A stretch of 64,000 bases of DNA from a virus, in the IMG/VR virus record IMGVR_UViG_3300042937_000216, positions 58,453 through 122,452 of that record. One strand, 5' to 3'. The notes beneath the pieces are model-generated. The model was not told the DNA's origin. It did not search any database and worked only from the letters and a program-made list of their open reading frames with translations. Below, piece by piece: positions 1 through 64,000 of the stretch. Both the position numbers and the translations under genes were made by a program. Numbering within the stretch: position 1 is the stretch's first letter; each line of letters begins with the position of its first letter.

Positions 1-75
1 TCGATAAGTGTGACGAATATTTTAATCAATTTGGGGAGTATCTAAACAATACTTTTCCGTTAACTGGAAGATAAT

Positions 76-1362
76 ATGGATTATAAAATCAAAGACATTG
101 GACTTGCGGCGTGGGGTCATAAAGAAATAGCCATTGCTGAAACGGAAATGCCGGGCCTAATGGCAGTACGTGAAGAATACAAAGAATCACAACCACTTAA
201 AGGCGCTCGCATCGCAGGGTCACTACACATGACTATTCAAACTGCGGTACTTGTACAGACTCTGATCGCGCTAGGAGCAACAGTGCGTTGGAGTAGTTGT
301 AATATTTTTAGTACACAAGACCATGCCGCGGCTGCCTTAGCTGACCTGGGTATTCCTGTGTTTGCTTGGAAAGGTGAAACAGAGGAAGAATACTGGGATT
401 GTATTCAACGCACCCTACATGGTCCAGATGGTTGGACACCTAATATGCTATTAGATGATGGACATGATCTAACCTATTATATACACAAACACCACCCGGG
501 CCTATTAGGTAATATCCGTGGAGTGACAGAAGAAACCACAACTGGTATACACAAAATTAACGAAGCAATTGCCAAAGGTCAATTCCACCTGCGTGCTATT
601 AACGTTAACGACTCAGTGACTAAAACTAAGTTTGATAATCTATACGGTTGTCGTGAAAGCCTAGTTGATGCTGTTAAACGTGCTACAGATGTTATGATTG
701 CTGGTAAGATTGCTGTGGTAGCAGGCTATGGCGATGTAGGCAAAGGTTCAGCCGCTAGTCTACGTGCTCTGTCAGCTCAAGTTTGGGTAACTGAAGTAGA
801 TCCAATCTGCGCCTTACAGGCCGCAATGGAAGGTTACAAGGTTGTTACCATGGACTATGCCGCAGACAAAGCAGACATCTTTGTAACAGCCACAGGTAAC
901 ATCAATGTTATCACACACGATCATATGACGGCTATGAAGAACAACGCTATTGTATGTAACATTGGTCACTTTGACAGCGAGATTGATATTGCTAGTATTG
1001 CTGGTTACGAGTGGGATGAAATCAAACCACAGGTAGATCATGTGACCATGCCAAGTGGTCGTAAGATTATTGTTCTAGCTAAGGGACGACTAGTAAACTT
1101 AGGTTGCGGTACAGGACATCCTAGCTTTGTTATGTCAAACAGCTTTACCAATCAAGTGCTAGCACAGATTGAAATGTTCCAAAACTGGGAAGACTACAAT
1201 ACTGGTAGTATTCATTTGTTGCCTAAACACCTAGATGAAAAAGTAGCTAAACTACACCTAGCACAAATTGGTGCGCAACTAACAGAGTTGTCAACGGATC
1301 AAGCTAACTACATTGGCGTTAGAGTAGAAGGTCCATATAAAGCAGAAACATATAGGTACTAA
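76..1362 (+). CDS. ahcY: S-adenosylhomocysteine hydrolase (adenosylhomocysteinase)
   Basis: Motifs [52 protein letters not shown]-binding GYGDVGKG and [17 protein letters not shown]; C-terminus GPYK..YRY. Confidence 0.97.
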
Positions 1363-1366
1363 GATT

Positions 1367-2464
1367 ATGAAAATAACTAAAATCCCAGGGTTAGGTAGAT
1401 TTGGAGTTATCATTGATGACTTAGATCTTAATAACATTACCAACGAAGAGTGGTTAGCTATTGGCCAGCAACATTTACAGAACCTTGTAACTGTTTTTAG
1501 AAAAGCCAATATAACCAAAGAGCGTCAAATTGAACTGACAAACATGTTAGGTGCTCAACGTTTTGGTACTAAAAATTACTTTATCAACAAGTATAAACAA
1601 CCATGGGATCTTATTATTGCCTTGGCATTGGAAGATGACAAGTCAATTGATAGTTTAGATCGTACAGTGATACGTAGCTGTATTAGTGCGCAAGAGCACA
1701 CAGATACAGGCTACGATATTACACGAGTACAGGGTGGATATGATGCCAACGGCAATCCATTGGGTATGTTTGCTGAAGGTGAATTGTTGTGGCACAGTAA
1801 CGAAAGTGGTACATTAACGTTTACTCCAGGTGTTAGTTTACTAGCGGCCAAAAACGTAGTAGGCAGTGCCACAGGATTCCTGACCACAACTGACTATTAC
1901 GAATCAGTGCCGGATAGTTTTCGCCGTGAGTTAGATGAAATGATAGTCCTACATAGATTTACTCCGGGTAAGATCTGCCCTGGACTAAACAAAAAACAAG
2001 ACATCATTATGAATCTTAACATGTGCCCATATGATGATACAGAAATTCCAATGATCATGACTAGCCCAGGCGGAGTCAAAGGTCTACACTATAGTGTTAA
2101 CACAGTGTGGAGTATCAAAGGCATGACCAAGAAAGAAAGTGATAAAGTCTTTGCTCGTATTAACAAAGAATTATTTGTACCTGAGTACACCTACGATCAT
2201 TGGTATGAAAACGAAGGCGATTGGTTATTATTTGATAACTCAATTACACAGCACAGACGTTTGGGTAATATTAAAGATCGTTTATGCTATCGTATACAGC
2301 ATGACTACACTAATATTCAAAATGGTGTTTGGTATCCTTACGCACAGAAAGATATTCAACGTAGATATGAGCAAGAAATACGTAGATTTATCAAAGCAAC
2401 AGGACATAAAGATTTTAAACTACCACCACGTAGGCTCGCTGACTTTATTCCTTTTTTTAAATAA
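1367..2464 (+). CDS. TauD/TfdA-family 2-oxoglutarate/Fe(II) dioxygenase-like protein
   Basis: N-terminal G.FG.II.DLDL, LLWHSNES, GSATGFLTT.DYY, and the distal H.W...GD.LLFDN...QHRR motif of the TauD family. Confidence 0.75.
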   Translation: MKITKIPGLGRFGVIIDDLDLNNITNEEWLAIGQQHLQNLVTVFRKANITKERQIELTNMLGAQRFGTKNYFINKYKQPWDLIIALALEDDKSIDSLDRTVIRSCISAQEHTDTGYDITRVQGGYDANGNPLGMFAEGELLWHSNESGTLTFTPGVSLLAAKNVVGSATGFLTTTDYYESVPDSFRRELDEMIVLHRFTPGKICPGLNKKQDIIMNLNMCPYDDTEIPMIMTSPGGVKGLHYSVNTVWSIKGMTKKESDKVFARINKELFVPEYTYDHWYENEGDWLLFDNSITQHRRLGNIKDRLCYRIQHDYTNIQNGVWYPYAQKDIQRRYEQEIRRFIKATGHKDFKLPPRRLADFIPFFK

Positions 2465-2467
2465 CTA

Positions 2468-3001
2468 ATGCTTAATCAGTTGATATCTTTTTTTAAATCT
2501 AAAGAAAGTTATAGAACTCTACTAATGTTTGGGTCAGTTACTGACAGTGCCGCGGCAGAAATTACTGTCGACGGCACTATTGTACATTCTGGACCACTGA
2601 CATCTGGTCTATTATTTAAATTTGTAACAAATGTAAAGGTACATGGAACTGTAGACGTTAATATTAAATTAATCTATGGGTCATTTACTATTAATAATAT
2701 TAGAGCCAGATACCCGGCACTAATTAATAATAGTTACCGAGGCTATATAGACTTTCCACAACCAATTAGTCAACCCATTATTGATCACACACTACCACTA
2801 GTAGTCAATGATACTATATCATACAAACATTTTATGTATAATGGACCTAAGCAATGGTTAACAAATTCAAAATCAAACCAGCGTGTTGTAGTAATAGAAG
2901 ATTATTACACAGCGGCCAAAACAGGCGTCATTAAAACAGATTGGCAGTACTACTACAAGACTATTAATATAGAAGAATTAGATAATATAAATCTACACTA
3001 A
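2468..3001 (+). CDS. hypothetical protein
   Basis: 177-aa ORF directly after the dioxygenase; no motif recognised. Confidence 0.6.
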   Translation: MLNQLISFFKSKESYRTLLMFGSVTDSAAAEITVDGTIVHSGPLTSGLLFKFVTNVKVHGTVDVNIKLIYGSFTINNIRARYPALINNSYRGYIDFPQPISQPIIDHTLPLVVNDTISYKHFMYNGPKQWLTNSKSNQRVVVIEDYYTAAKTGVIKTDWQYYYKTINIEELDNINLH

Positions 3002-3140
3002 CTAATTTGCTCAAAAAGCTGTTAAAACCCCGCTAGATCATTATATAATATTTTATTGCTAGTATCAGCCATATAAATAAAACTGTGGCTTATACGCACC
3101 CATGTGGCATAAAAGCAACAATTAACAAAGAGGAAACACA

Positions 3141-4352
3141 ATGAAGAAATTATTATTAGCAACACTATTAGCAAGTATGTACTCTACAGCTAACGCTGGC
3201 ATTCAAATCCCAGCAGGTGACTGGACATTAGACATTGGTGGCGTGGTAAACGCTTACTATACTAATACACGCGGTACAGGTGATGTAGTAGTTGGTGGCC
3301 TTGGTGGTCCTAACAGCACAGGCCAACGTAATGAATCAAATATTACAACTGGTTTATTACCAAACGTATTATCAGTTTCTGGTAAATCACGTCAAAATGA
3401 TTTAGACATCGGTTTTACTATCGCAATTAATCCAGGCGCTTCAACTACAGCGGCTGGTGATCAAGGCGCTAACCAAGAAAATCGTCAAGCATTTTTAACC
3501 ATTGGTGACAAATCATGGGGTAGCGTAAAACTAGGTAAAGACCTAGGCATTTTCGCTAGTGATGCTATCTTAAATGATATGACATTGTTGGGTGTAGGTT
3601 CTGGTGCTGGCGCACTAGCTGGTAACACAACAACATTGGGTCGTATTGGTACTGGCTTCATGTACGCTGATTGGAAATCACAAATTGCTTACACATCACC
3701 AAACTTTAATGGCTTTAGCTTTACGGCTGGTGTAACACAAGCATGGAATGCTCAAACAGCTGACCTAAGTGCTGTGACTGCGGGTGTACAAGCTGCTTCA
3801 GCAACTTCAACAGGCCGTGGCGGTGCTCAACCAGCATTTGAAGGTAAACTATCATACTCATTAGAAGGTCCTATCGCTGCTAAAGTATGGTCAAGTGCTA
3901 TTTCACAAAAAGTTGAAGGTGTAACTGGCTCTGCAGCAGATGACCGCGCTTATGCTTGGGACGTTGGTACAAACTTGGCTGCTGGCCCATATGGTTTAAC
4001 TGCTTACTACTTTGATGGTAAAGGTATTGGCCGTACACTACAATTAGCTGATGGTTTTGATACTACTGGTCGCCGTCGTGATTCAAACGGCGGATACGTT
4101 CAAGGTACATACACATTGCCTACAGCTACTAAACTTGGCGTAAGCTGGGGTCAAAGTAAACTAGATCGTAATAGTGGTGAAACAGCTACCGCATTAGTTT
4201 CGAAAAACGAAATGTGGACAGTTGGTGCTTATCACCCACTTACAAAACACGTTAATCTAGTTGCTGAATACTCAGACGTTAAATCAGAAGCACAAAATGG
4301 TGCTGAAGGTAAATCACGTTCAGTATCAGCAGGTGCTATCTTATTCTTCTAA
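3141..4352 (+). CDS. Gram-negative outer-membrane porin
   Basis: Signal peptide (MKKLLLATLLA...ANA), RQAFLTIG..WGSVKLGKD, YTSP.FNGFSF beta-strand pattern, terminal Phe; SD GAGGA; TATAAATA at 3072-3079. Confidence 0.88.
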   Translation: MKKLLLATLLASMYSTANAGIQIPAGDWTLDIGGVVNAYYTNTRGTGDVVVGGLGGPNSTGQRNESNITTGLLPNVLSVSGKSRQNDLDIGFTIAINPGASTTAAGDQGANQENRQAFLTIGDKSWGSVKLGKDLGIFASDAILNDMTLLGVGSGAGALAGNTTTLGRIGTGFMYADWKSQIAYTSPNFNGFSFTAGVTQAWNAQTADLSAVTAGVQAASATSTGRGGAQPAFEGKLSYSLEGPIAAKVWSSAISQKVEGVTGSAADDRAYAWDVGTNLAAGPYGLTAYYFDGKGIGRTLQLADGFDTTGRRRDSNGGYVQGTYTLPTATKLGVSWGQSKLDRNSGETATALVSKNEMWTVGAYHPLTKHVNLVAEYSDVKSEAQNGAEGKSRSVSAGAILFF

Positions 4353-4375
4353 GATTTACTTCTTAGTTTAATAAT

Positions 4376-4403
4376 TAAAAAGCCCCTTAACTGGGGCTTT
4401 TTT
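4376..4403 (+). terminator. Rho-independent terminator
   Basis: AAAAAGCCCC-TTAACT-GGGGCTTTTTT hairpin plus U-tract after the porin. Confidence 0.85.
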
Positions 4404-4407
4404 ACGG

Positions 4408-4447
4408 CTGTAATAAAAATTTAATCTGTTTGTAACACTACTGTAAT
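4408..4447 (+). promoter_or_regulatory. Pho box-like array (PhoB-binding direct repeats)
   Basis: Four heptamers on an exact 11-bp period: CTGTAAT (4408), ATTTAAT (4419), TTGTAAC (4430), CTGTAAT (4441); E. coli consensus is CTGTCAT-N4; lies upstream of a phosphate-porin-like gene. Confidence 0.75.
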
Positions 4448-4485
4448 CTTTGTGTGTTTAAATAATATATATAAGGGGAATATTA

Positions 4486-5913
4486 ATGACCATACAAAAG
4501 ATTAAATCAATAATGTATTATGTAGTGATAGCACTAGCAGTATCAGTTGCAGGATTAAAGCAAGCGCATGCCGACAGCACTAGCGACATTGTTAACGCAC
4601 TAGTTATGAAGGGTGTACTTACAGAAGAAGAAGGCGCACTTATAACCAAAGGACACAGCGGAGAAAAAGTAGCTGCTAAAAAAGAAAAAGACACTACTGT
4701 ACATGCGGCTAGTAAAATGAACATTCGTGGCTATTTACAAGTGCGCAATACTACTATGCTTAGTGGTGACGAAGGAGTCAACCTTTGGTCAGATCGATCT
4801 GTAGGTAATAAAAACTCTCTTGCTGATCAAGACAAAAACTTTCTTATCCGTCGAGCACGTGTGATCATTTCTGGTTCAGCTGGTGATCGTTTAGATTACT
4901 ATATTCAACCCGACTTTGCTAGTACAGCAGGTACCACAGGTAACGTTGCTCAACTACGTGATGCTTACGGTGACGTGAATCTAACCAAAGACAAAGTACA
5001 TCGTGTACGTGTAGGCCAAAGTAAAGTACCATATGGCTTTGAGAATTTACAATCTTCACAAAATCGGTTAGCACTTGATCGTGCTGACGCATTTAATAGT
5101 GCGGTGCGTGATGAACGTGATTTAGGTGCGTTCTACTACTACACACCTGATAATATACAAAAGCTGTTTAAAGAAATACAAGATGCAGGATTAAAACATT
5201 CAGGAAACTACGGTATGTTTGGCATTGGTGTGTATAACGGTCAAGGTGCTAACCAACAAGATCGTAATGATAATTACCACACAGTAGCACGTCTTACTTA
5301 CCCATGGAAAACAGAAAGCGGCCAAATATACGAAGCTGGTGTACAAGGTTATACAGGCAAGTATGTAAGAACAGGTAGTGCGTATAGAAGAAATATGGGC
5401 AACAACGTTTACGCAACTAAAACACCAACATTAGAACCAGGCAACACCACTGGATTCAAAGACGAACGTATGGGTGTAAGTTTTATGATGTACCCACAAC
5501 CGTTTGGTCTACAAGGTGAGTGGAACTGGGGCAAAACTCCTGGCTTAGATACTACTGCTAGTACTGATGGTATTATTAAAGAAACTAACTTGAACGGTGG
5601 CTACATTCAAACTATGTATAAAATTGATCACTTCAAAGTTGGCGATACTGATGGTACACTAATTCCATTTGTTAGATGGCAATACTTTGATGGTGCGTCA
5701 AAAGCAGAAACTAACTCACCGATGAATAAAGTTAACGACTGGGAAGCAGGTGCTGAATGGCAAATTGCGCCAGAAGTTGAACTTGTGGCTTACTATCATC
5801 ATATGAATCGTAGCAATTTAGTAACTGGAGCATCGTCTACTACAATAGTAAAACAAGACTATGCTAACTTTAAAGCAGACGCTTTACGTGTTCAACTACA
5901 GTATAACTTTTAG
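4486..5913 (+). CDS. phosphate-selective porin OprO/OprP family
   Basis: Signal peptide, F.IRRARV.ISG, LRDAYGD, RVGQSKVPYGFENLQSSQNR, RDLG, GVYNGQG, C-terminal LQYNF. Confidence 0.85.
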   Translation: MTIQKIKSIMYYVVIALAVSVAGLKQAHADSTSDIVNALVMKGVLTEEEGALITKGHSGEKVAAKKEKDTTVHAASKMNIRGYLQVRNTTMLSGDEGVNLWSDRSVGNKNSLADQDKNFLIRRARVIISGSAGDRLDYYIQPDFASTAGTTGNVAQLRDAYGDVNLTKDKVHRVRVGQSKVPYGFENLQSSQNRLALDRADAFNSAVRDERDLGAFYYYTPDNIQKLFKEIQDAGLKHSGNYGMFGIGVYNGQGANQQDRNDNYHTVARLTYPWKTESGQIYEAGVQGYTGKYVRTGSAYRRNMGNNVYATKTPTLEPGNTTGFKDERMGVSFMMYPQPFGLQGEWNWGKTPGLDTTASTDGIIKETNLNGGYIQTMYKIDHFKVGDTDGTLIPFVRWQYFDGASKAETNSPMNKVNDWEAGAEWQIAPEVELVAYYHHMNRSNLVTGASSTTIVKQDYANFKADALRVQLQYNF

Positions 5914-5921
5914 GGAAAACT

Positions 5922-6011
5922 ATGTTTGAGATTTTTATAGAAGCAATAACAGATATTAGTAGTGTGTTATTGGTATTGGCGGCCATTGGCGTATGGTCAC
6001 TAGTCCCTTAA
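5922..6011 (+). CDS. small hydrophobic peptide (29 aa, MFEIFIEAITDISSVLLVLAAIGVWSLVP)
   Basis: Translated by hand; AGGGA upstream; fills the gap between the porin and the phosphoesterase. Confidence 0.45.
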   Translation: MFEIFIEAITDISSVLLVLAAIGVWSLVP

Positions 6012-6757
6012 TTAGATATAAAACAATCTGTATATCGGACTTTCATCTTGGGACTAAAGATGCTAAAGCTGAATTGCTGAATAACTTTCTCAAACATCAC
6101 ACCTGTGATAATCTATTCCTAATAGGTGACATCATTGACGGGTGGAAAATCCAACAGAACAAATGGGCTTGGAAACAAGCGCATACTAATGTTATTCGAC
6201 GAATATTAGGTTACAGTAAACGAGGATGTAATGTAACTTATGTGACAGGTAACCATGACGAATTCCTCCGTCCTCTGGTACAACATCATTTTAGTCTAGG
6301 TAGAATACGTATCGTTAATCAAGCAGAGTATCGCAGTGTTGATGGAGAATTATTCCTAATCACCCACGGTGATATGTTTGATGGTATTACTAGACTAGCA
6401 CCGTGGATTGGATTCTTGGGCGACAAAGCCTATGATGTAGCTTTATGGTTTAACAACTATTTTAACTTTGCTAGACAACGATTAGGCTTTGGCTACTGGA
6501 GTTTGAGCAAGTATCTCAAACATAAAGTTAAAAAAGCCATTGACTTTGTGTTTAAGTTTGAAACTAACCTAACTGACTATGCGGCTAAACGTGGATATGA
6601 TGGTGTAATCTGCGGACACATACACACACCAGAAATCAAACACATGCCTAATGGTATGATCTATATGAATGATGGGGACTGGGTAGAAAGCTGTAGTGCT
6701 CTAGTTGAGCATGATGACGGACGATGGACAATAGTCTATTGGAATCATATAATCTAA
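5993..6757 (+). CDS. metallophosphoesterase, PlcP / UDP-2,3-diacylglucosamine hydrolase-like family
   Basis: ISDFHLG, GDIIDGW, GNHDEFLR, HGDMFD, GVICGHIH, YMNDGDWVESCSAL motifs. Confidence 0.85.
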   Translation: MVTSPLIRYKTICISDFHLGTKDAKAELLNNFLKHHTCDNLFLIGDIIDGWKIQQNKWAWKQAHTNVIRRILGYSKRGCNVTYVTGNHDEFLRPLVQHHFSLGRIRIVNQAEYRSVDGELFLITHGDMFDGITRLAPWIGFLGDKAYDVALWFNNYFNFARQRLGFGYWSLSKYLKHKVKKAIDFVFKFETNLTDYAAKRGYDGVICGHIHTPEIKHMPNGMIYMNDGDWVESCSALVEHDDGRWTIVYWNHII

Positions 6758-6930
6758 TGAGTTGGATACTATTGATACTAGTAGTAAACACAACTGACCC
6801 AAAAGATATACCGGGCAAGGTTACGCTTGAATTTGCTAATGAAACACAGTGCGAAGAGGCTAAACAATCATTGACCTATTGGTTAAAATTTGATACATTC
6901 AAAATACAAGCACAATGTTTAAAAAAATAA
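6757..6930 (+). CDS. small hypothetical secreted or membrane protein
   Basis: ATG overlaps the previous stop; hydrophobic N-terminus MSWILLILVV. Confidence 0.6.
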   Translation: MSWILLILVVNTTDPKDIPGKVTLEFANETQCEEAKQSLTYWLKFDTFKIQAQCLKK

Positions 6931-6945
6931 CATGTATATCTATCC

Positions 6946-6973
6946 AAAAAGGCATCTTTTGGTGCCTTTTTTC
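6946..6973 (+). terminator. Rho-independent terminator
   Basis: AAAAAGGCATC-TTTT-GGTGCCTTTTTT. Confidence 0.8.
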
Positions 6974-7048
6974 TTGACTATTGAGTCTGTTTATGTTACT
7001 ATTGTAGAGTTAACACTCGTATTAAAACTTATATAAGGAAACACAAAC

Positions 7049-7204
7049 ATGTTTGATTCAATTGAAATTCGTAAAGTAACAAATGGTTTTATTGTAATTC
7101 TTAACACAGAAGATGACGCTAACGAATATGTGTTCGACACTAGTCGTAAAGCAATTAAATTCATCAAAGAATACGTTGAAGCTAAAGTAACACAACCAGC
7201 ATAA
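7049..7204 (+). CDS. small hypothetical protein (51 aa, MFDSIEIRKVTNGFIVILN...)
   Basis: Below the ORF-track cutoff; SD AAGGA; promoter TTGACT(6974)-N17-TACTAT(6997). Confidence 0.7.
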   Translation: MFDSIEIRKVTNGFIVILNTEDDANEYVFDTSRKAIKFIKEYVEAKVTQPA

Positions 7205-7272
7205 TTTTTGCCTCGAAACAGGCTAAAATAAATACATTATAGCAAGAAATTCAACGAAAAGTGGAGAAATCA

Positions 7273-8301
7273 ATGTCAAAAACCGTTCTTGTAACTGGTG
7301 GAGCAGGCTTTATTGCGCATCACGTTATTGAAAACCTATTAAGAAATACCGATTGGAATATTGTTAGTTTAGATCGTCTAGACTTTAGTGGTAACCTAAA
7401 CCGCTTGAGTGATATGATGGCAAACTTTGATCAGGAAACACGTAAGCGTGTTAAGGTTGTATTCCATGACCTACGTGCTGAATTAAACCCAATGGTGGCT
7501 CGTGACATTGGAGATGTAAACTATGTACTACATTTAGCCGCAGGATCACATGTTGATCGCTCAATTGAGTTCCCAATGGAGTTTGTTTGGGACAACGTAG
7601 TTGGCACAGGCCACATCTTAGAGTTTGCTCGCAAACTACCTAACCTAGAACGCTTTATCTACTTCTCAACAGATGAAGTATTTGGTCCAGCACCTAATGG
7701 TGTTAACTATGGTGAGCGTGATCGTTACAACTCAAGCAATCCATACTCAGCTACCAAAGCTGGTGGTGAAGAGCTAGCTGTAGCGTTTGAAAATACCTAC
7801 AAGATGCCTATCTACATTACGCATACAATGAACGTGTTTGGCCAACGTCAACACCCAGAGAAGTTTATTCCTATGTGTATTCGTAAGGTAAACGATGGCG
7901 ACGCTATTACTATCCACAGTGACAGCACACGTACAATCCCTGGTAGTCGTTTCTATATTCATGCGGCAGACGTAGCTGATGCTATGTTTTTCTTGTTAGG
8001 CTTAGACCCAAGCAAACTAGAAGCAGACTACGGTGATGCTAAATGTCCTAAGTTTAACTTAGTAGGTAAACAAGAAATCAACAATCTACAATTAGCACAG
8101 ATCATTGCTGATGCTCAGGGCAAAGAACTTAAGTATGAAATGGTAGACTTCCATAGCAGTCGTCCGGGGCATGATTTACGTTATGCTCTAAGCGGTGACT
8201 ATATGCGTAAGTTAGGTTGGGAACCTAAGGTTAGCCTAACTGATCGTATTGGTGAAGTAGTACAATGGACTTTAGATAACGAGAGATGGTTACGATGCTA
8301 A
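7273..8301 (+). CDS. rfbB: dTDP-glucose 4,6-dehydratase (RmlB/RfbB-like)
   Basis: VLVTGGAGFI, HLAAGSHVDRSI, STDEVFG, PYSATK, RPGHDLRYAL; GGAG SD favours ATG 7273 over GTG 7261. Confidence 0.9.
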   Translation: MSKTVLVTGGAGFIAHHVIENLLRNTDWNIVSLDRLDFSGNLNRLSDMMANFDQETRKRVKVVFHDLRAELNPMVARDIGDVNYVLHLAAGSHVDRSIEFPMEFVWDNVVGTGHILEFARKLPNLERFIYFSTDEVFGPAPNGVNYGERDRYNSSNPYSATKAGGEELAVAFENTYKMPIYITHTMNVFGQRQHPEKFIPMCIRKVNDGDAITIHSDSTRTIPGSRFYIHAADVADAMFFLLGLDPSKLEADYGDAKCPKFNLVGKQEINNLQLAQIIADAQGKELKYEMVDFHSSRPGHDLRYALSGDYMRKLGWEPKVSLTDRIGEVVQWTLDNERWLRC

Positions 8302-8957
8302 TAGATATTTTTAAAAATCTTGACCGTCATTGCGGCAAGTGGAGTCACTACTTTGACATCTACGAGCAACACTTTAGCAAGTTTGTAGGTAAGAAGCCTG
8401 TGGTAGTTGAAGTTGGTATTTGCCGTGGTGGCAGTGCCGAAATGTGGCAGAAGTATTTTGGTGAAGGTGCTACTATCATTGGTATTGACATTGATCCTAA
8501 TGCTTTCAAACCAGAACACCAAACACCGGGTTGTATACAGGTAAATGGTAACCAAGCAGATCCAGCGTTTTGGGATGAGTTCCTAAAAGAACATCCACAA
8601 ATTGATGTGTTCTTAGATGACGGTAGTCATGTTTGCCCACATCAAATCCTTACCCTACAAAAGGTATGGCCTGCTATTACACAAGGCGGTGTGTACATGT
8701 GTGAAGATACACACACCAACTACTGGCCAGAATACGGCGGCGGACTTAAAAATCCTAGCACATTCCTACAGTATGCTAAAATGGTATCCGATACTATGAA
8801 TAGTAGCTATTACAAAGGTATGGACCAACATCCAGACAATATGATGTTTGCTGACTTCTACAAAGATCTAGTAGGCATGCACTTCTATGACAGCGTAGTA
8901 GTAATGGATAAAAACGTTAAACAACCAATCACTAACCTATTGAGTACACCAGTATGA
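8295..8957 (+). CDS. class I SAM-dependent methyltransferase
   Basis: KWSHYF.IYE, VEVGI..GGS, IIGIDID, DDGSH, GGVYMCED. Confidence 0.85.
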   Translation: MLIDIFKNLDRHCGKWSHYFDIYEQHFSKFVGKKPVVVEVGICRGGSAEMWQKYFGEGATIIGIDIDPNAFKPEHQTPGCIQVNGNQADPAFWDEFLKEHPQIDVFLDDGSHVCPHQILTLQKVWPAITQGGVYMCEDTHTNYWPEYGGGLKNPSTFLQYAKMVSDTMNSSYYKGMDQHPDNMMFADFYKDLVGMHFYDSVVVMDKNVKQPITNLLSTPV

Positions 8958-9691
8958 AAAACATAGTCCTTTTAACTTCAGCAGTATATAGCAACTACGG
9001 CATTTACACAGCAGAGCAACGTATCCAGCAGACATTGGACACAGCCAAAAGTGCTAAAGAACGTATCCCAGGTGCGGTTATTATTTTAATTGACAACAGC
9101 AAAGTTGACGTACAAAATGATGACAGCGCAGAGTTTAATGAATTAATTGACCTAGTTGATTACTACATTGACAACAGCGATGACGCAGATATCAAACACT
9201 TCCACGAAAATGTCAGCAATTACGACATTGGTAAAAACTCTATGGAAGCGTTGGGTATTATCAAAGCATTGAACTACATCAAAACTGATGAAGACATGCT
9301 GAAAGAAGTCAACAGTGCTGGCCGCATTTTTAAACTCAGTGGTAGATATATAGTCAATGATAAGTTTGATATTAAACATTTTGACAATGCCAAGACCAAA
9401 GACAAGTATGTGTTTAAGAAACGTCAAGCTAGTTGGATTCCACAAACTGACACTGGTGTAGACTATCTACTACAGACTCGTTTATATAGTTTCACTCCTG
9501 GCCTACTTGATGAGACCATTGAGCTGTTCCAAAAGATCATTGAGAATATGTTTGCCACATTCAATCAACAAAAATATATTGATGTTGAACACAGCATGGC
9601 TAAATTTATTCCAGCAGACAAATTAGTTGAATTGGACGTTGTTGGCCTACAAGGCAACATTGCTCCAAATGGCATGATGATCATCGACTAA
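8954..9691 (+). CDS. putative glycosyltransferase-like protein
   Basis: Lies in the sugar cluster; IDNS and IFKLSGRY motifs seen in GT-A-like phage proteins. Confidence 0.5.
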   Translation: MKNIVLLTSAVYSNYGIYTAEQRIQQTLDTAKSAKERIPGAVIILIDNSKVDVQNDDSAEFNELIDLVDYYIDNSDDADIKHFHENVSNYDIGKNSMEALGIIKALNYIKTDEDMLKEVNSAGRIFKLSGRYIVNDKFDIKHFDNAKTKDKYVFKKRQASWIPQTDTGVDYLLQTRLYSFTPGLLDETIELFQKIIENMFATFNQQKYIDVEHSMAKFIPADKLVELDVVGLQGNIAPNGMMIID

Positions 9692-10617
9692 TGAAAAACA
9701 TCCTAATCATTGGCGGTAATGGTTATGTTGGATCTAGACTAAGGCAAGTATTGGCACAGACCTACACTGTAGAAAGTGTAGACTGTTGCTGGTACAACTA
9801 TGATGAAACGTCTAAGAGAACTGACTACCACAAACTTGATGCTACCTATCTAGGGCAATTTGATGCTGTAGTTTTACTAGCAGGCCACAGTAGTGTAGCA
9901 AGCTGTGTTGGTCCTATTGCTAGTCCGTGGTTAAACAATGTTACTAACTTTACTAACCTAGTGGCTAAACTAAGTTGGAAAGATATTCCGTTGATCTATG
10001 CTAGTTCAGCTAGTGTATACGGCAACAGCCTACCTGGGCAACTGTTTACTGAAGACAACCGTCAGTTTATTCCTGTGAACAATTATGACATTACCAAATA
10101 TACCTTAGACCTAGAAGCCAAAGTTGCCATTGGCAATGGGCAACCTGTAATTGGTCTACGCTTTGGTACAGTCAACGGTTGGGCACCTAACCTACGTGCT
10201 GATGTAATGATCAATGCTATGTATGATGCGGTTAGAACACAAGGTAAAATCACAGTAACTAATAAACATATCAATCGTGCCTTGCTAGGCATTGAAGATC
10301 TGTGCCGTGGCATTGCTCGGTGTATCGAACAGCCAGTGAGTGGTATCTACAATATGGCCAGTTTCAATGCCACAGTTGACTATATTGCCGCCACTGTGGC
10401 CAATGAACTAGCTGTGCCTGTAGTTGATCGTGGTAAGACTGCTAATGCCTATGACTTTGGCCTAGACACTACATTATTTGAACAAACGTTTGGCTTTACA
10501 TTTACTGAAACTCCTAGTACAATAGTTAATAGCCTAAAAGAAAAATATGCGGACGCACACATTGAACGCCGCGATAATTACATGACATATCAATGGGAAA
10601 AAGAATATGATCGATAA
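9691..10617 (+). CDS. NAD-dependent epimerase/dehydratase (extended SDR)
   Basis: GGNGYVG, YASSASVYG, YxxxK (YDITK), LRFGTVNG. Confidence 0.9.
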   Translation: MKNILIIGGNGYVGSRLRQVLAQTYTVESVDCCWYNYDETSKRTDYHKLDATYLGQFDAVVLLAGHSSVASCVGPIASPWLNNVTNFTNLVAKLSWKDIPLIYASSASVYGNSLPGQLFTEDNRQFIPVNNYDITKYTLDLEAKVAIGNGQPVIGLRFGTVNGWAPNLRADVMINAMYDAVRTQGKITVTNKHINRALLGIEDLCRGIARCIEQPVSGIYNMASFNATVDYIAATVANELAVPVVDRGKTANAYDFGLDTTLFEQTFGFTFTETPSTIVNSLKEKYADAHIERRDNYMTYQWEKEYDR

Positions 10618-11821
10618 CGCAAAAGAATTAACCGAGTGCCTGTGCTGTGGAAGCCAGCATTTAGAATTAACTCTAGACCTAGGCATACAGCCAATGGCCA
10701 ATAGTTTTATTAAAACAGAAGAAGAAGCCGAGCTAACATTCCCATTGGTGTTAAATCGTTGTACAGAATGTAGTCATTTACAATTAAGTCATGCTGTTAA
10801 TCCAGACCTACTATTCCGCAACTACCTGTATGTAAGCGGTACTAGTCAAACACTTAAAGACTACTTTGATTGGTTTGCTAACTACAGTTTAGGATTCTTT
10901 AGCGAAAAGCCTAAGTCAGTGTTGGACATTGCCTGTAATGATGGTACACAGTTAGATTCATTTAAAAAGATTGGCTTAACTACCTACGGTGTTGACCCAG
11001 CAACCAATCTACATCCAATCAGTAGCAAGAATCATGAAGTTATCCTAGATTACTTTACAGCGGCTCACGTAGAAGGATTAAAAGCCAAGAGCATTGATAT
11101 TATCAATGCGCAGAACGTATTTGCGCACAACGACTATCCTTTAGACTTTTTACTACAATGTAAAGAAATTATGCATGATAACAGCGTCTTGTTTATTCAA
11201 ACTAGTCAAGCTGACATGGTTAAGAACAATGAGTTTGACACTATCTATCACGAACACCTAAGTTTCTTCTGTGCTAACAGCATGAATGAACTAGCTCGTC
11301 GTGCTGGCTTAAATTTAATTGACATTACTAAAACACCAATCCATGGTAATAGCTATGTGTTTGTGTTTAGTAAACATCCTAGCACAGATGGCAAAGTTGA
11401 ACAGGTACTAGCAGAAGAACGTGTCGCAGGGTTACAAACACCGCAAACATACATCGACTATGCTCGCAAAGCTCAACAGGTTGTTGTTGACTTAAAAGAA
11501 GCTATTGCTGAATATCGCAGTCAAGGTTATGTAGTTGCTGGCTATGGTGCGGCTGCCAAAGGTATGACATTACTTAACTTTGGCAACATTGACCTAGACT
11601 TTGTTATTGATGACAATCCGCTCAAACAAAGTTTATTCTGTCCAGGTGTACACACTCCTGTGGTATCAATTGATGTATTAGATGAATGTCAGGATCTTAA
11701 TGTAGCATTTGTTCCTTTAGCATGGAACTTCTTCACAGAGATAAGTACAAAGATCAAAACAAAACGTGATAAACAAGGCGATGTGTTTATCCGTTATTTC
11801 CCAACTATAAAGGTAGAATAA
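10607..11821 (+). CDS. NDP-hexose C-methyltransferase (Zn-binding N-terminus)
   Basis: CLCC...LDLG.QPMAN, C..C.HLQL, DIACNDG, FDTIYHEH, GYGAAAKG.TLLN, DDNPLKQ, LAWNF. Confidence 0.88.
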   Translation: MIDNAKELTECLCCGSQHLELTLDLGIQPMANSFIKTEEEAELTFPLVLNRCTECSHLQLSHAVNPDLLFRNYLYVSGTSQTLKDYFDWFANYSLGFFSEKPKSVLDIACNDGTQLDSFKKIGLTTYGVDPATNLHPISSKNHEVILDYFTAAHVEGLKAKSIDIINAQNVFAHNDYPLDFLLQCKEIMHDNSVLFIQTSQADMVKNNEFDTIYHEHLSFFCANSMNELARRAGLNLIDITKTPIHGNSYVFVFSKHPSTDGKVEQVLAEERVAGLQTPQTYIDYARKAQQVVVDLKEAIAEYRSQGYVVAGYGAAAKGMTLLNFGNIDLDFVIDDNPLKQSLFCPGVHTPVVSIDVLDECQDLNVAFVPLAWNFFTEISTKIKTKRDKQGDVFIRYFPTIKVE

Positions 11822-11823
11822 GA

Positions 11824-12486
11824 ATGACCGCAGAAGAACTAGTACAGGCACGCATTGAAGCGATTGCCAATAAAGAAATATTAGCCAACAGCCAAATGAG
11901 TGAATACATTAAACCACTAGCAGAATATGCTAAGGGCTGTGATCACATCACCGAGATGGGTGTGGCAATTGTCTGTAGTACATGGGCATGGCTAAGTGCT
12001 AAACCTAAACGACTAGTAAGTGTAGACATTGATCACTTATGTCCAGTAGACGAAGTGCGTGGTGTAGCCAAAGACCTAGGCATTGACTTTGAGTTTGTTG
12101 CTGGTGATACCAATCATGGTGTTACAGCAGAGTTAAACAAACATTGCCCATGGCTAAACAACGAAGAACATCGCGGTGAATGGAATGCTGGTAAACCAAT
12201 TCCTTACTACAACTGCGAGCCCACTGATTTACTGTTCATCGACACTTACCATCACTATGCTAGCCTAGCACGTGAGTTTGAACTACACGCACCCAAGGCT
12301 AAGAAATACATCATTCTACATGACACAGTAACATTTGGTCGTCGTGGTGAAGGTGATGACCATAAAGGTCTAATGGCTGCTGTTGAAGAATTCTTAGCGG
12401 CTAACCCACAGTGGGCCACTGAAAAGGTATATGAGTCAGCACCTGGCTTGTATATTATGAAACGTGTAGGACCAGATCCAGTTTAA
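11824..12486 (+). CDS. SAM-dependent methyltransferase (Methyltransf_24-like)
   Basis: EMGV..STWA, DLLFIDT.H.Y, YIILHDT. Confidence 0.75.
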   Translation: MTAEELVQARIEAIANKEILANSQMSEYIKPLAEYAKGCDHITEMGVAIVCSTWAWLSAKPKRLVSVDIDHLCPVDEVRGVAKDLGIDFEFVAGDTNHGVTAELNKHCPWLNNEEHRGEWNAGKPIPYYNCEPTDLLFIDTYHHYASLAREFELHAPKAKKYIILHDTVTFGRRGEGDDHKGLMAAVEEFLAANPQWATEKVYESAPGLYIMKRVGPDPV

Positions 12487-12487
12487 C

Positions 12488-13237
12488 ATGAAGAAAACAA
12501 TTCTTTGTCATTTCTATAATGAAGAGTACATGCTACCATGGTTTTTAAATCACCACAAGGAGATTTTTGATCATGGTATTATGATTGATTATCACAGCAC
12601 TGATCGTAGTCGCGAGATAATTAAAGAAATATGTCCAACGTGGGACATTGTAACTAGTCGTAATCCAAACTTCCAAGCAGACACAATTGACTACGAAGTT
12701 ATGGACATTGAGCAGTCAATCGAAGGGTGGCGCATTTGTCTTAATGTAACAGAACTATTGATTGGAGATTATTCAATCTTAGACGAACAGCCAGGGCAAC
12801 ACTTACTACCTAGCGTCTTTTTTGTAGATTGTGACAGAACAAGACCAGTTAGCCAAGATAGGCCTTTATACGAGCAAAAGACAGATGGCTTCTCCTTTGA
12901 CCAATATTTCCGTGAACGCCGGGCTCGTAGCATTCATAATGTTCCTGTACAGTATCCTGTACCAGGCAGACACTATGAAAATTATACCACGGACAAGTTG
13001 GTTGTATTCTATTACGGATGGTGCCCGTTTAATGATCTAGCACTAGCACGTAAGCTACAGATACAAACACAGATACCGTTAGTGGATCGTCAACGTAATT
13101 GGGGCTTCCACCATATTACCAATAAAGAAACACTTGAATATCGATTAGAAAATGAGTTTATGCCTAGGTGTAGAGACTTATCAGAGGAAATCAAACAGTA
13201 TGTCAATAAGCACAAAGATCTTTCAAATATACTTTAA
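12488..13237 (+). CDS. glycosyltransferase family 2-like protein
   Basis: HFYNEEYMLPWFL.HH, IDYHSTDRS N-terminal GT-A pattern. Confidence 0.7.
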   Translation: MKKTILCHFYNEEYMLPWFLNHHKEIFDHGIMIDYHSTDRSREIIKEICPTWDIVTSRNPNFQADTIDYEVMDIEQSIEGWRICLNVTELLIGDYSILDEQPGQHLLPSVFFVDCDRTRPVSQDRPLYEQKTDGFSFDQYFRERRARSIHNVPVQYPVPGRHYENYTTDKLVVFYYGWCPFNDLALARKLQIQTQIPLVDRQRNWGFHHITNKETLEYRLENEFMPRCRDLSEEIKQYVNKHKDLSNIL

Positions 13238-14033
13238 GCCAGAGCTAGAGCAACATTGTGATCCGTTGTTTACTCCGTTGGATAACACTAGTAATCCGCG
13301 ACCAGAACTACGTGAGTGGGATGTCTGGGATAGAGAACATGATCGTATCCTAGCTGAAAACTTGGACCATTGGGGTTACGTCAGCTGGAAGTTTAAAGAT
13401 AAAACAAACTTGACAGCGCAACAGGCCTTGGCACACATCACAGCCAATCCGGGGTTTGATGTTTATCTGTTTAACCCCTGTATCTTAAATGAAGCAGTAT
13501 TTGCCAACAGTTGGGAACAAGGTGACATACATCATCCGGGTATTAGTGATATTGGTAATATGTTTTTTGCTAAACTAGGCTACGAAGATGTTGATGTTAA
13601 AAGTATTTTATTAGATCGTACTCGTACAGTGTTTGCTAACTACGTAGTTGGTAATCGTAAATTTTGGACAGAGTTTATGGATTTTAGCCGCCAGCTGTTT
13701 ACAGAAGGTGCCAAGGATCCACAGTTCCGACATTTGGTATTTGGCGAGGGATTGAGTAACTATGCTCACGACAAGAGTCTACCAAACTTTACATTCTTAA
13801 TTGAAAGATTAATTCCTACATTCTTAGAATTAGGTGAATATAGTGTTTGTCCATACACATATACACACGATACAATACCGGCCAAATATGAACCATATTT
13901 TGCTGATATTATGGCACTTTCGGACCTGAAATCGTCAGTAAATGCCTATGAAAGTGATGTTTTATTTAACATCTGGAACCACTATAGAGCTAAGTTCTTA
14001 AATGATAATCCAGGTATTTTAGGTTTAGAGTAG
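13200..14033 (+). CDS. putative glycosyltransferase-like protein
   Basis: KIFQIYF, WGYVSWKF, FLIERL motifs; last gene of the sugar cluster; ATG 13200 preferred over 13152. Confidence 0.55.
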   Translation: MSISTKIFQIYFKPELEQHCDPLFTPLDNTSNPRPELREWDVWDREHDRILAENLDHWGYVSWKFKDKTNLTAQQALAHITANPGFDVYLFNPCILNEAVFANSWEQGDIHHPGISDIGNMFFAKLGYEDVDVKSILLDRTRTVFANYVVGNRKFWTEFMDFSRQLFTEGAKDPQFRHLVFGEGLSNYAHDKSLPNFTFLIERLIPTFLELGEYSVCPYTYTHDTIPAKYEPYFADIMALSDLKSSVNAYESDVLFNIWNHYRAKFLNDNPGILGLE

Positions 14034-14113
14034 TTATCCCGATCGACTCCAAGTTTTATACGTAGTAAAAGTCAGTTTAACTGGCATACATATAATACGT
14101 TCGGAGGGATTGC

Positions 14114-14338
14114 ATGACAAAATCTAACGTGACAGTAGTACCATTAGTAAGTAGTGGTGGCGGGCTTGGATATTATTGCGCAGGAAGACATTGCGCAGTA
14201 CGAGATAAATGCCACAGACACACATCAGGTATCACACAGCCCAATGCTGTATTTGACGATTATGATATCTTGATGTTATCAGAAGGGAGTTGTAGATTTT
14301 TCGTCAATGTCAAAGAAGCAAATCGCGTAAGCGATTAG
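14114..14338 (+). CDS. small Cys-containing hypothetical protein
   Basis: GGAGG SD; C.G..C..R..C.R motif. Confidence 0.55.
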   Translation: MTKSNVTVVPLVSSGGGLGYYCAGRHCAVRDKCHRHTSGITQPNAVFDDYDILMLSEGSCRFFVNVKEANRVSD

Positions 14339-14384
14339 CCTATCGGTAGTAAAATCAAACGTTAAAAACCAAGGAGGTTTATGT

Positions 14385-14903
14385 ATGAGAGTTATCTCAA
14401 AAGTAATAACCTGGGCAATAATGTCCTTATGTGTAATATCAAGTAGTATAGCGCAGGCGAATGACAAAACAAAAGAAAGCCAGCAGGTTATGTGCCTAGC
14501 ACAGAATATCTATTATGAAGCTGGACTAGAATCATTTCAAGGAAAGGTTGCTGTGGCACAGGTTACAATCAACCGCGCTGAAAGTAGGAACTTTCCCAAA
14601 ACTATCTGTGGAGTTGTACATCAACGCACAGAGATCGCAGGTCGCATGATCTGTCAATTTAGCTGGACATGTAACCCAGTGAGTAAGATTAAGTATGTAA
14701 GTGATAGCTGGCAGGATAGTTTGCTAGTGGCACGTGCTACACTACATCATAATCTAAAACTAGATCAACTCGATGACGCATTGTATTTTCACAATACACA
14801 TGTTAATCCAAATTGGGGTCTAGAGCGTGTTGCCCGTATAGGTGGCCACATTTTCTACAGTAACGACCCTGCTCCAAGAAAAAATAAATCAAAAAACAGT
14901 TGA
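14385..14903 (+). CDS. SleB-like cell wall hydrolase (Hydrolase_2)
   Basis: CLAQNIYYEA, GKVAVAQVT.NR, FP.TICGVV.Q, CQFSW, ALYFH...V.P.W, IGGHIFY; signal peptide. Confidence 0.9.
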   Translation: MRVISKVITWAIMSLCVISSSIAQANDKTKESQQVMCLAQNIYYEAGLESFQGKVAVAQVTINRAESRNFPKTICGVVHQRTEIAGRMICQFSWTCNPVSKIKYVSDSWQDSLLVARATLHHNLKLDQLDDALYFHNTHVNPNWGLERVARIGGHIFYSNDPAPRKNKSKNS

Positions 14904-14928
14904 CAATCTCGTTGCGTGGCTATATAAT
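14900..14928 (+). promoter_or_regulatory. sigma70-type promoter, leaderless arrangement
   Basis: TTGACA-N17-TATAAT with ATG 6 nt downstream at 14935. Confidence 0.8.
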
Positions 14929-14934
14929 TACACT

Positions 14935-15150
14935 ATGAAACTAATTTATATAGCCACAGCAATGACACAAAACGGTGATAGCATACAAGAGAATGCCTAC
15001 ACTAATGCCGAACAAGCACTAGTACAAGCAACTTTAATGTGTGAAGACATCAACCGTAATACAGACCTTAACGCACAACCAGACGTAGTTCCGATGGAAT
15101 TATTTGAAGATGGTGATGTAGTATCGGATACTATTTCAACTGATGAGTAA
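14935..15150 (+). CDS. hypothetical protein
   Basis: Start moved to ATG 14935, just after the -10 box. Confidence 0.65.
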   Translation: MKLIYIATAMTQNGDSIQENAYTNAEQALVQATLMCEDINRNTDLNAQPDVVPMELFEDGDVVSDTISTDE

Positions 15151-15472
15151 TTTCGAAGACTCAAACTGGGGTCGGCACGGTAATCCAAATCCTGAATGGT
15201 GGTATCGTTACCCACGAGGTAGACGCGACCTACCATCAATATTCAGTCAAGATCCAGTAGATCCTACCTGGGACTTCTTAGACGGATTTGTAGACGACAC
15301 ACCCAAAGTTAGCCTGTTTACTATTGTGCTGATCCTAGTGGTTATTCTACTAGCATCTGGACTTAGTATCACTGTTCGTGAACTGCTATATCAAGGCTTT
15401 GACTTTGCTCAAATTTGGTACAGCGGCGTAGATAGTATGCTAGACACATTCAATGTTCCAAAAGCGCCGTAA
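15143..15472 (+). CDS. hypothetical membrane protein
   Basis: One hydrophobic segment LFTIVLILVVILLA. Confidence 0.6.
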   Translation: MSNFEDSNWGRHGNPNPEWWYRYPRGRRDLPSIFSQDPVDPTWDFLDGFVDDTPKVSLFTIVLILVVILLASGLSITVRELLYQGFDFAQIWYSGVDSMLDTFNVPKAP

Positions 15473-15525
15473 CCGATAAATATTGTTTTAAGCGACACAA
15501 TCGCAAACTTTAGAAAGGGCACAAA

Positions 15526-15672
15526 ATGTCAATAACTACAGAAGTAAAATTACCAAAAGAATCACTAGTTGAATCCAATTTACCAACCGGTACGGAAATT
15601 CCAAATGTCTGCCAGCCAGGCGATAAAGAATGTATAGCACGATTAGTACAGGCATTTTCAGACTGCGATTAA
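15526..15672 (+). CDS. small hypothetical protein (48 aa, ends C.PGDKEC.ARL..AFSDCD)
   Basis: Translated by hand; AAAGGG SD; TAAATA upstream. Confidence 0.6.
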   Translation: MSITTEVKLPKESLVESNLPTGTEIPNVCQPGDKECIARLVQAFSDCD

Positions 15673-15679
15673 ATAACGG

Positions 15680-15708
15680 TTGACAACCCAACCAAAATAG
15701 CGTATAAT
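15680..15708 (+). promoter_or_regulatory. early sigma70-type promoter
   Basis: TTGACA-N17-TATAAT. Confidence 0.85.
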
Positions 15709-15740
15709 AGCACTTGTTTAGTTAATAAGGAGTGCGAATT

Positions 15741-15941
15741 ATGGGCTATGTAGTTTTTCAAAACGGCAAAGAATATGGCGCTCGTAAAGGCCTAGAAGGT
15801 CCATTCCATTATCCTAACGGTCGTGTATTGTACTACGATGCTCAAGCAGGCGAGTACTATGATCCTACAACAGACTTCTACGTACCCAGCGATGAAGTAG
15901 CAGAACTCCAGCAATCAGTTTTTACTCAATTAGCACAATAG
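15741..15941 (+). CDS. hypothetical protein
   Basis: AAGGAG SD; GLEGPF.Y..GRVLYYD...GEYYDP.TD.Y motif. Confidence 0.7.
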   Translation: MGYVVFQNGKEYGARKGLEGPFHYPNGRVLYYDAQAGEYYDPTTDFYVPSDEVAELQQSVFTQLAQ

Positions 15942-15950
15942 GAGCACGAC

Positions 15951-16124
15951 ATGGCAGGCAAAGCAACTTCGGTATATCTTACAGTATCAATTAAAGAAAC
16001 ACACAAAACAGCTTTTCATAAACAATTCTTCAACATGACTGGTCTTAATCAGTATGTTGCTACAGATGAGTTTAAGGAAAAATACCCAACTACTGAATTT
16101 TACGTTACGAAAGAAACATACTAA
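15951..16124 (+). CDS. small hypothetical protein (57 aa, MAGKATSVYLTV...)
   Basis: Translated by hand; AGGAG SD; stop overlaps the next ATG. Confidence 0.7.
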   Translation: MAGKATSVYLTVSIKETHKTAFHKQFFNMTGLNQYVATDEFKEKYPTTEFYVTKETY

Positions 16125-16351
16125 TGGCCATAGAGGTCATACGTGAAGTAACAGAATGGGTAGTTGATTTCCGACAGCCAAATCATACATATTTGATGGA
16201 CGGTGAAAAGGTTATTGGCTACCAACAATGGCACGAAGGCCCGCCAATCTACTTTGCCCGCAAGGGCAAGTTTGATAAAGCCAGACGTAAATTCATCAAA
16301 ATTCCCCTGAAAGAAAGTGTGTTTAAAACGGTTGACATTTTGGTTAAATGA
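16124..16351 (+). CDS. hypothetical protein
   Basis: Translationally coupled 75-aa ORF. Confidence 0.65.
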   Translation: MAIEVIREVTEWVVDFRQPNHTYLMDGEKVIGYQQWHEGPPIYFARKGKFDKARRKFIKIPLKESVFKTVDILVK

Positions 16352-16387
16352 CTGTATAATGCTATACATACACTAACAACACGGAGC
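16330..16387 (+). repeat. repeated early promoter + leader + RBS unit, copy 1
   Basis: GGTTGACATTTTGGTTAAATGACTGTATAATGCTATACATACACTAACAACACGGAG; near-identical copies at 16835 and 62136, partial copy at 61683. Confidence 0.9.
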
Positions 16388-16392
16388 AACTA

Positions 16393-16680
16393 ATGAAAAA
16401 TCTAGCACAATACATTGAACAGAAAAATGCTTGGGCACGTATTTTCAATAATGTGATCTATGATGTTAATAACTTATCAGAACGTGATTGTCAAAATTTG
16501 TATGATAGTTTAGACAACGATCTAAGCCCAGAGAACTTAACCTGCGACGGTGAACGTAGCGGTGGACAAGTTCGTCAATTCGCACGTTTTTACAATGCGG
16601 CAGCAAAAGAGTTAGTTACAATTATTCGTGCTAACAACTACACAATTCCATACTCAGATTTCCGCGAACTTAGTTACTAA
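16393..16680 (+). CDS. hypothetical protein
   Basis: Follows the promoter unit; LSPENLTCDGE motif. Confidence 0.75.
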   Translation: MKNLAQYIEQKNAWARIFNNVIYDVNNLSERDCQNLYDSLDNDLSPENLTCDGERSGGQVRQFARFYNAAAKELVTIIRANNYTIPYSDFRELSY

Positions 16681-16685
16681 ATCGG

Positions 16686-16714
16686 TTGACAACCTACCCA
16701 AATGATAGTATAAT
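16686..16714 (+). promoter_or_regulatory. early sigma70-type promoter
   Basis: TTGACA-N17-TATAAT; no ATG-started ORF before the next promoter. Confidence 0.85.
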
Positions 16715-16720
16715 AGCATT

Positions 16721-16830
16721 TGACAGTTAGGAAACGATTTCAAAGTTTTAGGGTGTTGTTACATTTTAATTTTATTAACGTTACTACTAAGGGTTGTTCC
16801 GGTCGTAACAACATCCTAAATTCCCTTAAA
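16721..16830 (+). ncRNA. candidate small RNA with a 16-bp stem
   Basis: Has its own promoter; TTTAGGGTGTTGTTAC (16747-16762) pairs with GTAACAACATCCTAAA (16805-16820), with one G-U pair. Confidence 0.5.
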
Positions 16831-16834
16831 TAAT

Positions 16835-16893
16835 GGTTGACTTTTGGTTAAATTGACTGTATAATGCTATACATACACTAACAACACAGGAGC
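16835..16893 (+). repeat. repeated early promoter + leader + RBS unit, copy 2
   Basis: TTGACT(16837)-N17-TATAAT(16860), then GCTATACATACACTAACAACACAGGAG. Confidence 0.9.
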
Positions 16894-16898
16894 ACAAA

Positions 16899-17219
16899 AT
16901 GGACTTTCAAGCTATTCACAACGAAGCACAAACAGCAGCAACTAACGCTCAAAACGCATTTCTTAAACAACACGGCGAAATAGCCTACTGTGGTTTTGCC
17001 TGGGTTAATGTGTACGTAGATCGTACTAACTCAACAGAAGCTAAAGGCTTACTTGCTGTTGGTTTTAAGAAAGATTATCGTCCTAAATGTTTAAACATGT
17101 GGAGTCCAGGTAACTACCATGGTCAAAGCATGGATGTGTTAGAAGAAGGTGCTCGTGCTTACGCAGACGTACTTACTAAACACGGGTTCCGTGCTTATGC
17201 TGGTTCACGTGCTGACTAA
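16899..17219 (+). CDS. hypothetical phage protein
   Basis: Follows the promoter unit; CGFAWV and QSMD..E.GA.AYA motifs. Confidence 0.75.
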   Translation: MDFQAIHNEAQTAATNAQNAFLKQHGEIAYCGFAWVNVYVDRTNSTEAKGLLAVGFKKDYRPKCLNMWSPGNYHGQSMDVLEEGARAYADVLTKHGFRAYAGSRAD

Positions 17220-17226
17220 AAAGTAC

Positions 17227-17255
17227 TTGACAAACACCCAAAGAGGTGTTATAAT
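17227..17255 (+). promoter_or_regulatory. early sigma70-type promoter
   Basis: TTGACA-N17-TATAAT. Confidence 0.85.
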
Positions 17256-17318
17256 ACTACAATAATAAGAAAGCGACAAACGCTTCGATTATAAAACGAA
17301 AACTAAGGAGCATAGACA

Positions 17319-18341
17319 ATGACAGGTTTTGTTAAAATTAAAAATGGTACTTATCGTAATCAAGCGATTACAGATGAAGTATTTCCTCTAGTAAAACAAT
17401 TTCAATTAGGTAGCAAAGGTGGTTTTATCACTGTAGACGGCACTGGTCGTTTTGGCAAGGATAAAATACGTGTTACTATCTCTAGTCCTACAGAGTACGA
17501 ACTAGTAGACGCAACAGAATACACAGGCGAAGTAGCTACAGCAGGTGTAGACACACATAGCAAGCAAACAGACGAAGAACGTATTGCTGAAATTGGCTTA
17601 CGTTTTGAAATGCTAGACGAAATGACCAAAGCAGTATTGAACGGTGACATTCGTGCTATGATTGTAAGTGGCCCTCCGGGTGTTGGTAAAAGTTACACAG
17701 TAGAAAATCAAATTGACCGTGCTAACTTGTTTCAAAACATTGCCAACGCAAAACCTAAACACACTGTGGTTAAAGGTAGTGCTAGTGCTATTGGTTTGTA
17801 CAAAGTATTGTACGAATACAGTGACGCTAACAGCGTTATTGTGTTTGATGACTGCGATAGCATCTTGTTTGACGACGTTAGTTTGAACTTGCTTAAAGGC
17901 GCATTGGACAGTGGTAAGTCACGTAAAATTAGTTGGTTGTCGGAGTCACGTGTATTGAAACAAGAAGACATTCCTAACAGTTTCCAATTTAAAGGTAGTG
18001 TAATTTTTATCACTAACTTAAAGTTTGATCAAGTTAAGTCAACTCGTTTGAAAGATCACTTAGAAGCACTACAGTCACGCTGTCACTATTTAGATTTGAC
18101 GTTAGACACTATGCGTGATAAAGTATTGCGTATTAGACAAATTGCTAAAACTGGTCAATTGTTTGAAGACATGGGCATTGGCGAAATTGGACAAGATATT
18201 ATTATCGATTTCTTAGACGCTAACAAGAACAAGTTCCGTGAAATGAGTTTGCGTATGGCAATCAAAGTAGCACAGTTATACAAGAGCTTTCCTAACACTT
18301 GGGAAAACATGGCTAAGACAACTTGTATGAAGATTGCGTAA
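17319..18341 (+). CDS. AAA-type P-loop ATPase
   Basis: Walker A GPPGVGKS, Walker B IVFDDCD, sensor-like FITN, ALQSR. Confidence 0.85.
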   Translation: MTGFVKIKNGTYRNQAITDEVFPLVKQFQLGSKGGFITVDGTGRFGKDKIRVTISSPTEYELVDATEYTGEVATAGVDTHSKQTDEERIAEIGLRFEMLDEMTKAVLNGDIRAMIVSGPPGVGKSYTVENQIDRANLFQNIANAKPKHTVVKGSASAIGLYKVLYEYSDANSVIVFDDCDSILFDDVSLNLLKGALDSGKSRKISWLSESRVLKQEDIPNSFQFKGSVIFITNLKFDQVKSTRLKDHLEALQSRCHYLDLTLDTMRDKVLRIRQIAKTGQLFEDMGIGEIGQDIIIDFLDANKNKFREMSLRMAIKVAQLYKSFPNTWENMAKTTCMKIA

Positions 18342-18342
18342 C

Positions 18343-18474
18343 ATGCGGTTGCTAGCGGCAATGACGTATAATTTAATCCTACTAGGAGGTACCGTTTACC
18401 TAGTAGGTTGGCAGGAGTGGAGTGCTTGGTGGTTCCTACTTACCGTAATACTTTTAGCTAGCGGTAAAGACTAA
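18343..18474 (+). CDS. small membrane protein (43 aa)
   Basis: Translated by hand: MRLLAAMTYNLILLGGTVYLVGWQEWSAWWFLLTVILLASGKD. Confidence 0.55.
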   Translation: MRLLAAMTYNLILLGGTVYLVGWQEWSAWWFLLTVILLASGKD

Positions 18475-18487
18475 GAAGGAGAAGTAA

Positions 18488-18649
18488 ATGTCAGTTTATA
18501 CAAAAAGAATTATATTTGCGTTGGTAAGTTTGGTAGTATTGGGAGCAGTTGGTGTTTGGGCACCAGAAGTACAACGCTTCTTAGGTATGTTTGCCCTAGG
18601 TTGGATGTTGATGGACATTGCCAGTGATGTGTTTCCGGAGGGCAAATAA
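18488..18649 (+). CDS. small membrane protein (53 aa)
   Basis: AAGGAG SD; MSVYTKRIIFALVSLVVLGAVGVW... Confidence 0.65.
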   Translation: MSVYTKRIIFALVSLVVLGAVGVWAPEVQRFLGMFALGWMLMDIASDVFPEGK

Positions 18650-18650
18650 T

Positions 18651-18797
18651 ATGATTGATTGGCAATTTTGGCTATTGGTAGTTTGGTTATTGTTCATTGG
18701 ATATTGTTTTGGTCGTGCGCATGAAGCGTGGAATCGTTTTAGTCGCAGTATTGATGAACTACAAAAATTATCTAAAAAATTCTCCAACGAGGAGTAG
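18651..18797 (+). CDS. small membrane protein (48 aa)
   Basis: GGAGG SD; MIDWQFWLLVVWLLFIGYCFG... Confidence 0.65.
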   Translation: MIDWQFWLLVVWLLFIGYCFGRAHEAWNRFSRSIDELQKLSKKFSNEE

Positions 18798-18800
18798 TAT

Positions 18801-18971
18801 ATGTGGAATAAAATTCGTTTTTGGTTGTATGAAAATGATCGACAACTAACATGGTTCTTCATTGGTTTATTTGTTATGTGTTTCTTTGTAGATATGGGTA
18901 AACACAACTATCCAGGCGCACTAATGGATGCTATCATTGTGGCAATAAATTATATACTACGTCCTCGCTAG
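18801..18971 (+). CDS. small membrane protein (56 aa)
   Basis: GAGGAG SD; MWNKIRFWLYENDRQLTWFFIGLFVMCFF... Confidence 0.65.
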   Translation: MWNKIRFWLYENDRQLTWFFIGLFVMCFFVDMGKHNYPGALMDAIIVAINYILRPR

Positions 18972-18989
18972 TATTAAATAGTAGTACTA

Positions 18990-20609
18990 ATGAAAACAGA
19001 CATTCAAATCAATCAATCAGCAGACCTACTACCAATTACAGCCGTTGCCGGTTCTATTAATGTACGAGACGAACAGTTAGAAGTGTATGGTAGTAGGAAA
19101 GCTAAACTAAACATAGAAGCACTTGCTGACCGTCCTGGTCGAGATAGCAAGTTAATCTTAGTAACAGCTATTACTCCGACTCCCGCAGGTGAAGGTAAAA
19201 CTACCACAACTATTGGACTAGCAGATGGCCTACGTAAGTTAAACTACAAGTCAATTGTATGCCTACGTGAACCTGCGCTAGGTCCAGTGTTTGGTATGAA
19301 AGGTGGAGCAACTGGTGGCGGCTATGCGCAAGTAGCACCAATGGAAGACATTAACCTACACTTTACAGGTGACTTCCATGCTGTCGCATCAGCTCATAAC
19401 CTACTAGCTAGCCTCATAGATAATCATTTACATTGGGGTAACAGGCTCAATTTAAACACTAACAACATCACATGGAAACGTGTAAGCGACATGAACGATC
19501 GTGCGTTACGCGACGTTTGTGTAGGTCTGGGAGCCCATAACAGCGTTACACGACAGTCAGGATTTGACATTGTAGTGGCGTCAGAAGTAATGGCTATCCT
19601 ATGTTTGGCCAACGACTTCAAGGACTTAAAAAAGCGTTTAGGTAAGATCACTGTAGGCTACACACAAGACGGTAAGCCTGTTACAGCTAAAGATCTTAAG
19701 GCACATGGTGCTATGGCCGCATTACTAAAAGAAGCCGTTAAACCTAACCTAGTACAGACCTTAGAAGGCACTCCTGCGCTAGTACACGGTGGTCCATTTG
19801 CCAACATAGCACATGGTTGTAACAGTGTTATTGCTACTAAGCTGGCTATGAAGTTAGCTGACTACGTAGTAACTGAAGCAGGCTTTGGTGCTGACTTGGG
19901 TGCTGAGAAGTTTATTAACATTAAGTGTCGTAAAAGCGGTCTTAAACCTGACGTAGTAGTGCTTGTAGCAACAGTTAGAGCCGTTAAACATCAAGGTAAC
20001 TACGACAACCTAGATAAGCATATAGCCAACATTAAGACATGGTATAACCTGCCTTGTGTAGTTGCTATTAATCGTTTTAAAGATGATACTGACCTTGAGA
20101 TTGCGGAATTAATTGAGCACATCAAAGAAACATTTGACATTGAAGCAGTTGAATGTACACACTTTGCTAATGGTGGCGATGGTGCCACAGACCTAGCACA
20201 CGAAGTTGTTATTGCTATTGATCGATCAAAACATCAGATGGCGCTGACCTACGAAGATGATGATACACTGTGCGATAAGATTGAGCAAGTAGCTCGTAAA
20301 ATTTACGGTGCTTACCATATAACTATGGATGCCAAGGTCACTAAACATTTAGAAGAACTACAACGAGATTATGGACATTATCCTGTTTGTATTGCTAAAA
20401 CACAAAGCAGTTTCAGTGATGATCCCGCTAATAAATTAGCCGCAACTGAAGGACATGTCTTAACAGTGCGTGAGTTAAAACTATGTACGGGTGCTGAGTA
20501 TATCGTAGCAGTCTGCGGTAACATTATGACCATGCCAGGCTTACCAGAACGACCAAACGCAGAAAAGATCAGTATCAATTCTAAAGGTGAGATCACAGGA
20601 TTAGATTAA
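18990..20609 (+). CDS. fhs: formate--tetrahydrofolate ligase
   Basis: [65 protein letters not shown]. Confidence 0.97.
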
Positions 20610-20667
20610 ATATTTTTGTAATACTCCATCATACGCTATTGTCTAGCTCCTAGTGTGATGGATCTTT

Positions 20668-20700
20668 AAGCCCAAGTGGAAACATTTGGGCTTCTTTTTC
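20668..20700 (+). terminator. Rho-independent terminator
   Basis: AAGCCCAAGTG-GAAA-CATTTGGGCTT followed by CTTTTT. Confidence 0.8.
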
Positions 20701-20737
20701 TCTTGCTATTCAGAACTAAAGAAGGTATACTAATAGT

Positions 20738-21862
20738 ATGTTAAGCTATCATCATGTCGAAGACTACTTAGAATACCTAGCAGGATACGATCCCGGTAGT
20801 CAAGCCATGTGGATCACACCCGTGCGTAAAATTAGTCTTGCTCGATATGATGTACAGATTGTAGACAGCATGGCCAATAATACATTATTTGGTTCAGCGT
20901 TAACTGATCGTCAAGGCGAGCTAGTGATCAAACTGATACTTAAATATCGTAGGCAATTTACCAACAACGGTATTGACATTACTCCTGTAGAAAACCCACA
21001 GTTCAGAATGCCAGTGCGTAAAATTGATCGTAGTAGATCAATTTGGATTGAAGACGATATTATCAAACTAAAGTTTCCCTACAATCAAGATTACATACAA
21101 CAGATACGAGAGTTTAAAGACTCAAGTCAAGGATCTGCTCGCTGGGACAATGATAAAAAATTGTGGGCTGTGGCAATTACTGAATACAATGTCAACTGGC
21201 TAGTAAGTTGGGCACAGAGTAATCAATTTGAAGTATCACAAGGCCTGCTGGCGTTAATGGATCAAATACTAAAGGCAGAACAGAAACCATACGAAATCAA
21301 ATTAGTTAAAACAGCAGATGGATACACTGTCACTAATGCTGCTAAGAGCCTATTAGAATATATTAAACGTTATGATAACGACCCGATTAAACTAGTAGAT
21401 GCTTCGGGCGTGTTGTGCTACACAGTTGATGCCGACATATTAGAACAGTGTTCGATTGATTACGGTCCGGCATTAGAATATATCGGCACCAGACACAATG
21501 TACACCTGAGCCCAGTTACTGATGCTGGGTATTGGGATTGGGTACTAGACTATGCTGAACTAACACAGCGTTATCCAATATGCGTATATGACCCAGGCAT
21601 GTCCACAGAATTAGATTTGAGTAGATTTAGTCAAGACGACATTGTTTATTTTGATCATAATGGCAAAACTAAGACTAGCAATTATAACCCATATGGTGTT
21701 AAAGTAGTATATGCTCGTAGAATTCCTAAGTGTTGGGACTTTCCGGTGCCTTTACTTGTCAGCACTGCCGAAATGATGTTTGGCGGCAAACGACTAGAAT
21801 GGTTAAACAAAGCAGAGAAGATAGTGTACCTAACCAACACTATTATAAATGAGAAAAACTAA
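20738..21862 (+). CDS. hypothetical protein with a possible HARP-like domain
   Basis: F.Y....I..I.......RWD...K.W pattern; leaderless promoter TTGCTA-N17-TATACT-N6-ATG; coupled to the helicase. Confidence 0.65.
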   Translation: MLSYHHVEDYLEYLAGYDPGSQAMWITPVRKISLARYDVQIVDSMANNTLFGSALTDRQGELVIKLILKYRRQFTNNGIDITPVENPQFRMPVRKIDRSRSIWIEDDIIKLKFPYNQDYIQQIREFKDSSQGSARWDNDKKLWAVAITEYNVNWLVSWAQSNQFEVSQGLLALMDQILKAEQKPYEIKLVKTADGYTVTNAAKSLLEYIKRYDNDPIKLVDASGVLCYTVDADILEQCSIDYGPALEYIGTRHNVHLSPVTDAGYWDWVLDYAELTQRYPICVYDPGMSTELDLSRFSQDDIVYFDHNGKTKTSNYNPYGVKVVYARRIPKCWDFPVPLLVSTAEMMFGGKRLEWLNKAEKIVYLTNTIINEKN

Positions 21863-23319
21863 TGGCCACAGCTAGACTATTAATTAAAGATGAAGTGAAC
21901 GTAAAGATTGAAGGCTTAGATCTACACGAACGTAAAGAACTCAGTAACAAGTTCAAATATGAAATACCTGGTGCTAGATATTTGCCCGCAGTTCGTTTGG
22001 GTCGTTGGGATGGTAAGGTAGCGTACTTCCAAATGGGCGGTAGCACATACATTAATCTACTCAATGACATTATACCCTATTTAGACAGTCGTGGTTATAA
22101 CATTGAAATTGAAGATGTTAGAGATTATCGTACACAGTTTGATTTCCAACAGGTAACAGAGAGTACATTCGCACACAAGGTATGGCCCGAGAAACACCCA
22201 ATGGTAGGACAGCCTATTACCCTACGTGACTATCAAATTGACATTGTCAATAACTTCTTAACCAATCCACAGTGTATACAAGAAATTGCCACAGGTGCTG
22301 GTAAAACAATCATGACAGCCGCACTAAGTTATAGCTGTGAAGCCTATGGGCGTACAATCGTCATTGTACCAAACAAAAGCCTAGTAACACAAACAGAAGC
22401 AGACTATATTAACCTAGGCCTAGACGTTGGCGTATACTTTGGTGATCGTAAAGAGTTTGGTCGTACACATACTATCTGTACTTGGCAGAGTCTAAACATT
22501 CTATTAAAGAATACCAAAGGTGGTGAAGCAGATGTTACTATCGGTGAGTTCATTGAGGGTGTTGTCTGTGTAATGGTTGACGAAGTACACATGGCCAAAG
22601 CAGATGCGCTTAAGACCTTGCTCACTGGAGTAATGTCACACATACCAATTCGTTGGGGCCTAACTGGTACCATACCCAAAGAGCCATATGAGCAGGTTAG
22701 TCTACTGTGTAGTCTTGGCCCTGTGATAGGTAAACTCAGTGCTAGTGAACTACAAGAACAGGGTGTGTTGGCCAACTGTCATGTGAATATACTACAGTTA
22801 ATTGATCATGTAGAGTACAAGGACTATCAAAGCGAGTTACGCTATCTATTAGAAACAGAAGGTAGACTAGACTACATCGCACAGCTGGTAGAAAGCATAC
22901 GCAAGACAGGCAACACATTGGTATTAGTTGATCGTATAGCACCAGGTAAGGCATTGATTGAAAAGATTAGAGGTGCTGTGTTTGTTTCTGGGGGAACTAA
23001 AGCAGATGATAGAAAAGAAAGCTATGATGAGTTTGCCACAAGTGATGACGTGGTTGCTGTGGCCACTTACGGTGTTGCGGCAGTGGGTATTAATATTCCT
23101 CGTATTTTTAATCTTGTACTTATCGAACCTGGTAAGAGTTTTGTCAGGGTTATTCAAAGCATTGGACGTGGTATTCGTAAAGCAGAAGATAAAGACTTTG
23201 TTCAGATCTGGGACGTAACATCAACATGTAAATTTGCCAAACGGCATATTACAACACGTAAGAAATTTTACAACGAAGCAAACTATCCGTTTGTGGTTGA
23301 AAAGGTAGATTGGCAGTGA
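21862..23319 (+). CDS. uvsW: UvsW-like superfamily 2 DNA helicase
   Basis: WDGK, LRDYQ, ATGAGKT, VDEVH, GLTGT, QSIGRGIRK. Confidence 0.9.
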   Translation: MATARLLIKDEVNVKIEGLDLHERKELSNKFKYEIPGARYLPAVRLGRWDGKVAYFQMGGSTYINLLNDIIPYLDSRGYNIEIEDVRDYRTQFDFQQVTESTFAHKVWPEKHPMVGQPITLRDYQIDIVNNFLTNPQCIQEIATGAGKTIMTAALSYSCEAYGRTIVIVPNKSLVTQTEADYINLGLDVGVYFGDRKEFGRTHTICTWQSLNILLKNTKGGEADVTIGEFIEGVVCVMVDEVHMAKADALKTLLTGVMSHIPIRWGLTGTIPKEPYEQVSLLCSLGPVIGKLSASELQEQGVLANCHVNILQLIDHVEYKDYQSELRYLLETEGRLDYIAQLVESIRKTGNTLVLVDRIAPGKALIEKIRGAVFVSGGTKADDRKESYDEFATSDDVVAVATYGVAAVGINIPRIFNLVLIEPGKSFVRVIQSIGRGIRKAEDKDFVQIWDVTSTCKFAKRHITTRKKFYNEANYPFVVEKVDWQ

Positions 23320-24032
23320 CAACCTTAGTAGCCTGTGGATGTAGTTTTTTAACTACTAGTTATTTTAAGTACCGAGAGATACAGGGCAGTGACTGGCCAA
23401 AATTTGATACCTACGATTTTACTGCTAGTGTGTTAGATGAAATGGCAGAGTTTAATTACTCACACAATGTGAATTTTGTTGATCTATATGCTGTAGATAA
23501 ACAATGGGATTATATCAATTTGGCCAGTCCAGGCGCAACTAATTTTTTTATTAGACTACAAATTGAAGAAGCAGTAAAAATCAAACCTGACTATGTCGTT
23601 GTGGCTGCTACTAGTTCAGATAGATTTGAAATACCCTTAGGTCAATTTGAATATGCCAGATTAACTAAGAACTATAACGAACTTAATAATACTGTTAGTT
23701 CAAAAATGACAGACTGCTATGACCTAACCAAAGAAAAAGAAACAGCAATTAAACATTATACTAGCCAGCTGTTTGATATAGGACTATTAGAAGCAAAAAG
23801 TTATTTTTACCTTCAAAGCGGATTAGATCTATTAGAGAAAAATAATATACCCTATGTATTCATACCGGGTCCAATGAAACATAAAGATTGGCAGGGTAGA
23901 GATATTATTTGGGAAGATACTGGCCCTTGGGATTTACCTTACGGTCTTGCCAAAAACAATAACCATAATGCGTTGGCGGCACACCAAGAGTTCTTACAGA
24001 CTCTTAACGAACTTACTATTAACTGGAACTAA
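23310..24032 (+). CDS. hypothetical protein, SGNH-hydrolase-like
   Basis: CGCSF block I-like motif, NLA.PGATN, late His (NNHN..AH). Confidence 0.5.
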   Translation: MAVTTLVACGCSFLTTSYFKYREIQGSDWPKFDTYDFTASVLDEMAEFNYSHNVNFVDLYAVDKQWDYINLASPGATNFFIRLQIEEAVKIKPDYVVVAATSSDRFEIPLGQFEYARLTKNYNELNNTVSSKMTDCYDLTKEKETAIKHYTSQLFDIGLLEAKSYFYLQSGLDLLEKNNIPYVFIPGPMKHKDWQGRDIIWEDTGPWDLPYGLAKNNNHNALAAHQEFLQTLNELTINWN

Positions 24033-24034
24033 CT

Positions 24035-24535
24035 ATGTACATACTAACATTAGAAAATCAAGCATATGAGATGAATGAAATACCAGACGAGATCGATGAT
24101 CTACGTTTTGCTATATTAGATAACAGTGATCCAAAGAATCCAGACTATTTCTTTATTCCCTTGATCTTCTTAGAAAGTTTCAACAGTCCGGCATTGGTCC
24201 TAAACATTGGCGGCAACCTAATTAAAATGCCTGCGGACTGGCAGGTACTAATCGGTGAGCCAGACTTTGGGGACCTAGAAGTTATCCCATTAACATCAAT
24301 TAATGACCGTGGCTTTAGTGTGTTTACATTCAATCCATTAGACAGCTTTAAACCTAAGTTTGAACCAATTGAGATAGTGGATATCTATCAAGATGTCAAA
24401 TGGTATTTCCCTAAACTTAAGCCAGGGCAGATGTTAGCAGTGCCAATTAACGAAAGTGAACACCCTATGTGTGCTTACTTTGTCAAAGACATTAGCCGTC
24501 AAAGTGAAGTAGTAGACTACGGTAAGATATGGTAA
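24035..24535 (+). CDS. conserved hypothetical phage protein
   Basis: 166-aa ORF in the replication block; DYFFIPLIFLESF, KWYFPKLK. Confidence 0.75.
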   Translation: MYILTLENQAYEMNEIPDEIDDLRFAILDNSDPKNPDYFFIPLIFLESFNSPALVLNIGGNLIKMPADWQVLIGEPDFGDLEVIPLTSINDRGFSVFTFNPLDSFKPKFEPIEIVDIYQDVKWYFPKLKPGQMLAVPINESEHPMCAYFVKDISRQSEVVDYGKIW

Positions 24536-24753
24536 TCAAACTTAATCCCGCTGTGATAACGGACGACATGATGTACGAAGGTGGCGTAGAACCCCTGGAC
24601 AGCGTGCCAGAATATACCCCAATAGCACAAATAAAAGAAGATAAATTATGGGGTGAAATTCGTCGTGCGGCTCGGACAAATAAGACTTTACAAACCGCAC
24701 TTGATCATGCTATAATGATATATAAGTTAAGCGAGGAATATAAAAATGTTTAA
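24529..24753 (+). CDS. hypothetical protein
   Basis: Coupled ORF; LWGEIRRAARTN.TLQ.AL. Confidence 0.65.
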   Translation: MVIKLNPAVITDDMMYEGGVEPLDSVPEYTPIAQIKEDKLWGEIRRAARTNKTLQTALDHAIMIYKLSEEYKNV

Positions 24754-24982
24754 CCCAGAACAATTTAAAGCAAAGAAAAAGCGAGCAGTTGATCCTAATG
24801 CTCCGCCGCGTCCTAACCTATTAAGTCAGGATAAAAAGCTACGTGAGCAACAGGATGTAGTAGTACGCTTACAAATGATGATTAAAGACCAAGCGGAAGA
24901 AATTGCCAAACTAAAGAACAAGTACACTGACATGCAGGCCAGTGTTAATCAAATTTTAAATGTATTGCGCAAAGGTAGATAA
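24746..24982 (+). CDS. coiled-coil hypothetical protein
   Basis: Basic N-terminus and heptad-rich C-terminus; GAGGA SD. Confidence 0.7.
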   Translation: MFNPEQFKAKKKRAVDPNAPPRPNLLSQDKKLREQQDVVVRLQMMIKDQAEEIAKLKNKYTDMQASVNQILNVLRKGR

Positions 24983-25458
24983 TGGCCACAGATTTTAACA
25001 GTCCGCTTTACATAGGTAATGAAATGGCGGCCTTTGATCGTAAGGATCGTAAGTACTATGATAAGTTCACTGATGAAGAACGTAAACAGTTTAGCACGTA
25101 TCTAATGTTGCGCTATGGTGCTAGTGTAGAAGGTAGTAATGATCTACAGGCCTACTATCTAATGGCCACAAATGAACGTGTAAATAAGAACTTCTTTGAT
25201 CTAGGCAAACATCCTAAACTACAGTGGTTACTATGTTCTACAGTTAGTCCCGGCATGGGCAAGCAAAAGCACTACTGGCAGGCTAGTAAAAAGAAAGAAG
25301 GCGGCAATAACAAAGCAGAAAAGTTCCTAGCAGAACTTTATCCAGAACTTAAACAAGATGAAATAGAATTGTTAGCGGCAATCAATGATAAAAGAGATAT
25401 TACAGACCTGGCAAGAAAACACGGGCTCGATGACAAACAAGTCAAGTCCAAGTTATAA
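24982..25458 (+). CDS. putative clamp loader small subunit (T4 gp62-like)
   Basis: F..YL..R..S, N.....F..L..H..LQW and basic W...KKK pattern reminiscent of gp62; replication context. Confidence 0.55.
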   Translation: MATDFNSPLYIGNEMAAFDRKDRKYYDKFTDEERKQFSTYLMLRYGASVEGSNDLQAYYLMATNERVNKNFFDLGKHPKLQWLLCSTVSPGMGKQKHYWQASKKKEGGNNKAEKFLAELYPELKQDEIELLAAINDKRDITDLARKHGLDDKQVKSKL

Positions 25459-26128
25459 GTGTAGATATTGCGATAAAGAGTTTCGTAAAGAATCTACTCT
25501 TTCGGCGCATCTTTGTGAAACTAAACGTCGTTACCAACAGGAAAAAGAAATTGGTGTACAGTTTGGGCTACAGGCATATCTACGATTTTATGAAATGACA
25601 CAGGGTTCAGCTAAACTCAAAGGCTATAAGGAATTTGTAGACAGTCCTTACTACAGTGCCTTTGTTAAGTTTGGTCGTCACATGGTGGCTATACGTGCTG
25701 TGAATCCGCGTATGTTCATTGAGTATGTGATTAAAGAAAATAAGAAACTTGACCATTGGTGTCATGACAAGGTCTATGTAGAATATCTACACACATACCT
25801 TAAGAAAGAAGCAGTTCAAGATGCGATTGAACGTGCCCTAACAGAAATGCAGGAATATACAGATGAGACTAAAATGCTTGCCAGCTTCAATGACTATTTT
25901 AGATATGGCAATGAGAATAGGATTTGCCATCATATTGCCAATGGTCGTGTTAGTCCTTGGATTGTTTTTAATTGTGATAGCGGGGTCGAATTTCTTAGTG
26001 GACTCACTGAAGAACAGATTGCTATCATTCTTCCGTGGATAGACCCGGACTTTTGGCAACGTAGGTTCCAAGACTATCTGGCAGATACAGAGTGGGTTAA
26101 ACAAATTCTTAAAGAGGCAGGCTTATAA
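25430..26128 (+). CDS. Zn-finger-containing hypothetical protein
   Basis: YKCRYCDKEFRKESTLSAHLC (C2H-C finger); ATG 25430 preferred over 25385. Confidence 0.7.
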   Translation: MTNKSSPSYKCRYCDKEFRKESTLSAHLCETKRRYQQEKEIGVQFGLQAYLRFYEMTQGSAKLKGYKEFVDSPYYSAFVKFGRHMVAIRAVNPRMFIEYVIKENKKLDHWCHDKVYVEYLHTYLKKEAVQDAIERALTEMQEYTDETKMLASFNDYFRYGNENRICHHIANGRVSPWIVFNCDSGVEFLSGLTEEQIAIILPWIDPDFWQRRFQDYLADTEWVKQILKEAGL

Positions 26129-26319
26129 TGGAAGAAGTTGTAGCATTATTGAATGAAATCAAGGGCGAGATAATTAGCCTACAAACTGAATTGTTGTTGG
26201 TGAAGTTTGCTATTGAAGAAGTAGAACGCCGTACAGAATATATTTCAGAGAATTTACATCTAGCACAGGACAATGCTCCTATGACAGCTCAAGGAAAGTT
26301 ACGTGTTGAAAAGTTTTAA
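26128..26319 (+). CDS. small coiled-coil hypothetical protein
   Basis: Coupled 63-aa ORF. Confidence 0.55.
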   Translation: MEEVVALLNEIKGEIISLQTELLLVKFAIEEVERRTEYISENLHLAQDNAPMTAQGKLRVEKF

Positions 26320-26893
26320 GTCCGACGTTGACATTGACTTTGCTGATCGTGAGCAGGTATTGGCAGTATTAGATACTACATCGGCTAGTATTATTCGTGA
26401 CGGCAAGTTAACCAAGCATAACACAGGTGTCTATGCTACTGATATACCTACAGATCCGTTTACAGGATTCTCTAGTTTAGATTATAACGATGCTGAAGAG
26501 CGTGGTTATATGAAGTTAGACTTTCTTAATGTAAACTTATATAAACAGGTTAGGGATGAAGCACATCTAGTTGAACTAATGCGTGAACCTGATTGGGCTA
26601 GATTATATGATCCGGCAATATGTCAGCAGTTAATTCACATTAACAATCACTATGATACATTACTTAAAATGCCTGAGCCTGTGGATACTATTCCTAGACT
26701 GGCTATGTTCCTAGCAGTTATTCGTCCAGCTAAAAGACATTTAATTGGTAAGACTTGGCGAGATGTTGCGGCTGATGTGTGGACTAAACCTGCGGATGAT
26801 GGATACTACTTCAAACGTGCCCATGCCGTTTCCTACGCACAACTTGTAGTCGTTAATATGAATTTATTAGTAGAACAACAAACGCAATCATAG
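26303..26893 (+). CDS. miniature DNA polymerase III alpha (C-family) catalytic-core-like protein
   Basis: SDVDIDF, KHNTGVY, GYMKLDFL, LA.IRP, YYFKRAHAVSYA occur in DnaE order within only 196 aa. Confidence 0.8.
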   Translation: MLKSFKSDVDIDFADREQVLAVLDTTSASIIRDGKLTKHNTGVYATDIPTDPFTGFSSLDYNDAEERGYMKLDFLNVNLYKQVRDEAHLVELMREPDWARLYDPAICQQLIHINNHYDTLLKMPEPVDTIPRLAMFLAVIRPAKRHLIGKTWRDVAADVWTKPADDGYYFKRAHAVSYAQLVVVNMNLLVEQQTQS

Positions 26894-26928
26894 CGTGTGC
26901 TTTTTTAATTATTATACTAAATAATAGT

Positions 26929-27549
26929 ATGATAACATATCCAAGAAAGTGTCCTGTATGTGAATACATAGCAAATAATCCTGCTATGTATTCGTACCAT
27001 AAACAAACTCATCAATCTATTCCAGCAGATACCTTATGTCATTTTGGCTGCGGTAATACAGCTACCCATCGAAATACTGGCGGCAAGTATACTTGCAAAT
27101 CAAAATATCAAGAGTGCCCTTCTTATATAGATCAATTAAGTAATCGAACAAAGAAAAGTTGGGAAGGCGCTATTAAAAGAAAAGAAGAAACAAAAAAATG
27201 TTTCTATGAGCATTGTAGCGGAAACGAAATTGCTCGCAAAAAAGCAAAACAGTCTATTAAAGAAAAATGGGGAGATTTTACCCCAGAACAAATGAAAGAT
27301 TTTAGGCAATATGCTAGACGTATTAGAGTTAGAGCACAGCGATGGGCAAAAGCACAAGGATATAGTTTAGGTCAGCGAACATATCATGTTGATCATAAGT
27401 TTAGTATATGGGATTCATGGTTGGCTAGTCTGCCAGAAAGTGTAGTAAATCATCCTGCCAATTTAAGAATTTTAGAAGCGAATGAAAATTCATCTAAAGG
27501 TGCTAAGAGTTTATACACTCTTGAAGAACTATTAATGTTAACTAACTAA
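26929..27549 (+). CDS. HNH endonuclease with Zn-binding N-terminal modules
   Basis: CPVC, CHFGCG, YHVDHKFS...NHPANLRIL...NSSKG; own TAAATA promoter at 26918. Confidence 0.8.
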   Translation: MITYPRKCPVCEYIANNPAMYSYHKQTHQSIPADTLCHFGCGNTATHRNTGGKYTCKSKYQECPSYIDQLSNRTKKSWEGAIKRKEETKKCFYEHCSGNEIARKKAKQSIKEKWGDFTPEQMKDFRQYARRIRVRAQRWAKAQGYSLGQRTYHVDHKFSIWDSWLASLPESVVNHPANLRILEANENSSKGAKSLYTLEELLMLTN

Positions 27550-27920
27550 CCTACTTTGCGAATCAGTGTAATACTACGGCGCTTACTGCGTTTCTGAGCT
27601 ATTTCTTTTAGACTAACGTAAGGGCCGTGCTGTATAAGAACGTCCTTGCTGTTGAATGTTTTTAAACAGGGTCTAAACTCTACCCAATCTAATTTTAGAA
27701 ATACATTGATAGGCACTAGCCTATTACTTTCCCACCACCACTGATCTGCCAGCGACAAAAAACGTTCTTTTTGATCTAGCGTGCGTAGAGCTGAAAAATC
27801 GTAGATTGTAGTGATGATCTCATCTGCGTTTTGTACAATGCCAATGTAGTCATTACCTCCGTAGGTCAGATAGCTAATAAATGGGTATTGGTCTAATAAA
27901 TTCTTGTAACTATCTTCCAT
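27546..27920 (-). CDS. conserved hypothetical phage protein
   Basis: YIGIVQN, WWWESNR..P.N.FL. Confidence 0.75.
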   Translation of the reverse strand: MEDSYKNLLDQYPFISYLTYGGNDYIGIVQNADEIITTIYDFSALRTLDQKERFLSLADQWWWESNRLVPINVFLKLDWVEFRPCLKTFNSKDVLIQHGPYVSLKEIAQKRSKRRSITLIRKVG

Positions 27921-27957
27921 ACGACTCGCGATAAATACTCTAAAGGATCAAGCAAAA

Positions 27958-28458
27958 GTGCCTGTAATCACAAGTTATTTATATCAGAATATTTTCACTG
28001 TTCAGATTTTGGACTATAACGATCCTGCCATTTCTGACAGAAGGAACAACATCGTGTATCAAAGACCAATCGAAATTTATCGCGGGGCAGATAACCCTAT
28101 TGTTATCAAATTTAAGAACCAAGATCAAAAGACGGCTAATATTGCTGGATTGACATTTAGTGGTTACATTATTGATTATTTGAAAGGCAATGTTGTATCA
28201 AACGTGAGTGTAACGGTTAGTAATGTCAGCACAGCTACAGCAAATTGTATGCTGACTAGTGATTTTATTAACACACTACCGCAGAGCAGATACAAACTTG
28301 CGTTCCTAAAATACAATGGTGTACATGAAACACCTACTTATAGTGATGATAACTATGGCGTCTATGCTGAACTAAGAATTAATCCAGCATTTGAAACAGA
28401 CGCATTTACATCAAGCACTACAGACTACAGTGGCAACGTTGACCTAGGTATAATATAA
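27958..28458 (+). CDS. putative virion structural or adaptor protein
   Basis: TAAATA at 27932; IYRG.DN.I...KN.DQK; precedes the fibre gene. Confidence 0.6.
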   Translation: MPVITSYLYQNIFTVQILDYNDPAISDRRNNIVYQRPIEIYRGADNPIVIKFKNQDQKTANIAGLTFSGYIIDYLKGNVVSNVSVTVSNVSTATANCMLTSDFINTLPQSRYKLAFLKYNGVHETPTYSDDNYGVYAELRINPAFETDAFTSSTTDYSGNVDLGII

Positions 28459-31400
28459 TGCAGGCACCAAGAAGATTACAGTTACGAAGAGGCAACACAG
28501 CGGCAATTAGTACCTACGTTGGTGCCCCTGGTGAATTGATAGTTAATACCGATACTAATACCTTATATCTTCATAACGGAACAACGGTTGGGGGCGTCGC
28601 TACTTCAGTTAATACATCTAGTATTACAACAAATGTTTCGGCGTTACAAGGTAATGTAGCAATATTACAAGGTAATATACTAACTTTACAATCTGGAATT
28701 ACAACCTTAACTAGCAACGCAGCTGTACAATCAGGCATACTAGCAACATTGTTAGCCAATGCCGCAACACAAGCAGGTGACCTAGCAACCTTAACAAGTA
28801 ATGCCGCAAGTCAAGCTGGTGACATAGCAACCATCTACGCAAACTTAGGTGCGGTAAGTGGAAGCATAGCAACATTAACTAGTAATGCCGCAATACAGGC
28901 AGGCCTACTAGATACATTAACAGGTAATGCAGCTAGCCAAGGCGGAGAACTAGCTACCTTAGTAGCTAATGCCGCAACACAAGCGGGTGCGTTGGCTACT
29001 TTAACTAGCAATGCCGCTAGTCAAAGTGGAACACTTGCCGACCTAATAGCCAATGCCGCAGTTCAGGCAGGACTAATTGCTGGTAGTACAGGCACATACG
29101 GTAATGCTAATGTGGCTGCTTACTTGCCAACATATGATGGCAATATTGCGGCTAATATTAGCAAAGCAGGCTACACTTGGACCTTTGGCACAGATGCTGT
29201 CCTAACTTTACCTTCGGGTGGAACTATTTTAGAAAGCGGTTACGGCAGTGCTGGCGCTATAAGATTAAAACCCAATGGTGGTACCAGCACACAGTATCTA
29301 GAAATAGCACCTACTGCGGTAGATGGTAATCATGTTCATCTGATGGCCGGTAGCGGAACAGAACTATTCTTAGGTGACGATAATCACTATGTTAAATTGG
29401 CCAATACTGGCGGTGTGGTAATCAACAGCAATGATGGCGCCGGTAATACTGCCCAGTGGACCTTTGGCACAACTGGTAATTTAACTATCCCGGGCAGTAT
29501 CATTGGTACCAGTCATATAAACATCGACAACCGTGATTCGGGCAACACCGCAGATATCAACTTATATTCAGCCGATGACATCTTGTTACAAGCTCGTGAT
29601 CGTGAAGGAGATTCTGGCTCAGAAGGTGGTGACATCAATATCTATGCTGGGGATAGTGCTGTAGGTAGTGATGCCACTGGCGGCGATGTTCAAATACGTG
29701 GTGGCGACGGCGGCGCGGGTGACAGCTACGATAATGGTGGAGATGGTGGATACGTCACCATACAGAGCGGACAGGGCGGTGCTGCCTCTGGTATTTACTC
29801 TGCACGAAGCGGCGGTGATCTTACACTTCGTGCAGGCGATGCTGGTACAAACAATGGCAATATTAACCTAGGTAATGAGGGTGGTACTGTAATCATCGAA
29901 GCTGGTGACAGCACAGCTAATGGCGTTAATGGTGGCACTATCTATCTAACTTCGGGTGCCGCTGATGCAAGCGCATTGGCAGGTGATGTTGTGATTCAAG
30001 CCGGTGGTACCTGGACTTTTGGCGGGAATGGTAACTTGAACTTGCCACAAGGCGGCACAATTACTGAAGGTGGTGGACTCACTGGTGCTATTCGACTAAC
30101 TCCCTCAGGTGGTGCCAATGATAATCAAGCATTGCTAATTTATCCCACTGCGGCTGCTGATGGTGATCATATACACTTGACCGCAGCAGGCGGTTCAACT
30201 GAATTGTATCTTGGCAATGACCTTCACTATGTCAAGTTAGTTGATGGCGGCAATGTAGAACTACGAGCCTCCACTGCGAATTTGTCTGCTCAGGCGGCTT
30301 GGACATTTGACACTACTGGCAAAATAGATACCATCCAGGCATTGGGGATAAAGGTTCCCAATGGTGTGCCATCTGATGTTGCTGTTATCAACAGCACCAC
30401 CGGCAGTTGGGAAATAAATCCTAGGTCCGACTTGGCCACAACAGGCGGGTCAGGCAGTGGATTGAGAGTAAATGTGACAGAGACTGGTGGATATGCCAGC
30501 ACTATTGCTATTGCTACCGCTGGTACTGGATACAACAACGGTGATCTTATTACAGTCACAAGTGGCACATCCAATGCTACATTCACCATTGTTATTGGAG
30601 GTCGAAACACTTGGACCTTTGGCACAGGTGGTACTACACAATTTCCTAATAGCTTGATACTAGCACCAGTTAGTCAAAGTATCACTATGCAGAGTGATCA
30701 ATATTCACAGTTGATGTGGCAAAACGCTAATGTAACCGTGGCCCCAAATATGGCTACTTACTCAAACTTCTATGTAGCACAAAACAGTGCTACCTTGGAT
30801 ATTGGCTATCTTGACGGTAATAGTAGCCCACAATTCAAAGAGTGGCTCTGGAGTGTAGATGGTAATCTAACATTACCAAGTGGTGGATATATCCTTAACA
30901 GTGATAATTCAATCTACGGTGCCGGTAGCAGTTACAGCAACGTTGATGTAGCAAGTTATCTACCTACATACACGGGCAATATTGGCAACATAGACTTAGT
31001 AGCTAACTTAGGAGCAACTAGTGGCTCATTAGCAACACTAACAGCCAACGCGGCTAGTCAAGCAGGTAACATAGCAACACTGACTGCCAACGCCGGGGCA
31101 CAAGCAGGATCACTAGCAACAATTACGTCAGTGTTGACCAGTTCAAATGTAGCAATTGGAGAAAATGCTGCCTACACTGCGCAGGGGCAATATGCAGTTG
31201 CTATTGGTTTGTATGCGGGTGGTGATACACAAGGAGAACGTGCGGTAGCTATAGGCTCCAATGCTGGTAAAACTGCGCAAGGGGCTTATGCAGTAGCCAT
31301 TGGTAGACGTGCTGGAGAAACCAACCAAGGCAACAACTCTATTATTATTAATGCAACTACTGGGGTATTAAATCAAACCACAGCCAACACATTCACAGTG

Positions 31401-32744
31401 GCTCCGGTTAGAAATGATGTGGCTAATATTAGTCAAATCATGTTTTACAACACCACTAGCAAAGAAGTTACCTACGGAAATATTATTAACATTGCGGGCA
31501 ATGTCTCAGCTAACTATTTTGTAGGTAATGGTGCCCTATTAACTGGTATTGTAGCCAGCGGCAGTAACTATAGTAATGCTAACGTAGCTAGTTACCTACC
31601 AACATATAGTGGTAATGTTGCTAACCTAACAGTTACTAATACGCTAACCCTTACTGCTACTAAAATAGCATTGGGTAGTGGCGCCGGGGCCTTCGGTGGT
31701 CAAGGAACTGATTCGATCGCAATTGGTCGTAGCACAGGTCAAAATATACAGGGCAATAGTGCTGTAGCTGTAGGAGGGTATGCTGGACAAAACAATCAAG
31801 GTGACGATGCAACTGCTATTGGGCAGAACGCTGGATTCAATACACAAAGTCTACAAGCAGTAGCAGTTGGTAGTGGTGCAGGACAAACGTTTCAATCAAT
31901 GGGTGGAGTAGCAGTTGGCTATGCCTCAGGACAAACATCACAAGGACTACGAGCTGTAGCAATTGGTTCTGTTGCTGGTAATGACCACCAAGGCCAACAG
32001 GCTATCGCAATAGGACACCAGGCGGGATATTCATACCAACCTGCTAATAGTATTGAGATCAATGCTTCGGGCACTCCGATCGATTATACTGATCTAACTG
32101 CTGGTTTATATATTACATCAGTCAAAAATGACACAGCCAACGTCACAAACGTGATGTATTATAATACAACTTCAAAAGAAGTTACTTATGGAGCAGCAAG
32201 TGGCAGCTACAGCAACAGTAATGTAGCAAGTTACTTACCAACATACAGTGGTAATATTACAGCAGGTAATGTTATTGCTACACGCTTTATTGGTAATACT
32301 ATTGGTACAACTGCTACATTTACTAGTAATATCACAACATCGGGTACTACTAGTTATTTTGTTGGTAATGCTGGCCCAGCAATTGCTGGCAGTACAGCAT
32401 CAAGCGTTGGTTATATGGGCTTACCACAAAGTGAAACCAGTACCAGTGCCACATTAGCCATTGGTGATGCTGGCAAACATATCTATGTAACAACAAACAG
32501 CCAAACAATAACCATTCCAGCAGCTAGTTCAGTGGCTTACCCAATCGGAACTACTCTTACATTCATAGCAGGACCAAGTGCTACTACTGTTACTATTGCT
32601 ATCACCTCAGACACTATGTACTTGGCAGGTACAGGCACAACTGGTTCACGTACACTAGCCGCACATGGCATGGCCACAGCAGTTAAAGTCAGCGGACTAA
32701 GTTCAGCTGGTGTGTGGTACATTAACGGAAGCGGGTTAACATAA
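28458..32744 (+). CDS. long tail fibre or receptor-binding protein
   Basis: N-terminal LQLRRG...GE...TDT..L..H.G.T.GG; LATLTSNAA.QAG repeats, WTFG modules, Gly-rich G.I.I.AG repeats, YadA-head-like AVAIG repeats. Confidence 0.85.
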   Translation: MQAPRRLQLRRGNTAAISTYVGAPGELIVNTDTNTLYLHNGTTVGGVATSVNTSSITTNVSALQGNVAILQGNILTLQSGITTLTSNAAVQSGILATLLANAATQAGDLATLTSNAASQAGDIATIYANLGAVSGSIATLTSNAAIQAGLLDTLTGNAASQGGELATLVANAATQAGALATLTSNAASQSGTLADLIANAAVQAGLIAGSTGTYGNANVAAYLPTYDGNIAANISKAGYTWTFGTDAVLTLPSGGTILESGYGSAGAIRLKPNGGTSTQYLEIAPTAVDGNHVHLMAGSGTELFLGDDNHYVKLANTGGVVINSNDGAGNTAQWTFGTTGNLTIPGSIIGTSHINIDNRDSGNTADINLYSADDILLQARDREGDSGSEGGDINIYAGDSAVGSDATGGDVQIRGGDGGAGDSYDNGGDGGYVTIQSGQGGAASGIYSARSGGDLTLRAGDAGTNNGNINLGNEGGTVIIEAGDSTANGVNGGTIYLTSGAADASALAGDVVIQAGGTWTFGGNGNLNLPQGGTITEGGGLTGAIRLTPSGGANDNQALLIYPTAAADGDHIHLTAAGGSTELYLGNDLHYVKLVDGGNVELRASTANLSAQAAWTFDTTGKIDTIQALGIKVPNGVPSDVAVINSTTGSWEINPRSDLATTGGSGSGLRVNVTETGGYASTIAIATAGTGYNNGDLITVTSGTSNATFTIVIGGRNTWTFGTGGTTQFPNSLILAPVSQSITMQSDQYSQLMWQNANVTVAPNMATYSNFYVAQNSATLDIGYLDGNSSPQFKEWLWSVDGNLTLPSGGYILNSDNSIYGAGSSYSNVDVASYLPTYTGNIGNIDLVANLGATSGSLATLTANAASQAGNIATLTANAGAQAGSLATITSVLTSSNVAIGENAAYTAQGQYAVAIGLYAGGDTQGERAVAIGSNAGKTAQGAYAVAIGRRAGETNQGNNSIIINATTGVLNQTTANTFTVAPVRNDVANISQIMFYNTTSKEVTYGNIINIAGNVSANYFVGNGALLTGIVASGSNYSNANVASYLPTYSGNVANLTVTNTLTLTATKIALGSGAGAFGGQGTDSIAIGRSTGQNIQGNSAVAVGGYAGQNNQGDDATAIGQNAGFNTQSLQAVAVGSGAGQTFQSMGGVAVGYASGQTSQGLRAVAIGSVAGNDHQGQQAIAIGHQAGYSYQPANSIEINASGTPIDYTDLTAGLYITSVKNDTANVTNVMYYNTTSKEVTYGAASGSYSNSNVASYLPTYSGNITAGNVIATRFIGNTIGTTATFTSNITTSGTTSYFVGNAGPAIAGSTASSVGYMGLPQSETSTSATLAIGDAGKHIYVTTNSQTITIPAASSVAYPIGTTLTFIAGPSATTVTIAITSDTMYLAGTGTTGSRTLAAHGMATAVKVSGLSSAGVWYINGSGLT

Positions 32745-33454
32745 TGGCTGGAGCAGTTGCAGGAGTATTAGCCAGCTATGGTGCGGCAGTGTCGCCCGGT
32801 TTTGCCAATCCTACATTAACTTTTGGATCAGCTGTGACTACACAGGCCACAAGTCCTTTTACGGGAGGCGGCAACAGTTATAGATTTTCAAGCAGCGTTA
32901 ACAGTTATATTACCACCCCGGGCAGTGATAACTGGGCAGTAGGTACTGGAGATTTTACTGTAGAATGGTTTGGTAATCAAAGCAGTACAGCACAATTCCA
33001 GAGAATATTTTCTACAGGTGATTATCCCAATATGAAAATTGGTGTTAGTATAGAATCTGCTACATTTTATTATTGGGCAAACAACTCTACTCGTTATAAT
33101 TCCGCAGGCTCTACTATAGTTAATACCTGGTATCATTGGGCAGTAGTTCGAATCAGCGGAACAACTTATGTTTACAGAAACGGTACTCTACGAGGCAGCT
33201 CGTTTGCCGATACAAACAATATCACAGACAATACCACAACATTAGTCATTGGCAATACCAACACATTTGCTACTAACGCTGCATTTGTTGGCGATATAAC
33301 AAACTTTAGATTTATAAAAGGACTGGCCGTTTATACCGGCAATTTTACAACACCCACCAGTGCGTTAACCGCTACAGCTAATGCTAATCCATACGGTGGA
33401 TCAAATACTGTCGCTATAGGCTCAGGATTTACTAAACTGCTGCTGGTTCCATAA
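32744..33454 (+). CDS. Concanavalin A / LamG-like lectin-domain virion protein
   Basis: GTGDFTVEW, NTWYHWAVVR.SG....Y.NG, F.G.I.NFR..KG.AVY..NFT.PT. Confidence 0.85.
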   Translation: MAGAVAGVLASYGAAVSPGFANPTLTFGSAVTTQATSPFTGGGNSYRFSSSVNSYITTPGSDNWAVGTGDFTVEWFGNQSSTAQFQRIFSTGDYPNMKIGVSIESATFYYWANNSTRYNSAGSTIVNTWYHWAVVRISGTTYVYRNGTLRGSSFADTNNITDNTTTLVIGNTNTFATNAAFVGDITNFRFIKGLAVYTGNFTTPTSALTATANANPYGGSNTVAIGSGFTKLLLVP

Positions 33455-33490
33455 CTGTAAATATGCTAAAGACGATCTACGGAATATAAA

Positions 33491-33604
33491 ATGGCCATAA
33501 CATTAAGCAAAAGTATTTCATTAACTGGCGGCATTAGTGCTACCGCTGGCTTCCTGTCAGAGGTAGGTGTTTATAATACAGTAAAACTAATAAATACACA
33601 ATAA
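33491..33604 (+). other. 37-codon ORF, possible truncated gene remnant
   Basis: MAITLSKSISLTGGISATAG..., GGAA SD; runs into the TAAATA promoter of the next gene. Confidence 0.35.
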
Positions 33605-33616
33605 CAGAGAAAAACT

Positions 33617-36316
33617 ATGATATTAGCAAACGTTAACATTGGTTCAGGTCCGAGCGCAGGTGATGGTGATCCATTACGCACGGCATTCAATACAATTAAT
33701 CAAAACTTTGACGCAATTGAAAGCAACGTTAACGCACTTTCAAATAGTGTAAGAACAGTAGCTGGTCGTACAGGTAACGTGGTGCTAACTACTCAAGACA
33801 TAGTTGGTATTGGTGCGTATGCTAATACAGCCTACATGACAACGTTAGTAACTAATCAAGTTAGTGCGTTAAGTTTTGCTAGTAATGCTAGTGTAGATAC
33901 TAAGATTGCAGCAAATATTGCTAACATAATTAACGGAGCTCCCGGAGCCTTAAACACATTAAATGAATTAGCTTCTGCTATGGGTAACAATGCTAGTTTG
34001 TCTGCTACTATTACAAATAGTCTAGCCACATTAACTGCTAATGCGGCTACGCAAGCCGGCGCTATTGCTACCTTGACTGCTAATGCAGCAGTACAAGCCG
34101 GCCTACTTGCTACATGGGAAAGTGGATTCGATAATCTAGCAGCTAATGCTGGAGCACAAAGCGGACAAATCACCGCACTAACCAGTAATGCCGCAGTACA
34201 ATCAGGAGTACTTGCTGGACTAACCAGCAATGCCGCAGTCCAAGCAGGATTAATTGCTGGCCTACAAAGTGATGTTACTAGCTTAACAGCCAACGCTGGT
34301 GCGCAGGCAGGTAGTCTAGCTACATTAACCAGTAACGCGGCTGTACAAGCAGGTGCTATAGCATCATTGACAACAGCATTTGATAGTTTAGCAGCCAATG
34401 CCGGTGCTCAGAGCGGCAGTATCACATCGTTAATCAGCAACGCGGCTGTACAAGCAGGTGCTATTGCTGATACAAACACAGCAATCACCACAGCTAATAC
34501 TGCTATGAAAGGCTATGTTGACGCAGTCACTACTGCGTGGACTGCTAACGCCGGAGCTCAAGCAGGTGCTATTGTAACTGCTAACACTCACATGAAGAAT
34601 TATGTAGACAGCCAAGTTGGTTCGTTGGTTAACAGTGCGCCCGGTGCGTTGGATACATTAAAAGAAATTGCTGATGCGTTGGGTAATGACGCTAACTTAT
34701 CAACAACTTTGACTAATTTAATTACCAGTGCTGATGCCAATGTATCAATTGCTAATCTAGCAATGAAAGGATACGTAGATAGTTATGTAACAACGCTGAC
34801 CAGTAATGCGGCTGTACAAGCAGGTGCTATCGCTACGTTAACAAGTAATGCCGCTAGCCAAGCAGGCAGTCTAGCAGACCTAGCAACAGCATTTGATAAT
34901 CTTGTTAGTAATGCGGGCGTACAAGGCGGCAGTATTGCCTCTCTAACAGCCAATGCCGCTGTACAATCGGGTGCGTTGGCTGAACTTACTGCTAATGCCG
35001 CTGCTCAATCGGGTGCGTTGGCTGTACTTACTGCTAATGCCGCAGTACAAGCAGGATTAATTGCTGACCTAACAGCCAATGCCGCAGTTCAAGCAGGTCT
35101 GTTAGGAACACTTGGTGCTGTTAATTTAACAATTATTCAAGGCAATATTTCAAGTCTCGAATCAAATGTTTCCACATTAACTAGTAATGCCGCAGTACAG
35201 GCAGGAGCCATTGCAACACTAACAAGCAATGCCGCAGTACAAGCTGGATTGATAGCAAGTTTAGATGCTAATGCCGCAGTACAAGCAGGTGAGATTGGAA
35301 CTATATATGCTAACTTAGGCGCAGTAAGTGGGTCACTAGCAACATTAACGGCCAATGCTGGAGCACAGTCGGGTTCATTAGCAACCTTAACAAGTAACGC
35401 TGCAGTACAAGCAGGTGATATTGCAACCATCTATGCTAATCTAGGAGCAGTGAGCGGATCACTTGCTACATTAACTAGTAACGCAGGTGCGCAATCAGAT
35501 TCGTTAGCAATACTGTCAGGCAACGTTACTACTATATTTGCTAATCTAGGAGCAGTGAGTGGAAGCCTAGCAACACTAACAAGTAATGCCGCAGTGCAAG
35601 CAGGCGACATTGCAACCATTACAGCTAACTTAGGTGCAGTTAGTGGATCACTTACTACACTAACAAGTAACGCCGCAGTACAAGCAGGCTTAATTGCTAA
35701 TATAACCAACGGAACAGCAACATTTGGTAATTTAGTACCAAGTGCTAATGTAACTTATAGTTTAGGTAGTGAAACTAACCAATGGAAAGATTTATATCTA
35801 AGTGGCAGTACAATTTATATTGGCGGAGCTACATTAAGTGTTGCTAACGGAGCAATTAACTCTAGTTTACCTATCTCAGCTAACTTATCAGCAACTAATA
35901 TCACAGTACAAGGCACACGTATAGAATTTGCCAGTGGCGGCTATATAGAAGAGTCAGAGGTATTAGACGGCAATTTAGCACCGGCAGGGTATTACGGGGT
36001 ATCACTGAACAGCTCAGATGACGGTATTATTGGCATGAACGCATTAGATAGCAATGCCGCAGTTACAAGTAGTGTGGTTGTATCTAACGTAGCAGTACAG
36101 TTAAATGTTGCCAATAGTATTAGTGGCGGTAACGCACATATTTGGTACTTTGACAATACTGGTACTGTTACATTTCCGGATAATACTACACAAACTACTG
36201 CTTACATTGATTCATTTACAATGGGCAATGCTGTCCATTGGACCAGCAATGTTTACACAGTAGCAAACGCATTAAATCAACTTGCAGCACGTATTTGGGC
36301 TATTGAACATCCATAA
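33617..36316 (+). CDS. baseplate-anchored coiled-coil fibre protein
   Basis: T4 gp9/gp10-like N-terminus NIG.....GDGDPLRTAF..IN.NF; AP.ALDTL.E.A.ALG motifs; many 14-aa repeats; YSLGS....WKDLYLS. Confidence 0.85.
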   Translation: MILANVNIGSGPSAGDGDPLRTAFNTINQNFDAIESNVNALSNSVRTVAGRTGNVVLTTQDIVGIGAYANTAYMTTLVTNQVSALSFASNASVDTKIAANIANIINGAPGALNTLNELASAMGNNASLSATITNSLATLTANAATQAGAIATLTANAAVQAGLLATWESGFDNLAANAGAQSGQITALTSNAAVQSGVLAGLTSNAAVQAGLIAGLQSDVTSLTANAGAQAGSLATLTSNAAVQAGAIASLTTAFDSLAANAGAQSGSITSLISNAAVQAGAIADTNTAITTANTAMKGYVDAVTTAWTANAGAQAGAIVTANTHMKNYVDSQVGSLVNSAPGALDTLKEIADALGNDANLSTTLTNLITSADANVSIANLAMKGYVDSYVTTLTSNAAVQAGAIATLTSNAASQAGSLADLATAFDNLVSNAGVQGGSIASLTANAAVQSGALAELTANAAAQSGALAVLTANAAVQAGLIADLTANAAVQAGLLGTLGAVNLTIIQGNISSLESNVSTLTSNAAVQAGAIATLTSNAAVQAGLIASLDANAAVQAGEIGTIYANLGAVSGSLATLTANAGAQSGSLATLTSNAAVQAGDIATIYANLGAVSGSLATLTSNAGAQSDSLAILSGNVTTIFANLGAVSGSLATLTSNAAVQAGDIATITANLGAVSGSLTTLTSNAAVQAGLIANITNGTATFGNLVPSANVTYSLGSETNQWKDLYLSGSTIYIGGATLSVANGAINSSLPISANLSATNITVQGTRIEFASGGYIEESEVLDGNLAPAGYYGVSLNSSDDGIIGMNALDSNAAVTSSVVVSNVAVQLNVANSISGGNAHIWYFDNTGTVTFPDNTTQTTAYIDSFTMGNAVHWTSNVYTVANALNQLAARIWAIEHP
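34020..35700 (+). repeat. coding tandem repeats (42-nt unit, LATLT[S/A]NAAVQAG)
   Basis: Repeated AATGCCGCAGTACAAGCAGG-type units; the same peptide recurs at about 28705-29080 and 31000-31130. Confidence 0.85.
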
Positions 36317-36356
36317 TTAGCTTGACCTAAACTAATATTCAGTATATAATAACTAT

Positions 36357-37382
36357 ATGCTGAATATCGTCTCTGACTTCATTAAAAGTATTTTACCTGC
36401 TAAACGCAAGACAACCCCTACAGGTTGGACGAGCTTTAATGCTCCCTGCTGTCACCACAACGGTGAAAGTCCTGATACTAGAGGTCGTGGCGGATTAACT
36501 GCTAATGCCGATGGCAGTGTAAGCTATCACTGTTTTAATTGTAATTTTAAGGCAAGTTTCCAACCAGGGCGTCACTTAACATTTAAGTTTCGCAAACTAT
36601 TAAGTTGGTTAGGTGCTAGCGACAATGATGTTAAACGCTTAGTAATAGAAGCCATCCGTATTAGAGAGCTGGTTGCTCCAGAAGAAATTAAAGAACCAGA
36701 AGAAAAGATCGAGTTCAAAGTTCGTGAACTGCCTAAAGATGCTGTGAGTTTCCAACAGATACTTACATATCATTTATTAGATGATTTTGCTAATGTTCCG
36801 GGTCTACTAAATTCAGCAGTTGGCTATGTTAAAGATCGCAACATTGATACAGACAAGTATGATTTTTATTGGACTGACTCAACAGAACACAGTCTACATC
36901 AACGTGTGATCATTCCTATGATCTGGGAAGGTAAGATTATTGGCTATACAAGCCGCGCCTTTGTAGACGGGGTTAAACCCAAGTATTACAGTCATTATGA
37001 ACCTAACTTTGTGTTTAATACCAATAATCAAAAACGTGAAAATAAATTTGTTATTGTCTGTGAAGGTCCGTTTGATGCTATGTCAATAGATGGTGTTGCT
37101 ATTATGAGCAATGAGTGTAGTGAAACACAAGCTGAAATCATTGAGAGTTTGGGCAAAGAAGTCATTGTAGTAGCCGACCGCGACAAGGCAGGTGCTAAGT
37201 TATTACAGAATGCTATGGAATATGGATGGAGTGCTAGCTTTCCTGTATGGCAAGAAACCTGTAAAGATATCAATGAAGCTGTGGTTAAGTATGGTAAACT
37301 GTTTGTGCTTAAGGCTATCTTAGATAGTAAAGAAACGAGCAAACTTAAAATTGAATTGATGAGAAAAAAACTGTATAATTAA
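36357..37382 (+). CDS. DNA primase (T4 gp61 / DnaG-like)
   Basis: Zn ribbon (PCC..., YHCFNC), TOPRIM VCEGPFDA, DRD.AG, KD.NEA; leaderless promoter TTGACC-N17-TATAAT-N6-ATG. Confidence 0.9.
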   Translation: MLNIVSDFIKSILPAKRKTTPTGWTSFNAPCCHHNGESPDTRGRGGLTANADGSVSYHCFNCNFKASFQPGRHLTFKFRKLLSWLGASDNDVKRLVIEAIRIRELVAPEEIKEPEEKIEFKVRELPKDAVSFQQILTYHLLDDFANVPGLLNSAVGYVKDRNIDTDKYDFYWTDSTEHSLHQRVIIPMIWEGKIIGYTSRAFVDGVKPKYYSHYEPNFVFNTNNQKRENKFVIVCEGPFDAMSIDGVAIMSNECSETQAEIIESLGKEVIVVADRDKAGAKLLQNAMEYGWSASFPVWQETCKDINEAVVKYGKLFVLKAILDSKETSKLKIELMRKKLYN

Positions 37383-37386
37383 TAAT

Positions 37387-38787
37387 ATGACAACTGAATA
37401 TACACCAGAACTACAAAAACTATTTTTAGAAATGATGGTACAAGACGCACAATCATTTGTGCGTGTACAGAACATTTATAATCCTGAAAACTTTGATAGA
37501 AGTCTGCGTGAAGCGGCACGGTTTGTTAAAGAACACAGCGAACAGTACAAGACACTCCCAACAATAGATCAAATTGAAGCAGTAACCAAGGTAGTTCTCA
37601 AACACGTGCCAGACCTGACAGAAGACCACTATAATTGGTTTATGACAGAGTTTGAAGGATTTACCAAACGTCAAGAGCTAGAGCGTGCTATTCTAACTGC
37701 GGCAGATATGCTGGAAAAAGGTGACTTTGATCCAGTTGAAAAACTAATTAAAGATGCTGTACAGATTAGTTTGACTAAAGACATGGGTACAGACTACTTT
37801 GAGGATCCTAGACTGCGTATTAACAAATACTTCAACAGTGGCGGCCAGGTAAGTACGGGTTGGCCCAGCATGGATCGTATCTTATACGGTGGTATGAGTC
37901 GCGGTGAACTAAACATCTTTGCTGGTGGTTCTGGTTCGGGTAAGTCTTTGGTTATGATGAATATTGCGCTTAGTTGGTTACAAGCTGGCCTAAGTGGTGT
38001 GTATGTAAGTTTAGAGTTGAGCGAAGAACTTTGCGCACTTAGAACAGATGCGATGTTGACTGACATGAGTACCAAAGATATTCGTAAGGACATAGACACA
38101 ACAGAACTTAAGGTTAAACTTGTTAGCAAGAAAGCTGGGCAATATCGTATTAAAGGATTGCCGGCACAATCAAACGTAAATGATATCCGCAGTTACTTAA
38201 AAGAAGTACAACTACAAACAGGCATCAAAGTTGACTTTGTTATGGTAGATTACTTAGATTTGGTTATGCCTGTATCAGTTAAGGTTAATCCAAACGATCA
38301 GTTTATTAAAGACAAATATGTAGCAGAAGAACTGCGTAATCTAAGTAAAGAACTTAACGTGTTGTTGGTAACAGCGAGTCAGTTGAATCGTAGTGCTGTT
38401 GAAGAAATTGAATTTGACCATAGTCATATCGCCGGTGGTATATCTAAGATCAACACAGCAGATAACGTGTTTGGTATCTTTACTAGCCGTGCTATGAAAG
38501 AACGTGGCAGATATCAACTACAATGTATGAAGTCACGTAGTTCGACTGGTGTAGGACATAAAGTTGATTTAGAATACAACATCGAAACTATGCGTATCAC
38601 TGACCCAGGTGAAGAAGGACAAGAAGGATTCAGACCTCAAAACTCAGGTAGCATATTAAGTCAGATCAAAACAGGTAGTACTGTAACTAAAGACACAGGA
38701 GAAGTAACTGATAGTCCTAAGATTACAGCCTCAGTGGATAGTAGTAAACTTAAAAGTATGTTAGCTGGACTTAAAAAGGTCGACTAG
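37387..38787 (+). CDS. replicative DNA helicase (T4 gp41 / DnaB-like)
   Basis: STGW..MD..LYGG, GGSGSGKS, SLELSE, VDYLDL, TASQLNR. Confidence 0.92.
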   Translation: MTTEYTPELQKLFLEMMVQDAQSFVRVQNIYNPENFDRSLREAARFVKEHSEQYKTLPTIDQIEAVTKVVLKHVPDLTEDHYNWFMTEFEGFTKRQELERAILTAADMLEKGDFDPVEKLIKDAVQISLTKDMGTDYFEDPRLRINKYFNSGGQVSTGWPSMDRILYGGMSRGELNIFAGGSGSGKSLVMMNIALSWLQAGLSGVYVSLELSEELCALRTDAMLTDMSTKDIRKDIDTTELKVKLVSKKAGQYRIKGLPAQSNVNDIRSYLKEVQLQTGIKVDFVMVDYLDLVMPVSVKVNPNDQFIKDKYVAEELRNLSKELNVLLVTASQLNRSAVEEIEFDHSHIAGGISKINTADNVFGIFTSRAMKERGRYQLQCMKSRSSTGVGHKVDLEYNIETMRITDPGEEGQEGFRPQNSGSILSQIKTGSTVTKDTGEVTDSPKITASVDSSKLKSMLAGLKKVD

Positions 38788-39789
38788 CTTAGGCAAGTAA
38801 TCCTGTATGGATATATGTTTTAACTTATCCTGTAACTCAATATCTTCTAGTAATTTTAAATAATCTGCGTCATTGGCGTTGGTATGCTCGGTGAATAGAT
38901 GTGCCACAGACCCTAATGATTCTTTAATGTGTTTAGGCAACGCATTAGGCGAATAGTGTCTAGGATAGTTTATTACATTGTGGTTATATTCTAATCCCTG
39001 TGATTCAAACCAACTAACAGTTTCATCGTAGTAGGCAATATTCAAGTTACTGATAGTATAGCTAGCACTTAGTTGTATGCCTAAACTTCTATACAATTCA
39101 ATATTTGACAGTAGTCTAGACCACTTGAGCGGATATCGTAGGTACTCAAACACTGGTCCGACTCCATCTATACTTAAACAGAAATTTAAATTCTTAAATT
39201 GTTTTAGTATAGACAACTGCTGATCAGTTAGTTCAACTGATCCATTGGTAACTATAGATATAAAGCAATTGGTATTGCCTACTGCTATTAAGTGCTCTAG
39301 TCTATCAAAGTTTGCGCTATCGTATAAAGGCTCGCCACCCAACAATGACAGCATCTTTAGATCTGCCCAATTGATCTTAGATTGATCACAGGGATTTATA
39401 ACTATTTCTTTTTTCTTTCCTAATAGTGTGGCCCAAGATGAACTAGCATTAAGATCCTTACAGGTAAAGCAGGTACTGTTACAAAGCGTGGAACTGTTTA
39501 TTTTAACAATCTGTTCAGAGAACTTGCCTTCTGAACAATCTTGCTTAATTAGTTCAATGGCCCTGTTGGAGTAAAAATCAAATGTCTGATTTTTAATTTG
39601 TCTGTCACTGGTGATTCCTTGGTCCTCTAATGTCCAGCACTGCTGGCATATTTTAGGACGTTGCCCGGCCAGCATCTCTGACTGTAATAATGTAACATCA
39701 GTTCCGACAGGCACAAGACAGCACGGAGTTGTACCGTTGTATTGATATTCGGTGCTGTAAAACGGCAATACGCAAAAGGAATCATTCAT
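38761..39789 (-). CDS. radical SAM protein with an N-terminal Cys-rich (twitch/SPASM-like) region
   Basis: FCVLPF..PCC, C..C...E, CNSTCFTC (CxxxCxxC), GGEP, TNGS, SIDG. Confidence 0.85.
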   Translation of the reverse strand: MNDSFCVLPFYSTEYQYNGTTPCCLVPVGTDVTLLQSEMLAGQRPKICQQCWTLEDQGITSDRQIKNQTFDFYSNRAIELIKQDCSEGKFSEQIVKINSSTLCNSTCFTCKDLNASSSWATLLGKKKEIVINPCDQSKINWADLKMLSLLGGEPLYDSANFDRLEHLIAVGNTNCFISIVTNGSVELTDQQLSILKQFKNLNFCLSIDGVGPVFEYLRYPLKWSRLLSNIELYRSLGIQLSASYTISNLNIAYYDETVSWFESQGLEYNHNVINYPRHYSPNALPKHIKESLGSVAHLFTEHTNANDADYLKLLEDIELQDKLKHISIQDYLPKLVDLFKSS

Positions 39790-39869
39790 TGTAAAGTTAT
39801 TTAACCTGTGCTATACTATAATAAATTAATTTTATTCTTCGATAAATACATTAAATTGGAGTAATCATT

Positions 39870-40118
39870 GTGCAGAAGCGCACCCGTAGTATACTAACAG
39901 AACTTGATGAACTGTTAACACACAAAGACAAGGACAGCCTCCTTGAGAGTCGTGCTAACAATATCATCAACGGTGCTATCAATTTGATCAAGCACATACA
40001 CGAAAACTACGATGCTGTCACAGCAGGCGAGTTAGAGCGTCGATTACTCAACGCCATCAAAGGACAAGACCCGAGTAAATTCACTCGCGGTATTAGGAAA
40101 TTACGTAATGAAGATTAA
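39870..40118 (+). CDS. conserved hypothetical protein
   Basis: TAAATA at 39843; GGAG SD; GTG start. Confidence 0.7.
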   Translation: MQKRTRSILTELDELLTHKDKDSLLESRANNIINGAINLIKHIHENYDAVTAGELERRLLNAIKGQDPSKFTRGIRKLRNED

Positions 40119-40608
40119 TGAAATTTTAAAAGAAGGGTTTTGGAGTGGTTTAGGTAATCTGGCACACGGTGCTGCGTTGGGTGCTACTAGTGCTATGAAA
40201 AATGCTCCAGACAGGCTTGGGGCAAGCACACGATTAGCCGCTGATCCAAGTAAAATAAAAGCATTACCAAAAACCTTTACTCCAAAAGCAAAAACAGACC
40301 CAGATAAAGACGAAGCAGGTGCGGATAAAGTACAGACTCCATCTAACAACGTTGGCGATCAACCTGTACCAAAAGGTAAGAGAATGTATGTTGTTTCTAA
40401 AGCCAATAAACAAATGTATTTTAAAACAGCAGACGGTCGTTGGTGGTACGTACCTAATCAAAACTTCCCAGACGCCGCATTAATAGTAGCATCAGCTAAC
40501 GCAGACAGTTTAGATCGTTTAACAAAAGACACAGTTGAATACGCTAAGTTTGTAGATATCGCCGTAGCAAAAACAGCGGGACAAGGTAAAGGCAAAAAAC
40601 GTAGATAA
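40108..40608 (+). CDS. hypothetical protein, possible head-internal protein
   Basis: N-terminus MKINEILKEG. Confidence 0.65.
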   Translation: MKINEILKEGFWSGLGNLAHGAALGATSAMKNAPDRLGASTRLAADPSKIKALPKTFTPKAKTDPDKDEAGADKVQTPSNNVGDQPVPKGKRMYVVSKANKQMYFKTADGRWWYVPNQNFPDAALIVASANADSLDRLTKDTVEYAKFVDIAVAKTAGQGKGKKRR

Positions 40609-41834
40609 TGAAATTATTTGAAATCCGCAAAGAAACACCTAAATGGCTGTTAACTGAAAGCAAAAACGTACACTTGGAACATTTAGAAGACTTAGTCTTT
40701 AACAGTGGCTACCAGGGTGCGATTGCGGCTCTTGACTACATCGAAAGTCTACGTCATATGTTAGCCGAAGGTACTGGTACAACAACACAGCTTACAGTTA
40801 AATGGGACGGCAGTCCGGCAATTATCTGCGGCATTGATCCACAAGACGGTAAGTTTTTTGTGGGCACCAAAGCAGTGTTTAGCAAAGGTGAACCTAAACT
40901 TATTAAGAGTGCCCGTGACGCAGAACGTTTCTACGGTGACCAACCTGAGTTGGCTAATATTCTAATAGAAGCATTAAAATATCTAAGCAAACTAAACATT
41001 GGTGGTGTAGTACAAGGCGACATGATGTTCACTGAAGGTAGTAAATCAGTTGAAAATATCAACGGTGAAGACTGCTATGTGTTTACTCCTAATACAATTA
41101 CCTATGCTGTACCAGTTGCTAGTGAAATTGGCAGTAGAATAGCACGTGCTAAGTTTGGCATTATATTCCATACTAGCTATGAGGGCGAGTCAGTTCCTGA
41201 GATGAAAAGTGGCTTCCTAGTAAACATACAGGGATTCAGCAAACATAGTGACGTATGGTTTGATGATGCTACCTATAAAGACTATACGGGTATTGCTAGT
41301 TTAACTCCTAGCGAAAATACTAAAATTACTAATATGTTGTCTGCTACAATGGCTACACTTGAAAAAGTGGGACAGCAACGCTTTGATGTTATTATTAGTA
41401 ATAAAGAGTTTGCCAAAAACATTAAGCCGTTTATTAATCGTAGCATACGTGCTGGCACACAAATAAGTGATCCTAACAAATTCCTACAAGATTTTATGAA
41501 GGATTACAACGCTCTACTTATGAAAGATGTAGAAAACGTCACCGATCGAGTAGCACAGAATAGACTAGCTAAGATCAAAGCCAAAGAGCAATGGGTAGCA
41601 GACAATGTTAATAACCTAATGGGTGTACTAGCAGTATACAAACGCCTAGTAGAAATGAAAGGCCTACTACTGCGTAAACTACAGCAAGTAGAAGGCATTG
41701 GTACATTCCAAAAAACCGCTGATGGATATAAAGTAACCACCCCAGAAGGCTTTGTTGCTATTGGGCACGATGGCGGCGCTATTAAACTAGTAGATAGACT
41801 TGAATTTTCACGCCAAAATTTCTTAAAAAGATAG
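40608..41834 (+). CDS. ligase-like nucleotidyltransferase-fold protein (DUF6267-like)
   Basis: KN.HLEHLED, TVKWDGSPA (KxDG), QGD, FTPNTITY, EGFV, IKLVDRLEFS. Confidence 0.7.
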   Translation: MKLFEIRKETPKWLLTESKNVHLEHLEDLVFNSGYQGAIAALDYIESLRHMLAEGTGTTTQLTVKWDGSPAIICGIDPQDGKFFVGTKAVFSKGEPKLIKSARDAERFYGDQPELANILIEALKYLSKLNIGGVVQGDMMFTEGSKSVENINGEDCYVFTPNTITYAVPVASEIGSRIARAKFGIIFHTSYEGESVPEMKSGFLVNIQGFSKHSDVWFDDATYKDYTGIASLTPSENTKITNMLSATMATLEKVGQQRFDVIISNKEFAKNIKPFINRSIRAGTQISDPNKFLQDFMKDYNALLMKDVENVTDRVAQNRLAKIKAKEQWVADNVNNLMGVLAVYKRLVEMKGLLLRKLQQVEGIGTFQKTADGYKVTTPEGFVAIGHDGGAIKLVDRLEFSRQNFLKR

Positions 41835-41914
41835 TTATCTACGTGGTTAATTTTTTACACGCGGCATAAATAAATGTAAGCGCGAAAGCGTACAATTATT
41901 AGGAGATTTATAAA

Positions 41915-42274
41915 ATGGCAACATTTACACGTACAAACCCAACAGCAGTAGCTCGCGGTACAATCCAACGCAACACAGCACAATCAGTATATAAAGTAGT
42001 TTTAAGTGGCGGTATTGCAGCTGCAGCAACAGATGCAGCAGCAGCTAAAATTTCTGACGCAATTGGTTCAGTTACAGGTACTTTCCAATTCAAATCAGAC
42101 GGTTCTGAAATTTACATGATCGTTGACCGTGTTAACACATCAATCGGTGTAGTTGCTGGTCTAATCGCTCAAGTATTAGATACAGGTACATATTCAGTAT
42201 CAGGTGGCGTTGCTACACTATCAACTAGCGCAACGGTAACTGTTACAGAGCCAACTGACTTAGAAGGTATGTAA
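41915..42274 (+). CDS. putative virion structural protein
   Basis: TAAATA at 41867, 5' GAAA-loop hairpin, AGGAG SD, Ala/Thr-rich, own terminator. Confidence 0.7.
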   Translation: MATFTRTNPTAVARGTIQRNTAQSVYKVVLSGGIAAAATDAAAAKISDAIGSVTGTFQFKSDGSEIYMIVDRVNTSIGVVAGLIAQVLDTGTYSVSGGVATLSTSATVTVTEPTDLEGM

Positions 42275-42300
42275 TATAACCTGGTTATTATAACCAAACT

Positions 42301-42328
42301 AAAAGCACCGTTCGCGGTGCTTTTTTTA
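42301..42328 (+). terminator. Rho-independent terminator
   Basis: AAAAGCACCG-TTCG-CGGTGCTTTTTTT. Confidence 0.9.
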
Positions 42329-42359
42329 TGGCGCAACTTTCTATCTATAAATATCTTAT

Positions 42360-42764
42360 ATGATTACTGACGAACAAAGAACACATACCTACAAAGGTTA
42401 CACCCTAATAGACATTACTAATACGGGTATTACTAAATTTTCTATAGAAGCAGAACAAGCTCGCAATCAACAGCGTAATTGGGAAACAGTTGTACAGATT
42501 CTTGGTATGCGTACACAGTTATTTCGTGTCGAACAAACTGGTGTTAGATCTCAAGATGTTTCGACATATAAATTTGGTAACGCTTACAAAGGCAAGCACC
42601 AAATTTGGTCTTTTGAATTCGATGTTGAATTTCAAAATGCTGTACCATCAGCCGACTTTGATCAGGTACCTGTTATAACAGGTCTAACCGATACAGCTAA
42701 CCCCACTACTCCGCTGTTCTACACTACCGGCATCAATAAAAACATATATTTTGATTTAGTCTAA
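42360..42764 (+). CDS. conserved hypothetical protein
   Basis: TLIDIT.TG, RNQQRNWET..Q; TAAATA 6 nt before the ATG. Confidence 0.7.
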   Translation: MITDEQRTHTYKGYTLIDITNTGITKFSIEAEQARNQQRNWETVVQILGMRTQLFRVEQTGVRSQDVSTYKFGNAYKGKHQIWSFEFDVEFQNAVPSADFDQVPVITGLTDTANPTTPLFYTTGINKNIYFDLV

Positions 42765-42869
42765 ATTTATAAATACTAGTTGATGCTATAACATCACATT
42801 ATTACGGCACATATTAAGGCATAAGATTAAGGCTCAGAAAAAACGCATCGCTAACTATGGAAGCGACGT

Positions 42870-43154
42870 ATGTCAACCACTACTGAAATTGAAAAGAAGA
42901 ATCTAGAAGCCCACGTTGAAATATGTGCCGAGAGGTACAAAAACTTGGAAACTAAATTACAAAACTTAGACGATCGTATCGATACCATCGACGGCCGTAT
43001 GGACAAAGTTGAAGGGCATCTTATTGCTATCAAGGATGCTGTGTCTGCCGGTGACGAAAAATCTTCTAATAGAACATTTAATATCATTATGACCATCTTT
43101 GGAGTAATCTTAACAGCCCTGTTAGGAATTATTGCCAAAGGATTATTCCAATAA
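42870..43154 (+). CDS. coiled-coil protein with a C-terminal TM segment (holin- or XhlA-like)
   Basis: LEAHVE.CAERY, heptads, hydrophobic C-terminus. Confidence 0.6.
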   Translation: MSTTTEIEKKNLEAHVEICAERYKNLETKLQNLDDRIDTIDGRMDKVEGHLIAIKDAVSAGDEKSSNRTFNIIMTIFGVILTALLGIIAKGLFQ

Positions 43155-43178
43155 ATAAAGTTAACGCAGAGTAACTTT

Positions 43179-43385
43179 ATGAAAATCGTAGAATTAACCA
43201 ACAAAGTCTTATTACCTATTACCAATGAAGAGCATGAGCTTCTTACACGTATAGGTGATAGTTCTATGCCTAAAAGCCACCTTGAAGAACGTGAACAAAT
43301 ACTGGCCAATCAATTAACCGTAAAGGATGTTCTACTGCGTACTAATGAAGATGGCAAAATCCACTACAAAAAACGCACCAACTGA
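43179..43385 (+). CDS. hypothetical protein
   Basis: TAAATA at 43152; MKIVEL N-terminus. Confidence 0.7.
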   Translation: MKIVELTNKVLLPITNEEHELLTRIGDSSMPKSHLEEREQILANQLTVKDVLLRTNEDGKIHYKKRTN

Positions 43386-43836
43386 GATTAATCTCGAAAA
43401 AATCCGCAGATTCACAGAAACGGAATTAAGTAAACTTGGTAATTCAGAATTGCCTGTGTGCTATCAAATTGGCACGGATGTATTGGTTGGCAAACTTAAA
43501 GTAATAAAAGTCAACGATAAGTGCTGGAGTGTGTTTGACCAAGAACAACAAATATTTGATTTCTTCACACGTAAAGATGCTATTTTTTATTGTATAGCAG
43601 TACATCAAAAACAGTACAACCTAGCCAACGAAATTAAAACGGCTGATGATCTTTTGAATAGACTAGAGTTTGAAGCTATACTGTTTAGACATAGATACAA
43701 AACAGCCAACGAAAAACAAGACGATTGGAGTGCTGAATATTACAGCACTAAATATCAAGAAACAATACACAAATTAAACAAAGTCAAAAAAGAATTACAG
43801 AAATCTTTAAACTTGGCTAAATATATTAAAGTCTAA
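43351..43836 (+). CDS. hypothetical protein
   Basis: ORF in the late block; start uncertain (43327, 43345 or 43351). Confidence 0.65.
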   Translation: MAKSTTKNAPTEINLEKIRRFTETELSKLGNSELPVCYQIGTDVLVGKLKVIKVNDKCWSVFDQEQQIFDFFTRKDAIFYCIAVHQKQYNLANEIKTADDLLNRLEFEAILFRHRYKTANEKQDDWSAEYYSTKYQETIHKLNKVKKELQKSLNLAKYIKV

Positions 43837-43852
43837 ACAGGAATTAGAAACT

Positions 43853-44536
43853 ATGAAACTAGCAGAAATGGCAAGAACATCGGCCAAGAAAATGAACAAA
43901 GTAATGGAAAGCCGTTTCGGTTTTGCTCTTGACTTCAATAAAATGACAGTTGAAAAAGCAGAACGTTTAAGTGAAACGATTGCTGACAACTTAAACAAAA
44001 TCCGCCACAGCGTAGAATTACACACTGCTGAAAAGAATCCACGTTATATGGAACTTTTAACTGTTCGTGAAAGCCTAAGCACATGGTTATCAGAGCAACG
44101 TAGCCAACTTAACGAAGGCGAAGTAAGCAACGCTGAAGTATTGTTAGCTGCTAAAGACATGGTAGATAGCGTTCAAGACGCTATTGAGAAAGTTGGTAAA
44201 ATGCAAAATGAACAACTTCCACAACTATTAGACAGTATCCGTGATCAACTTGGTGCTGAACAAGCAGACGGCTTTAAAAACGCTGTTGGTTCTACACTAG
44301 AAACACTAATGGGCAACCTACAACAAGCACGTGAAGGCGTAGACAACGGTGTACGTATTCTTTCAGGTGAAGCAGTTGACAATCCAATGGCAATGCCTGG
44401 TGATGATTTAGGTAACGAATTAGGTGATTTACCTCCATTACCTACTAGCGATTTAGATGCTGACGAAGGCGACGGTTTTGCTGCTAGCGATGCCGCTGTT
44501 GGTGGCGCAGAAGAATTAGGTAGAGAAAAACGCTAA
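43853..44536 (+). CDS. putative prohead core or scaffold-like protein
   Basis: Helical with an acidic C-terminus, L.E motifs (LNEGE), TAAATA at 43818, ends LGREKR. Confidence 0.55.
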   Translation: MKLAEMARTSAKKMNKVMESRFGFALDFNKMTVEKAERLSETIADNLNKIRHSVELHTAEKNPRYMELLTVRESLSTWLSEQRSQLNEGEVSNAEVLLAAKDMVDSVQDAIEKVGKMQNEQLPQLLDSIRDQLGAEQADGFKNAVGSTLETLMGNLQQAREGVDNGVRILSGEAVDNPMAMPGDDLGNELGDLPPLPTSDLDADEGDGFAASDAAVGGAEELGREKR

Positions 44537-44907
44537 TGCGTTTGAGTGAATTTGAACACAGCTCTACAAACACTCCAGAGTCTAATTTATTAACGGCTCT
44601 GGAGCTTATTCGCAACCGTTACAACGATCAAGATAAACTTCCAAAAATTAGCACACAAAGTCTTATCAACATGGTATTGAATACTGATAAGACATTCAAC
44701 TATGATAGCTTAGTTGCCGCAAATGATACTAATCCAGCAGTAAAAAATCTAATCAAAAGTTATAACAAAGACTACGTTGAATTGCGTTCAGCAGATGAAG
44801 CGCAAGACGACGAAGGTTATAATACCCCAGATGTTGATTCCCCTGTAGATGTCGTGCCGAGTATGGCTAAAAAAGCAGCCAAAAAACGCGACGTCGATTT
44901 ATTCTAA
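44536..44907 (+). CDS. hypothetical protein
   Basis: Coupled ORF; MRLSEF N-terminus; V..MAKKA C-terminus. Confidence 0.7.
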   Translation: MRLSEFEHSSTNTPESNLLTALELIRNRYNDQDKLPKISTQSLINMVLNTDKTFNYDSLVAANDTNPAVKNLIKSYNKDYVELRSADEAQDDEGYNTPDVDSPVDVVPSMAKKAAKKRDVDLF

Positions 44908-44913
44908 TAGACA

Positions 44914-46089
44914 ATGAATATCCAGCAGTTAGTTGAGAGCAAAAGTTTTTGCATCTTGCCGTTTGTTCGACAAACACTGTGGTATGATGGTAGTTATAAA
45001 CTATGCTGTTATGCTGGTGGCTCTACAATAGAACAAGCAAACACCAGTCAAGAATCATTTAACACACCCGAACTTAAACAAATACGAAACTCCTTCCTAC
45101 GCCAAGAATTTCCTACACAATGTCAAGGTTGTAAAACATTAACAGATAATGGGCTAGTTAGTCCGGCATATAACGAAAATCAAGGGTGGTTTGCTGATCC
45201 AGTAAAACAACAAGCAGCTATTGATGTTATCGATCAAGCCCTACTTGGGCAAGACCTATTACCGCAGATGTTAGATATAAGATATAGCAATGTGTGTAAT
45301 CTAAAATGTAGGACCTGTAATCCATATAATAGTAGTGCTATTCAAGCAGAAAATAACAACATGCAGTTGACATCGGAAAAGAAATTTCCTATACATCCAA
45401 CTAAACAAAAGTATAATCACGCATTTCCTAAAACAGACGATCGCCTATTTAGATTATACTTTGCCGGTGGCGAGCCGTTAATAGAACAATATAATTTAGA
45501 TTTCCTAGCACATTGGACTACAGTTGACACTCCGATAATTATTAATACTAATCTTACAGTATTGTCTAATACTGTTTTAGAACTATTTAAAAAGTTTAAT
45601 AATATTACACTTAATGTTTCGATTGATGCTTACGGAAAATTAAATGATTATATTCGACACGGGTCAAATTTTAATACAATAATTAATAATCTAAACTCGG
45701 TGACTCAATTGCCGAATATCACAGTTACATTTAATACAGTATTGAATAATTATAATGTATTTGATATATCTACGTTGGCAAAATTCTTCAATGATCATTA
45801 TAATCATATTCCGTGGAGCATACAACCTGTATGTGACGAGCAGGAATTATTTTTAGAATGTTTACCATATGAACTAAGACAAGATGCGATCGATACATTA
45901 GAACAGACATTAGAGTTAGTACCCGATAATTCTAACATTATCAACGATAGTATAACAGTATTAAAATCAAATGTGTTAGATCGAATCAATTTTAATAATT
46001 TCATTAAATACGCTAAACTATTAGATACCCGACGTGGTGAATGTCTAATAGATCTAGTACCGCAGTATAAATCTTACTACTTGACATAG
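44914..46089 (+). CDS. radical SAM protein with an N-terminal Cys-rich (twitch/SPASM-like) region
   Basis: FCILPF, LCC, C.GC, CNLKCRTC.P..SS, YFAGGEP, NTN, SID, YIR. Confidence 0.88.
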   Translation: MNIQQLVESKSFCILPFVRQTLWYDGSYKLCCYAGGSTIEQANTSQESFNTPELKQIRNSFLRQEFPTQCQGCKTLTDNGLVSPAYNENQGWFADPVKQQAAIDVIDQALLGQDLLPQMLDIRYSNVCNLKCRTCNPYNSSAIQAENNNMQLTSEKKFPIHPTKQKYNHAFPKTDDRLFRLYFAGGEPLIEQYNLDFLAHWTTVDTPIIINTNLTVLSNTVLELFKKFNNITLNVSIDAYGKLNDYIRHGSNFNTIINNLNSVTQLPNITVTFNTVLNNYNVFDISTLAKFFNDHYNHIPWSIQPVCDEQELFLECLPYELRQDAIDTLEQTLELVPDNSNIINDSITVLKSNVLDRINFNNFIKYAKLLDTRRGECLIDLVPQYKSYYLT

Positions 46090-46134
46090 TACAATAAATA
46101 GTGTAGTATAATACTCAACTATTGGAGAATTGTT

Positions 46135-46518
46135 ATGGCTTATTCAGCCCAAGTACTAGATCACTACGAAAATCCCCGCAATGTAGGAACTTTAGATAAG
46201 AACGACCCAAATGTTGGTACAGGCATGGTCGGTGCTCCAGCTTGTGGCGATGTCATGAAACTACAAATTGAAGTAAACAACGGAATAATAACAGATGCTA
46301 AATTTAAAACCTATGGGTGTGGATCAGCAATCGCAAGTTCATCGCTGGTTACTGAAATGCTCAAAGGCATGACCATAGACCAAGCATTTACAATCAAAAA
46401 CTCAGCAATAGCAGAAGAACTTGCCCTGCCGCCCGTTAAGATACACTGTTCAGTTTTAGCCGAAGACGCAATTAAAAGTGCGATAGCAGACTACAAATTA
46501 AAACAAGGAAATGATTAA
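46135..46518 (+). CDS. iscU: Fe-S cluster scaffold IscU
   Basis: DHYENPRNVG, GAPACGDVM, FKTYGCGSAIASS, LPPVKIHCS. Confidence 0.97.
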   Translation: MAYSAQVLDHYENPRNVGTLDKNDPNVGTGMVGAPACGDVMKLQIEVNNGIITDAKFKTYGCGSAIASSSLVTEMLKGMTIDQAFTIKNSAIAEELALPPVKIHCSVLAEDAIKSAIADYKLKQGND

Positions 46519-46670
46519 TGGAAGAAGTAGAGAGTCCATGTATCGGTGTTTGTAGACTAGATAACGATGTATGTCGTGGATGTAATCGCACAACCGAAGA
46601 AATAGTAGAATGGTACAATTTTACCAATGAACAAAAACAAAAAGTATTAGATAGAATTTTCAATGATTAA
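46518..46670 (+). CDS. DUF1289-family small Cys-rich protein
   Basis: Translated by hand: SPCIGVCRLD..VCRGC.RT.EEI.EW; between iscU and iscA. Confidence 0.8.
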   Translation: MEEVESPCIGVCRLDNDVCRGCNRTTEEIVEWYNFTNEQKQKVLDRIFND

Positions 46671-46983
46671 TATAACACAAGTAGCTGCAGACAAGATTAA
46701 GAAAAGCATCACTGCTAGGGGTAGGGGCGTGGGAATTAAAATTGGTGTTAAGACCAGCGGATGTTCGGGCATGAGCTATGTGTTAGAATTTGTTGACTCA
46801 CCAACAGCTGACGACATGCAATTTGAATCCTACGGTGCTACAGTATTTGTTGATAATAAAAGTCTAGTTTATCTAGATGGATTAACTGTTGACTGGCTCA
46901 AGAAAGGGCTTAATGAAGGGTTTGAGTTTATTAACCCTAATGCTACAGGTGAATGTGGGTGTGGGGAATCATTTACTGTTTGA
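46663..46983 (+). CDS. iscA: A-type Fe-S carrier IscA
   Basis: GVKTSGCSGMSY, GLNEGFEF.NPN...CGCGESF. Confidence 0.95.
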   Translation: MINITQVAADKIKKSITARGRGVGIKIGVKTSGCSGMSYVLEFVDSPTADDMQFESYGATVFVDNKSLVYLDGLTVDWLKKGLNEGFEFINPNATGECGCGESFTV

Positions 46984-47014
46984 CATTAGTGTATAGAACA
47001 TATATACTAATAAG

Positions 47015-47713
47015 ATGCTTATACAAAAATACAACTACACACCTATCCTACGTGAAAGCGTAGAAGGTCGGCGTTTATACGCTACCCCCGGCGGTAACAA
47101 AGTTCCTAGTGTTACTACAATCTTAGATAAAACTAAACCCAAAGAAAAGATGGAAGCCCTTGCTAACTGGCGTAAATCAGTTGGCGAAGCTAAAGCTCAG
47201 GAAATCACCACAGAAGCCGCTAATCGCGGAACACGCATGCACAAGTGGTTAGAGGATTATGTACAAAATAATCGAGTTATGGGTGAGCCTGGAACTAATC
47301 CATTTAGCCAACAAAGCTATGCCATGGCGCAGAGTATCGTAGACAATGGTCTGGTACATGTCAACGAAATGTGGGGCATAGAAGTGCCATTATACGTAGA
47401 AGGACTCTACGCTGGTACTACTGACGCCTGCGGAATTTACAAGTCAAAACCGGCTATTATTGACTACAAACAGACCAATAAACCTAAGAAAACTGAATGG
47501 ATTGAAGACTATTTCCTCCAGTTATGTGCCTACGGACTAGCACACAACGAAACACACGGAACTGACATACAGCAAGGTGTTATCCTAATGGCAGTAGCAC
47601 CTAAGCCGGGCGAAACTGTGCAGTTTCAAACGTGGACGGTTGAAGGGCAAGAATGGGAAAAGTGGACAGCTAAGTGGTTAGAAAGAGTTGAGCAGTATTA
47701 TAAATTAGCATAA
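47015..47713 (+). CDS. PD-(D/E)XK exonuclease
   Basis: PSVTTIL, RGT.MH, E..L, YAGTTD, IIDYK, YFLQLCAY; leaderless promoter TTGACA-N17-TATACT-N6-ATG. Confidence 0.88.
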   Translation: MLIQKYNYTPILRESVEGRRLYATPGGNKVPSVTTILDKTKPKEKMEALANWRKSVGEAKAQEITTEAANRGTRMHKWLEDYVQNNRVMGEPGTNPFSQQSYAMAQSIVDNGLVHVNEMWGIEVPLYVEGLYAGTTDACGIYKSKPAIIDYKQTNKPKKTEWIEDYFLQLCAYGLAHNETHGTDIQQGVILMAVAPKPGETVQFQTWTVEGQEWEKWTAKWLERVEQYYKLA

Positions 47714-47741
47714 ATACTCGATATAGAACTAAGGTGAGAAC

Positions 47742-49322
47742 ATGGCTGTAATCCAGATATCTAAAATTCAAGTCCGTAGAGGCTTACAAGAAAATCTACC
47801 ACAACTAGCAAGTGGCGAAATGGGCTGGTCTGTTGACGAACAACGTCTATGGATTGGTAATGGTACTACTGTTGAGGGTGCGCCAGAAATTGGTAACACT
47901 GAGGTATTAACAGCTACTAGTGATATTCTATCAGCCATTGATTCATTTGTGTTTAAAGGTGACGAGTCTACGTACACTAGTCGCACAGGCAGTTCACTAA
48001 CTACTCCAGTAGTTCGTACCTTACAACATAAAATAGATGAACAAATTAGTGCTAAAGACTTTGGCGCCAAAGGTGACGGAGTAACTGATGATACAGTGGC
48101 TCTACAACGTGCTATCGACCAAGTATATCCAAGAGATTACTATGCTATAGTTGGTGTTCGTCGTAGATTACATATACCAGCTGGTACATATATTACCACA
48201 GCTAACCTACGTATCCCTAGTTTTGCTAGTATTTCGGGTGATGGTCCTAGAAGCACTATCATTAAAATGACTGCTTATGATGATGCTGTAGTACAATTTA
48301 AAGATAACTTTGGTAATGTTGGCGCAACAATTAATCCAACAATATACGATGCTCCATTCCAAATTGATCTTAACAACTTAACATTACAATCTACTGCGGA
48401 TGCTACCTTGGCAGTGATAGATAGTGCGCAATTCATTACATTTAATCGAGTACGATTTCAGGGAAATCTTACAGCACCGACAACTAATACCGGATTCTTA
48501 CTAGGGGCCGCCATATTAGATTCTGTAGCAGAAACAAACAATGTAACATTTAATGGTTGCGAATTTGCTAGAGTCTTATATGGCGCAGGTATTTCAGCAG
48601 CCGCTAACGGTACTAAAGCAATCACATTCAACGATTGTTTATTTGATACTGTTTATCGTGGTGTTTACGCTAGGACTGATGGCTCATTGAGCCCACAGGG
48701 TGTTAAAGTAATTGGATCTATTTTTGCCAACGTAGCTGGACAAGGTATATATTCAGCTGATGATAGTTCTATTACATCAGCATTCAACCTGTATAGAACA
48801 GTAGGGTTTGGTAATGCTACTTCTGTAACTAGCTCAGTGGCAAATACCGCAGTTATTTCATGGGCAACTCCAAACAACTACAGTATCGCTGATCAATTTG
48901 AAAGATCTGTTGCTGATCAAGCAGTTGTTCCATTAATTGCTCCACTATCAGATAACAACTTTACCAGTACCACTACACAGATTTCCGCTTCAGGTGCTAC
49001 TGTAGACACTCCGGGTGTCATTGCTAATTTAGTTAATAATAGTTCAACTGTTACTTCGCTAGTTTTACAATCAGCGGTACCAAGCGCAATTATCGATTAC
49101 AGAATCACACGTGGTACTGACAGTCGTTCTGGAACTATTAAAGTAGCACACAACGCTGGCGCAGACGTAAAATACGATGACGAATACTCAGAAAGCGCAA
49201 ACATTGGTGTTGTATTAGAGTTCTTTGGTAATACTACTTCAGATACTGCCACGTTAAGAGCAAATGTAAGTTCAGCAGGTAACGCTGCTATACTAAGATA
49301 CACAGTTAGATCATTCATATAA
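47742..49322 (+). CDS. virion protein with a pectate-lyase-like beta-helix
   Basis: KIQVRRG....[33 protein letters not shown]; TAAATA at 47711. Confidence 0.8.
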
Positions 49323-49325
49323 TAT

Positions 49326-49787
49326 ATGTATACCAACTTTTGGAATCTACGAGTGTCGGACCGACTTTCGCAATGGAAGGATGTCCGCCATACGCTAAGT
49401 GATCTACCACTAGAATCTGCGGTAGCTGAACTTAATCAAATGTGGAGCACTGCTCCATTTATTGGCTATTACCTACCACCAGATAATCCGGTTGAATGGC
49501 CAGATCCTTGGACATTGTTAGCCGAAAACTACTATTGCGATGTTGCTAAATCACTAGGAATGCTGTATACTATATACTTCACTAGTCATAAAACAGTTCC
49601 ATTAGAACTTAGAGTATATTATGATTTTAAAGAAAAGAACAGATACAATGTAGTGTGGATTGATGATGGGAAATATATTCTTAATTACTGGCCCTACGAG
49701 ATAGTAAATACAAAACAAATAGAAGAAACAGAATTACAATTACTGTACAGTTATACAACAGAAGATCTACAGTTAGACAAATATTAA
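49326..49787 (+). CDS. conserved hypothetical protein
   Basis: W..AP, WPDPW.L..EN.YC. Confidence 0.7.
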   Translation: MYTNFWNLRVSDRLSQWKDVRHTLSDLPLESAVAELNQMWSTAPFIGYYLPPDNPVEWPDPWTLLAENYYCDVAKSLGMLYTIYFTSHKTVPLELRVYYDFKEKNRYNVVWIDDGKYILNYWPYEIVNTKQIEETELQLLYSYTTEDLQLDKY

Positions 49788-49801
49788 AAGAGGTTATTCA
49801 A

Positions 49802-52123
49802 GTGAGTATTATTCAAGTCACAAAACGCAGTGGAGCACGAGTGCCTTTGGCAGTTGACAAATGGCAAGCGCAGGTTACAAAGGTATGTGCTGGTATTGCT
49901 GATGTAAGTCAGTCAATGATTGAAATCAAAGCACAACCACACTTTTACGATGGTATCAGCACACGTGAAATTGACGAAATTACACTGCGAGCGATTGTTG
50001 ACTTGATCGACGTAGAATCAAATCCAGATGTAGGTCATGTAAACTATCAACACGTAGCAGGTAAACAGCGTTTATCAATGCTGCGCAAAGATGTATATGG
50101 CGACTATGAACCTCCTCATCTATATGAAATTGTTAAGACTAACGTAGCCACTGGGTTATATACTCCAGAACTGCTAGAATGGTATAGTCAAGAAGATTGG
50201 AATAAGATGAATGATTTCATCGAACATGCCAAAGACGAAGAATATAGTTATGCTGCGATTGAACAGTTAATCGAGAAATACCTTGTACGTAACCGCAGTA
50301 CTAAACAAATCTACGAAACTCCTCAGGTGCGTTACATGGTTGCTGCGGCAACAGTAATGCACAAAGAACATCTGAATCAAAGATTAAAATTTATCAAGGA
50401 ATACTACAATGCCGCTAGCGATGGCCTTTTCACTCTTGCTACACCTGTGCTTGCTGGTCTTGGTACCCCAACTAAGCAATTTTCTAGCTGTGTACTTATT
50501 CGCAGTGACGATGATCTTGATAGTATTTTTGCTAGTGGGGAAATGATGGCCAAGTATGCTAGTAAGCGTGCTGGCATTGGTTTAGAAATAGGTCGTTTGC
50601 GCCCCTTAGGGAGTCCTATACGAGGCGGTGAGATCATGCACACAGGTATGATTCCTTTCCTTAAGAAGTGGTTTGGTGATCTACGTAGCTGTTCGCAAGG
50701 CGGTATACGTAACGCATCAGCTACTGTGTTTTATCCTATCTGGCATCATCAGTTTGATGATTTGATTGTGTTGAAAAACAATCAAGGAACAGAAGAAACC
50801 CGTGTTCGTCATATGGACTATGGCGTGGTATTATCTAGCTTCTTCTGGCGCAGATTTAAGAACAAAGAAATGATTACATTCTTTGATCCTAACGAAGTAC
50901 CTGACTTATACGAAGCGTTCTATAAAGATACAGCTAAGTTCGAAGAGCTTTATGTTAAGTATGAAAAACAAAAAGGTCTACGTAAGAAACAAATGGCCGC
51001 CGAAGAAGTATTCAAAGGTGGTATATTGAAAGAGCGTACAGATACAGGTCGTATCTATTTGGTGTTCATTGACAACGTAATGAACCAAGGTCCGTTTGAC
51101 CCAGAGTATCACACTATCTATCAAAGTAATCTGTGTTGCGAAATTTTACTACCCACTAAGAGTTTCAAACGATTAGATGACGCCGATGGTCGCATTGCCC
51201 TGTGTACATTAGGTAGTATAAATTGGGGTGCTTTCCGCAATCCAGAAGACATGCGACGTTCTTGTCGCATCCTACAACGTAGCTTATGTAACATCTTAGA
51301 CTATCAAGATTTCCTAAGCATACAAAGCAAGTTAAGCAACGATGAAATCCAACCTTTGGGTATTGGTATTACAAACTTAGCCTACTGGCATGCAAAACGT
51401 AGCTTCAAATATGGCGAAAAGGATGCCCTACAAGAAGTTAAATCTTGGATGGAGCATCAGGCATTCTATCTAACAGAAGCCACAGTTGAACTAGCTAAAG
51501 AACGTGGTGCTTGTCTACACAGTAGCAAGACACGTTATGGTAAAGGAATCTTTCCTTGGGAACTACGTGCTAAAGGCGTTAATGAACTAGCTGACTTTAC
51601 TCCAGAATTAGATTGGGAACAGTTACGTAGCGATATGCGTAGTTATGGTGTGCGTAATGCTACCCTAATGGCAGTGGCTCCAGTTGAAAGTTCTAGTGTG
51701 GTCATCAACTCAACTAACGGCATCGAAATGCCAATGAGTTTGATTTCAGTTAAAGAATCAAAAGCTGGCTCGTTTATACAGGTTGTTCCAGAATATCACA
51801 AGTTAAAGAATAAATATCAACTCATGTGGGAACAAACTGACTGTGCGGCCTACTTGAAAACTGCGGCTGTTATTGCAGCCTATGTAGATCAAAGTATTAG
51901 TACCAACACTTTCTATAATCCAGCACACTGGGCAGATCGTAAAGTACCAACTACATTGATTGCTAAGAACTTGATGCAGGCTCAATTGTGGGGTATTAAA
52001 ACATTCTACTATAGCTTGATTAACAAACAGGGCAGTAAAGCAGTAGCAGAAGATTTACCACCACAGACAAAACAAGTTGAAGAATATATTGAAGACGGGG
52101 AATGTGAATCTTGTAAGTTATAG
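49802..52123 (+). CDS. nrdA: ribonucleotide reductase class Ia alpha subunit
   Basis: ATP-cone-like VTKRSG, YETPQ, ATP, SSCVL, CSQGGIR, SNLCCEI, AP.ESSS, KT.YY, C-terminal CESC. Confidence 0.97.
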   Translation: MSIIQVTKRSGARVPLAVDKWQAQVTKVCAGIADVSQSMIEIKAQPHFYDGISTREIDEITLRAIVDLIDVESNPDVGHVNYQHVAGKQRLSMLRKDVYGDYEPPHLYEIVKTNVATGLYTPELLEWYSQEDWNKMNDFIEHAKDEEYSYAAIEQLIEKYLVRNRSTKQIYETPQVRYMVAAATVMHKEHLNQRLKFIKEYYNAASDGLFTLATPVLAGLGTPTKQFSSCVLIRSDDDLDSIFASGEMMAKYASKRAGIGLEIGRLRPLGSPIRGGEIMHTGMIPFLKKWFGDLRSCSQGGIRNASATVFYPIWHHQFDDLIVLKNNQGTEETRVRHMDYGVVLSSFFWRRFKNKEMITFFDPNEVPDLYEAFYKDTAKFEELYVKYEKQKGLRKKQMAAEEVFKGGILKERTDTGRIYLVFIDNVMNQGPFDPEYHTIYQSNLCCEILLPTKSFKRLDDADGRIALCTLGSINWGAFRNPEDMRRSCRILQRSLCNILDYQDFLSIQSKLSNDEIQPLGIGITNLAYWHAKRSFKYGEKDALQEVKSWMEHQAFYLTEATVELAKERGACLHSSKTRYGKGIFPWELRAKGVNELADFTPELDWEQLRSDMRSYGVRNATLMAVAPVESSSVVINSTNGIEMPMSLISVKESKAGSFIQVVPEYHKLKNKYQLMWEQTDCAAYLKTAAVIAAYVDQSISTNTFYNPAHWADRKVPTTLIAKNLMQAQLWGIKTFYYSLINKQGSKAVAEDLPPQTKQVEEYIEDGECESCKL

Positions 52124-52179
52124 CGTGTAAACTATAAGTTTTCTGTAAACTATGATAAATAAGTTTATAGGAGACTTCA

Positions 52180-52848
52180 ATGGATTATCGAAAAATATAT
52201 AACAATATTGTTGATAGAGGGCAGAATAGAATATTAGAAGGGTATAGTGAAAAACATCATATTGTTCCAAAGTGTATAGGCGGAACAGATGAAGAGAAAA
52301 ATTTAGTTTCGCTGACTCCAGAAGAGCATTATTTGTGTCATTTGTTGTTGGTTAGAATATACCCAAACAATATACGATTAGTTAAAGCAGCTATGTTTAT
52401 GGTATCATCAAACAATAATGTAAAAAGAAACAACAAAGCATACGGTTGGCTTAAGAGACAGTATTCTGAATATATGAAAGGCCCAAACAATCCATCTAAA
52501 TTAAATGGAACTTGGAATAAAGGTAAATCAGGATACAAGAATAAAGTAAATTTTTCAGATAAATCGTTAGAGTTGTTTTCTAATAGGATGAAGATGAATA
52601 ATCCGTGTGCTGGATTAAAACCGTGGAACCACCCAAGGGCAACAGATTATACTAAAAGTGTGTGGAAACGAGCAGATGAGATTTACAATATTTGGTTAAG
52701 TAGTAACAAACCTTCCTATTGTAAATTATATAGAATATTAAATGGTACAATGTACGATAACAAAACAATCAGCCCGTATATGAATATGGTAAAATATTTT
52801 AGAAATGGGTGGATACCAACAAAAGATAACGAATGGGATAAACTATAA
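52180..52848 (+). mobile_element. free-standing HNH homing endonuclease between nrdA and nrdB
   Basis: YSEKHHIVPKCIGG.D...NLV.LTPEEHY.CH.LL; own TAAATA at 52156; more AT-rich than the flanks. Confidence 0.88.
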
Positions 52849-53949
52849 ATGTCAAAAGAACAATACGATTTAAGTACTAAAACAGACTATCTACATCGCA
52901 AGATGTTTTTGGATCCAGCAGGTCCGGTAACTATCCAGCGGTTTGAAGAAGTTAAATATAATAAGATTGCTAACTTTGAAGCTACAGCCCGCGGTTTCTT
53001 TTGGCAACCAGAAGAAGTTAGCCTAAGTAAAGATGCTAACGACTTTAAAGATGCTAGTGATGCTGTTAAACATATCTTTACCAGCAACCTGCTACGTCAA
53101 ACAGCATTAGATAGTCTACAAGGCCGCGCACCTAATCAAGTATTTGGACCAGTAGTAAGTATTCCAGAACTAGAAGCACTTATCAGCAACTGGAGTTTCT
53201 TTGAAACTAACATTCATAGTAAGAGCTACAGCCACATTATTCGTAATATCTATAATATACCAAAGGATGTGTTTAACACCATTCACGATACACAAGAGAT
53301 TGTGGGCATGGCCAGTACCATCGGCAACTACTATGATAAATTACATCAAATTAATTGTCGTAAAGAGATGGGCGAAAAGGTAACAGAAACAGAACACATC
53401 AAAGCAATTTGGTTAGCTTTACATGCTAGCTATGGACTAGAAGCATTCCGCTTTATGGTTAGCTTTGCTACTAGCTTGGCCATGGTAGAGAACAAGATCT
53501 TTATTGGCAACGGTAATATCATTAGTCTAATCCTACAAGATGAACTACTACACAAAGAGTGGACTGCGTTCTTAATTAATCAAGTGGTAAAAGAAGATCC
53601 GCGCTTTGCTGCGATCAAAGCAGAATGCGAAGCTGAAGTATATCAAATGTACCTAGATGTCATCCGTGAAGAAAAGTTCTGGGCCGATTATCTATTTAAA
53701 ATGGGTCCAGTTATTGGCTTAAACGCTAATATATTGAAAGATTTTGTTGATTATACAGCCGTAGATGCTCTAAAACAAATTGGTATTAGATACCAAAGCC
53801 CAGCACCAAAGACTACTCCTATTCCTTGGTTTAATAAGCACAGCGATACAAGTAAAAAACAAACAGCCCTACAAGAATCAGAGTCAACTAACTACGTCAT
53901 TGGTGTAATGGGCGATAGTATTGACTATGATGAATTACCAAGTTTATAA
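52849..53949 (+). CDS. nrdB: ribonucleotide reductase class Ia beta subunit
   Basis: FFWQPEEV, Q..LDSLQGR, E.NIHS.SY, LEA.RF.VSF, I..DE.LH, ALQE.E...Y. Confidence 0.96.
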   Translation: MSKEQYDLSTKTDYLHRKMFLDPAGPVTIQRFEEVKYNKIANFEATARGFFWQPEEVSLSKDANDFKDASDAVKHIFTSNLLRQTALDSLQGRAPNQVFGPVVSIPELEALISNWSFFETNIHSKSYSHIIRNIYNIPKDVFNTIHDTQEIVGMASTIGNYYDKLHQINCRKEMGEKVTETEHIKAIWLALHASYGLEAFRFMVSFATSLAMVENKIFIGNGNIISLILQDELLHKEWTAFLINQVVKEDPRFAAIKAECEAEVYQMYLDVIREEKFWADYLFKMGPVIGLNANILKDFVDYTAVDALKQIGIRYQSPAPKTTPIPWFNKHSDTSKKQTALQESESTNYVIGVMGDSIDYDELPSL

Positions 53950-53961
53950 GAGAGAGAAAAA

Positions 53962-54213
53962 ATGCTAACAGTATATAGTAAAAACAATTGCCCATTTTGC
54001 GAGCAGGCCAAAGGTCTACTAACAAAGAAAGGAATATCATTTGACGTAGTGAAGATTGATGAAGATAACGAAGCACGTGAATGGTTGCTAGAACAGAATC
54101 ATCGTACAGTGCCACAACTATATTTAGATGGTGAACTCTTTGTAGAAGGTGGTTACCAAGGGTTAGCTCGATTGTCTGACGAAGAATTAACAGCTAGATT
54201 AGCAGGAGCATAA
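53962..54213 (+). CDS. glutaredoxin
   Basis: YSK..CPFC..AK.LL, RTVPQ, GGY. Confidence 0.92.
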   Translation: MLTVYSKNNCPFCEQAKGLLTKKGISFDVVKIDEDNEAREWLLEQNHRTVPQLYLDGELFVEGGYQGLARLSDEELTARLAGA

Positions 54214-54214
54214 A

Positions 54215-54493
54215 ATGGCAAAACTAACAATATATGTAGATAACGGCATTCGTTCTACAGTGGCAAGACAGCAATTAAAAAATTTAAGCATTGACTTCGA
54301 TGAAGTTAACGTAGGTGCTAACGTACAAGCGGCAGAATTTTTAGTAACTTCTAACCGTCCTGTGAGTAAATTTCCATTACCCCAATACTATGTAGGTGAA
54401 ACATTAGCTTGGGAAAATGGTTATAAAGATATTGCGGAATTGTCCGCAAGTGAGATCAATCAACGAGTAGAGGATATCAATGCTAGTAGCTAA
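54215..54493 (+). CDS. glutaredoxin-fold protein lacking CxxC
   Basis: LTIY...S..A...L....I.F.EVNV, LPQ.Y, NGY align with the upstream Grx; contains no Cys. Confidence 0.6.
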   Translation: MAKLTIYVDNGIRSTVARQQLKNLSIDFDEVNVGANVQAAEFLVTSNRPVSKFPLPQYYVGETLAWENGYKDIAELSASEINQRVEDINASS

Positions 54494-54785
54494 CAAGTAT
54501 GAAAAAGACGACATCGTAACATTTAAATTAGTCAACGGTGACGAAATTGTAGCAAAAATTGTAGAAGAGAATGATCAAGGGTATGTGATTAACAAACCTT
54601 GTACGGTAATGCCTAGCCAACGTGGTATCGGTTTACTACAGAGTTTGTTCACCAGTGAGTTGGGCAAGAGTGTTACATTAGGTAAAAATCATGTAATGTT
54701 TCATGCTACTACACAAAAAGAAATAGTAAATCACTATATTCAAACTACTACTGGTATTGAACCAGCAAGTGGTATTATTACCTAG
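54480..54785 (+). CDS. hypothetical protein (possibly Sm-like fold)
   Basis: KLVNGDEIVAK...P motif; C-terminal Y...TTGI. Confidence 0.65.
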   Translation: MLVANKYEKDDIVTFKLVNGDEIVAKIVEENDQGYVINKPCTVMPSQRGIGLLQSLFTSELGKSVTLGKNHVMFHATTQKEIVNHYIQTTTGIEPASGIIT

Positions 54786-54794
54786 GAATAAGAT

Positions 54795-56264
54795 ATGTCA
54801 GACATGATCGCTAGCGCACGGAATATGACGGTAGTTGCCGAGGGGCAATATAATACCGTTGGATTACCCAAAGGGTCATTGACACCGGCAACTATTACCG
54901 CAATGGTTGGCTTTTCTAAAGGGGAAGGCTTACAGATACATCCAGATGTTACTGCGGCAGCTACTAAGTTACAACAGGTATACTTAACTAATCCATCATT
55001 GGGGGCGTCGGCCAACGCCGCGGCGTCATCGTTACTAACTACCGCAAACAATATGATGGCAGGTGGCCCAGGCGGCTTTATGCAGAAATTCAATCAAGCT
55101 CGCGCACATATTGGTGATGCTATAGAATTAAAGAAAGTAACAGCATTTTGCTCTAACGTTAACTTAAAAAGTTTTGGTAGTGGAATTGAAAAAATCAGTG
55201 ACCTAGCAGATCAAGGTCTGACATCTTCATTAGGCGACTTATCTAAAGTAGGTGACTGTATGAGTGCTACGGGTGGCATGTTTAATATGAGTGACATGGC
55301 TAGCTTTGGCAAATCGGCCGGATTATTTAAACAACTAAAATCAAGTAAGATGGGAAATTCAACGGGCATTACTAGTATGCTAAAGAAAGTAGGCGTTGAC
55401 CCAGACGACATTGATAATCCAGTGTACAAGGATCGTATTGATTTGGCAATGTCTAAGATTAATGACCCTACAGTGCTTAATGCGGTTGCTGATCAGTTCA
55501 ATGTTAGTCCGCTAGGCGGACTACCTGATGTTAGTACTAAAAACTTAACCGAAACACTAAAGTCAACAGCAGGGGCTAATCCATTTGCGGGACTACCCAG
55601 TGCTGGGACAAACAACTCTTTAGATTCTGGAGCGACATCGGTAATTGGAGGCAGCCAAACTACATATAATGTAAATTCTCCTCCACCTGCGTCGCTTCAA
55701 CCAGCAGCTGATTCATTAAAAGCATTTGCGGGTACATTGATTGCCAGCAGACAACAAGAACCAAGTGCTACACCTACTGGATGGGCTAACAATAATGACA
55801 AAGCCGCATTTGGAGCCACTGCTAAACCTAAAGTTGACCCGGATATTATTAAGAAAATTGAAGAGTTATTCCAAACTGTCATTAATGGATCAAAAGAATA
55901 TGTAGACGCAGGTATAGACATAGTAAGTCAGTATATGTCTATTGACCCTAAGGCCGCAGATGCCGATGCCCATTTAGCAACAGTGCGCAGCAATTTAAAG
56001 ACACAATATCAGAATAGATTGAACGATTTGGCAACAAAAATGTTTGCTGATGCCAATGAAGCAGGTAGACTTATTAATACTCTACCTTATAGTACAGACG
56101 CACAAAAAATTGATCGAAATACTTATGTTGCCCAACGAGACGGCCCAATTGAAAATCTTCTTAAGTTAGTTGACATAACTAATAAAAATGTAACCGCAGC
56201 TAGAAATGAAATATCGGGCAAAATATCTGCGGCTAAAGGTGGTTTGTCGGTTACTACAACATAG
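54795..56264 (+). CDS. hypothetical, possibly virion-associated protein
   Basis: 489-aa Gly/Ala/Ser-rich ORF. Confidence 0.6.
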   Translation: MSDMIASARNMTVVAEGQYNTVGLPKGSLTPATITAMVGFSKGEGLQIHPDVTAAATKLQQVYLTNPSLGASANAAASSLLTTANNMMAGGPGGFMQKFNQARAHIGDAIELKKVTAFCSNVNLKSFGSGIEKISDLADQGLTSSLGDLSKVGDCMSATGGMFNMSDMASFGKSAGLFKQLKSSKMGNSTGITSMLKKVGVDPDDIDNPVYKDRIDLAMSKINDPTVLNAVADQFNVSPLGGLPDVSTKNLTETLKSTAGANPFAGLPSAGTNNSLDSGATSVIGGSQTTYNVNSPPPASLQPAADSLKAFAGTLIASRQQEPSATPTGWANNNDKAAFGATAKPKVDPDIIKKIEELFQTVINGSKEYVDAGIDIVSQYMSIDPKAADADAHLATVRSNLKTQYQNRLNDLATKMFADANEAGRLINTLPYSTDAQKIDRNTYVAQRDGPIENLLKLVDITNKNVTAARNEISGKISAAKGGLSVTTT

Positions 56265-56274
56265 GAAAGTTATT

Positions 56275-57009
56275 ATGGCAATTGGAAGTTTAAAAGATTT
56301 AACAGATCTTAAAAATTTAGTCAGTAAAGATAAGTTAGAAGGCATCAAAGGCGATCTGACCACAATGGGCGAAAAGATGAAAGATCTTGGCGCTAGCCTT
56401 AAGGACAGCGATGCGGCTAAACAACTAATGGGCAGTATAGACATGCCAGCTGTGCCTAACCTTGACGGCAAATTTAGTAGTCTTAAAGATATGATGGCAG
56501 AGCATGCTCCTACTCTTGAGGGACTAACCGGAACAGGATCGGGCCCACTAGGAGTACCATCAATGCAGGATTTTATGGGGCCAACCGCAGGTGGAGCAGA
56601 AGTAAAAGCACTGCTCAGTGGTTCTATAGATGCTGATGCTATTAGTAATCTAAATGGCATGGTTACCAAATCTCAAGGATTGTTTACTGCGGCAGGCATT
56701 GACATAGCCGAAGTACCAAAGATAAATTTAGGCACACTTATGAATGCCGCTACTAGCCTACACAAAATTGGTGCCGAAGCAAACGGCGCTGGGTCAGCCG
56801 ATATACTTAAACAAATGATCCCAACTAGTGGCAACGCCGCTGTGTTTGGTGACGCAATTAAATCAGCTATGGCAGAAGGTAAAAACAAAGCAGCAATGTT
56901 GGCCGCTGGAATTAAACCACCATCATTTAATCCTATGGAAAATTTACCCAGTGCTCCGGATAATATAGGTAGTCAAGCGGCGGTTAACCTGCTCAGCGGC
57001 GGAGGTTAG
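56275..57009 (+). CDS. hypothetical, possibly virion-associated protein
   Basis: AGGA SD favours ATG 56275; LTGTGSGPLG.P...DF.G, A..EG.N motifs. Confidence 0.6.
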   Translation: MAIGSLKDLTDLKNLVSKDKLEGIKGDLTTMGEKMKDLGASLKDSDAAKQLMGSIDMPAVPNLDGKFSSLKDMMAEHAPTLEGLTGTGSGPLGVPSMQDFMGPTAGGAEVKALLSGSIDADAISNLNGMVTKSQGLFTAAGIDIAEVPKINLGTLMNAATSLHKIGAEANGAGSADILKQMIPTSGNAAVFGDAIKSAMAEGKNKAAMLAAGIKPPSFNPMENLPSAPDNIGSQAAVNLLSGGG

Positions 57010-57010
57010 T

Positions 57011-57733
57011 GTGTACCTAAATCCGGTTATAGAATATAAAAATATAACCAATTGGATCACTCCTCTGATTAATCGAGAGATTAAGCCGCGTCAATTTGTT
57101 CGTCATCTCGGTAGTTTTCTTAACTCATCTCATCCTGTTAGAGTTAAACTAATTGAAGCTGACCCTGAATATTTAGAGCCAAATGATTTTAGTATTGGTG
57201 CTGAGTATGATCCAGATCTAGATGAGCAATGTAAAAAACAGTTAATTATTAATTTCTTTATTAACTGTCCTAAAATTAAACCTTGGCTTATAACCACAGA
57301 TATTGCGGCACGATTTACTCTAGAACTAGTTGAAGCACTAGTACACGAATATCAACACCAACATCAATATCGTAGTCGTAGATATAGACTACATAAAGAA
57401 CACTTTGTCAGTGAGCATGAAGATCTAGAAGTACGTAGTGAGCAGGAGTATTTTGGAAATCCAGATGAAATTGATGCCTATGGTGCTAATATAGCGGCCA
57501 GATTATTCCTACAAGAACGAGTATTAAATACACTAGTAGACAACGAAACATTGTGGTGTGATAGCAGTTTAGATCTACGTAATTATATTAAAGCATTTGG
57601 CGCTGAACACAGCATTGTACAACAGCTACTAACTAAAATTAGAACTAACATACAATACCTTAAGGATGTCGACGATGGCAAAATACGAAGAAAAAATTAC
57701 ACTAGAACTAGAAACAGAAGATGTCGAGTTTGA
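57011..57733 (+). CDS. putative HExxH zinc metallopeptidase
   Basis: LVHEYQH..Q and Y...PDEIDAY. Confidence 0.65.
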   Translation: MYLNPVIEYKNITNWITPLINREIKPRQFVRHLGSFLNSSHPVRVKLIEADPEYLEPNDFSIGAEYDPDLDEQCKKQLIINFFINCPKIKPWLITTDIAARFTLELVEALVHEYQHQHQYRSRRYRLHKEHFVSEHEDLEVRSEQEYFGNPDEIDAYGANIAARLFLQERVLNTLVDNETLWCDSSLDLRNYIKAFGAEHSIVQQLLTKIRTNIQYLKDVDDGKIRRKNYTRTRNRRCRV

Positions 57734-57905
57734 TGAAATTGAACCAGAAGACTATGTGTTTATAGTCAAAGCCGACGGTACGTTAAAGTCAGTATTGTTT
57801 CCGGAAGAAGAGCAATTTGAATACAGCGAAGAATTGATGCGAGTATTTAACGTATTTGATGTTGACGATCCTGCCGAATTAACAGGCAACCACACCATAC
57901 ACTAA
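57675..57905 (+). CDS. small acidic hypothetical protein
   Basis: EDYVFI...DG.LK.V.FP; ends in TIH. Confidence 0.65.
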   Translation: MAKYEEKITLELETEDVEFDEIEPEDYVFIVKADGTLKSVLFPEEEQFEYSEELMRVFNVFDVDDPAELTGNHTIH

Positions 57906-58138
57906 CACCATCGCAGTAGAAATGCTGTAACCTGTTCCTCTGACTCTAATGCTACTGTCATGCCTTCTTGGTGTAGTCTACCTCGAGGTAAGTGTTCATC
58001 CATCCACAGATATATCTCTGATTCGTGTTTAATCCAATAACTGATATCAGCAATAACAAGATAGTAGTAGGGCATTTCGTGATCAAACGGACCACTTGCG
58101 ATAAACTTACGTCCGTTGGCACCGTCTAATATACTCAA
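57902..58138 (-). CDS. small hypothetical protein (FLLRW-tail family)
   Basis: C-terminus EEQVTAFLLRWC. Confidence 0.65.
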   Translation of the reverse strand: MSILDGANGRKFIASGPFDHEMPYYYLVIADISYWIKHESEIYLWMDEHLPRGRLHQEGMTVALESEEQVTAFLLRWC

Positions 58139-58929
58139 AATGAGACCTTTTCTAATTCAAGTATGCTGTCACTGTTTACCACAGTGCGCAGGTCGTCTAA
58201 GTTTACCACACGACCGATAACAGGTTGTCCTGTGTAGTGTAGTAATTTTTCTAAACCATGCGAGGCTAAAAACTCTGGTGCGTGAGATTTCCACCAATTG
58301 ATGTATGCAGATATAGAAAAATCATGATAGCCGTGGTCTTCACGTGTTTCTATGTATATCCCAGGTTTAACAAAGTCATGAAATCTACAGGTCTGTAGGA
58401 TGTTTGAATAATCATTCTGCTGATATGCTAGTAATGGAATGTGCCCTACATAGGGATTCTGTACTTTAATATCTCCAAACTCCATAAACAATTTATGATC
58501 AAACGACTCAGCCAAGGCAAACCCTTCGTCATTGAACCATTCTATTTGTAAGTGAAATCGTTTGTTTAGGTTAGAGCAATCAATATCCATAAACTCAACT
58601 TTGTGTAGACAAAAGTGTAGTTCGTGTAATAGGTTATCGAATTCTGCTGGTATGCTGTTAAACCCATTGGCTAATGTTTGTTCTATATGTTTATGTAGGC
58701 GAGTGGTTTCGGCTACTGTTTTAATATGGTCAGTAAACTGCCAACCTAATTTATCGTTGGCTTCTGCTACTAGATCATTTAGGTATTCAATCGAATATTT
58801 GCGCTCATCACGAAAGATTGGGAACTCTCTGGCATAATTGTCTAAGAACAGTTCTTTCCATTGTTCTAGAACAGGATGTTCACGTAGGGCAACTTCTAAA
58901 GGTGGTTGGTCTTTAAATTGAATCAGCAT
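58135..58929 (-). CDS. hypothetical protein
   Basis: LH..IE, ELH..LH..E helical motifs; Y.GH. Confidence 0.65.
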   Translation of the reverse strand: MLIQFKDQPPLEVALREHPVLEQWKELFLDNYAREFPIFRDERKYSIEYLNDLVAEANDKLGWQFTDHIKTVAETTRLHKHIEQTLANGFNSIPAEFDNLLHELHFCLHKVEFMDIDCSNLNKRFHLQIEWFNDEGFALAESFDHKLFMEFGDIKVQNPYVGHIPLLAYQQNDYSNILQTCRFHDFVKPGIYIETREDHGYHDFSISAYINWWKSHAPEFLASHGLEKLLHYTGQPVIGRVVNLDDLRTVVNSDSILELEKVSF

Positions 58930-58932
58930 ACT

Positions 58933-59172
58933 TTACTTATAAGTTAGCAAAAAATAGCTGAGCATTTTTTCATCGTAGAAGTCTAGATGTATTTGGTATT
59001 GATAGTCCCAAAAATGTCCGTCATTGCTAATGGGCGCACGATGTTCTCGTACAGTGAATCCTAGGCGTTCTCGACAGACCCAAGAAATCATAACACCCCG
59101 CCCGTGGTCCTCAATAATGCGAGGCCACAGGTCGTTGTGCCAATAATCACGTTCAAATATTACAGCTTTCAT
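58933..59172 (-). CDS. small hypothetical protein (FLL-tail family)
   Basis: RERLGFTVREH, HLDFYDE....YFLLTY. Confidence 0.7.
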   Translation of the reverse strand: MKAVIFERDYWHNDLWPRIIEDHGRGVMISWVCRERLGFTVREHRAPISNDGHFWDYQYQIHLDFYDEKMLSYFLLTYK

Positions 59173-60041
59173 ACGTCGAGGTACTTTAACTGAAAGTAAT
59201 CAGCAAAGTGCTCGTAGTTAATATAGCCACGTGGGTTACAGACTACACGTGTTTCGCCAATGGTATAGTCGAAAGCATGGTGAGTATGCCCGTGTAACCA
59301 TAACTTGATCTGTGGACGATATGCTATAAAGTCCTCTAGGTCACTGACAAACGCACCGTTCATAATAGTATCGTGCGCAAACTTAGCATGGATACTCTTA
59401 CGACTTGGCCCGTGATGCCCAATTACCACGAACTTATTATCAGCACGTTCACTTACCACAGCATTGATATAGTCTAACATTAGATCATGTTCTTCTACAC
59501 TGTCACGTGGGCTAAACTTACTAGGTTCTGCTTTTTGTTTGTGACCAATGACCTTGCGATCTATGTTGTACTCGCCATCATCGTATAAAGGAACTGTGCG
59601 ATAGGTTGGCTTATCACTGTTCTTAATACATTGGAAGTCGTTCATCATCATTTTCATATGACCAATAGTGATGTCATCACGTTCATTCATGTCAGTCCAC
59701 AATGTACCACCAATAAATGTAACATCCGCTAACTGATATGTTTCTTTATCCAAGATGTGTATGTTGTCAAACATCTTAAGCGCATCACGCAACTGTATAA
59801 TTGTGTAAGCAAAGTCACCATGATAGTGTTCATGGTTGCCAACAACGTATAACACAATAGGAAACTCCTCGCTACACTGCTTAAAGAATTCTAAGTAGCG
59901 TTTGACAAATTTGTCCTGTGATTTAAAATGATGGGCCACACAGATATCACCTGCTAAGACTAGAACGTCTGCGGCTTCTGTGTTTTTAATTTCTAATGGC
60001 CCAAACTCTAAATGGACGTCGCTTGCGAGTGCTATTTTCAT
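59169..60041 (-). CDS. calcineurin-like metallophosphoesterase
   Basis: SDVHLE, LAGDI, GNHEHY, TLWTD, HHGPS, HGHTH, NPRGY; leaderless promoter on the - strand. Confidence 0.9.
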   Translation of the reverse strand: MKIALASDVHLEFGPLEIKNTEAADVLVLAGDICVAHHFKSQDKFVKRYLEFFKQCSEEFPIVLYVVGNHEHYHGDFAYTIIQLRDALKMFDNIHILDKETYQLADVTFIGGTLWTDMNERDDITIGHMKMMMNDFQCIKNSDKPTYRTVPLYDDGEYNIDRKVIGHKQKAEPSKFSPRDSVEEHDLMLDYINAVVSERADNKFVVIGHHGPSRKSIHAKFAHDTIMNGAFVSDLEDFIAYRPQIKLWLHGHTHHAFDYTIGETRVVCNPRGYINYEHFADYFQLKYLDV

Positions 60042-60072
60042 AAATGTATTATACTATCATTTGGTTAGTTTG

Positions 60073-60273
60073 TCAATGACCGAACGTTAATAAAAACATT
60101 GTAGCCCACTGCTCATCTTCAATTTCGATAATTCTATCATTATTGAAATACCACCATCCGTAACCACCTGTTTGATTATGTAGGACATACTTACGTGGGC
60201 CTACATTCTTATCTAACCAGGTAACACGGTCTTGAATATGCCCGTAGCTTAGATGTCTAATGCTGATCTTCAT
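60073..60273 (-). CDS. small hypothetical protein (FLL-tail family)
   Basis: WL..NVGP, DEQWATMFLLTF; start moved to the ATG overlapping the upstream stop. Confidence 0.65.
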   Translation of the reverse strand: MKISIRHLSYGHIQDRVTWLDKNVGPRKYVLHNQTGGYGWWYFNNDRIIEIEDEQWATMFLLTFGH

Positions 60274-61412
60274 CGTGTAAAAACGTAGACGCCTTCCCAC
60301 TTTTCACGTCCAGCAACCTTATCATTGCCTACACCTGGACGAGTGTTAAGCATCATCTTAACAGTTTGCTTATGTTTAAAACCTAGCTTCTCGGCAAGCT
60401 CAATCCAGCGTTCGCAAACTTTGAATTCTGTTTTACCACCTACTTTATAGTCAGCAATATTAGTAGCAAACACACCATCTGGGTTTAGGCCCTTATGTAT
60501 GTTCTTCATTGTTGGCGCTACGTAACCATCAAACCAATCATCTAATGTAGTAAACTGATTCATACACTGTGTTGGTTCGTCACTGTACTTTTCTAAGTTA
60601 AAGTATGGCGGACTGCTAAACGCTAGGTCCACATCACTAGGTTCAAACACTTCACTGACAGTTTGGTGTAATGTTCCACGACGTCCAAGCGTATCATAGA
60701 TACAGTCATTTAGGTAGTGTAGATATTCAATTGTTTCTGTGTTAGGATCAACTGCGGTATAGTTGTAGCTCATACTACTGCCGCTGATACCTAAGAGCCT
60801 GCCACCATAGCCAGCACTATAATCGTAAACACTCCCCCATAGAACAGGACAAAGGTATTCAACAATAGCACGAGCGTTCTGTGGTTTAAAGTTTTGGATA
60901 TTCTCTCCGGTAACTAGTTCTAAGGCACGCCTAAGTGCTGTAGGACTCGCAAGATTATCGCCAGTCCTAAACTCAAAGCAGATACGGATAGCACGACGTA
61001 GTTTAGTGTCATCTAAAAATCTATCCTTTAGGCTGTTACTACCGCGACCTTTAGGTTCGGCAGTCATCATATTAGGAAAACAAAACCTATTAATACCCTG
61101 CCCTCGATTATTACCTAGACCAATTATGCCATTGTCGACTTCGTTATAACTACCCGCTTGTAAATCGCGTATAGCATCATACAATCCCTGTTCAGTGTAG
61201 TAGTTAATCGGTACAATGTTGATACTACGGTAAATGTTAAACACTTCCTCAATTACCTGCTCGGGTGTTTGCTCATAGCGAGCTTTGGTGTATTCAGCTA
61301 ATTGTACTTCAACTGGTTCGTAACAGGTAAACACATCTAGCCCTTGTAGTAGAGCATGTGTATGATAATTATCTGTACCCCAGGTACGATGTAGGTCTGC
61401 TATGCTGATCAT
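60270..61412 (-). CDS. amino-type (N4-C or N6-A) DNA methyltransferase-like protein
   Basis: FKP..A..I, SAM motif YDYSAGYGGRL, VDPN, catalytic FSSPPYF.LE.Y. Confidence 0.8.
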   Translation of the reverse strand: MISIADLHRTWGTDNYHTHALLQGLDVFTCYEPVEVQLAEYTKARYEQTPEQVIEEVFNIYRSINIVPINYYTEQGLYDAIRDLQAGSYNEVDNGIIGLGNNRGQGINRFCFPNMMTAEPKGRGSNSLKDRFLDDTKLRRAIRICFEFRTGDNLASPTALRRALELVTGENIQNFKPQNARAIVEYLCPVLWGSVYDYSAGYGGRLLGISGSSMSYNYTAVDPNTETIEYLHYLNDCIYDTLGRRGTLHQTVSEVFEPSDVDLAFSSPPYFNLEKYSDEPTQCMNQFTTLDDWFDGYVAPTMKNIHKGLNPDGVFATNIADYKVGGKTEFKVCERWIELAEKLGFKHKQTVKMMLNTRPGVGNDKVAGREKWEGVYVFTR

Positions 61413-61636
61413 TATTCGTGCTTTAGGTAAAAATAAGTTATGTATTCTTCTGCTTCTTGCTGTTTACGCAGATCCCAATGCCAAGTATCGTAGCTCATAC
61501 GCTTTACGCCCTGCCTATGGTCAAGTTCCTTGGCCATGTCAGCAACAGTGACATCCCAACTTAGATCAAACTGATTGGGTTCGTGTGCTATATACATCAC
61601 TAAATGTCTGCCATCTTGTTCGAGTACGATTTTCAT
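61412..61636 (-). CDS. small hypothetical protein
   Basis: Leaderless TTGACT-N17-TATAAT-N6-ATG on the - strand; ends AEEYITYFYLK. Confidence 0.7.
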   Translation of the reverse strand: MKIVLEQDGRHLVMYIAHEPNQFDLSWDVTVADMAKELDHRQGVKRMSYDTWHWDLRKQQEAEEYITYFYLKHE

Positions 61637-61682
61637 ACTATTATTATATGCTCATATTACTCTAAAGTCAAGTGAATATTTT

Positions 61683-61740
61683 GGTTGACTTTTTGGTTAA
61701 ATGACTGTATAATAGCACTTATACACTAAAGCAATGGAGC
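61683..61740 (+). repeat. repeated early promoter unit, partial copy
   Basis: GGTTGACTTTTTGGTTAAATGACTGTATAAT...ATACACTAA...GGAGC; back-to-back with the - strand promoter at 61643-61671. Confidence 0.85.
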
Positions 61741-61745
61741 ACACA

Positions 61746-62141
61746 ATGACATACACATTTGATGAAAACTTAGTTAGCGACCTACACAAAGATGCTCGTG
61801 GTTCACGCCCAGATGAATACTTTTGGGAAGAATGGACCAACATTGATGCGGCTGGCAAACAGTTGATTTGGGAACGTTTATTGGGTGAACTTGATGTTGC
61901 TATCGTTGAAGAACAAACCCGTGAACAACAGGCAATTGATAGCTTTGAAAAGCATGTTGTTTCATTAGAGTCAATTAGTAACTCACGTAAACAATCTATT
62001 AGATGGATTGTTGAAGGTTTAGCTCTTACGGATTCGGATAAAATGTATGGTGGCGATTACATCTGTTACAAGTTGGGTCTACCATACAGTTATGCTAAAG
62101 AATTTGATGAAGTACTGCAGGAATTGGCACTTTTTGGTTGA
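61746..62141 (+). CDS. hypothetical protein
   Basis: GGAG SD favours ATG 61746; SDLHKDARG.RP motif. Confidence 0.75.
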   Translation: MTYTFDENLVSDLHKDARGSRPDEYFWEEWTNIDAAGKQLIWERLLGELDVAIVEEQTREQQAIDSFEKHVVSLESISNSRKQSIRWIVEGLALTDSDKMYGGDYICYKLGLPYSYAKEFDEVLQELALFG

Positions 62142-62192
62142 CTTTTTGGTAAAATGACTGTATAATGCTATACATACACTAACAACACGGAG
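62136..62192 (+). repeat. repeated early promoter + leader + RBS unit, copy 3
   Basis: GGTTGACTTTTTGGTAAAATGACTGTATAATGCTATACATACACTAACAACACGGAG. Confidence 0.9.
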
Positions 62193-62199
62193 ACATTAA

Positions 62200-62472
62200 A
62201 TGAACGCTAAACAAATTACTACTGCTTTAATTCAAGGTACTTTTACCAATGAAGAATTAGCCAGCATTATTGATGCTATTAAGTACGCTCGTTTAAACTT
62301 AGGTAAAGCAACTAAACGTAGCTTGTCTGTTGGTGACAAAGTTCGTTTTGCTAGCTCACGTAGCGGCCAAACAATTACAGGTACAGTGCGCAAACTTGCT
62401 ATTAAAAATATCGTTGTAGATACTCCGCTAGGCGCATATCGTGTACCAGCTAGTATGTTGGAGGCAGTATAA
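62200..62472 (+). CDS. hypothetical protein (SH3/KOW-like C-terminus)
   Basis: L.VGDKV.F.....G....G.V.K...K...V.....YRVP..ML. Confidence 0.7.
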   Translation: MNAKQITTALIQGTFTNEELASIIDAIKYARLNLGKATKRSLSVGDKVRFASSRSGQTITGTVRKLAIKNIVVDTPLGAYRVPASMLEAV

Positions 62473-62474
62473 TT

Positions 62475-62750
62475 ATGGAACTAGTTAAACACACATACCA
62501 AGTTGGCGATGATGTTAGTTATGGTTTTAATGGTGATTGGTACTACGCAGGTAAAGTTGCTAAGATCACTGCTAAGTTTTTAACTACAGAACGTGGCCGT
62601 AAGTTTGGCCTTAGACAATTTAAGGATCGTATCTACGATGCCGCTACATTTGAATATGTAGACGTTGTAAAAGAATACTTTGTTAGTGTTGGACACGGTA
62701 CTTGGACCTTAACTAAAGGTGTTGTTGAAGAACAAAATCCACACTTTTAA
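62475..62750 (+). CDS. hypothetical protein
   Basis: GGAGG SD; VGDDVSY.FNGD.Y; ends NPHF. Confidence 0.7.
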   Translation: MELVKHTYQVGDDVSYGFNGDWYYAGKVAKITAKFLTTERGRKFGLRQFKDRIYDAATFEYVDVVKEYFVSVGHGTWTLTKGVVEEQNPHF

Positions 62751-62757
62751 CCACTGG

Positions 62758-62785
62758 TTGACAAATTGTTAAAAGAGTGTATAAT
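62758..62785 (+). promoter_or_regulatory. early sigma70-type promoter
   Basis: TTGACA-N16-TATAAT. Confidence 0.75.
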
Positions 62786-62817
62786 AGCAGTTAAGTTAAT
62801 TAAGAAAGGAAACACAA

Positions 62818-63027
62818 ATGGGTAATACATTATTACGTTTACGTCAGCGTTTTCCAAAGCGTGTATTTGATGTTACTAACAAAACAGATTTAGCAATATA
62901 TAAACATTATATCAAGGAACACAGTTGGGGCGATACAGGTTGTCCGTTTGAACTAGAGTGGCCTTGGTTAAGTATTCCAGACATGATCGCACATAAGATC
63001 AGCGAGCATGTGGTAGAGAAGTTGTAG
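62818..63027 (+). CDS. hypothetical protein
   Basis: AAGGA SD; W...GCPF.LEWP.L.IP.M. Confidence 0.7.
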   Translation: MGNTLLRLRQRFPKRVFDVTNKTDLAIYKHYIKEHSWGDTGCPFELEWPWLSIPDMIAHKISEHVVEKL

Positions 63028-63077
63028 AAGTAAAGTTGTAAGTTGTAAGTCGTAAATCCTCCTAAAAGCAGTACCTT

Positions 63078-63104
63078 TAAGGACCTTCGGGTCCTTTCTT
63101 TTTA
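63078..63104 (+). terminator. Rho-independent terminator with a UUCG tetraloop
   Basis: AAGGACC-TTCG-GGTCCTT followed by TCTTTTT. Confidence 0.9.
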
Positions 63105-63119
63105 GCTAAATATTGTATC

Positions 63120-63395
63120 ATGACTTCATTCGTTCTCAACGCAACTCTACAAAGCCAGGCCACACCAGTATTACGCAAAGGCCCTATCAAGATCACCACT
63201 ACAGTATCAGTATACTGGAAGGTTGGCGAGAATCCTGTGGCAAACACCAATTGCGCACTACTACGTGCTGGACAAAGTATTGACCTAGTCCTACCAGTAA
63301 AGTGTAGCAAAGTAGCAGTCTTAGCAGTCAACGACCCAGGGTCGGTTACTGTTTCTGAAACAGGCGGTGGCGCCAGTTCTAGTTGTTCTGCTTAA
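63120..63395 (+). CDS. small beta-rich hypothetical protein
   Basis: TAAATA 7 nt before the ATG; similar pattern to the next ORF (V...VG..P.A...C.LL, K.A, G.V.V). Confidence 0.65.
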   Translation: MTSFVLNATLQSQATPVLRKGPIKITTTVSVYWKVGENPVANTNCALLRAGQSIDLVLPVKCSKVAVLAVNDPGSVTVSETGGGASSSCSA

Positions 63396-63436
63396 AGTCT
63401 GATAAATAATATAAAGACATTTTAAGGATAACAGAA

Positions 63437-63742
63437 ATGCCAAGCCCAGAAGCACAAATTGTTTATATCAATGCCACAGCAGGTAGCAACAGCCAATCAG
63501 TTGGTACTGCTATTACCAGCACCAAAGTACGTGTAGTAGCCAATGTAGCAGTACACTACTCGGTAGGAGTTACTCCTTCAGCATACAGAGGAAACTGCGA
63601 AATTCTTCCTCCAGACACTGTACGCTATATTAACATGGAAGGTGTGGGCAACAAGATTGCTTTTAACCCAACAAACAATGTTATGGGCGAAGTGTCGGTA
63701 GTTAACTGCGGATATGTTGACGGTAGTAGAGTAACTTATTAA
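63437..63742 (+). CDS. small beta-rich hypothetical protein, paralogue-like to the preceding ORF
   Basis: TAAATA at 63403; AAGGA SD. Confidence 0.7.
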   Translation: MPSPEAQIVYINATAGSNSQSVGTAITSTKVRVVANVAVHYSVGVTPSAYRGNCEILPPDTVRYINMEGVGNKIAFNPTNNVMGEVSVVNCGYVDGSRVTY

Positions 63743-63743
63743 T

Positions 63744-64000
63744 ATGCGTGTAGCAGAAATATTACATCATTTAATTGATTTGCTTGACCAAGAAGAGCAA
63801 ACACAAGAACAAGAGCCCACACCAACGGATGACCTTGGTGTGATGGTTCCACCCTTACAACAAAAATTAGAAATCCTTAAAAAATCACAGGGCATGGAAA
63901 ACGTCTACGACGAAGAACCTGCCGACGAACTAGATCTAATCAAACGCAACGCAGGTATAGCAGTAATAACTGCCGCAGAAGAAGACGAACCGTTCGAAGG
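63744..64000 (+). CDS. hypothetical protein, runs off the window end
   Basis: MRVAEIL...MVPPLQQKLEILKK; open to the end of the window. Confidence 0.65.
   Translation, partial: MRVAEILHHLIDLLDQEEQTQEQEPTPTDDLGVMVPPLQQKLEILKKSQGMENVYDEEPADELDLIKRNAGIAVITAAEEDEPFE

What the first reader, a model, noticed from the sequence alone, without database searches (positions are those of the whole stretch)
26303..26893. 196-aa miniature C-family (DnaE) polymerase core with the catalytic aspartate motifs intact
Seen: SDVDIDF, KHNTGVY, GYMKLDFL, LAVIRP and FKRAHAVSYA, in the same order as in DnaE. Known: E. coli DnaE is over 1100 aa and uses the Asp residues of PDFDVDF plus KFDFL; HAGG, RPG and FNKSH.AY are its conserved palm and finger motifs. 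Here PHP, most of the thumb and fingers, HhH and OB are missing, yet the motifs are joined in one clean frame. That looks like streamlining rather than decay. It sits among a gp62-like gene, a Zn-finger protein and UvsW. Inference: a split or multi-subunit minimal polymerase, or a repurposed nucleotidyltransferase for priming, end protection or DNA modification.
Basis: partly seen in the sequence, partly recalled or inferred. Interest (0 to 1): 0.85.

Follow-up and report, generated by a model that had tools for sequence, protein, structure and literature searches.

The report
Half of a split mini-DnaE polymerase
This 196-residue jumbo-phage gene is the metal- and template-binding half of a tiny two-piece relative of the bacterial replicative DNA polymerase, a curiosity already described by comparative genomics in 2021 but never tested at the bench.

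Summary
ORF 26303-26893 (+) encodes 196 aa carrying all five quoted motifs in DnaE order.

It is not a free-standing polymerase core. It is the C-terminal half ("piece B", PHROG phrog_11778, E 2.5e-63) of the split minimal DNA polymerase III alpha of group 2.2 (RaK2/PA5oct/Atu_ph07-like) jumbo phages. Iyer et al. described this in 2021 (PMC7824862, passages read).

The N-terminal NTP-binding half ("piece A", phrog_11127) lies 33-224 kb away in complete relatives. It is absent from this 122-kb, 35%-complete record.

- **Homology:** the B profile hits only DnaE structures. The AF2 model (pLDDT 96.7) superposes on DnaE/PolC residues about 395-781 at Z 9.5.
- **Conservation:** the catalytic Asp, Lys and Arg residues are invariant, and dN/dS is about 0.09-0.16.
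- **Natural fusions:** three 375-376-aa A+B proteins exist.
- **Assembly:** a complex model of A+B scores 0.92 against a best control of 0.08.
- **Family-B polymerase:** present in 7 of 7 large relatives.

The scan's first readers flagged the same protein on other DNA. Verdict: already known and biochemically uncharacterised.

The parts
26303..26893 (+). Piece B: the C-terminal (Mg2+- and template-binding) half of the split minimal DNA Pol III alpha; 196 aa, GTG start.
   Evidence: It matches phrog_11778 at E 2.5e-63 over 4-193. The A1 profile hits DnaE in the PDB at E 7.3e-6. The AF2 model has pLDDT 96.7. VIA gives Z 9.5 to 3e0d 457-841 and Z 8.6 to E. coli 2hnh 395-781.
26291..26298 (+). Shine-Dalgarno-like AAGGAAAG, 4 nt upstream of the GTG start. 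It lies inside the 3' end of the preceding 63-aa ORF (26128-26319), so the two may be translationally coupled.
   Evidence: Read directly from the sequence.
26321..26341 (+). SDVDIDF, with D8, D10 and D12. It aligns with the DnaE metal-binding D-x-D strand (PDFDIDF in the full-length DnaE of L226).
   Evidence: The three Asp are >=90% conserved in 85 sequences and invariant in 84 after two outlier rows were dropped. In the complex model, B residues 2-14 touch A residues 131-144.
26414..26434 (+). KHNTGVY, with H39 and G42. It corresponds to the HAAGV motif of DnaE.
   Evidence: H39 and G42 are >=90% conserved. The motif is seen in full-length DnaE.
26504..26527 (+). GYMKLDFL, with K71 and the third catalytic Asp D73. 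It corresponds to KFDFL of DnaE.
   Evidence: K71 and D73 are invariant in 85 of 85 sequences. HMM and hhalign alignments place it on the DnaE KFDFL motif.
26711..26728 (+). LAVIRP, with R141 and P142. It corresponds to the L(Y/F)RPG finger motif of DnaE.
   Evidence: R141 and P142 are invariant, and K144 is >=90% conserved. It aligns to E. coli 636-641.
26810..26839 (+). FKRAHAVSYA, with K171 and H174. It corresponds to FNKSHAAAYA of DnaE.
   Evidence: K171, H174 and A179 are >=90% conserved. It aligns to E. coli 740-768. There are weak hits to the full-length DnaE PHROGs phrog_405 and phrog_11165 at residues 153-190.
21862..23319 (+). Context: a UvsW-type helicase, conserved upstream of piece B in relatives.
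   Evidence: Pfam ResIII, Helicase_C and UvsW_N. The same order is seen in Phosso and PAC2.
25385..26128 (+). Context: a C2H2 zinc-finger protein (phrog_11058), the conserved immediate upstream neighbour of piece B.
   Evidence: It is syntenic in PAC2 and in G008, where it overlaps the start of B.
27546..27920 (-). Context: a conserved convergent small ORF (phrog_11637) downstream of piece B.
   Evidence: Homologous reverse ORFs follow B in Phosso, PAC2 and G008.
36357..38787 (+). Context: a DNA primase (36357-37382) and a DnaB-like helicase (37387-38787), placed downstream of B as in relatives.
   Evidence: PHROG phrog_47 at E 6.8e-42 and phrog_19 at E 1.6e-70. The same order is seen.

Best explanation
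**Identity (about 0.93).** The ORF is piece B, the C-terminal half of the phage-specific, split, minimal DNA polymerase III alpha of group 2.2 (RaK2/PA5oct/Atu_ph07-like, T4-related) jumbo phages.

**How it works.**
- Shown by sequence and models: B supplies the acidic residues D8, D10, D12 and D73. They align with the DnaE metal-binding D-x-D and K-x-D motifs.
- B also supplies K71, R141, K144, K171 and H174. They align with the DnaE K-F-D, R-P-G and F-N-K-S-H motifs. Their role in binding the incoming dNTP and the template comes from established DnaE structures and is recalled, not tested here.
- B lacks the first part of the Pol-beta-like palm. That part carries the invariant G-R-G-S-S triphosphate-binding loop.

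**Composite enzyme (inferred, about 0.85).**
- A separate protein of about 170 aa, piece A (phrog_11127), is encoded tens to hundreds of kb away.
- A docks by pairing its GS-loop strand with the D-x-D strand of B. This rebuilds one composite active site equivalent to E. coli DnaE residues about 279-781.
- The rebuilt core has no PHP domain, no thumb, no long finger insert, no clamp-binding domain and no OB or tau-binding domain.

**Role (inferred, about 0.5).**
- The A/B heterodimer is a distributive, non-proofreading, template-dependent DNA polymerase.
- It works beside the phage's T4-like family-B replicase in gap filling or in repair and recombination-dependent synthesis.
- This fits its fixed position in the UvsW ... 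primase/DnaB module.

Piece A of this particular phage was not seen, because the record is a 35%-complete fragment.
For: **Family membership**
- The ORF gives a full-length match to phrog_11778 at E 2.5e-63.
- tblastn finds 96 of 96 matching phage records, all jumbo phages, all covering >=80% of the query at <60% identity.
- 6533 clusters match at E <= 1e-3 among 6588 candidates of 107-343 aa. The best 120 are 187-204 aa long.
- 415 representatives at 50% clustering match.

**In print**
- Iyer et al. 2021 describe a minimal Pol III alpha in group 2.2 phages.

**DnaE homology of B**
- The A1 profile hits 9 of 9 PDB sequences that are Pol III alpha, best E 7.3e-6.
- hhalign gives E 1.7e-6.
- The AF2 model has pLDDT 96.7 and pTM 0.89.
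- Foldseek ranks 1-10 are all Pol III alpha, E 6.2e-3 to 0.13.
- The top 14 VIA rows are all C-family polymerases at Z 9.5-6.1. The next row is Z 3.6.

**Piece A**
- PF07733 positions 21-95 match the C-terminal 75 residues of the A ORFs, and the match ends at the stop codon.
- The A6 profile aligns to E. coli DnaE 322-392.
- The A model (pLDDT 89.8) residues 71/78-170 superpose on E. coli 279-393 at Z 10.1.
- B starts at E. coli residue 395.

**Fusion evidence**
- P0161, P0271 and P0272 (375-376 aa) carry A at 8-180 and B at 190-374.
- One continuous match to the full-length DnaE PHROG phrog_405 (357-462) runs across the junction.

**Split is the rule**
- In 80 of 80 IMG/VR A loci the ORF stops 0-10 residues after E-F-L-[KRN].

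**Conservation**
- K71, D73, R141 and P142 are invariant.
- D8, D10, D12, H39, G42, K144, K171 and H174 are >=90% conserved in 85 sequences.
- In piece A, W135, G136, G138, R139, G140, S141 and S142 are invariant.
- Median dN/dS is 0.158, 0.088 and 0.093 in three dS bands, from 74 CDS.

**Assembly**
- The native G008 pair gives ipSAE 0.92, against a best control of 0.08.
- That mark was reached by 58 of 80 solved complexes and 2 of 110 mismatched pairs.
- The runs agree in >=96% of contacts, and the partner's pLDDT is >=87.
- B residues 11-13 touch A residues 135-136.
- Because the pair resembles solved single-chain DnaE, this pass may reflect that likeness.

**Context**
- A family-B polymerase is present in 2 of 2 isolates and 5 of 5 large IMG/VR relatives.
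- PHP is found in 0 of 5, with the control ringing in 14 of 14 genomes.
- The synteny UvsW ... C2H2 - B - reverse ORF ... primase - DnaB is conserved.
Against: - Piece A and a family-B polymerase were not found in the window's own record. They were also not found in 5 related IMG/VR fragments. All of these are fragments of 10-35% estimated completeness, so the result is inconclusive.
- Two of 5 large IMG/VR records that carry A have no detectable B: G006 (543 kb) and G010 (359 kb). The window protein, the A1 profile and an exhaustive six-frame hmmsearch all failed, with best E 0.44 and 0.25. A is therefore not always accompanied by B in the DNA held.
- Pfam itself does not recognise B (0 families at E <= 0.1).
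- Foldseek found no match at E <= 0.001.
- No biochemical data exist in the papers searched. Polymerase activity, template dependence and the repair role are all inference.
- The enzyme lacks a thumb and any clamp-binding element, which is unusual for a DNA polymerase that must hold a primer-template.
Confidence: 0.8

Rival explanations
1. Piece B is a self-sufficient miniature polymerase: the 196 aa alone form a complete catalytic core.
For: All three catalytic Asp and the finger motifs lie in this one ORF. The isolated chain folds with pLDDT 96.7.
Against: - B begins exactly at the D-x-D strand, equivalent to E. coli DnaE residue 395.
- B lacks the preceding palm helices and the GS triphosphate loop. 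Those are invariant in a separate protein.
- Natural fusions join the two halves colinearly with DnaE.
- The N-terminal strand of B is buried against A in the complex model.
Confidence: 0.04
2. Same split protein, but the A/B enzyme is not a templated DNA polymerase. It is a repurposed Pol-beta-fold nucleotidyltransferase, for example one that tails or protects DNA ends, assists priming, or makes a nucleotide signal.
For: - There is no thumb, no clamp-binding domain, no OB domain and no proofreading domain.
- A full family-B replicase is already present.
- Some genomes keep A without B, which hints at flexible use.
- No activity has been published.
Against: - The residues kept invariant are specifically the DnaE finger motifs (R-P, K-x-x-H), which align to the dNTP/template-contacting region of DnaE.
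- The finger helices superpose on DnaE and PolC.
- The genomic position is in the replication and recombination module.
Confidence: 0.15
3. A decaying or non-catalytic remnant of a captured dnaE gene, either a pseudogene fragment or a purely structural protein.
For: - It is half of a gene, far from the other half.
- An earlier genome paper called the A half 'truncated' (PMC5259590, passage).
Against: - dN/dS is about 0.09-0.16, with a maximum of 0.58 among the 1002 pairs whose dS lay between 0.02 and 2.
- The length is fixed at 186-201 aa in 74 CDS.
- The catalytic residues are invariant.
- The family has thousands of clusters.
Confidence: 0.02

Closest known systems
Split minimal DNA polymerase III alpha of group 2.2 jumbo phages (Iyer, Anantharaman, Krishnan, Burroughs, Aravind 2021, Viruses 13:63; PMC7824862). 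The two halves are PHROGs phrog_11778 (C-terminal) and phrog_11127 (N-terminal).
   Same: This is the same thing. It is the C-terminal Mg2+- and template-binding half, in a T4-related jumbo phage that has UvsW, a primase and DnaB. The partner half sits at a distant locus in relatives, and a family-B polymerase accompanies it.
   Different: Nothing essential differs. This copy is 41-54% identical to those of cultured phages and 71-83% identical to uncultured ones. Its partner half lies outside the fragment held. I did not find either point in the passages I read.
Bacterial DnaE (Pol III alpha; e.g. E. coli PDB 2hnh, T. aquaticus 3e0d) and PolC (3f2b)
   Same: The Pol-beta-like palm carries the same D-x-D and K-x-D carboxylates, and the R-P-G and F-x-K-x-H finger motifs are kept. 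B superposes over 187-193 residues at Z 8.6-9.5. A superposes at Z 10.1.
   Different: - A+B total about 366 aa, against 1100-1200 aa.
- No PHP domain is present.
- E. coli 395-781 (387 residues) is compressed into 196. HMM alignment shows that about 100 residues between R-P-G (641) and F-N-K-S-H (about 740) are reduced to about 11.
- The region between H-x-x-G and K-x-D, which holds the thumb by recalled domain limits, is reduced to about 25 residues.
- Nothing exists beyond the equivalent of residue about 781, so there is no clamp-binding, OB or tau-binding domain.
- It is encoded as two genes.
- B does not reach any Pfam threshold.
[quoted passage not shown]
   Same: This is an analogy in how it may work. 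It is a drastically reduced Pol-beta-fold polymerase in a large DNA virus that already owns a family-B replicase, and it is used for repair rather than bulk replication.
   Different: It belongs to the X family, not the C family. It is a single chain, comes from a eukaryotic virus, and has a demonstrated repair activity. The phage enzyme is untested.

Membership tests
Split minimal Pol III alpha, C-terminal half (phrog_11778; Iyer et al. 2021) | Full-length similarity to the roughly 197-residue family profile | tested here: met
   E 2.5e-63, protein 4-193 against profile 4-195 of 197.
Split minimal Pol III alpha, C-terminal half (phrog_11778; Iyer et al. 2021) | The protein starts at the metal-binding D-x-D-x-D strand and keeps K-x-D, R-P and K-x-x-H | tested here: met
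   D8, D10, D12, K71, D73, R141, P142, K171 and H174 are all present. All are invariant or >=90% conserved in the family. 82 of 84 full-length representatives have D-x-D-x-D within the first 40 residues.
Split minimal Pol III alpha, C-terminal half (phrog_11778; Iyer et al. 2021) | A separate N-terminal NTP-binding half encoded at a distant locus of the same genome | tested here: inconclusive
   It was not found in the own 122-kb record, either with PF07733 or with the PAC2 A protein. That record is only 35% complete. It was found in Phosso, PAC2, G007, G008 and G009, 37-224 kb from B.
Split minimal Pol III alpha, C-terminal half (phrog_11778; Iyer et al. 2021) | Accompanied by a T4-like family-B DNA polymerase, with no other Pol III alpha domain | tested here: inconclusive
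   The own record has no PF00136 match, but it is a fragment. Relatives: PF00136 in 7 of 7 and PHP in 0 of 5.
C-family DNA polymerase catalytic subunit (DnaE/PolC) | Sequence homology of the palm and fingers to DnaE | tested here: met
   The A1 profile hits only Pol III alpha chains, best E 7.3e-6. hhalign gives E 1.7e-6.
C-family DNA polymerase catalytic subunit (DnaE/PolC) | Structural superposition on the DnaE/PolC palm and fingers | tested here: met
   Z 9.5, rmsd 3.9 over 192 residues (3e0d). Z 9.5, rmsd 3.8 over 193 residues (3f2b). Unrelated rows score <= 3.6.
C-family DNA polymerase catalytic subunit (DnaE/PolC) | Match to Pfam DNA_pol3_alpha (PF07733) above the gathering score | tested here: not met
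   Piece B has no Pfam family at E <= 0.1. Piece A of relatives does pass, at 36.9-46.3 bits against a cut-off of 23.9.
C-family DNA polymerase catalytic subunit (DnaE/PolC) | Complete palm in one chain, including the GS triphosphate loop, plus PHP, thumb, clamp-binding and OB domains | tested here: not met
   B covers only the equivalent of E. coli 395-781, in half as many residues. The GS loop is on piece A. PHP is absent from relatives' genomes.
C-family DNA polymerase catalytic subunit (DnaE/PolC) | Template-directed DNA polymerase activity | not testable with these tools
   No biochemical report was found.

The most novel reading that the evidence does not exclude
The A/B heterodimer, and its natural 375-aa single-chain form, is an active, clamp-independent, thumbless C-family DNA polymerase. 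It would be by far the smallest known. On this reading it is specialised for recombination-dependent or gap-filling synthesis beside a T4-type replicase. Encoding the two halves in different transcription units would let the phage switch the activity on only when both are made. Genomes that keep A without B would then point to a second partner for the NTP-binding half.
Probability: 0.35. Interest if true: 0.7.

Novelty: already known. Interest (0 to 1): 0.3.

Why it matters
If the two-piece enzyme is active, it defines the minimal catalytic unit of the bacterial-type replicative polymerase: about 300 core residues against more than 1100. Iyer et al. proposed it as a model of the ancestral Pol III.

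It would also show why T4-like jumbo phages, which are very abundant in metagenomes (6533 clusters), keep a second polymerase.

For this window the practical result is an annotation. The gene is one half of a known split enzyme, not a new stand-alone polymerase. The natural single-chain variants found here offer a convenient construct for a first biochemical test.

Tried and rejected
**Searches that gave nothing useful**
- Pfam on piece B: no family at E <= 0.1.
- A single-sequence search of B against PDB sequences gave only a chance hit at E 1.
- Foldseek gave no match at E <= 0.001, though its top 10 rows were all DnaE.
- 'Longer' homologues of B by word search: none of 507 candidates scored. 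The fused forms were found by the exhaustive representative search instead.

**Looking for piece A**
- In the own record: nothing.
- In five related IMG/VR fragments: 0 of 5.
- All are fragments, so this is inconclusive.

**Looking for piece B in G006 and G010**
- The protein search, the profile search and a six-frame hmmsearch with --max all found nothing. This is unexplained.

**Locus searches**
- The search for related loci with the two-sequence A alignment chose poor patterns and found nothing.
- It was repeated with the conserved C-terminal 60 residues given by DNA reference, which returned 80 loci.
- Fused-form loci were not found in viral contigs.
- The metagenome scan returned only two full-length DnaE genes. 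The fused forms therefore rest on three protein clusters, not on DNA that I could read.

**Alignment not used**
- A7 (fused forms plus halves) was misaligned. The GS motif of 39 piece-A rows fell at column 507 instead of 173. It was not used for any fold.
- I folded piece A alone instead.

**Rejected or unconfirmed ideas**
- The 'gp62-like' neighbour is not supported.
- A DnaQ/epsilon-like partner is reported for CBB and Atu_ph07 (passages). There is no PF00929 match in the own record. Relatives were not searched.
- The pseudogene or decay reading is rejected on dN/dS and conservation.

**Rows dropped**
- P0186 and P0263 were left out of A5 because they lack the N-terminal motif.
- 66 of the 150 listed representatives were left out of A1: 64 shorter than 180 aa, one of 233 aa, and the 375-aa fusion.
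- 10 of the 83 B loci were dropped from the dN/dS set, because the ORF was cut or no start codon was found.
- 62 distinct A proteins came from the 80 loci. Of these, 52 went into A4 and A6.

**Not seen**
- Supplementary files of papers were not opened. The supplements of Iyer et al. may list the accessions of both halves and any fused forms.
- The domain limits of E. coli DnaE (PHP, thumb, clamp-binding, OB) and the roles of its active-site residues are recalled, not taken from a call.
Full report
**1. Observation**

ORF 26303-26893 (+) is open. It is 196 aa long and starts at a GTG. An AAGGAAAG ribosome-binding-like stretch sits at 26291-26298. The closest complete relative (G008) starts its homologue with ATG at the aligned position, giving M-T-I-K-F-K-S-D-I-D-I-D-F.

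F-E-R-F-L-N-P-D-R-I-S-M-P-D-F-D-I-D-F ... H-A-A-G-V ... K-F-D-F-L ... Y-R-P-G-P ...

The 'gp62-like' gene does not.

**2. What family it belongs to**

Pfam is silent on the protein. It does match PHROG phrog_11778 ('DNA polymerase', 197 positions) end to end at E 2.5e-63. Residues 153-190 give weak hits to full-length DnaE PHROGs.

- tblastn against 50,697 phage records finds it in 96, all jumbo phages. These include RaK2, K64-1, 121Q/PBECO4-like coliphages, PA5oct, Atu_ph07, Phosso and XacN1-like phages.
- All 96 cover >=80% of the query at <60% identity.
- In metagenomes the family is very large. There are 6533 clusters at E <= 1e-3 among 6588 candidates of 107-343 aa, and the best 120 are 187-204 aa at 75-99% identity.
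- At 50% clustering there are 415 representatives.
- Of the 150 representatives listed, 84 are 180-225 aa, 64 are shorter than 180 aa, one is 233 aa and one is 375 aa.

**3. It is only half of the enzyme**

The own record is a 122-kb fragment that CheckV estimates at 35% complete. It has no PF07733 or PF00136 match.

Two complete relatives, Phosso and PAC2, each carry three things:
- a family-B polymerase;
- their copy of this protein, "piece B";
- a second small 'DnaE-like' ORF of 169-177 aa at a distant locus, "piece A". Its last 75 residues match PF07733 positions 21-95, and the match ends at the stop codon.

Piece A is phrog_11127.

The join falls at one point in DnaE:
- The A profile aligns to E. 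coli DnaE 322-392.
- The A model (pLDDT 89.8) residues 71/78-170 superpose on E. coli 279-393 at Z 10.1, rmsd 2.8 over 92 residues. All 16 listed rows are C-family polymerases.
- The B model starts at E. coli residue 395.
- The break therefore lies between ...F-E-R-F-L and the D-x-D strand.

It separates the invariant G-R-G-S-S loop (piece A: W135, G136, G138, R139, G140, S141, S142) from the metal-binding aspartates (piece B).

**4. Independent proof that the halves belong together**

Three protein clusters from metagenomes are natural fusions: P0161, P0271 and P0272 (375-376 aa, 78-100% identical to each other, from two sources).
- Residues 6-179 of P0161 align to the whole Phosso piece A at E 2e-24.
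- Residues 190-371 align to the window protein.
- PHROG scanning gives phrog_11127 at 8-180 and phrog_11778 at 190-374.
- A single match to the full-length DnaE PHROG phrog_405 (357-462) runs across the junction.
- A linker of about 10 residues joins the two halves.

I could not read the DNA of these fusions.

The split form is the rule. In 80 of 80 IMG/VR loci holding piece A, the ORF stops 0-10 residues after E-F-L-[KRN] and is 154-205 aa long.

The two genes are 33 kb apart in RaK2, 43 kb in PA5oct, 182 kb in Atu_ph07, 224 kb in Phosso, 119 kb in G008 and 37 kb in G009. These distances were computed. In the window's record only 37.7 kb lie downstream of B. The absence of A there is therefore uninformative.

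**5. Structure and conservation of piece B**

AF2 with an 85-row alignment gives pLDDT 96.7 and pTM 0.89.
- Foldseek ranks 1-10 are all Pol III alpha, but with E only 6.2e-3 to 0.13.
- VIA-align gives Z 9.5 (rmsd 3.9, 192 residues) to T. aquaticus Pol III 457-841.
- It gives Z 9.5 to PolC 966-1299 and Z 8.6 to E. coli 395-781.
- All 14 top rows are C-family polymerases. The next row drops to Z 3.6.

So 387 residues of E. coli DnaE are condensed into 196. The HMM alignment shows that the roughly 100 residues between R-P-G (641) and F-N-K-S-H (about 740) are reduced to about 11. Nothing exists beyond the equivalent of residue about 781.

Conservation across 85 sequences:
- Invariant: K71, D73, R141 and P142.
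- At least 90% conserved: D8, D10, D12, H39, G42, K144, K171 and H174.

The three N-terminal Asp become invariant once two outlier rows are dropped.

Pairwise Nei-Gojobori dN/dS was computed over 74 coding sequences, the window plus 73 of 83 loci.
- Median 0.158 for 34 pairs with dS 0.02-0.3.
- Median 0.088 for 104 pairs with dS 0.3-1.
- Median 0.093 for 864 pairs with dS 1-2.
- The maximum among these pairs is 0.58.

This is strong purifying selection on an intact active site. It is not decay.

**6. Assembly**

I modelled the native pair from G008, a 329-kb record with direct terminal repeats whose B is 71% identical to the window's.
- ipSAE is 0.92 against a best control of 0.08.
- That mark was reached by 58 of 80 solved complexes and 2 of 110 mismatched pairs. 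My own alignments were used, so these counts hold only roughly.
- The runs agree in >=96% of contacts, and the partner's pLDDT is >=87.
- B residues 2-14 touch A residues 131-144.

The two chains are halves of a domain that has been solved as one chain in DnaE. The pass may therefore come from that likeness. It shows that the halves are compatible, not that they bind.

**7. Already in print**

Iyer, Anantharaman, Krishnan, Burroughs and Aravind (Viruses 2021, PMC7824862; passages read) describe exactly this.
[quoted passage not shown] - They suggest it co-operates with the family-B enzyme in synthesis of one strand or in repair.

Earlier genome papers noted a 'truncated' or predicted Pol III alpha (PMC5259590 and PMC6102473; passages). 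I found no later or experimental work. A 2026 review of jumbo phages has no occurrence of the terms searched. GenBank annotators already label both halves 'DnaE-like DNA polymerase III alpha' in Phosso. First readers of this scan flagged the same protein in several other genomes.

**8. Mechanism and role**

Shown:
- homology of both halves to DnaE;
- a composite active site divided between two genes;
- conservation of the catalytic residues;
- a conserved position between UvsW and primase/DnaB;
- co-occurrence with a family-B polymerase in 7 of 7 large relatives;
- absence of PHP in 0 of 5 relatives, with the control ringing in 14 of 14 genomes.

Inferred:
- A and B assemble by strand pairing into a minimal Pol-beta-fold polymerase.
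- It has no thumb, clamp-binding or proofreading module, so it would be distributive. That suits gap filling or recombination-dependent synthesis rather than bulk replication.
- I put this role at about 0.5.
- The main rival, at about 0.15, is a non-templated nucleotidyltransferase activity.

**9. Results against, and loose ends**

- Two of 5 large IMG/VR records that carry A also carry a family-B polymerase but have no detectable B: G006 (543 kb) and G010 (359 kb). An exhaustive six-frame hmmsearch found none. Either B lies outside the DNA held, or A can do without it.
- The own record shows neither A nor a family-B polymerase.
- No biochemistry exists.

**10. Verdict**

The system is already known from comparative genomics. 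This copy is an ordinary member of it.

Interest is modest (0.3) because the surprise was published in 2021. The open question is whether the enzyme is active and what it is for.

Noticed in passing
window 18990-20609 (+): A full-length formate-tetrahydrofolate ligase gene (539 aa; Pfam FTHFS, E 3.3e-235, covering profile positions 1-555 of 556) sits in the phage fragment, two genes upstream of UvsW. It looks like an auxiliary one-carbon/folate metabolism gene. It had no PHROG hit at E <= 1e-5.
   Followed up: no
G006 (L221) and G010 (L183), IMG/VR records of 543 kb and 359 kb: Both encode piece A (E 8e-61 and 1.2e-56) and a family-B polymerase. Neither has a detectable piece B, even by six-frame hmmsearch with --max, where the best E was 0.44 and 0.25.
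   Followed up: partly
proteins P0161, P0271, P0272 (metagenome clusters; DNA not readable here): These are natural single-chain A+B mini-DnaE proteins of 375-376 aa. The closest relatives of their B halves (51-59% identity) are ordinary split B proteins of 206-222 aa. I did not determine whether the fusion is ancestral or secondary.
   Followed up: partly
window 26128-26319 (+): A 63-aa coiled-coil-like ORF is inserted between the C2H2 gene and piece B and overlaps the start of B by 17 nt. In G008 the C2H2 gene abuts B directly with an ATGA overlap and no such ORF.
   Followed up: no
window 26929-27549 (+): A 206-aa Cys/His-rich ORF lies directly downstream of B. Only its C-terminal 50 residues match a PHROG of unknown function (phrog_23051), and it has no Pfam hit. 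At the same position G008 has an unrelated 229-aa ORF on the opposite strand. This looks like a variable slot, possibly for a homing-endonuclease-like gene.
   Followed up: no
window 28458-32744 (+): A 1428-aa ORF carries many tandem copies of a T-L-T-S-N-A-A-x-Q-A-G-x-L-A-like unit and repeated Y-S-N-x-N-V-A-S-Y-L-P-T-Y-S-G-N segments. It is probably a fibre or other virion structural protein. It splits the replication module between piece B and the primase/DnaB genes.
   Followed up: no
PAC2 record (W02) 202949-206726: The family-B polymerase match is spread over two open frames of 825 and 379 aa. G006 and G007 show the same pattern. The family-B polymerase of some of these phages may therefore also be split or interrupted.
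   Followed up: no
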